DNA of 4,887 nt, taken from the IMG/VR virus record IMGVR_UViG_2734482592_000014. One strand, written 5' to 3'. Positions 1-4,887 of the stretch are shown here, one piece after another (positions within the stretch are counted from its first letter, which is position 1; the number at the start of each line of letters is the position of its first letter). This stretch comes from a virus (Duplodnaviria > Heunggongvirae > Uroviricota > Caudoviricetes). A model generated the notes under the pieces. That model searched no databases. It was given only the letters and a program-made list of their open reading frames with translations, and was not told the origin of the DNA. The position numbers and the translations under genes were made by a program.

Positions 1-672
1 ATGGCAGCGACGCACACACTCCCTCTGGCGTCACCGGGCATGGCACGCATCTGCCTTTACGGGGATTTGCAACGATTTGGCCGCCGCATCGACCTTCGTG
101 TGAAAACGGGTGCCGAAGCCATCCGGGCGATGGCCACACAGCTCCCTGCGTTTCGTCAGAAGCTGAGCGACGGCTGGTATCAGGTGCGTATTGCCGGGCA
201 GGATGTTAGCACGTCCGGATTAACGGCACAGTTACATGAGGCTCTGCCTGACGGCGCTGTGATTCATATTGTTCCCAGAGTCGCCGGGGCCAAGTCAGGT
301 GGTGTATTCCAGATTGTCCTGGGAGCAGCCGCCATTGCCGGATCATTCTTTACCGCCGGAGCCACCCTTGCAGCATGGGGGGCTGCCATTGGTGCCGGTG
401 GTATGACCGGCATTCTGTTTTCTCTCGGTGCCAGTATGGTGCTCGGCGGTGTGGCTCAGATGCTGGCACCGAAAGCCAGAACTCCCCGCACACAGACAAC
501 GGATAACGGTAAGCAGAACACCTATTTCTCCTCACTGGATAACATGGTTGCCCAGGGCAATGTTATGCCTGTTCTGTATGGTGAAATGCGCGTGGGGTCA
601 CGTGTGGTATCTCAGGAGATCAGCACGGCAGACGAAGGGGACGGTGGTCAGGTTGTGGTGATTGGTCGCTGA
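1..672 (+). CDS. I: Tail tip assembly protein I (lambda gpI family), complete
   Basis: ATG at 1 to TGA at 670-672, 223 aa. The translation MAATHTLPLASPGMARICLYGDLQRFGRRIDLRVK...GDGGQVVVIGR matches my recollection of phage lambda gpI almost residue for residue, including the Gly/Ala-rich hydrophobic segment (GAAAIAGSFFTAGATLAAWGAAIGAGGMTGILFSLGASMVLGG). Position directly upstream of J matches lambda gene order. Its RBS would lie upstream of the window. Confidence 0.9.
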   Translation: MAATHTLPLASPGMARICLYGDLQRFGRRIDLRVKTGAEAIRAMATQLPAFRQKLSDGWYQVRIAGQDVSTSGLTAQLHEALPDGAVIHIVPRVAGAKSGGVFQIVLGAAAIAGSFFTAGATLAAWGAAIGAGGMTGILFSLGASMVLGGVAQMLAPKARTPRTQTTDNGKQNTYFSSLDNMVAQGNVMPVLYGEMRVGSRVVSQEISTADEGDGGQVVVIGR

Positions 673-694
673 TGCAAAATGTTTTATGTGAAAT

Positions 695-711
695 CGCCTC
701 CGGGCGGTTTT
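695..711 (+). terminator. Short hairpin plus T-run in the I-J spacer (weak terminator-like or attenuating structure)
   Basis: CGCC-TCCG-GGCG (695-706) forms a 4-bp GC stem with a 4-nt loop, followed by G and TTTT (708-711). The stem is short, so function is uncertain. Confidence 0.2.
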
Positions 712-720
712 ATCGTTTAT

Positions 721-724
721 GGAG
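721..724 (+). promoter_or_regulatory. Shine-Dalgarno sequence for J
   Basis: GGAG located 8 nt upstream of the J ATG at 733. Confidence 0.5.
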
Positions 725-732
725 CATGACGA

Positions 733-3700
733 ATGGGTAAAGGCAGCAGTAAGGGGCATACCCCGCGCGAAGCGAAGGACAACCTGAAGTCCACGCAGCT
801 GCTGAGTGTGATCGATGCCATCAGTGAAGGGCCGGTTGAAGGTCCGGTGGATGGATTAAAAAGCGTGCTGCTGAACAGTACGCCGGTGCTGGACAATGAG
901 GGGAATACCAACATCTCCGGCGTCACGGTGGTGTTCCGGGCAGGTGAGCAGGAGCAGTCACCGCCGGAGGGATTTGAATCCTCCGGCTCCGAGACGGTGC
1001 TGGGTACGGAAGTGAAATATGACACGCCGATCACCCGGACCATCACGTCGGCAAACATTGACCGACTGCGTTTTACCTTCGGTGTACAGGCACTGGTGGA
1101 AACCACCTCAAAGGGAGACAGGAATCCGTCTGAAGTTCGCCTGCTGGTTCAGATACAGCGTAACGGTGGCTGGGTGACGGAAAAAGACATCACCATTAAG
1201 GGCAAAACCACCTCGCAGTATCTGGCCTCGGTGGTGGTGGATAACCTGCCGCCGCGCCCGTTTAATATCCGGATGCGCAGAATGACGCCGGACAGCACCA
1301 CAGACCAGCTGCAGAACAAAACGCTCTGGTCGTCATACACCGAAATCATCGATGTGAAACAGTGCTACCCGAACACGGCACTGGTCGGCGTACAGGTGGA
1401 TTCGGAGCAGTTCGGCAGCCAGCAGGTGAGCCGTAATTATCATCTTCGCGGGCGCATTCTGCAGGTGCCGTCGAACTATAATCCGCAGACGCGGCAATAC
1501 AGCGGTATCTGGGACGGAACGTTAAAACCGGCATACAGCAACAACATGGCCTGGTGTCTGTGGGATATGCTGACCCATCCGCGCTATGGCATGGGGAAAC
1601 GTCTTGGTGCGGCAGATGTGGATAAATGGGCGCTGTATGTCATCGGCCAGTACTGTGACCAGTCGGTGCCGGACGGCTTTGGCAGCACGGAGCCGCGCAT
1701 CACCTGTAATGCCTGGCTGACCACACAGCGCAAGGCGTGGGATGTGCTCAGTGATTTCTGCTCGGCGATGCGCTGTATGCCGGTATGGAACGGGCAGACG
1801 CTGACATTCGTGCAGGACCGACAGTCGGATAAGGTGTGGGCCTATAACCGCAGTAATGTGGTGATGCCGGATGATGGCGCGCCGTTCCGCTACAGCTTCA
1901 GCGCCCTGAAAGACCGCCATAATGCCGTTGAGGTGAACTGGATTGACCCGNNNNNNNNNNNNNNNNNNNNNNNNNNNNNNNNNNNNNNNNNNNNNNNNNN
2001 NNNNNNNNNNNNNNNNNNNNNNNNNNNNNNNNNNNNNNNNNNNNNNNNNNNNNNNNNNNNNNNNNNNNNNNNNNNNNNNNNNNNNNNNNNNNNNNNNNNN
2101 NNNNNNNNNNNNNNNNNNNNNNNNNNNNNNNNNNNNNNNNNNNNNNNNNNNNNTCAGCGTGGGTGCTGAAGGGCTTCGTCATGTACCGGGCGATGTCATT
2201 GAAATCTGTGATGATGACTATGCGGGTATCAGCATCGGCGGGCGCGTGCTGGNNNNNNNNNNNNNNNNNNNNNNNNNNNNNNNNNNAACGGCTGGGAGAC
2301 GGCGACAGAGCTTGTGGAGGACACGCAGGCCATTGCCCGTTACGGTCGTAACGTCACGAAGATGGATGCCTTTGGCTGTACCAGCCGGGGGCAGGCACAC
2401 CGCGCAGGGCTGTGGCTGATTAAAACAGAACTGCTGGAAACGCAGACCGTGGACTTCAGCGTGGGCGCAGAAGGGCTTCGCCATGTGCCGGGCGATGTCA
2501 TTGAAATCTGTGATGATGACTATGCCGGTATCAGCACCGGCGGGCGCGTGCTGGCGGTAAACAGCCAGACCCGGACGCTGACGCTCGACCGTGAAATCAC
2601 GCTGCCATCCTCCGGTACCATGCTGATAAGCCTGGTTGACGGAAGTGGCAATCCGGTCAGCGTGGAGGTTCAGTCCGTCACCGACGGCGTGAAGGTGAAA
2701 GTGAGCCGTGTTCCTGACGGCGTTGCTGAATACAGCGTGTGGGGGCTGAAGCTGCCGACGTTGCGCCAGCGCCTGTTCCGCTGTGTGAGTATCCGTGAGA
2801 ACGANNNNNNNNNNNNNNNNNNNNNNNNNNNNNNNNNNNNNNNNNNNNNNNNNNNNNNNNNNNNNNNNNNNNNNNNNNNNNNNNNNNNNNNNNNNNNNNN
2901 NNNNNNNNNNNNNNNNNNNNNNNNNNNNNNNNNNNNNNNNNNNNNNNNNNNNNNNNNNNNNNNNNNNNNNNNNNNNNNNNNNNNNNNNNNNNNNNNNNNN
3001 NNNNNNNNNNNNNNNNNNNNNNNNNNNNNNNNNNNNNNNNNNNNNNNNNNNNNNNNNNNNNNNNNNNNNNNNNNNNNNNNNNNNNNNNNNNNNNNNNNNN
3101 NNNNGCTGACAGTCCGGGCGGTAAATGCCTGGGGACAGCAGGGCGATCCGGCGTCGGTATCGTTCAGGATTGCCGCACCGGTAGCACCGTCGCGGATTGA
3201 NNNNNNNNNNNNNNNNNNNNNNNNNNNNNNNNNNNNNNNNNNNNNNNNNNNNNNNNNNNNNNNNNNNNNNNNNNNNNNNNNNNNNNNNNNNNNNNNNNNN
3301 NNNNNNNNNNNNNNNNNNNNNNNNNNNNNNNNNNNNNNNNNNNNNNNNNNNNNNNNNNNNNNNNNNNNNNNNNNNNNNNNNNNNNNNNNNNNNNNNNNNN
3401 NNNNNNNNNNNNNNNNNNNNNNNNNNNNNNNNNNNNNNNNNNNNNNNNNNCGTGGATAACGGGGCGCACTTTGACGGCGACCAGAGCGGCACGGTGAATG
3501 GTGTCACGCCGCCAGCGGTGCAGCACCTGACTGCCGAAGTCACCGCAGACAGCGGGGAATATCAGGTGCTGGCGCGCTGGGACACGCCGAAGGTGGTGAA
3601 GGGCGTGAGCTTCCTGCTCCGTCTGACCGTAACAGCGGATGACGGCAGTGAGCGGCTGGTCAGCACGGCCCGGACGACGGAAACCACTTACCGCTTCACA

Positions 3701-4887
3701 CAACTGGCGCTGGGGAACTACAGGCTGACAGTCCGGGCAGTAAATGCGTGGGGGCAGCAGGGCGATCCGGCGTCGGTATCGTTCCGGATTGCCGCACCGG
3801 CAGCGCTGTCGCGGATTGAGCTGACGCCGGGCTATTTTCAGATAACCGCCACGCCGCATCTTGCGGTTTATGATCCGACGGTACAGTTTGAGTTCTGGTT
3901 CTCGGAAAAGCGGATTGCGGATATCAGGCAGGTTGAAACCACAGCACGCTATCTTGGCACGGCGCTGTACTGGATAGCCGCCAGTATCAATATCAAACCG
4001 GGCCATGATTATTACTTTTATATCCGCAGTGTGAACACCGTTGGCAAATCGGCATTCGTGGAGGCTGTTGGTCAGCCGAGTGATGATGCATCCGGTTATC
4101 TGGATTTTTTCAAAGGCGAGATAGGGAAAACCCATCTGGCTCAGGAGCTGTGGACGCAGATTGATAACGGTCAGCTTGCGCCTGACCTGGCTGAAATCAG
4201 GACGTCCATTACGGATGTCAGCAATGAAATCACGCAGACCGTCAATAAGAAACTGGAAGACCAGAGTGCGGCAATTCAGCAGATACAGAAGGTTCAGGTT
4301 GATACAAATAATAACCTGAACAGCATGTGGGCTGTGAAGCTGCAGCAGATGCAGGACGGACGCCTTTATATCGCGGGTATTGGTGCCGGTATTGAGAACA
4401 CCCCTGACGGCATGCAGAGTCAGGTGCTGCTGGCGGCGGACAGGATTGCGATGGTTAATCCTGCGAATGGCAACACAAAACCGATGTTTGTTGGTCAGGG
4501 CGATCAGATATTCATGAACGACGTGTTCCTGAAACGCCTGACGGCCCCCACCATTACCAGCGGTGGAAATCCATCGGCATTTTCCCTGACTCCGGACGGA
4601 AAGCTGACCGCTAAAAATGCGGATATCAGTGGCAGTGTGAATGCGAACGCCGGGACGCTCAACAATGTCACGGTAAATGAAAACTGTACGATTAAGGGCA
4701 TGCTGGAGGCGACTCAGGTCAGAGGTGACTTCGTTAAAGCTGTATCCAAATCATTTCCGAAACAGGCTGGTACGTGGGGTAACACGGAAACACCAAACGG
4801 GACGGTTACAGTCACCATAAGCGATGATCATAACTTTGACCGCCAGATTATTATTCCGCCCATTATTTTTAACGGTATAGCGTATGA
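733..4887 (+). CDS. J: Tail tip attachment / host specificity protein J (lambda gpJ family); 5' end complete, 3' end beyond window, interrupted by N runs
   Basis: ATG at 733 sits 8 nt after GGAG (721-724). Readable segments: A 733-1950 ([34 protein letters not shown]...[11 protein letters not shown], phase 1), B 2287-2804 ([20 protein letters not shown]...[10 protein letters not shown], phase 1), C 3452-4887 ([25 protein letters not shown]...IIFNGIAY, phase 2, no stop before window end). All three are collinear with lambda gpJ as I recall it. Phase differs between B and C because the N-run lengths are not true lengths. Confidence 0.9.
1951..2153. other. N run (203 nt), assembly gap or masked sequence inside J
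   Basis: Contiguous n characters; starts on a J codon boundary after ...WIDP. Confidence 0.95.
2154..2252 (+). repeat. 99-nt island between gaps: diverged copy of J segment 2456-2554
   Basis: Manual alignment to 2456-2554 gives 6 mismatches in 99 nt. In the coding phase ([32 protein letters not shown]) 5 are synonymous and 1 changes Thr to Ile. The island is in phase 2, while flanking J segments A and B are in phase 1. Confidence 0.85.
2253..2286. other. N run (34 nt), assembly gap or masked sequence
   Basis: Contiguous n characters. Confidence 0.95.
2805..3104. other. N run (exactly 300 nt), assembly gap or masked sequence inside J
   Basis: Contiguous n characters; round length suggests a placeholder or estimated gap. 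Confidence 0.95.
3105..3200 (+). repeat. 96-nt island between gaps: diverged copy of J segment 3724-3819
   Basis: Manual alignment to 3724-3819 gives 7 mismatches in 96 nt. In coding phase ([31 protein letters not shown]) 5 are synonymous and 2 are nonsynonymous (V/A, P/L versus AAPAALSRI in the main copy). Confidence 0.85.
3201..3450. other. N run (exactly 250 nt), assembly gap or masked sequence inside J
   Basis: Contiguous n characters; round length suggests a placeholder or estimated gap. Confidence 0.95.

Follow-up and report, generated by a model that had tools for sequence, protein, structure and literature searches.

The tail gene region in IMG/VR virus record IMGVR_UViG_2734482592_000014 raises the question of whether a lambda-type J gene has been interrupted and internally duplicated during phage evolution, or whether an intact J gene has been misrepresented in the course of genome assembly. 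Within the 4,887-nt stretch that we analyzed (referred to here as the window), J is broken by four runs of Ns that enclose two islands of J sequence, each of which closely resembles a segment of J lying further downstream. Comparison with contiguously assembled J genes leads us to conclude that both the interruptions and the internal duplications are very probably an artefact of short-read scaffolding and not a biological feature.

The identity of the genes is evident from their products and their order. The window begins with an intact gene I (1–672, forward strand), which encodes the counterpart of the lambda tail assembly protein I and matches the Pfam family Lambda_tail_I (PF06805; E = 3.4e-27). 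Its exact 223-aa product is recorded in 605 blocks of public assemblies, and the matches are annotated as 'tail assembly protein'. J follows on the same strand and is open from an ATG at 733; its 5' part (733–1950) comprises codons 1–406 and ends in NWIDP. J is the tail tip attachment or host-specificity protein, and the top matches, from complete E. coli genomes and phages, are annotated as J. Six Pfam domains are present in order (FNIII-A_GpJ, Phage-tail_3, Ig_J, Ig_J_second, Phage_Tail_Tip, and Ig_GpJ_C), which is the series seen in Lambda J / TipJ proteins, and the intact J of a contiguous relative (L040, see below) has an identical domain list. The gene order likewise agrees with that of Lambda J / TipJ: gene I is upstream of J in the window, the comparators have the order K-I-J-lom, and, among the matches listed, J comes after the C40 peptidase K and a tail assembly protein. 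Neither lom nor the J stop codon is reached in the window, which ends 268 nt short of the latter, as judged against the complete E. coli genome L001. An Rfam search gave no structured-RNA match in the window.

We note that the lambda-type ATG of gene I forms the first three letters of the window, and that in relatives this ATG overlaps the end of K. The RefSeq start of the gene I orthologue in L001 is at the position corresponding to the GTG at 100, giving a product of 190 aa, and across many public assemblies the 190-aa form of the gene I product is recorded in 2416 blocks, compared with the 605 of the 223-aa form.

The J coding sequence lies in three long segments. Segment A (1–1950) contains gene I and ends with the 5' part of J described above. 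Segment B (2287–2804, forward strand) corresponds to J codons ~408–580, beginning NGWETA and ending SIREN, and segment C (3451–4887, forward strand) corresponds to codons ~600–1077, beginning VDNGAHFDG, and carries the Ig_J, Ig_J_second, Phage_Tail_Tip, and Ig_GpJ_C domains. Between A and B there is an N run of 203 nt (1951–2153), the 99-nt island 1 (2154–2252, forward strand), and a second N run of 34 nt (2253–2286); between B and C there is an N run of 300 nt (2805–3104), the 96-nt island 2 (3105–3200, forward strand), and a final N run of 250 nt (3201–3450). We read all four N runs as scaffold gaps. Island 1 aligns without gaps to 2456–2554, at an offset of 302 nt and with six mismatches (93.9% identity), and island 2 aligns to 3724–3819, at an offset of 619 nt and with seven mismatches (92.7% identity). 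Because BLAST E-values for matches of the island type are ~1e-39 to 1e-47, these similarities are not attributable to chance; the next best repeats in the window are only 21–33 nt long, with 71–76% identity. Both islands are bounded by Ns on both sides and align end to end with their nearby downstream copies (their twins), as is seen with misplaced variant contigs. A preliminary description of this DNA had noted the four N runs and the two enclosed islands, which we confirm, and had recognized the islands as near-copies of J sequence 302 and 619 nt downstream. It had also correctly described the context of these junctions in lambda gpJ, in which WIDP is followed by a single codon and then NGWETA, and SIREN is followed after 19 residues by VDNGAHFDG. 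Of the two junction intervals it reported, that of 336 nt stands and the second requires a small correction to 646 nt, the 647 nt reported being the coordinate difference between 2804 and 3451.

The spacing of these segments differs consistently from that in contiguous J genes. Using 60-nt anchors, we determined the junction lengths in 39 contiguous comparators: 34 metagenome contigs, four loci on complete E. coli chromosomes, and lambda itself. Between A and B there are 3 nt in all 38 measurable comparators, versus 336 nt in the window, and between B and C there are 54 nt in 36 of 36, versus 646 nt in the window. Among the matches listed from complete E. coli genomes and the top phages, the region spans ~3959–3962 nt, 925 nt less than the window, and the two junction excesses (336 − 3 and 646 − 54) add up to 925 nt, such that the extra length of the window is accounted for exactly. 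Each island sequence is matched at most once per comparator and, where measurable, at the position of the downstream twin: 172 nt past the end of A for island 1 (38 of 38 comparators) and 327 nt past the end of B for island 2 (all 29 measurable comparators). A degenerate 99-mer that represents either island 1 or its twin matched 34 contigs in the metagenome_contigs collection, each in single copy and none with N runs; the same degenerate 99-mer gave no matches in genome_contigs. Contiguous assemblies of the locus have neither the duplications nor the extra length, a pattern that characterizes false duplications.

The domain structure of the protein leads to the same view. The Phage-tail_3 domain (PF13550) is split over the first gap complex, with profile positions 1–76 in the J 5' part in segment A, following FNIII-A_GpJ, and positions 78–162 in segment B; the sequence missing between them is thus equivalent to one profile position, and not to 112 codons. 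Island 2 corresponds to Ig_J profile positions 80–104 and lies ahead of segment C, which carries Ig_J positions 1–104 again. The codon missing between A and B is polymorphic among the comparators, being GAT in 15, AAC in 13, AAT in 11, and GAC in three, and the missing 54 nt begin with either C or T; the contig breaks at 1950/2287 and 2804/3451 coincide with allele polymorphisms.

The reading frames are affected in a related way. The J frame is the same through A and B (mod 3 = 1). In island 1 the J-like frame begins at 2156 (mod 3 = 2), out of phase with both, so that the J frame entering this region meets a stop at 2167. The frame of segment C, starting at 3452 (mod 3 = 2), is also out of phase with A and B, because the excess of 592 nt (646 − 54) at the second junction is not a multiple of three. 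A protein look-up with the literal N-spanning product of 733–2169 found none on record. When the nearest contiguous relative is used to supply 3 nt and 54 nt in place of the two gap complexes, the repaired ORF has 1076 codons and no stops, and is 99.4% identical to the intact 1165-aa J of L042. As written, the window does not have the uninterrupted ORF of ~1130–1230 aa that is typical of Lambda J / TipJ, and such an ORF is recovered only by this repair.

The islands have close relatives among other J alleles. Seven complete E. coli genomes have a J that is 100% identical to island 2, and in L003, the one genome of the seven that was fetched, this match occupies the orthologous site. For island 1, the J genes of three complete E. 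coli genomes show 99% identity, also at the orthologous site. Neither 5426 complete E. coli genomes nor three collection scans yielded an exact match to the full island-1 haplotype (best match, 99%), and an exact scan of viral_contigs with island 1 gave zero matches; every one of its variant states is nonetheless present in other alleles. The haplotype is of the L042 type at offsets 1–55 and of the type found in L002, L019, and L034 at offsets 27–99. Island 1 may represent either a natural recombinant or a chimeric assembly path. Relative to their twins in the window, the codon differences are five synonymous and one nonsynonymous for island 1, and five synonymous and two nonsynonymous for island 2, and this total of ten synonymous and three nonsynonymous codon changes indicates that the islands evolved as functional J coding sequence. 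The divergence of 6–7% is an ordinary distance between J alleles, and the best island match in most genomes falls in the 90–95% identity band. Because the islands match alleles that are circulating elsewhere, they do not have the character expected of a local duplicate that has diverged in place. Island 2 and segment B might share an origin in one allele: L003 matches segment B at 98.8% identity in addition to matching island 2 at 100%, but in other comparators with an equally close B the identity to island 2 is only 93.8%.

These observations bear directly on the possibility that J contains genuine partial tandem duplications and that the N runs mark repeat sequence that the assembly failed to resolve, which we consider very unlikely. 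Such an event could place the islands upstream of their twins and in the same orientation, as they are, and the first inserted interval of 336 nt is a multiple of 3, a property that we count against the artefact explanation. However, none of the contiguous comparators has an expansion at either site (38 for the first junction and 36 for the second), and the full-length matches listed from complete genomes and phages span only ~3960 nt. For a perfect tandem duplication the N runs should measure 172 + 0 nt and 327 + 0 nt, but in the window they measure 203 + 34 nt and 300 + 250 nt. Moreover, the coding frame of island 1 is out of phase and leads to the stop at 2167, a frameshift results from the second interval, and the copies match the alleles of other strains exactly or within one base, which would not be so for divergence in place. 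There is a similarly slim chance that the arrangement is real in a broader sense, with the window containing a J gene, or a decaying prophage pseudogene, that has two diverged partial internal duplications. Were this so, recombination between co-resident lambdoid prophages might have inserted stretches of a second J allele ahead of the sites to which they are homologous.

The preferred reading, a scaffolding artefact, is also consistent with the composition of the three long segments. Using the exact gene I protein, we found four contiguous assemblies (L040 to L043), which include the complete chromosome CP104423.1. These match segment A with 99.8% identity (four mismatches) and segment C with 100% identity over 1437 nt, but match segment B with only 94.8% identity, the 28 mismatches being spread over 2322 to 2784 and identity being complete over 35 nt at the start of B and 20 nt at its end. 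Other E. coli J genes match B with up to 99.0% identity, and no contiguous comparator matches A, B, and C all at ≥99% identity. Segment B probably derives from a J allele other than that of A and C and seems to behave like one arm of an allele 'bubble', and the scaffold backbone is probably chimeric, or else represents a new natural recombinant. The contrast between A and C on the one hand and B on the other in their match to L040 to L043 implies that no fewer than two J alleles, and probably three, were present in the sample.

A plausible route to such a scaffold is as follows. The window would be a piece of a short-read scaffold across the I–J tail genes of a lambda-like phage or prophage, derived from a sample with two or more similar J alleles, present either as several lambdoid prophages in one genome or as a mixed population. 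The assembly would have broken into separate contigs where the alleles differ, and the scaffolder would have lined up in series pieces that belong in parallel. Two ~100-nt contigs from other J alleles would have been positioned from read-pair spacing, about as far behind the preceding contig as they belong, and the contig truly covering the island position (B in the first instance, then C) would have been pushed behind, with the intervening spaces filled with Ns. Island 1 would then be a piece orthologous to 2456–2554 that is misplaced upstream of B, and island 2 a piece orthologous to 3724–3819 that is misplaced upstream of C. The real gene would be a normal, uninterrupted J of the 1165-aa type, from which the window lacks one codon (at 1950–2287) and 54 nt (at 2804–3451).

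The lengths of the N runs that precede the islands (203 and 300 nt) are similar to the true distances from the ends of A and B to the proper island sites (172 and 327 nt, respectively), and from this fit we infer both placement by read-pair distance and the behavior of the assembler. The N runs that follow the islands (34 and 250 nt) have no quantitative fit in this model. A simple model in which the islands have flanks of k−1 nt is at odds with the island ends, where identity continues for 10 and 17 nt past the outer differences from B.

The circumstances needed for such an artefact are found in E. coli. J-like sequence is present at a median of three places per complete E. coli genome, and at up to 14, and in the complete genome NZ_CP070007.1 one locus has a J resembling the backbone and another has a J resembling island 1 (98% identity). 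Short reads have been reported to perform poorly with homologous prophage content (PMC10925052), and lambdoid prophages in short-read E. coli assemblies resemble the window in that similar multicopy modules are poorly resolved; the usual fragmentation of prophages takes the form of contig breaks or collapsed repeats, whereas here pieces of other alleles have apparently been inserted as well. The closest precedent that we note is that of 'duplicated contained contigs', in which a divergent copy is assembled apart from its counterpart and set beside its true location, mimicking a duplication (Kelley and Salzberg 2010, Genome Biol 11:R28; PMC2864568). The likeness is in the small contig that aligns fully to its neighbor and is placed in a nearby gap, and in the cause, which is the presence of two divergent copies of one locus in the sample. 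The cases described by Kelley and Salzberg differ in that they concern diploid vertebrate haplotypes with at least 96% identity, whereas those in the window would be paralogous or co-resident phage J alleles with 93–94% identity, and contigs of only ~100 nt.

The main proposals of the preliminary description hold up well against these data. That this is not what a contiguous J gene looks like is borne out by the 3- and 54-nt junctions in all measured comparators, and the suggestion of a scaffold built across similar J genes draws support from the junction spacing, the single-copy island sites, the allele matches, the reading frames, and the split of PF13550. The idea that short contigs from another J allele were placed inside estimated gaps is favored by the matches to circulating alleles and by the lengths of the N runs that precede the islands.

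We also weighed whether the N runs could be length-preserving masks, imposed by those who prepared the data for low quality, for low coverage, or deliberately, over real insertions in J. Two of the runs have round lengths (300 and 250 nt), and one public collection is described as having a few masked stretches reading as N, although this is a description and not a test. Masking nonetheless leaves unexplained why the unmasked islands are copies of downstream J sequence from other alleles, and why the lengths of the runs that precede them track the true distances; in addition, J would have to contain 925 nt of concealed sequence that no relative has, and the gene would be broken. We regard masking as highly improbable.

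A diversity-generating or cassette-type system, in which the islands are template or donor copies for varying J, would suit the presence of near-identical ~100-nt repeats in a phage receptor-binding tail gene, but has almost no likelihood, given that the differences between island 1 and its copy (T>C, T>A, T>C, A>G, G>C, and T>C) are not adenine-specific, the repeats are in the conserved middle of J and not at its receptor-binding end, the window contains no reverse transcriptase, invertase, or inverted repeat, and the sequences are single copy in relatives. As specific candidates, a diversity-generating retroelement with a template and variable repeat pair was rejected, with substitutions that affect all four bases and run in both directions and no reverse transcriptase domain in the window, as was an inversion or shufflon system, with no inverted repeats of ≥20 nt in the window.

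On the scaffolding explanation, the real object would be an ordinary lambda-type J that has been misrepresented, and the arrangement in the window would reveal nothing new about phage biology. Taken at face value, the scaffold presents a broken or 'duplicated' J, and invites a false pseudogene call and false repeats in a determinant of host range. Because the backbone probably mixes alleles, the J sequence, and any phylogeny or host-range inference drawn from the record, would be unreliable. The J sequence of the record is unfit for use as it stands, and its value is mainly as a caution.

With the junctions repaired, J can be compared with its better-characterized relatives. The repaired ORF is 95–99% identical over the first ~800 aa to lambda gpJ (NC_001416 J; 1132 aa), which is the central tail fiber or tip attachment protein, but is only 50% identical over aa 801–900 and 77% identical over aa 901–1000. 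The region encoding aa 801–1076 corresponds to ~4050–4887 of the window, and the match to Pfam Ig_GpJ_C starts where the window ends. The closer counterpart is the 1165-aa J found in prophages of the E. coli/Shigella type, as in L040 to L043, with the 99.4% identity to the L042 protein given above. Both lambda gpJ and the 1165-aa J have Pfam domain order and K-I-J-lom gene order in common with the type in the window, and both differ from it in that only the window copy is not contiguous. These comparisons suggest that the J in the window is of the 1165-aa type and not of the 1132-aa lambda type, and would thus have a different receptor-binding end. Finally, we note that the public assembly JBEAAD010000003.1 (L043, 6634–10130) has an otherwise identical J annotated as separate ORFs of 183 and 982 aa; the alignment of segment A to L043 has one gap, which suggests a frameshift or a sequencing error near the 5' end of J.

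Follow-up and report, generated by a model that had tools for sequence, protein, structure and literature searches.

Mosaicism among co-resident lambdoid prophages is well established, for example in multi-lambdoid E. coli O157 genomes. One published hallmark by which a false heterotype duplication can be recognised in a draft assembly is a gap separating its two copies within a scaffold (Ko et al., Genome Biol 2022, PMC9516828). The stretch of DNA analysed here (the window, 4887 positions, composed of five stretches of real sequence and four N-runs) resembles such false duplications within its gene J. Diverged versions of one locus follow one another along a single scaffold with gaps in between: a 99-nt fragment, island 1, is bounded by 203 and 34 N, and a 96-nt fragment, island 2, by 300 and 250 N. 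As in the described system, the duplicate is missing from contiguous assemblies of relatives (114 and 117 loci), and what separates the copies is true variation specific to a haplotype (heterotype), as opposed to errors (homotype). Unlike that system, which concerns allelic haplotypes of diploid vertebrates, the present case involves a bacterium, with paralogous prophage genes or different strains supplying the versions; in addition, each duplicated piece is short, at about 100 nt, and the likeness is drawn here from sequence, gaps and relatives. These comparisons suggest that island 1 is very probably a fragment of an alternative J allele, stranded between N-runs some 300 bases upstream of its proper place, and thus a draft-assembly artefact that would have arisen through scaffolding of multiple J versions. 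The features of the window are as follows.

1-672, + strand: gene I, lambda tail assembly protein I, complete, a 223-aa ORF (Pfam PF06805 Lambda_tail_I, E=3.4e-27)
733-4887, + strand: gene J, tail tip attachment / host specificity protein, with four scaffold gaps and two misplaced islands, running off the window end
1-1950, + strand: first contig, 1950 nt, gene I and the 5' part of J, A-type haplotype
1951-2153: scaffold gap of 203 N
2154-2252, + strand: island 1, 99 nt, very probable fragment of an alternative J allele, covering J codons of about 465-496
2253-2286: scaffold gap of 34 N, with no biological counterpart
2287-2804, + strand: middle contig, 518 nt, mid-J, B/L009-type haplotype, unlike the type of the flanks
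2456-2554, + strand: homologous position of island 1, called the "main copy" in the preliminary description, exact in 23 IMG/VR contigs
2805-3104: scaffold gap of 300 N
3105-3200, + strand: island 2, 96 nt, fragment of a B-type J allele
3201-3450: scaffold gap of 250 N, with no biological counterpart
3451-4887, + strand: last contig, 1437 nt, 3' part of J, A-type haplotype

The exact I protein was found in 605 contigs and is named 'tail assembly protein [Shigella sonnei]' in the source, and a terminator scan between I and J found none. For the J region, annotated gpJ genes match in over 4,400 of the 5,426 complete E. coli genomes, usually at several sites in each (median 2-3, maximum 14). Read in frame 3, island 1 encodes a 32-residue peptide with no stops, 31 residues of which are the same as in the copy at 2456-2554. 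On a domain map taken from the closest intact J (1165 aa), this peptide corresponds to J residues of about 465-496, at the C-terminal end of PF13550 Phage-tail_3 (330-498 in the intact relative). Island 1 resembles the lambda gpJ / TipJ genes, its identity to annotated gpJ genes and to the J genes of phages PhiR40_1, 21, ev017 and cdtI being 94-99%. In the comparison with public lambdoid J genes that the preliminary description had proposed, matches occurred in 3,286 genomes, with all 99 nt aligned at 99% identity to gpJ of E. coli APEC E12049, among others, and J in 49 phage records was 94-98% identical. Unlike those genes, island 1 is a 99-nt fragment, and its combination of an A-type 5' part with a non-A 3' part was present in no searched collection.

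The position of island 1 was evaluated against contiguous J genes. Between the end of the first contig and the start of the middle contig (1950 and 2287), about 114 contiguous loci have a distance of 3 nt and the window has 336 positions; likewise, the middle and last contigs (2804 and 3451) are 54 nt apart in 117 contiguous loci and 646 positions apart in the window. Among complete E. coli genomes, the best matches need 3959-3962 nt for the 4887 positions of the whole window, and the scaffold excess amounts to 925 nt in total (333 + 592). Since contiguous J genes have 3 nt where the window has 336, and the 4887 positions correspond to about 3960 nt, island 1 is no extra gene segment. It is misplaced, lying 302 nt upstream of its homologous site, and island 2 sits 619 nt upstream of its own homologous site at 3724-3819, which lies within the last contig.

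The homologous site of island 1 begins 172 nt past the end of the first contig (113 contiguous loci), where the scaffold has a gap of 203 N, and that of island 2 begins 327 nt past the end of the middle contig (101 loci), where the scaffold has 300 N. Because the N-runs before the islands approximate these true site distances, each island appears to have been set down at close to the correct distance from the contig before it. No simple rule accounts for the runs of 34 and 250 N. Furthermore, in three other IMG/VR draft scaffolds (L050, L061 and L074), A-type and B-type J pieces are joined at N characters, and repeated J pieces begin exactly at N joins, indicating that the artefact recurs at J. 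The repeat architecture of J in the window was absent from every contiguous relative, and repeated J pieces were found only in these three drafts.

The same geometry bears on the possibility that the N-runs conceal real sequence and that J truly contains about 333 nt of additional sequence, as a partial internal duplication or an insertion. In favour of this, the inserted length (336 vs 3) happens to be a multiple of three, which leaves the middle contig in the reading frame set by the J start at 733. In scaffold coordinates, however, island 1 is out of frame with that start (the 302-nt spacing is 2 mod 3), and the second gap complex shifts the frame so that the last contig is also out of frame. 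In addition, no extra sequence was present in the approximately 114 contiguous relatives or in the best complete genomes, the repeated J pieces known elsewhere occur only in drafts and start at an N join, and the copies in the window are parted by N-runs instead of being joined by continuous in-frame sequence. We therefore regard a true duplication as exceedingly improbable.

Next to its position, the content of island 1 distinguishes it from the copy at 2456-2554. The two form a direct repeat with 93 of 99 positions identical (94%), covering the full length of the island between the N-runs. With the codon frame taken from J by homology, alignment bore out the earlier count of six differences, comprising five synonymous third-position changes and one coding change. 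The synonymous changes (island/main) are GGT/GGC for Gly at 2164/2466, GCT/GCA for Ala at 2167/2469, CGT/CGC for Arg at 2179/2481, GTA/GTG for Val at 2185/2487 and GCG/GCC for Ala at 2224/2526. The sole replacement, at codon position 2 (2235/2537), is ATC for Ile in the island and ACC for Thr in the main copy. The preliminary description had called it conservative, a term that is generous for a polar to hydrophobic change; the replacement itself was confirmed and is a common polymorphism.

By the Nei-Gojobori method, the comparison of island 1 with 2456-2554 gave S=23.8, N=72.2, Sd=5, Nd=1 and dN/dS=0.057, and at least five synonymous changes out of six are expected under random placement with a binomial P of 0.0045. 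The six differences are mostly synonymous because both versions derive from functional J genes that diverged under purifying selection. The comparison of the middle contig with CP023645.1 gave dN/dS=0.094, and a value of about 0.09 holds for any pair of J alleles. Similarly, island 2 is 93% identical to 3724-3819, with seven differences of which five are synonymous. Purifying selection is hence a property of the divergence of the J family and nothing special to island 1.

We then looked for the island 1 states among natural J genes. A degenerate search in which the six variant sites were left free recovered 120 J alleles with 15 haplotypes, and five of the six island states were each present in 8-53% of these alleles: T at 2164 in 52, T at 2167 in 9, A at 2185 in 45, G at 2224 in 33 and T at 2235, in the Ile codon, in 64, making Ile the majority state. 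The remaining state, T at 2179, was present in 0 of the 120 alleles of this sample, yet it was found in 22 of 22 A-type loci. All six variant states of island 1 are thus natural polymorphisms. The nearest full-length natural alleles (L002, L036 and L047) are 1 nt from island 1, differing at 2179 only. Island 2 is exact in six loci (L009, L044, L050, L061, L074 and L094), in each case at the homologous J position.

These data leave very little room for the view that island 1 is the same J copy as 2456-2554 with sequencing errors. Its short length and its isolation between gaps are what such a view has in its favour, and nothing more. Against it, five of the six changes are synonymous (P=0.0045), every changed state is known naturally at its own site, and island 2, an object of the same kind, is an exact natural allele; we consider sequencing error next to negligible as an explanation. 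The preliminary description had likewise set aside sequencing error and a recent duplicate, and its proposal of a second, naturally evolved J allele is supported by the synonymous excess, by the presence of the island states in sampled alleles and A-type loci, and by the multi-copy nature of J. Outside that description lay the artefactual position produced by scaffolding, the arbitrariness of the copy labels, the hybrid nature of the 99-mer and the family-wide extent of purifying selection.

The haplotype content of the scaffold was compared along its length. The flanks matched CP023645.1, CP022459.1 and AAUYHQ010000006.1 best. Against CP023645.1 (L026), a record outside the E. coli collection, the first contig had 4 mismatches in 1950 nt, at 825, 896, 1806 and 1896, and the last contig had 0 mismatches in 1437 nt, as it did against several A-type IMG/VR loci; identity to CP023645.1 was thus 99.8-100% for the flanks and 94.6% for the middle contig. 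The middle contig differed from all A-type loci by 27-28 mismatches in 518 nt and from L009 by 3 mismatches in 518 nt. Five natural loci matched its 3' part at 0-1 mismatches, and all of them carried exact island 2. Because the 3' part of the middle contig and exact island 2 co-occur in these five loci, both belong to one haplotype type (B/L009-like), the first and last contigs being of the A type. The A and B alleles are identical over hundreds of bases and then 5% apart, and the return to the A type falls across the second gap and a 170-nt tract in which A and B are identical. A change from A to L009 type inside the first contig would speak for a natural mosaic; near its end, 1806 and 1896 are L009-like, but the intervening 1823 and 1840 are A-like.

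No A-type flanks with this middle were found among the sampled genomes, the best whole-window identity among complete genomes being 97.2%. Therefore, the scaffold is a mixture of at least two J haplotype types. Since the middle contig and island 2 differ in type from the flanks, the labels "main copy" and "island" are arbitrary. The copy at 2456-2554 may in fact be the intruder, as the first 55 nt of island 1 carry the type of the flanks. The locus is like known lambdoid prophage mosaicism in that J segments are freely reassorted (15 haplotypes over six sites) and several copies occur per genome. Unlike demonstrated prophage mosaicism, the succession of A, B and A types along the scaffold (A-B-A) may be a chimera of the assembly instead of a natural mosaic.

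Island 1 is itself composed of two parts. The initial 55 nt match exactly in 22 A-type loci, carriers of a widespread Shigella sonnei-type allele, all of which diverge from the island thereafter; for the final 44 nt, exact matches occur in 29 non-A loci, B-type ones included. The switch between A and non-A falls within a shared 23-nt stretch at 2186-2208. The whole 99-mer was not found in the 5,426 complete E. coli genomes (best match 99%) or in phage GenBank records (best match 98%), and exact searches did not find it in GTDB representatives, IMG/VR or JGI metagenomes; it is therefore no plain copy of a known allele. Exact searches with the tail of the first contig likewise gave no match in IMG/VR or GTDB. 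In L050, L061 and L074, the two halves of island 1 lie on two separate J copies of one draft scaffold. Island 1 may accordingly be either a new mosaic natural allele or a chimeric fragment.

If island 1 were a chimera, a k-mer path, a read-level event or PCR would have joined 55 nt of an A-type J to 44 nt of a B-type J across the shared 23 nt. The rare T at 2179 speaks for such an event, in that the first 55 nt containing it are exact only in A-type loci, all with a different 3' part, as do the last 44 nt, exact in 29 non-A loci, the lack of the whole 99-mer in any locus or collection searched, and the separation of the halves in the three drafts. On the other hand, J alleles are heavily mosaic in nature, and with 15 haplotypes over six sites in 120 alleles, a new mosaic J allele would be unremarkable. 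A natural allele is just 1 nt away (L002, L036 and L047). Moreover, a third haplotype would be required, because the B-type segment of the scaffold has C and C, not G and T, at 2526 and 2537. Taken together, a chimeric origin of the 99-mer is possible but rather unlikely.

It is also conceivable, if quite doubtful, that island 1 is a real unsampled hybrid J allele, A-type up to 2185 and non-A from 2209, with a crossover in the shared 23-mer that would have arisen through recent gene conversion between J genes of co-resident lambdoid prophages. Should gene conversion have occurred, the A-B-A main path of the scaffold could be a second conversion tract, and the draft would have caught ongoing exchange of tail-tip genes inside one Shigella/E. 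coli genome.

We considered whether 2456-2554 and island 1 could be reciprocal phase-switch products of A-type and L050-type B alleles. This was rejected as less parsimonious, for it needs a double switch in the middle contig over two sites, and the haplotype of that contig is natural in L009 and 23 other contigs. A De Bruijn bubble in otherwise identical copies was also rejected: the alleles nearest island 1 differ from the middle contig at 2454 and 2559 and throughout its length, and the flanks past the outermost variants, 10 and 17 nt, are too short and asymmetric for a simple branch.

The preferred reading, a misplaced fragment of an alternative J allele, can be put as a sequence of events. 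The window would be a short-read draft scaffold over lambda-like I and J, probably of a Shigella sonnei-like genome, to judge by the source name of the I protein. The sample would have held more than one diverged version of J, sharing identical stretches and about 5% different elsewhere, and because of these shared and diverged stretches, the assembler would have broken J into pieces. The scaffolder may then have strung pieces of different J versions into one line by read-pair distances. Islands 1 and 2 would be roughly read-sized fragments of alternative J genes, each set near the correct distance from the preceding contig. The contig truly covering the position could not overlap the island and would have been pushed downstream behind N, the outcome being a false, gap-flanked duplication with J longer by 333 nt here and by 925 nt overall. 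We infer this exact assembler behaviour from the geometry and from comparison with relatives.

As for the donor, the preliminary description had left open a second prophage or a co-assembled strain. We infer a second prophage of the same genome, which is favoured over a second strain by base rates, because multi-copy J is usual and other isolate drafts also contain A and B types together. According to the other view, a co-assembled second strain or contaminant of lower abundance, or heterogeneity within the culture, contributed island 1, and only read-sized scraps of its J survived. This would fit the presence of just 99 and 96 nt, even though the alleles nearest island 1 differ by about 5% all along the middle contig, the next differences from that contig falling immediately beyond the island, at 2454 and 2559. 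Longer contigs would normally be expected from a second copy of equal coverage, and low coverage would explain the scraps. However, tangled graphs of three or more mosaic J copies also yield tiny contigs, and several J copies in one genome are the norm. Pieces of A-type and B-type J occur together in three other isolate drafts, and the 518-nt middle contig is itself of a non-flank haplotype, which implies substantial coverage of the second type. A second strain is therefore an unlikely donor.

In summary, island 1 is very probably not a genomic feature at 2154-2252 but an allelic fragment left stranded in a draft that was mis-scaffolded and is probably chimeric. Taken at face value, the scaffold gives a J that is 925 nt too long, frameshifted and endowed with apparent internal repeats, and it would be a mistake to take these features for insertions, duplications or pseudogenisation. 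Labels such as "main copy" are unreliable in gapped scaffolds over a multi-copy prophage gene, since the 518-nt middle contig differs in haplotype type from the flanks. The underlying biology is already known: lambdoid J genes are multi-copy, mosaic and diverging under purifying selection, and the artefact at this locus is ordinary behaviour of a short-read scaffolder.

A second displaced fragment of the same kind as island 1, the 99-nt J-allele fragment at 2154-2252, was found downstream.

3105-3200 (96 nt): island 2; partner 3724-3819

Island 2 differs from its partner at seven positions, five of them synonymous and two causing replacements (Val/Ala and Pro/Leu), and matches six IMG/VR loci exactly. 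Island 2 reproduces a natural B-type J allele without change, and it is misplaced, sitting 619 nt upstream of its proper place. Island 1 changes from A-type (Shigella sonnei-type) to non-A-type states inside a 23-nt tract (2186-2208) common to A-type and B-type alleles. In each island, the sequence past the outermost differences totals exactly 27 nt (10+17 and 15+12), an equality that could be coincidental or could stem from the mechanics of assembler k-mers or of reads.

The flanks (1-1950 and 3451-4887) are S. sonnei-type, with 99.8-100% identity to CP023645.1, whereas the middle contig (2287-2804) carries a J haplotype resembling that of locus L009, with 3 mismatches, and differs from CP023645.1 at 28 sites. 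The main path of the scaffold either joins two J copies into a chimera or follows a natural A-B-A mosaic; a J mosaic of this form was absent from all sampled genomes. At 1806, 1896, 2322, 2336 and 2406, the window base differs from both CP023645.1 and the B-type allele of draft L050, which are identical to each other around these sites. Several of these states are common to alleles of the L009/L003 type, which shows mosaicism at a fine scale.

Upstream of J, the spacer includes a short GC hairpin with a T-run after it.

673-732 (60 nt): I-J intergenic spacer
about 690-712: GC hairpin and T-run, CGCCTCCGGGCGGTTTT

A consensus terminator scan made no call on this hairpin and T-run. In some relatives (locus L002), I and J are instead separated by an additional small ORF.

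In other draft scaffolds, A-type and B-type pieces from two or three J copies are strung together at single-N joins.

L050 (IMG/VR draft 2700989365): join at 13607
L061 (IMG/VR draft 2693429679): join at 1782
L074 (IMG/VR draft 2700989368): joins at 1065, 2987 and 4254

This concatenation gives rise to apparent tandem J repeats in all three drafts. Thus, the class of artefact seen in the J gene of the window recurs at J in public data.

Follow-up and report, generated by a model that had tools for sequence, protein, structure and literature searches.

The diverged direct repeat in the gpJ gene of a lambdoid prophage record is probably a scaffolding artefact of known J alleles

We have analysed a 4,887-nt stretch of an IMG/VR virus record (IMGVR_UViG_2734482592_000014), referred to as a whole as the window, in which one segment of the tail gene J appears twice, at positions 3105–3200 (termed island 2) and again at 3724–3819. 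We consider this repeat, with a probability of nearly nine in ten, to be a scaffolding artefact of known J alleles and not a genuine duplication. The sequence blocks in the J part of the window are not colinear with the gene, they can be assigned to different alleles, and both alleles exist as normal single-copy J genes. An assembly matter had already been suspected by the first-pass annotation, and the finding of non-colinear, N-joined blocks of different alleles bears this suspicion out.

The window covers the tail genes I and J. A complete gpI gene (tail assembly protein I, 223 aa) occupies positions 1–672 of the plus strand, and exactly the same protein is present in NCBI E. coli assemblies, where it matches the Pfam family Lambda_tail_I and is immediately followed by gpJ. 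The J gene starts at 733 and runs past the 3′ end of the window; that is, the gene content of the 4,887 bases is gpI plus gpJ. In the relatives of this locus the genes are arranged as ...L, K, I, J, lom, with the six gpJ Pfam domains. Four N runs interrupt the J part, at 1951–2153, 2253–2286, 2805–3104 and 3201–3450 (203, 34, 300 and 250 N, respectively), leaving five blocks of sequence, namely 1–1950, 2154–2252 (island 1), 2287–2804, 3105–3200 (island 2) and 3451–4887. The internal blocks have N runs at all of their boundaries.

In the spacer between I and J (673–732), a short inverted repeat rich in GC (cgcctccgggcgg) precedes a short stretch of T residues; a simple scan for terminators and promoters flagged nothing in this spacer. 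A "terminator" feature is listed in phage Ayreon (MF807953), somewhere under its match to the window. As to its ends, the window begins with the ATG of gpI (1–3) and finishes with a TGA (4885–4887), and its length equals 3 × 1,629, with frame 1 not open throughout. These ends may be due to the cutting of the window or of the record, e.g., along a gene-model range.

We have compared the two copies of the segment base by base. They align without gaps and are identical at 89 of the 96 positions, and the seven differences counted at first reading, five of them synonymous, were recovered at island positions 16, 25, 31, 62, 78, 82 and 84. Written as island/main copy, the synonymous changes are GCG/GCA, GCC/GCG, GGA/GGG, AGG/CGG and GCA/GCG, and the nonsynonymous ones are GTA/GCA (Val/Ala) and CCG/CTG (Pro/Leu). 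Translation gives AAPVAPSRI for the island and AAPAALSRI for the main copy, in agreement with the earlier reading, and the lambda motif AAPAAPSRI, as given in the first-pass annotation, is indeed found at residues 712–720 of gpJ in NC_001416. Only one other long repeat exists in the window, i.e., island 1 against 2456–2554. Since the remaining repeat families of the window are no longer than 33 nt and no more than 76% identical, the island 2 repeat is far beyond chance. In addition, island 2 aligns ungapped to lambda J nt 2067–2162 with 94.8% identity, and annotated gpJ coding sequences match it at 100%. It is a real gpJ fragment by homology, from a defined position of the gene (codons 690–720 plus partial codons at both ends).

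For the arrangement of the blocks, we have mapped them on the complete J genes of E. coli Z1323PEC0014 (L001), EC2 (L002), lambda (L003) and two NCBI draft assemblies that encode the same gpI as the window (L004 and L005). In this mapping the J coordinates of the three large blocks run on from one to the next, with 733–1950 (the J part of block 1–1950) corresponding to J nt 1–1218, 2287–2804 to J nt 1222–1739, and 3451–4887, which runs off the window, to J nt 1794–3230, all on the plus strand. Only 3 nt and 54 nt of the real gene fall between these blocks, against 336 and 646 positions in the window, and 4,885 window positions correspond to ~3,960 nt in phage genomes. The two islands, also on the plus strand, represent J nt 1391–1489 (island 1) and 2067–2162 (island 2); each of them duplicates J coordinates that are covered by the next block, and stands upstream of where it belongs.

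The gap lengths were then set against the distances in the real gene. Two of the four joins would require a negative distance, −268 nt at the 34-N run and −369 nt at the 250-N run, as the pieces joined there overlap by these lengths in the coordinates of the real gene. The remaining two gaps come close to the true spacing, with 203 N against a real distance of 172 nt from the end of the first block to the start of island 1, and 300 N against the 327 nt that lie between the equivalents of block 2287–2804 and island 2 in the J genes of EC2, L155 and L038. If the record is translated as written from the ATG at 733, the J frame is lost in island 1 and in block 3451–4887; N runs flank island 2, which is out of J order, and the frame is broken across the blocks. 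Such block order and spacing are incompatible with the real gene. This geometry is the signature of parallel allelic contigs put in a single line by a scaffolder, not of a gene. We have also observed that four of the eight block ends coincide exactly with differences between L004 and EC2 (binomial P about 5e-4), as is expected if contigs end at branch points, and that two of the eight do so when L155 is taken as allele B (P about 0.06). This coincidence, which is weak and post hoc, is no more than suggestive of contig breaks at allele branch points.

The assignment of the blocks to alleles is as follows. Block 1–1950 is 99.8% identical (4 mismatches) to L004, L006, L007 and L087, and 95.8% identical to EC2. 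Block 3451–4887 is 100% identical over its 1,437 nt to L004, L005, L006, L007 and L087, and the J genes of EC2 and HCP5S3_I2 are only ~93% identical to window positions 3451–4154 and diverge further downstream. We refer to the allele of these two blocks as allele A; a full-length J of this type is located at 6733–10230 of L004 (GCA_014387165.1, AAVRRB010000054.1). For block 2287–2804 the identity to allele A (L004) is 94.6% (28 mismatches), while it reaches 98.8% to EC2 and 99.4% to L155, so that the block is closest to J genes that carry island 2. The EC2 J is identical to it from J nt 1473 onward, and over the last 249 nt of the block the identity is 100% to a piece of L038 that also holds island 2; no exact match to the entire block was found anywhere searched, including the complete E. 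coli genomes. For island 2 itself, a gpJ with 100% identity is present in 7 complete E. coli genomes as well as in EC2, L038, L155 and L164. Considering that in EC2, L155 and L038 the same J carries both island 2 exactly and close or exact matches to block 2287–2804, the matches of both pieces point to an EC2-like allele B.

Judged from these matches, the supposed main copy is an A/B/A patchwork of two alleles. It had been proposed that the island derives from a different lambdoid lineage than the main J of the window. The different-allele origin stands, since island 2 is exactly the EC2-type sequence and the EC2 J is ~93% identical to the region that contains its counterpart, with 3724–3819 lying within the block that equals the L004-type J; the notion of a single main J does not stand, given the A/B/A blocks. 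The EC2 prophage gpJ (WP_179231390.1, NZ_CP058571.1, 2378749–2382162) shares the segment with island 2 at 100% identity, as do HCP5S3_I2, NCTC9082, SW0716xx and the IMG/VR loci L155 and L038. Unlike the window, the EC2-type genomes have the segment once per J, in an intact 3.4 kb gene and without a neighbouring second copy. A J protein predicted from the present record would be an artificial recombinant.

For island 1 the ancestry is less definite. It is 94% identical to 2456–2554, which has the same J coordinates; among its polymorphic sites, those at J nt 1401, 1404, 1416 and 1422 agree with L004, and those at 1446, 1461, 1468 and 1472 with EC2. An exact match was found neither in 5,426 complete E. 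coli genomes nor in the collections genome_contigs, viral_contigs and metagenome_contigs. Among the complete genomes no place reaches at least 99% identity, the best of those listed being 99.0% after rounding (1 mismatch in 99). The join across the 34-N run also had no match in viral_contigs. Island 1 would represent a third allele of J or a chimeric consensus that merges two alleles.

We have further looked at how often the segment is repeated in related loci. Our panel comprises 163 of them, and 158 hold the island 2 segment. More than one copy was seen in a single locus of these 158 (L038, with four copies), and in none of the 158 do two copies stand on uninterrupted sequence. L038 (IMGVR_UViG_2700989365_000006) represents the terminal part of a scaffold from an IMG isolate genome (taxon 2700989365); its positions 1–5021 are contig positions 33981–39001, with N joins at 698, 1903 and 3820. 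It consists of four J fragments from four different alleles, with single-N joins; each fragment restarts at J nt 1491–1942. Where they overlap, the first piece equals allele A at 100% identity and contains the Leu codon, and the second likewise equals allele B and contains island 2; the second piece is also 100% identical to the EC2 J over 1,204 nt. This locus shows that J-fragment scaffolds do occur and that fragments which equal both alleles of the window, where they overlap, can be present in one isolate assembly. As in the window, fragments of paralogous J genes are laid end to end in L038 and restart at about the same J coordinate; unlike the window, where the N runs measure 34–300, its joins are single Ns, and its fragments are longer. 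L038 is not the assembly of the window, since island 1 is absent from viral_contigs. Extension of L038 upstream by its junction pattern returned the same locus, and the L038 contig was not among the matches of a search with the J N-terminal part. L038 is a public IMG/VR "viral contig" with a mis-scaffolded prophage end, which would inflate counts of repeats and tail fibres.

In complete E. coli genomes, the places that match this part of J have a median number of 2 per genome and go up to 13, and the genomes with an exact island 2 have 1–3 places that match the segment. The island allele itself is found once in such genomes, where an ordinary prophage carries it within its intact gpJ. In HCP5S3_I2, for example, the island-bearing J belongs to a prophage adjoining potB, and two further places that match the segment lie outside the 40 kb examined around this J. 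Short-read assembly of E. coli with several homologous prophages is a documented difficulty (PMC9453080). As a separate observation, the prophage J of E. coli Z1323PEC0014 is the best complete-genome match to block 3451–4887, and the type III effector gene cif lies downstream of the tail-fibre genes in this locus (L001, 8965–9813).

The first-pass annotation had also regarded island 2 as closer to lambda than the main copy at one motif, on account of the Pro that the island retains there. We have addressed this by a haplotype table of 110 distinct (de-duplicated) J contexts, which form 47 haplotypes, with the second L038 piece set aside; a table was preferred to a 96-nt tree because the informative sites are too few and J is mosaic. 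The closer relation to lambda could not be upheld. It concerns one residue only, and as Pro717 is present in 107 of the 110 contexts, this residue is uninformative. Counted over the entire segment, the island agrees with lambda at 91/96 nt and 30/31 aa, leaving differences of 5 nt and 1 aa, and the main copy differs by 4 nt and 1 aa. The private states of the island, AGG at 3166 and GTA (Val715) at 3182, are common only to EC2 and L155 among the 110 contexts, and are also seen in the second L038 piece and in L164; the nearest other haplotype is 4 nt away from the island. The allele A haplotype, on the other side, equals the commonest haplotype of the panel plus one C-to-T change (Leu717), and Leu717 is a rare, derived state of allele A.

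At the level of the entire gene, the A-type J (L004), the B-type J (EC2) and lambda are mutually ~95% identical over J nt 1–2500. The complete J genes with the island sequence stay at ~95% to lambda up to nt 2957–2970, while allele A after about nt 2500 falls to 79% (nt 2667–3054) and then is not alignable to lambda. If allele B of the source resembles EC2 downstream, it would be the more lambda-like of the two in its distal part, as far as can be told from relatives in a highly mosaic family. This point speaks for the first-pass view, with support drawn from relatives rather than from the 96-nt segment. The lambda gpJ (NP_040600) agrees with the window J in its position after gpI, and shares its architecture of FNIII-A_GpJ, Phage-tail_3, Ig_J, Ig_J_second, Phage_Tail_Tip and Ig_GpJ_C. 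Compared with lambda, island 2 has Val715 in place of Ala and 4 synonymous changes, and the main allele has Leu717 in place of Pro and a different distal part. Contamination by lambda vector DNA was considered and rejected, as the island differs from lambda at 5 nt.

Based on the above analyses, we propose the following origin of the repeat. The window would be a draft scaffold across the I–J tail genes of a lambdoid prophage, and the sequenced DNA would have contained a minimum of two J alleles, and probably three or more, that are ~93–95% identical to each other. The number and the phasing of these alleles are suggested by sequence identities, with island 1 and block 2287–2804 having no exact match. 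A single E. coli genome with several prophages could have supplied the alleles, or else a mixture of strains. The J genes would have been broken up in short-read assembly, and the scaffolder would have lined up pieces of different alleles between N runs. In this process, island 2, as a piece of an EC2-type gpJ, would have been placed ~300 N after block 2287–2804, near its true distance of 327 nt, and the allele A piece 3451–4887, which covers the same J coordinates, would have been appended after it. The result would be an apparent diverged direct repeat 619 nt apart.

Other readings of the repeat have to be weighed against this one. The same artefact could have taken its second allele from a second strain or a contaminant, in a metagenome or a mixed culture, and not from a second prophage. 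Contigs of 96–99 nt together with heavy fragmentation are typical of low-coverage minor variants, and island 1 and block 2287–2804, which match no complete genome exactly, could be a chimeric consensus of mixed reads. Yet several J copies per E. coli genome are normal, as the median of 2 and the maximum of 13 indicate, and an isolate scaffold, L038, holds fragments identical to both alleles where they overlap. A mixed sample is rather unlikely, and we favour co-resident prophages as the source of the second allele because of L038 and the usual copy number of J. It is very improbable, by comparison, that partial tandem duplications really exist inside J, with extra copies of J nt 1391–1489 and 2067–2162 upstream and the N runs standing for unsequenced stretches of the given lengths. 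Both copies do lie on one record in direct orientation; however, neither period (302 and 619 nt) is divisible by 3, so that J would be broken, and the joins leave out no more than 3 nt and 54 nt of the real J. The panel, with 0/158 loci having two uninterrupted copies and N joins in its multi-copy locus, argues in the same direction. Furthermore, a repeat that is 7% diverged and identical to the normal J of another strain is just what a second allele predicts, and a local duplication does not.

The remaining two readings would give the repeat a biological role. As an imperfect direct repeat of ~100 nt within a phage tail gene, it superficially resembles the targets of diversity-generating retroelements, and one might take it for a template/variable repeat pair, or for another programmed cassette that diversifies the tail tip. 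Against this, the differences (G/A, C/G, A/G, A/C, T/C, A/G and C/T) are not adenine-specific, and 5 of the 7 are synonymous; the window, with I and J only, encodes no reverse transcriptase, and the related loci are standard tail modules. The segment, moreover, falls in an Ig-like domain and linker instead of a C-terminal variable region, and both of its versions are fixed alleles in many genomes. We have rejected the retroelement reading on its substitution pattern, which involves all four bases in both directions, and consider any programmed cassette of this kind next to negligible. It is likewise highly improbable that the extra J fragments lie on one molecule as silent, diverged donor cassettes upstream of their expressed counterparts, from which gene conversion would diversify the Ig-like region. 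We therefore retain the scaffolding artefact of known J alleles as the best explanation.

With respect to function, codons 690–720 comprise the end of the Pfam domain Ig_J (610–714) and the linker to Ig_J_second (716/718–818). The two replacements, A715V in the island and P717L in allele A, are located in this linker, which is rich in Ala and Pro and lies well away from the receptor-binding domain at the C terminus (Ig_GpJ_C of lambda covers 1001–1132). Since it is the C-terminal domain of gpJ that determines host range, no phenotype would be expected from the changes at 715 and 717. The distal part of the main allele (window about 4100–4887) belongs to a 1,165-aa J type whose match to Ig_GpJ_C is weak, with 89 bits against 247 for lambda, and its receptor specificity probably differs from that of lambda. 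Biologically, island 2 is ordinary allelic variation at the end of an Ig-like domain and in the adjoining linker.

It is already well known that E. coli genomes carry several mosaic lambdoid prophages each, with J genes that are ~93–95% identical, and the alleles found here belong to this known variation. The J of the present record is a chimeric scaffold, in the order of allele A, a stray fragment, allele B, a second stray fragment and again allele A. This matters only as a quality flag: the J of this record is unfit for allele typing, host-range inference, recombination analysis and repeat discovery.

What the first reader, a model, noticed from the sequence alone, without database searches (positions are those of the whole stretch)
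4118..4480. Central J segment diverges from lambda between conserved flanks (mosaic J)
Upstream sequence through ...[30 protein letters not shown] and downstream sequence from [28 protein letters not shown] match lambda gpJ closely as I recall it. The intervening roughly 120 residues ([121 protein letters not shown]) are largely different from lambda's [92 protein letters not shown], keeping only scattered anchors (MWAVK, DG..Y.AGIG, PANGN). The segment is Q/N/E-rich and probably helical. This is the classic signature of modular recombination in lambdoid tail fibers.
Basis: partly seen in the sequence, partly recalled or inferred. Interest (0 to 1): 0.45.

Follow-up and report, generated by a model that had tools for sequence, protein, structure and literature searches.

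The report
Swapped trigger segment in lambda-like tail fibre
The tail-tip gene J in this E. coli prophage is almost identical to phage lambda's, except for a roughly 120-residue cassette that is a different, common, long-diverged version swapped in by recombination; this is real but an ordinary, well-known kind of phage tail-fibre mosaicism.

Summary
Identity to lambda gpJ is 214/222 aa upstream (J 599-820). It collapses to about 34% across the segment, with a 28-aa length difference, and recovers to 60/67 aa downstream.

The mosaic interpretation is supported. Across 17 sequenced phages and 80 viral contigs, the hub, FN3-2, helical segment, upper fibre, lower fibre and receptor-binding domain occur in different combinations. 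All four combinations are present for several segment pairs. Junctions cluster at domain boundaries.

The segment corresponds to lambda's AHS helix bundle (809-861) plus the top of the beta-prism fibre (CSF). In lambda this is the element that refolds on LamB binding and releases the tail tip. The window's AHS is 76 aa against lambda's 48, a difference of exactly four heptads. Three diverged alleles share the long form; only lambda-type alleles are short.

Both alleles are very common. The window type is in 3,609 of 5,426 complete E. coli genomes and the lambda type in 2,643. Both are annotated as gpJ.

Only the first 69 residues are likely helical; the rest is beta-prism by homology.

The verdict is a real, already-known kind of feature of modest interest. 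Separately, window 1951-3450 contains scaffold artefacts.

The parts
1..672 (+). gpI tail-tip assembly protein gene (223 aa), upstream neighbour of J
   Evidence: ORF; Pfam Lambda_tail_I E=3.4e-27; 218/223 aa identical to lambda I
733..4887 (+). gpJ (tip attachment / central tail fibre protein). It is interrupted by scaffold artefacts at 1951-2286 and 2805-3450 and runs off the window end inside the RBD. The intact gene is 1165 aa in the contig L019, which is 100% identical to the window over 3451-4887 and 99.8% over 1-1950.
   Evidence: Pfam FNIII-A_GpJ, Phage-tail_3, Ig_J, Ig_J_second, Phage_Tail_Tip, Ig_GpJ_C in order; blastn to lambda J; L019 comparison
1951..2286 (.). Scaffold artefact: N runs 1951-2153 and 2253-2286 flanking a 99-nt island (2154-2252) that duplicates window 2456-2554 at 93.9%
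   Evidence: Lambda and L019 coordinates are continuous across this stretch (only 3 nt missing).
2805..3450 (.). Scaffold artefact: N runs 2805-3104 and 3201-3450 flanking a 96-nt island (3105-3200) that duplicates window 3724-3819 at 92.7%
   Evidence: Only 54 nt of real J sequence correspond to these 646 nt.
3809..4111 (+). FNIII-2 (Pfam Ig_J_second), the conserved upstream flank. In VT1-Sakai and Stx2a_WGPS6 the imported window-like tract already begins here (junctions at about 3780 and 3850).
   Evidence: Pfam; sliding identity
4082..4165 (+). AHS helix 1 (J aa 809-836, [28 protein letters not shown]). It is homologous to the lambda upper AHS helix, and divergence from lambda begins within it at aa 819-821.
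   Evidence: Alignment to lambda 813-837 in PDB chains 8xcj/8iyk; lambda AHS definition in PMC11101478; AF2 helices, low confidence
4166..4183 (+). Helix break NGQLAP (J aa 837-842)
   Evidence: Gly/Pro content read from the sequence; non-helical in the AF2 model (low confidence)
4184..4324 (+). AHS helix 2, long form (J aa 843-889, 47 aa, DLAEIR...NNLNS). It is the positional equivalent of lambda 837-861, which converts to beta strands on LamB binding. It carries the 28-aa (four-heptad) excess over lambda. There is no nucleotide match to lambda and no solved-structure relative.
   Evidence: heptad scan; lambda fold change in PMC11101478
4325..4480 (+). Top of the central straight fibre (CSF beta-prism), J aa 890-941. 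It is 56% aa identical to lambda 862-913 and the same length in all alleles.
   Evidence: Pfam Phage_Tail_Tip
4481..4681 (+). Lower CSF (J aa 942-1008), the conserved downstream flank (60/67 aa to lambda). It acts as a homology tract where the RBD junctions of 2851, Chlobot and Lambda_2E9 fall.
4682..4887 (+). Start of the receptor-binding domain (cut by the window end). It is a different allele from lambda's LamB-binding RBD.
   Evidence: Pfam Ig_GpJ_C from nt 4742; no blastn match to lambda after 4711; RBD allele clustering

Best explanation
Window 4118-4480 encodes J residues 821-941 of a lambda-like central tail-fibre protein. This covers most of the alpha-helical segment (AHS) that clamps the three FNIII-2 domains together under the closed tail tip, plus the top third of the beta-prism fibre (CSF) below it. 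The window carries a long-diverged allele of this region, different from lambda's. The allele was placed between lambda-like flanks by homologous recombination among the many J genes of lambdoid phages and prophages in E. coli. The conserved FNIII-2 and lower-CSF sequences served as crossover tracts. The shown steps are the allele difference, its domain position, its reassortment relative to hub and RBD, and its abundance. The following steps are inferred by homology with the solved lambda structures. The AHS forms a trimeric helical bundle in the closed state. On receptor binding by the RBD, a twist propagates up the CSF. The AHS then lets go of the FNIII trimer, flips, and partly refolds into beta strands on top of the CSF, opening the tip for DNA ejection. 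The window allele has a second helix of about 47 residues instead of about 25, which is four more heptads. It is therefore expected to build a longer bundle and possibly a larger refolded cap. The functional consequence of that difference is unknown.
For: Observation and breakpoints. Domain mapping: Pfam Ig_J_second ends at fragment aa 220 and Phage_Tail_Tip starts at aa 274. PDB lambda J chains match both flanks and helix 1. The lambda AHS (809-861), the CSF and the open/closed rearrangement are described in PMC11101478. Reassortment: segment identity matrix over 17 phages; sliding identity with junctions at about 3780, 3850, 4110, 4480 and 4590-4700. In the allele census of 88 C-terminal sequences, the window-type central allele occurs with four RBD alleles and the lambda-type with three, and two RBD alleles are shared between them. 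All four hub x central-allele combinations are present. Old divergence of the insert: no nt match in the AHS and third-position identity of 0.0-0.55. Not an assembly chimera: complete phages phi458, ev099, cdtI and Ayreon match 3451-4887 in one piece at 96-97.6%, and contigs L018/L019 match at 100%. Abundance: 3,609 of 5,426 complete E. coli genomes carry the window type, with up to 6 copies each, and 2,643 carry the lambda type. This gives ample substrate for inter-prophage recombination. Lab precedent: lambda J nt 1545-2796 was replaced by recombination with a relict prophage J homologue and phage fitness doubled (preprint 10.1101/2020.11.02.365361). Length: 76 vs 48 aa, with the long form ungapped in three alleles that are 63-64% aa identical to the window in the AHS (about 62-71% over the wider 170-aa stretch).
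Against: No recombination event is dated or directly reconstructed for this particular sequence; reassortment is inferred from discordant similarity. The 88-sequence census was biased toward window-like sequences, as the 82:6 ratio compared shows. Helical structure of the AHS rests on homology for helix 1 only. The AF2 monomer model is poor (pLDDT 46), and helix 2 has no solved relative. The idea that AHS and CSF-top move together as a co-adapted unit is contradicted by the PhiR12-type phages: their AHS is nearest the Stx1 type and their CSF-top is nearest the window type. No functional difference between the alleles has been measured.
Confidence: 0.88

Rival explanations
1. The junction is an assembly chimera. 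The source record is a gapped scaffold from a genome with several J paralogues, so reads from two different prophages were joined at 4118 and 4480.
For: The window does contain scaffold artefacts (N runs and duplicated islands at 93-94% identity). Its middle piece 2287-2804 is only 94.6% identical to the contig that matches its flanks at 99.8-100%. E. coli genomes carry up to 6 copies of this block.
Against: Window 3451-4887 is contiguous with no N. It is matched in one ungapped piece by complete phage genomes (phi458 97.6%, ev099, cdtI, Ayreon), by two independent IMG/VR contigs at 100% and by closed E. coli chromosomes.
Confidence: 0.02
2. The segment diverged in place from a lambda-like ancestor under strong diversifying selection, with no recombination.
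For: Tail-fibre regions are known targets of diversifying selection. The segment keeps scattered anchors (MWAVK, DG..Y.AGIG, PANGN), as expected of constrained positions.
Against: Synonymous (third-position) identity is saturated inside the block and 85-100% just outside it. The allele is 92-100% conserved across thousands of genomes rather than hypervariable. The same allele occurs on hubs that differ by 20-30% in nucleotide sequence.
Confidence: 0.04
3. The variability is generated by a dedicated diversification mechanism: a diversity-generating retroelement targeting the fibre, or an invertible segment as in Mu G or P1 C.
For: Both mechanisms are known for phage tail-fibre genes (established knowledge).
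Against: There is no template-like direct repeat of the segment. Only short, imperfect inverted repeats (16-19 nt, 76-88%) occur in 3451-4887. The difference from lambda includes an 84-nt length change and is not adenine-specific. Alleles are discrete and stable. No reverse transcriptase or invertase gene lies next to J in the 17 annotated phages.
Confidence: 0.01
4. Polarity rival: the window carries the ancestral long form and the lambda lineage is the derived one, having lost four heptads of helix 2. On this view the 'divergent insert' is really lambda's peculiarity.
For: The 76-aa AHS is shared without gaps by three alleles that are 63-64% aa identical to the window in the AHS, on both hub classes. 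PhiR49_2 has 78 aa, and only lambda-type alleles have 48. The C-terminal 23 residues of helix 2 align weakly with lambda 839-861.
Against: This does not remove the need for recombination, because both alleles are found on near-identical hubs and with the same RBDs. Rooting is not established, since no outgroup analysis was done.
Confidence: 0.55

Closest known systems
Bacteriophage lambda gpJ (tip attachment protein J, UniProt P03749; PDB 8iyk, 8xcj, 8xck)
   Same: Same gene position after gpI, same Pfam domain order, and 96-99% aa identity over the hub and FNIII domains. It has the same AHS/CSF/RBD layout. Helix 1 of the AHS and the lower CSF are clearly homologous.
   Different: AHS helix 2 is 28 aa longer and is unalignable at nucleotide level. 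CSF-top is only 56% identical, and the RBD is a different allele.
J proteins of phages phi458, cdtI, ev099, Ayreon, Kati, Chlobot, Lambda_2E9; prophage gpJ in E. coli chromosomes (e.g. NZ_CP025840.1)
   Same: The central segment is 96-100% identical at the aa/nt level, and the whole of 3451-4887 is 95-97.6% identical in several of them. These are the same allele, already sequenced and annotated as J / tail fibre.
   Different: Individual phages differ from the window in the adjacent cassettes. Chlobot, ev017 and 2E9 have other RBDs, and phi458 has a slightly different FNIII-1.
J of Stx-converting and O157 prophages (VT1-Sakai, Stx2a_WGPS6, 2851, Stx1_132418)
   Same: Same architecture. VT1-Sakai and WGPS6 carry the window-type FNIII-2/AHS/CSF-top tract, and 2851 and WGPS6 carry the window-type RBD.
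   Different: Their hubs are only 70-81% nt identical. 2851 and Stx1_132418 carry a third long AHS allele (63-64% aa identity) with a different CSF-top (54%).
F7 pyocin central fibre coiled-coil to beta-prism fold switch (preprint PMC12874032)
   Same: A helical trimeric segment above a beta-prism seed in a siphophage-type central fibre, with refolding on receptor binding proposed to power tip opening. The window's AHS shows an excess of near-matches to the published SxSxxMxxLxS pattern.
   Different: No sequence homology was shown. The switching segment there is 163 residues, against about 47 here. The motif test was post hoc and is confounded by coiled-coil periodicity, and lambda's own switching helix does not match the motif.
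Lab-evolved lambda recombinant with REL606 relict prophage gene ECB_00512 (Borin et al., preprint 10.1101/2020.11.02.365361)
   Same: Homologous recombination replaced J nt 1545-2796 (aa 515-932), a tract that includes FNIII domains, the AHS and CSF-top, and it changed fitness.
   Different: That donor differed by only 49 substitutions with no length change reported, so it was a lambda-type allele. Here the exchanged allele is deeply diverged.

Membership tests
Lambda-type tip attachment protein J (central tail fibre) | Ordered domain set FNIII-A_GpJ, Phage-tail_3, Ig_J, Ig_J_second, Phage_Tail_Tip, Ig_GpJ_C | tested here: met
   All six Pfam families score above their cut-offs in the expected order.
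Lambda-type tip attachment protein J (central tail fibre) | Encoded directly downstream of tail assembly gene I in the tail-tip gene block | tested here: met
   gpI lies at 1-672 (Pfam Lambda_tail_I) and J starts at 733. The order is the same in lambda and in 16 other phages.
Lambda-type tip attachment protein J (central tail fibre) | Single uninterrupted ORF of about 1130-1230 aa | tested here: inconclusive
   In the window the frame is broken by N runs and duplicated islands. The contig L019, which is 100% identical to the window over 3451-4887 and 99.8% over 1-1950, has an intact 1165-aa ORF.
Lambda-type tip attachment protein J (central tail fibre) | Trimeric assembly at the tail tip and receptor-triggered opening | not testable with these tools
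   Inferred from lambda structures (PMC11101478).
AHS helix bundle of gpJ (lambda residues 809-861) | Located between FNIII-2 and the CSF beta-prism | tested here: met
   It lies between Ig_J_second (ends at fragment aa 220) and the MWAVK start of the CSF (fragment aa 292).
AHS helix bundle of gpJ (lambda residues 809-861) | Sequence homology to the lambda AHS | tested here: inconclusive
   Helix 1 aligns to lambda 813-837 (15/25 identical; E 0.03-0.1 on a 79-aa query). Helix 2 shows no significant similarity; tblastn places only a weak alignment of its last 23 residues.
AHS helix bundle of gpJ (lambda residues 809-861) | Alpha-helical, coiled-coil-like secondary structure | tested here: inconclusive
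   The AF2 monomer gives helices 3-13, 17-27 and 34-80, but mean pLDDT is 46. A crude heptad scan shows a clean a/d run in [15 protein letters not shown].
AHS helix bundle of gpJ (lambda residues 809-861) | Helix-to-strand refolding onto the CSF after receptor binding | not testable with these tools
   Known only for lambda.
F7-pyocin-type coiled-coil to beta-prism fold-switching fibre segment | Repeated SxSxxMxxLxS pattern in the switching segment | tested here: inconclusive
   There are 8 windows with at least 4 of 5 positions, against 3.1 expected in shuffles (p about 0.004), and one 5/5 match. The criterion was chosen post hoc and shuffling also destroys ordinary coiled-coil periodicity.
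F7-pyocin-type coiled-coil to beta-prism fold-switching fibre segment | Both conformations predicted or observed for the trimer | not tested
   Only monomer AF2 was available.
DGR variable region / invertible fibre segment | Nearby template repeat, or flanking inverted repeats with a reverse transcriptase or invertase gene | tested here: not met
   No such repeats occur in 3451-4887. No RT or invertase gene is annotated beside J in the 17 phages. Alleles are discrete and stable.

The most novel reading that the evidence does not exclude
The AHS is an exchangeable 'trigger cassette' that sets how the central fibre responds once a receptor is bound, independently of which receptor that is. The long form (76-78 aa, carried by most E. 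coli J genes and structurally unsolved) would undergo a larger coiled-coil to beta-prism refolding than lambda's 21-residue switch. That would make it an intermediate between lambda and the 163-residue F7 pyocin switch. The exact four-heptad length difference would alter fibre length, trigger threshold or stored energy. Natural phage pairs that share hub and RBD but differ in AHS (for example Kati or phi458 versus mEp460_ev081 or PhiR11_1) would be ready-made test material.
Probability: 0.25. Interest if true: 0.5.

Novelty: already known. Interest (0 to 1): 0.27.

Why it matters
Mosaic tail-fibre genes are textbook phage biology. This allele is already sequenced in dozens of phages and thousands of E. 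coli genomes and is annotated as gpJ. The finding therefore mainly confirms that the scan can spot a genuine recombination cassette from sequence alone.

The modest added value is the mapping. The variable cassette is not the receptor-binding tip. It is the helical latch and the fibre top that transmit the receptor signal and refold in lambda.

This latch comes in a short (lambda) form and a long form that differ by exactly four heptads. Only the short form has been solved, although the long form is in two thirds of complete E. coli genomes.

Reassortment of the latch independently of the RBD offers natural allele series for studying how siphophage tails couple receptor binding to tip opening.

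Tried and rejected
1. AlphaFold2 on window 4085-4699 with a 16-sequence alignment gave mean pLDDT 46 and pTM 0.20. It was used only as weak secondary-structure support, and no fold search was run because a low-confidence model gives meaningless matches.

2. The search for homologous proteins returned almost only partial E. coli J fragments at 79-99% identity, so no deep alignment could be built.

3. An exact 60-nt search of the species-representative genome collection found nothing, so the source record was not identified. An earlier pattern I had guessed from the protein sequence matched nothing in the window and was discarded.

4. Chi sites (GCTGGTGG) as a cause of the junctions: there are none in the window.

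5. A DGR template repeat or an invertible segment: no supporting repeats.

6. The idea that AHS and CSF-top are one co-adapted, always-linked module looked true at 80% clustering in 88 sequences. It was rejected as a strict rule after the PhiR12 and Stx1 comparison.

7. My interim claim that lambda's allele is rare (6 of 88) was sampling bias. It was corrected by the census of complete genomes.

8. My first count of the length difference (25 aa) was wrong; the correct figure is 28.

9. The F7 fold-switch motif test gave nominal enrichment, but I do not rely on it.

10. Literature searches found no paper describing this AHS length dimorphism. Absence from the held library is not proof of absence.
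Full report
WHAT THE WINDOW IS

The window carries the end of a lambda-like tail gene block on the + strand. Gene I lies at 1-672 (223 aa, Pfam Lambda_tail_I, 218/223 aa identical to lambda I). Gene J starts at 733 and runs off the 3' end. J shows the full ordered Pfam set of lambda gpJ: FNIII-A_GpJ, Phage-tail_3, Ig_J, Ig_J_second, Phage_Tail_Tip and Ig_GpJ_C.

The window is not a clean sequence. Four N runs lie at 1951-2153, 2253-2286, 2805-3104 and 3201-3450. They enclose two short islands (2154-2252 and 3105-3200) that duplicate window 2456-2554 and 3724-3819 at 93-94% identity. Lambda coordinates are continuous across these stretches, with only 3 and 54 nt missing. So these are scaffold insertions of variant fragments from a paralogous J gene, not masked native sequence. 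The finding lies in the clean contiguous part, 3451-4887.

CHECK OF THE OBSERVATION

- I took lambda J from J02459 and aligned it.
- Identity to lambda is 214/222 aa for J 599-820. It is about 34% across the segment by tblastn, with 29/52 in its second half. It is 60/67 in the following 67 residues.
- At nucleotide level the window is 93.6-95.5% identical to lambda up to 4154. It is unmatched at 4155-4323, 78.9% identical at 4324-4711, and unmatched after that.
- In 20-codon windows, third-position identity is 0.85-1.0 in the flanks and 0.0-0.55 inside.
- The window is 28 residues longer than lambda here: 76 against 48 residues between YLDFFKG and MWAVK. My first count of 25 was wrong.

IS THE JUNCTION REAL?

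The record is a gapped scaffold, and E. coli genomes hold up to six copies of this block. An assembly chimera therefore had to be excluded.
- Complete phage genomes phi458, ev099, cdtI and Ayreon match 3451-4887 in one ungapped piece at 96-97.6%.
- Two IMG/VR contigs match it at 100%.
- Closed E. coli chromosomes contain it as well.
- In contig L019 the J gene is an intact 1165-aa ORF, and the finding corresponds to residues 821-941 of it.

WHAT THE SEGMENT IS STRUCTURALLY

Solved lambda J structures match both flanks. The lambda tail-LamB paper (PMC11101478) divides the C-terminal part of gpJ into four elements:
- FNIII-1 and FNIII-2;
- the AHS, a helix bundle below the FNIIIs that anchors the three FNIII-2 units;
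- the CSF, a beta-sheet prism;
- the RBD.

On LamB binding a twist travels up the CSF. The AHS flips by about 180 degrees and wraps onto the top of the CSF. Residues 809-840 remodel, and residues 841-861 change from helix to beta strands. The FNIII trimer is released and the tip opens.

Mapped onto this scheme, the finding covers the AHS from its 13th residue onward (J 821-889) plus the top of the CSF (J 890-941). Helix 1 ([24 protein letters not shown]) aligns with lambda 813-837. The long second helix has no detectable relative among solved structures, lambda's own included.

An AF2 monomer model was poor (pLDDT 46). It placed helices at 3-13 and 17-27, a break at NGQLAP, a 47-residue helix (DLAEIR...NNLNS), and then strands from VKLQQ. 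A crude heptad scan finds a clean a/d run in that helix.

It is wrong for the last 52, which belong to the beta-prism (Pfam Phage_Tail_Tip).

IS IT MODULAR RECOMBINATION?

I fetched J loci from 16 further phages and 80 viral contigs. The segment identity matrix shows two hub classes: lambda-like at 94-98% and Stx-like at 70-81%.
- The window-type AHS/CSF-top allele (92-100% nt) occurs on lambda-like hubs (phi458, Lambda_2E9, Chlobot, ev017, Kati) and on Stx-like hubs (VT1-Sakai, Stx2a_WGPS6).
- Lambda-type AHS occurs with the window-type RBD (mEp460_ev081, PhiR11_1).
- Phage 2851 combines an Stx hub, a third AHS allele and the window-type RBD.
- Among 88 C-terminal sequences, the window-type central allele is joined to four RBD alleles and the lambda type to three, with two RBD alleles shared between them.

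All four combinations are thus present for hub x central allele and for central allele x RBD. A single tree without recombination cannot produce that.

Sliding-window identity places junctions at:
- about 3780 (VT1-Sakai, the FNIII-1|FNIII-2 boundary);
- about 3850 (WGPS6);
- about 4110 (lambda-type phages, FNIII-2|AHS);
- about 4480 (CSF-top|lower CSF);
- 4590-4700 (RBD junctions of 2851, Chlobot and 2E9).

I had supposed that AHS and CSF-top travel together because they contact each other in the open state. That is not a strict rule. PhiR12-type AHS is closest to the Stx1 type (79-82% aa, against 64% to the window). Its CSF-top is closest to the window type (86%, against 54-58%). The C-terminal half of J therefore behaves as a chain of domain-sized cassettes.

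RIVAL MECHANISMS

- In-place diversifying selection is unlikely. Synonymous sites are saturated only inside the block. The alleles are discrete and 92-100% conserved across thousands of genomes.
- A DGR or an invertible segment is not supported. There is no template repeat and no meaningful flanking inverted repeat. No reverse transcriptase or invertase gene lies next to J in the annotated phages.
- There are no Chi sites in the window.

HOW COMMON IT IS, AND WHICH FORM IS THE ODD ONE

- In 5,426 complete E. coli genomes the window-type block occurs in 3,609 genomes (7,131 copies, median 2, maximum 6). The lambda-type block occurs in 2,643 genomes (4,263 copies). Nearly all are annotated as gpJ.
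- My 82:6 ratio was a sampling bias, because the 80 contigs were the closest to the window's FNIII query.
- The 76-aa AHS is shared, without gaps, by three alleles that are 63-64% aa identical to the window in the AHS, on both hub classes. PhiR49_2 has 78 aa. Only lambda-type alleles have 48.
- The difference of 28 residues is exactly four heptads, which would keep a coiled-coil register. The lab workhorse lambda thus carries the short form, and the only solved structures are of that form.

PRECEDENT

In a lambda coevolution experiment, J nt 1545-2796 (aa 515-932, spanning the FNIII domains, the AHS and CSF-top) was replaced by recombination with the relict prophage gene ECB_00512 of the host. 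This doubled phage fitness (preprint 10.1101/2020.11.02.365361). Exchange across this tract therefore happens on laboratory time scales and can matter for fitness.

A SPECULATIVE EXTENSION

A 2026 preprint on the F7 pyocin (PMC12874032) reports a 163-residue coiled-coil to beta-prism switch in a related type of central fibre. It gives a sequence pattern for the switching segment, SxSxxMxxLxS.

Near-matches to that pattern are enriched in the window's AHS (8 against 3.1 expected, p about 0.004) and not in lambda's. However, the criterion was chosen after seeing the data, and shuffling also removes ordinary coiled-coil periodicity. I treat this only as a lead.

VERDICT

- The feature is a known kind of thing in a known protein. 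The allele itself is already in databases many times over, so the novelty is 'already known'.
- The points worth keeping are these. The variable cassette is the signal-transmitting latch rather than the receptor-binding tip. It has a four-heptad length dimorphism. The more widespread long form has no solved structure.
- Interest is modest (0.27).

Noticed in passing
window 1951-3450: Four N runs (203, 34, 300 and 250 nt) enclose two islands (2154-2252, 3105-3200). The islands duplicate window 2456-2554 and 3724-3819 at 93-94% identity. Together they insert about 925 nt that do not exist in lambda or in the otherwise matching contig L019, and they break the J reading frame. They look like scaffolder-placed variant fragments from a second J paralogue.
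   Followed up: yes
window 2287-2804: This middle piece of J is only 94.6% identical to contig L019, although the flanking pieces 1-1950 and 3451-4887 are 99.8% and 100% identical to it. It matches other contigs (L027, L028, L031) at 98.8%. It may have been scaffolded in from a different J copy of the same genome.
   Followed up: partly
window 4682-4887: There is a second mosaic junction. From about 4690 the receptor-binding domain has no nucleotide match to lambda's LamB-binding RBD. It is 92-97% identical to the RBD of mEp460_ev081, PhiR11_1, 2851, Stx2a_WGPS6, Kati and phi458. The receptor for this RBD type was not determined here.
   Followed up: partly
window 3902-3961: A small patch inside FNIII-2 drops to 87% nt and 85% aa identity to lambda ([16 protein letters not shown] vs [16 protein letters not shown]) between stretches of 95-100%. 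It could be a short gene-conversion tract.
   Followed up: no
window 4106-4270 (J aa about 819-871): No Pfam model covers the stretch between Ig_J_second and Phage_Tail_Tip. This is most of the AHS, including the part that is absent from lambda.
   Followed up: no
E. coli complete genomes: J central-block alleles are highly multi-copy, with up to 6 copies of one allele per genome, and 12-32 copies lie on plasmids. Most database proteins matching the block are 'partial' fragments from contig ends, which suggests that J routinely breaks short-read assemblies.
   Followed up: no
L007 (PhiR12_5), L010 (PhiR29_2), L006 (VT1-Sakai): In several phages J is annotated as two ORFs or as truncated: VT1-Sakai 'truncated by a mutation', PhiR29_2 split at about aa 660, and PhiR12_5 J ending just after CSF-top with a separate downstream ORF. 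These may be defective or split J genes, or sequencing frameshifts.
   Followed up: no

Follow-up and report, generated by a model that had tools for sequence, protein, structure and literature searches.

The 3′ end of the prophage J gene in the DNA analysed here (the window, the whole stretch of 4,887 nucleotides of IMG/VR record IMGVR_UViG_2734482592_000014) very probably codes for a C-terminal receptor-binding domain of the phage-434 class, which a conserved lower-fibre block connects to a lambda-like tail-tip hub. The receptor of this J would most likely be OmpC and not LamB.

Gene layout and completion of J

The window contained the following features.

1–672, + strand: gene I, tail assembly, 223 aa, an ORF directly 5′ of J
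733–4887, + strand: gene J, tail tip/central tail fibre and host specificity (ATG at 733; translations and colinear blastn matches)
1951–3450, no strand: assembly-gap zone within J, with N-runs and two misplaced islands
4155–4480, + strand: alternative alpha-helical-shaft/upper fibre module (no blastn match to lambda, lambda h434 imm21 or 434; protein alignment)
4505–4660, + strand: conserved lower-fibre block of 52 aa, ending in NANAGTL, common to lambda, 434 and the window J
4661–4885, + strand: the first 75 of 164 class-differing residues, 434-type, J residues 1002–1076 (protein alignments)

From the start of I on, positions 1–1950 were 95.5% identical to lambda DNA (blastn; lambda 774 onward), and the segments of the window were colinear with J of lambda, 434, phi458 and LD93-1. 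Identity to lambda DNA was ~94–95% over 1–4154 and 89.5% over 4481–4709, and no lambda match was found by blastn at 4155–4480 or 3′ of 4709. The operon position was that expected of J, with I before J in the window and a Lom-like ORF after J in contig L011, phi458 and LD93-1; in L011 and LD93-1 a long side-tail-fibre ORF came after the Lom-like ORF.

J left the window at residue 1076 of 1165. A species-representative genome collection, searched for an exact 121-nt match, had none, and the J 3′ end was taken instead from IMG/VR viral contigs by exact-match scans. These scans gave 16 loci, eight of them 100% identical to window 3451–4887, and in contigs L008, L009, L020 and L021, which were among the eight, J was extended to its stop codon, yielding 164 residues from NNVTVNENC onward. 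L008, L009 and L020 had no N-runs, were 99.8% identical to window 1–1950 and contained an intact 1165-aa J. The completed J (L008) matched NF049904 lambda_TipJ over residues 1–1165 with 2314 bits (cut-off 1950), and six Pfam gpJ domains were above their cut-offs, namely FNIII-A, Phage-tail_3, two Ig_J domains, Phage_Tail_Tip and Ig_GpJ_C. The last of these (PF12421, labelled “C-terminal receptor binding domain” in Pfam) was located at residues 1029–1164 (E = 3.2e-25), residue 1029 corresponding to window 4742. By its profile matches, the J of the window is a member of the lambda TipJ/gpJ tail-tip family.

In the alignments J is a four-part mosaic of a lambda-like hub with FNIII part, another and longer shaft module, a conserved lower-fibre joint and a 434-type receptor domain. 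The shaft module (4155–4480) had no blastn match to lambda or 434 DNA at E 1e-10 and carried 28 extra residues, J being 1165 aa long versus 1132 in lambda and 1137 in 434. The same module occurred in phi458, LD93-1 and IMG/VR contigs. In lambda, the AHS comprises residues 809–861 (PMC11101478). The lower-fibre block (4505–4660) was identical to lambda at 50 of 52 residues and to 434 at 47 of 52, and is the usual recombination joint 5′ of the receptor-binding module. Within this otherwise conserved block, codon TCG at 4574–4576 gave GGNPSAF, as against GGNPPAF in lambda, phi458 and LD93-1 and GGSPPVF in 434; a 40-nt pattern across the codon was matched exactly in 16 IMG/VR contigs.

Sequence class of the receptor-binding domain

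An earlier note, made from the window alone, had quoted 75 residues after the conserved block and placed them at 4660–4887. Exactly these residues were found in frame 2 at 4661–4885 (N codon 4661–4663, Y codon 4883–4885), running off the window end, where 4886–4887 (GA) formed a partial codon; the first codon began one base later than the note had it, at 4661. The lambda string given in that note was an exact match to J residues 974–1047 of NC_001416. The note had described conserved residues giving way to a homologous but heavily diverged part, and the alignment agreed with this, 50/52 identity to lambda being followed by 37/72 (51.4%, with two gap columns) over the 75 residues. The same 75 residues were identical at 69 positions (92%), gap-free, to J of phage 434 and of lambda h434 imm21, and at 75/75 to J of phi458 and of an E. 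coli LD93-1 prophage. The blastn match to lambda ended at 4709, whereas that to lambda h434 spanned 4481–4887 at 91.2%.

As the note had stated, the extreme C-terminus was outside the window, which held 75 of the 164 residues, J ending at residue 1165. The full 3′ end, the alignment of which to J proteins of known receptor specificity the note had proposed, gave 155/164 identities (94.5%, gap-free; 86/89 in the part beyond the window) to J of 434 (OmpC), 74/167 (44%) to the A8 gpJ domain (OmpC) and 64/170 (38%, 17 gap columns and indels at four sites) to lambda J (LamB). In a phmmer search of PDB with the completed domain, A8 gpJ was the best-scoring solved structure (9WCA, E = 1.7e-34) and lambda gpJ (8XCJ/8XCK) was matched with E = 6e-26; both solved domains aligned to query positions 1–163. 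The fold of the receptor domain is fixed, at the level of sequence matches, by these two solved gpJ domains, and the homology to lambda J is far above chance.

Relative to lambda, the 434 class aligned with indels of +2 at the ~1012 loop, +6 at ~1044–1048, +1 at ~1078 and +2/−6 around 1099–1113. The first (GTWGN) was inside the window; the second started just before the window end (IAY, 4877–4885) and continued past it, and the remaining ones were visible only in the completed sequence. A LamB-type domain of the lambda kind would show high identity to lambda J 974–1132 without loop indels, but identity was 51% within the window and 38% over the complete domain. Identity to the A8/phi330-type OmpC domain was likewise low (44% to A8, 44.8% to phi330), and only the 434-type (h434) domain agreed both in gap-free identity and in the class-specific indels. 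The earlier note had ascribed the divergence to substitutions; the divergence was confirmed, but not as substitutions on a lambda background, a whole module having been swapped for a known allele class.

Receptor and alternative readings

Phage 434, and lambda with the 434 tail-fibre gene, bind OmpC and not LamB (PMC3509688, PMC11101478, PMC12502783), and published genome sequences exist for both 434 and lambda h434 imm21 (PMC9119081). OmpC is the most likely receptor here because the domain is 94.5% identical to J of 434, a reported OmpC user. The sequenced lambda h434 imm21 hybrid had a J 3′ part of 434 type; its 434-derived DNA started at J nt ~2133 and continued past lom and stf, so OmpC use cannot be assigned to the last 164 residues from this hybrid alone. 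In the literature, no receptor assays were found for the nearest relatives (phi458, cdtI, mEp460, mEp332, PhiR phages and Stx2c phages), and of the 434-type members, the window variant included, only 434/h434 turned up with adsorption or knockout results. A receptor-prediction preprint (10.64898/2026.04.02.716166) dealt with Drexlerviridae-type GpJ and left out lambda-type C-termini.

If the domain works as in lambda gpJ and 434, the central tail fibre would end in three Ig-like domains whose distal loops would enter a trimeric outer-membrane porin, OmpC in the 434 class, from its extracellular side. Porin binding would spread the domain bases, twist the beta-prism fibre and flip the helical shaft, upon which the tail tip would open and DNA exit; this triggering movement is the one seen in the lambda structures (PMC11101478). 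The loops longer than in lambda (the GTWGN-containing loop and IAYDDPGSGNNPGG, the latter starting just before the window end) are likely receptor contacts, and segment KIFQKGNQGAGN may be a further contact with OmpC. An AlphaFold3 model cited for 434 predicted an extra loop touching OmpC (PMC12502783). Virions of this prophage would adsorb to OmpC-bearing E. coli with no need of the maltose regulon.

The window is a draft scaffold, and the gap zone of J contained four N-runs (1951–2153, 2253–2286, 2805–3104 and 3201–3450; 203, 34, 300 and 250 nt, respectively) and two islands of ~100 nt (2154–2252 and 3105–3200), which duplicated other J segments out of order. By blastn, the first island matched phi458 J sequence downstream of the expected place, and the second matched contig L002 at 5325–5420, past position 5052 where window 3451 resumes. 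Only 2287–2804 was in register, and the zone took up 1500 positions versus 575 nt in closed relatives. The pattern suggests that short reads from several prophage paralogues of J were scaffolded together. The segment 2287–2804 had no match at ≥98% in contigs otherwise 99.8–100% identical, and on this evidence a different copy of J may be its source. Four sister scaffolds, L012 (IMGVR_UViG_2698536366_000004, 13.8 kb), L006, L013 and L015, had two or three tandem J 3′ fragments and N-runs; in L012 a lom-sized ORF followed each fragment, and in L006 the reading frame passed from one J C-terminus directly into a second, 434-type J copy. The tandem fragments probably arose by the assembly artefact seen in the window, though they may be real tandem prophage remnants.

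The N-runs, the misplaced islands, the unmatched segment and the same tangling in the sister scaffolds could be taken to mean that J is a remnant without function, or that the assembly has merged several prophage copies of J, in which case the domain would be uninformative on a live phage; a 488-nt query from the 3′ end of J, too, matched a median of two, and up to 12, places per E. coli genome. Such a reading is improbable, since the J frame was open in every non-N segment, the gap-free contigs L008, L009 and L020, 99.8–100% identical to the flanking segments, held an intact J, and the last 1437 bases (3451–4887), including the start of the receptor domain, were one unbroken stretch. The scaffold copy being broken by gaps, we infer from these near-identical closed contigs that J is intact in the source genome. 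The earlier note had proposed a receptor other than LamB or, alternatively, a variant LamB. A drifted lambda-type LamB binder would share fold and family with lambda gpJ, as this domain does, and the visible part was still 51% identical to lambda, but this reading is very improbable given only 38% identity over the complete domain, indels at each of the four specificity hot spots, near-identity to an OmpC-using phage and a lambda DNA similarity that stopped at 4709. The proposal of another receptor is thereby supported by the comparison with 434, its LamB alternative becomes unlikely, and OmpC can be named as the candidate. High identity of the whole C-terminal domain to lambda gpJ, which the note had named as evidence against its proposal, was not what the completed sequence showed.

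A 434-like domain might also have been retargeted by its substitutions to a porin other than OmpC (OmpF, LamB or a further OMP), be dual-specific or be limited to some OmpC alleles. The window variant differed from 434 by nine substitutions, six of them in domain positions 31–46 and 135–142, which align with the lambda loops around 1012 and 1107 (loops assigned from where the indels lie and from the hot spots published at 1012 and 1107), where receptor-switch mutations are located (PMC6646904). Porin specificity is labile in the J family, one J mutation enabling phage 21 to use OmpC and four enabling lambda to use OmpF, and the OmpC-binding gpJ chimeras A8 and 1A2 accept different OmpC alleles. 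Retargeting is nevertheless unlikely: no indel interrupted the alignment with 434, phages recorded on K-12-type hosts have the variable sites in common and in reassorted combinations, and natural changes of J receptor class go with indels at a set of four hot spots (PMC6646904), none of which separates the window variant from 434. OmpC remains the most likely receptor. With six of the nine differences in loop segments and porin choice shifting with one to four mutations, fine specificity, e.g. for certain OmpC alleles, may differ; there is a slim chance that the window variant is tuned to another OmpC allele set or has gained a second porin, and if so, the 17 variable sites of the family described below would be a natural map of OmpC-allele specificity.

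Distribution and comparison with known systems

With the completed 495-nt domain as query (coverage ≥80%), a 434-type domain was found in 2092 of 5426 complete E. coli genomes (~39%), nearly all at 90–99% identity. At ≥90% protein identity it was present in 74 phage records, the carriers including Stx1a- and Stx2c-converting phages, cdtI, mEp460, Evi, 2B8, Tritos and PhiR34_1. Among 11 family members compared, 17 of 164 sites were variable, there were no indels and alleles were reassorted, indicating one recombining allele pool; this fits a single pool with one receptor. In Stx2d_112808 the first half of the domain was 434-like and the second half window-like. Recorded propagation hosts of members included E. 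coli K-12 (PhiR34_1) and MC1061 (phi458). Two receptor-domain residues distinguished the laboratory h434 allele from wild-type 434: position 77 was D in 434 and N in h434 (J nt 3148), and position 142 was R in 434 and W in h434 (J nt 3343). Both positions were among the 17 variable sites, W142 also occurring in a Stx2c phage, and they may be relevant to host range.

For annotation, the prophage J is to be described as a 434-type, probably OmpC-dependent host-specificity protein and not as a LamB binder, with a predicted host range unaffected by maltose-regulon mutations. Earlier work has documented the allele class and its receptor, as well as the exchange of the J specificity region as a module, and the finding is an ordinary one.

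Compared with J of phage 434 (OL657226, UMO75286) and the h434 allele of lambda h434 imm21 (OM418627), the 164 C-terminal residues were 94.5% identical and gap-free. The J proteins of 434 and of the window share the indel pattern relative to lambda, the Ig_GpJ_C domain and lom after J; they differ by the nine domain substitutions and by the upstream shaft (4155–4480), which is of another type in the window and makes J 28 residues longer (1165 versus 1137 aa). The receptor domain of lambda gpJ, a LamB binder (PDB 8XCJ, 8XCK and 8IYK), belongs to the same family and fold, and hub and fibre up to window 4154 were ~94–95% identical in DNA; in contrast, the domain itself was 38% identical, with indels near lambda 1012, 1044–1048, 1078 and 1099–1113, and its receptor is probably different.

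The A8 gpJ/phi330 domain (PDB 9WCA and 9WCB) binds OmpC, as shown by experiment, and sits on a lambda-like J. At 44–45% identity to the window domain it forms an allele class of its own, the 434-type loops being longer (GTWGNTETP and IAYDDPGSGNNPGG). The engineered A8 domain (9WCA) and the phi330 J C-terminus were nearly the same sequence, and both are OmpC-dependent. Since this domain uses OmpC and is ~45% identical to the 434 class, at least two J domain classes use OmpC. The Eligo OmpC-targeting gpJ chimeras A8 and 1A2 were considered as possible carriers of the window allele, and this was ruled out, their supplement sequences being different from it, with A8 matching phi330.

The J “specificity region” (lambda residues 960–1132) has been described as a module exchanged independently among 1207 natural homologues (Maddamsetti et al. 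2018, PMC6646904), its natural lineages being defined by indel hot spots at 1012, 1048–1049, 1077–1078 and 1107. The region in the window falls within lambda 960–1132, behaves as a module open to exchange, has indels relative to lambda at or near all four hot spots and does not differ in kind from these modules; it is one of the lineages already covered by Maddamsetti et al.
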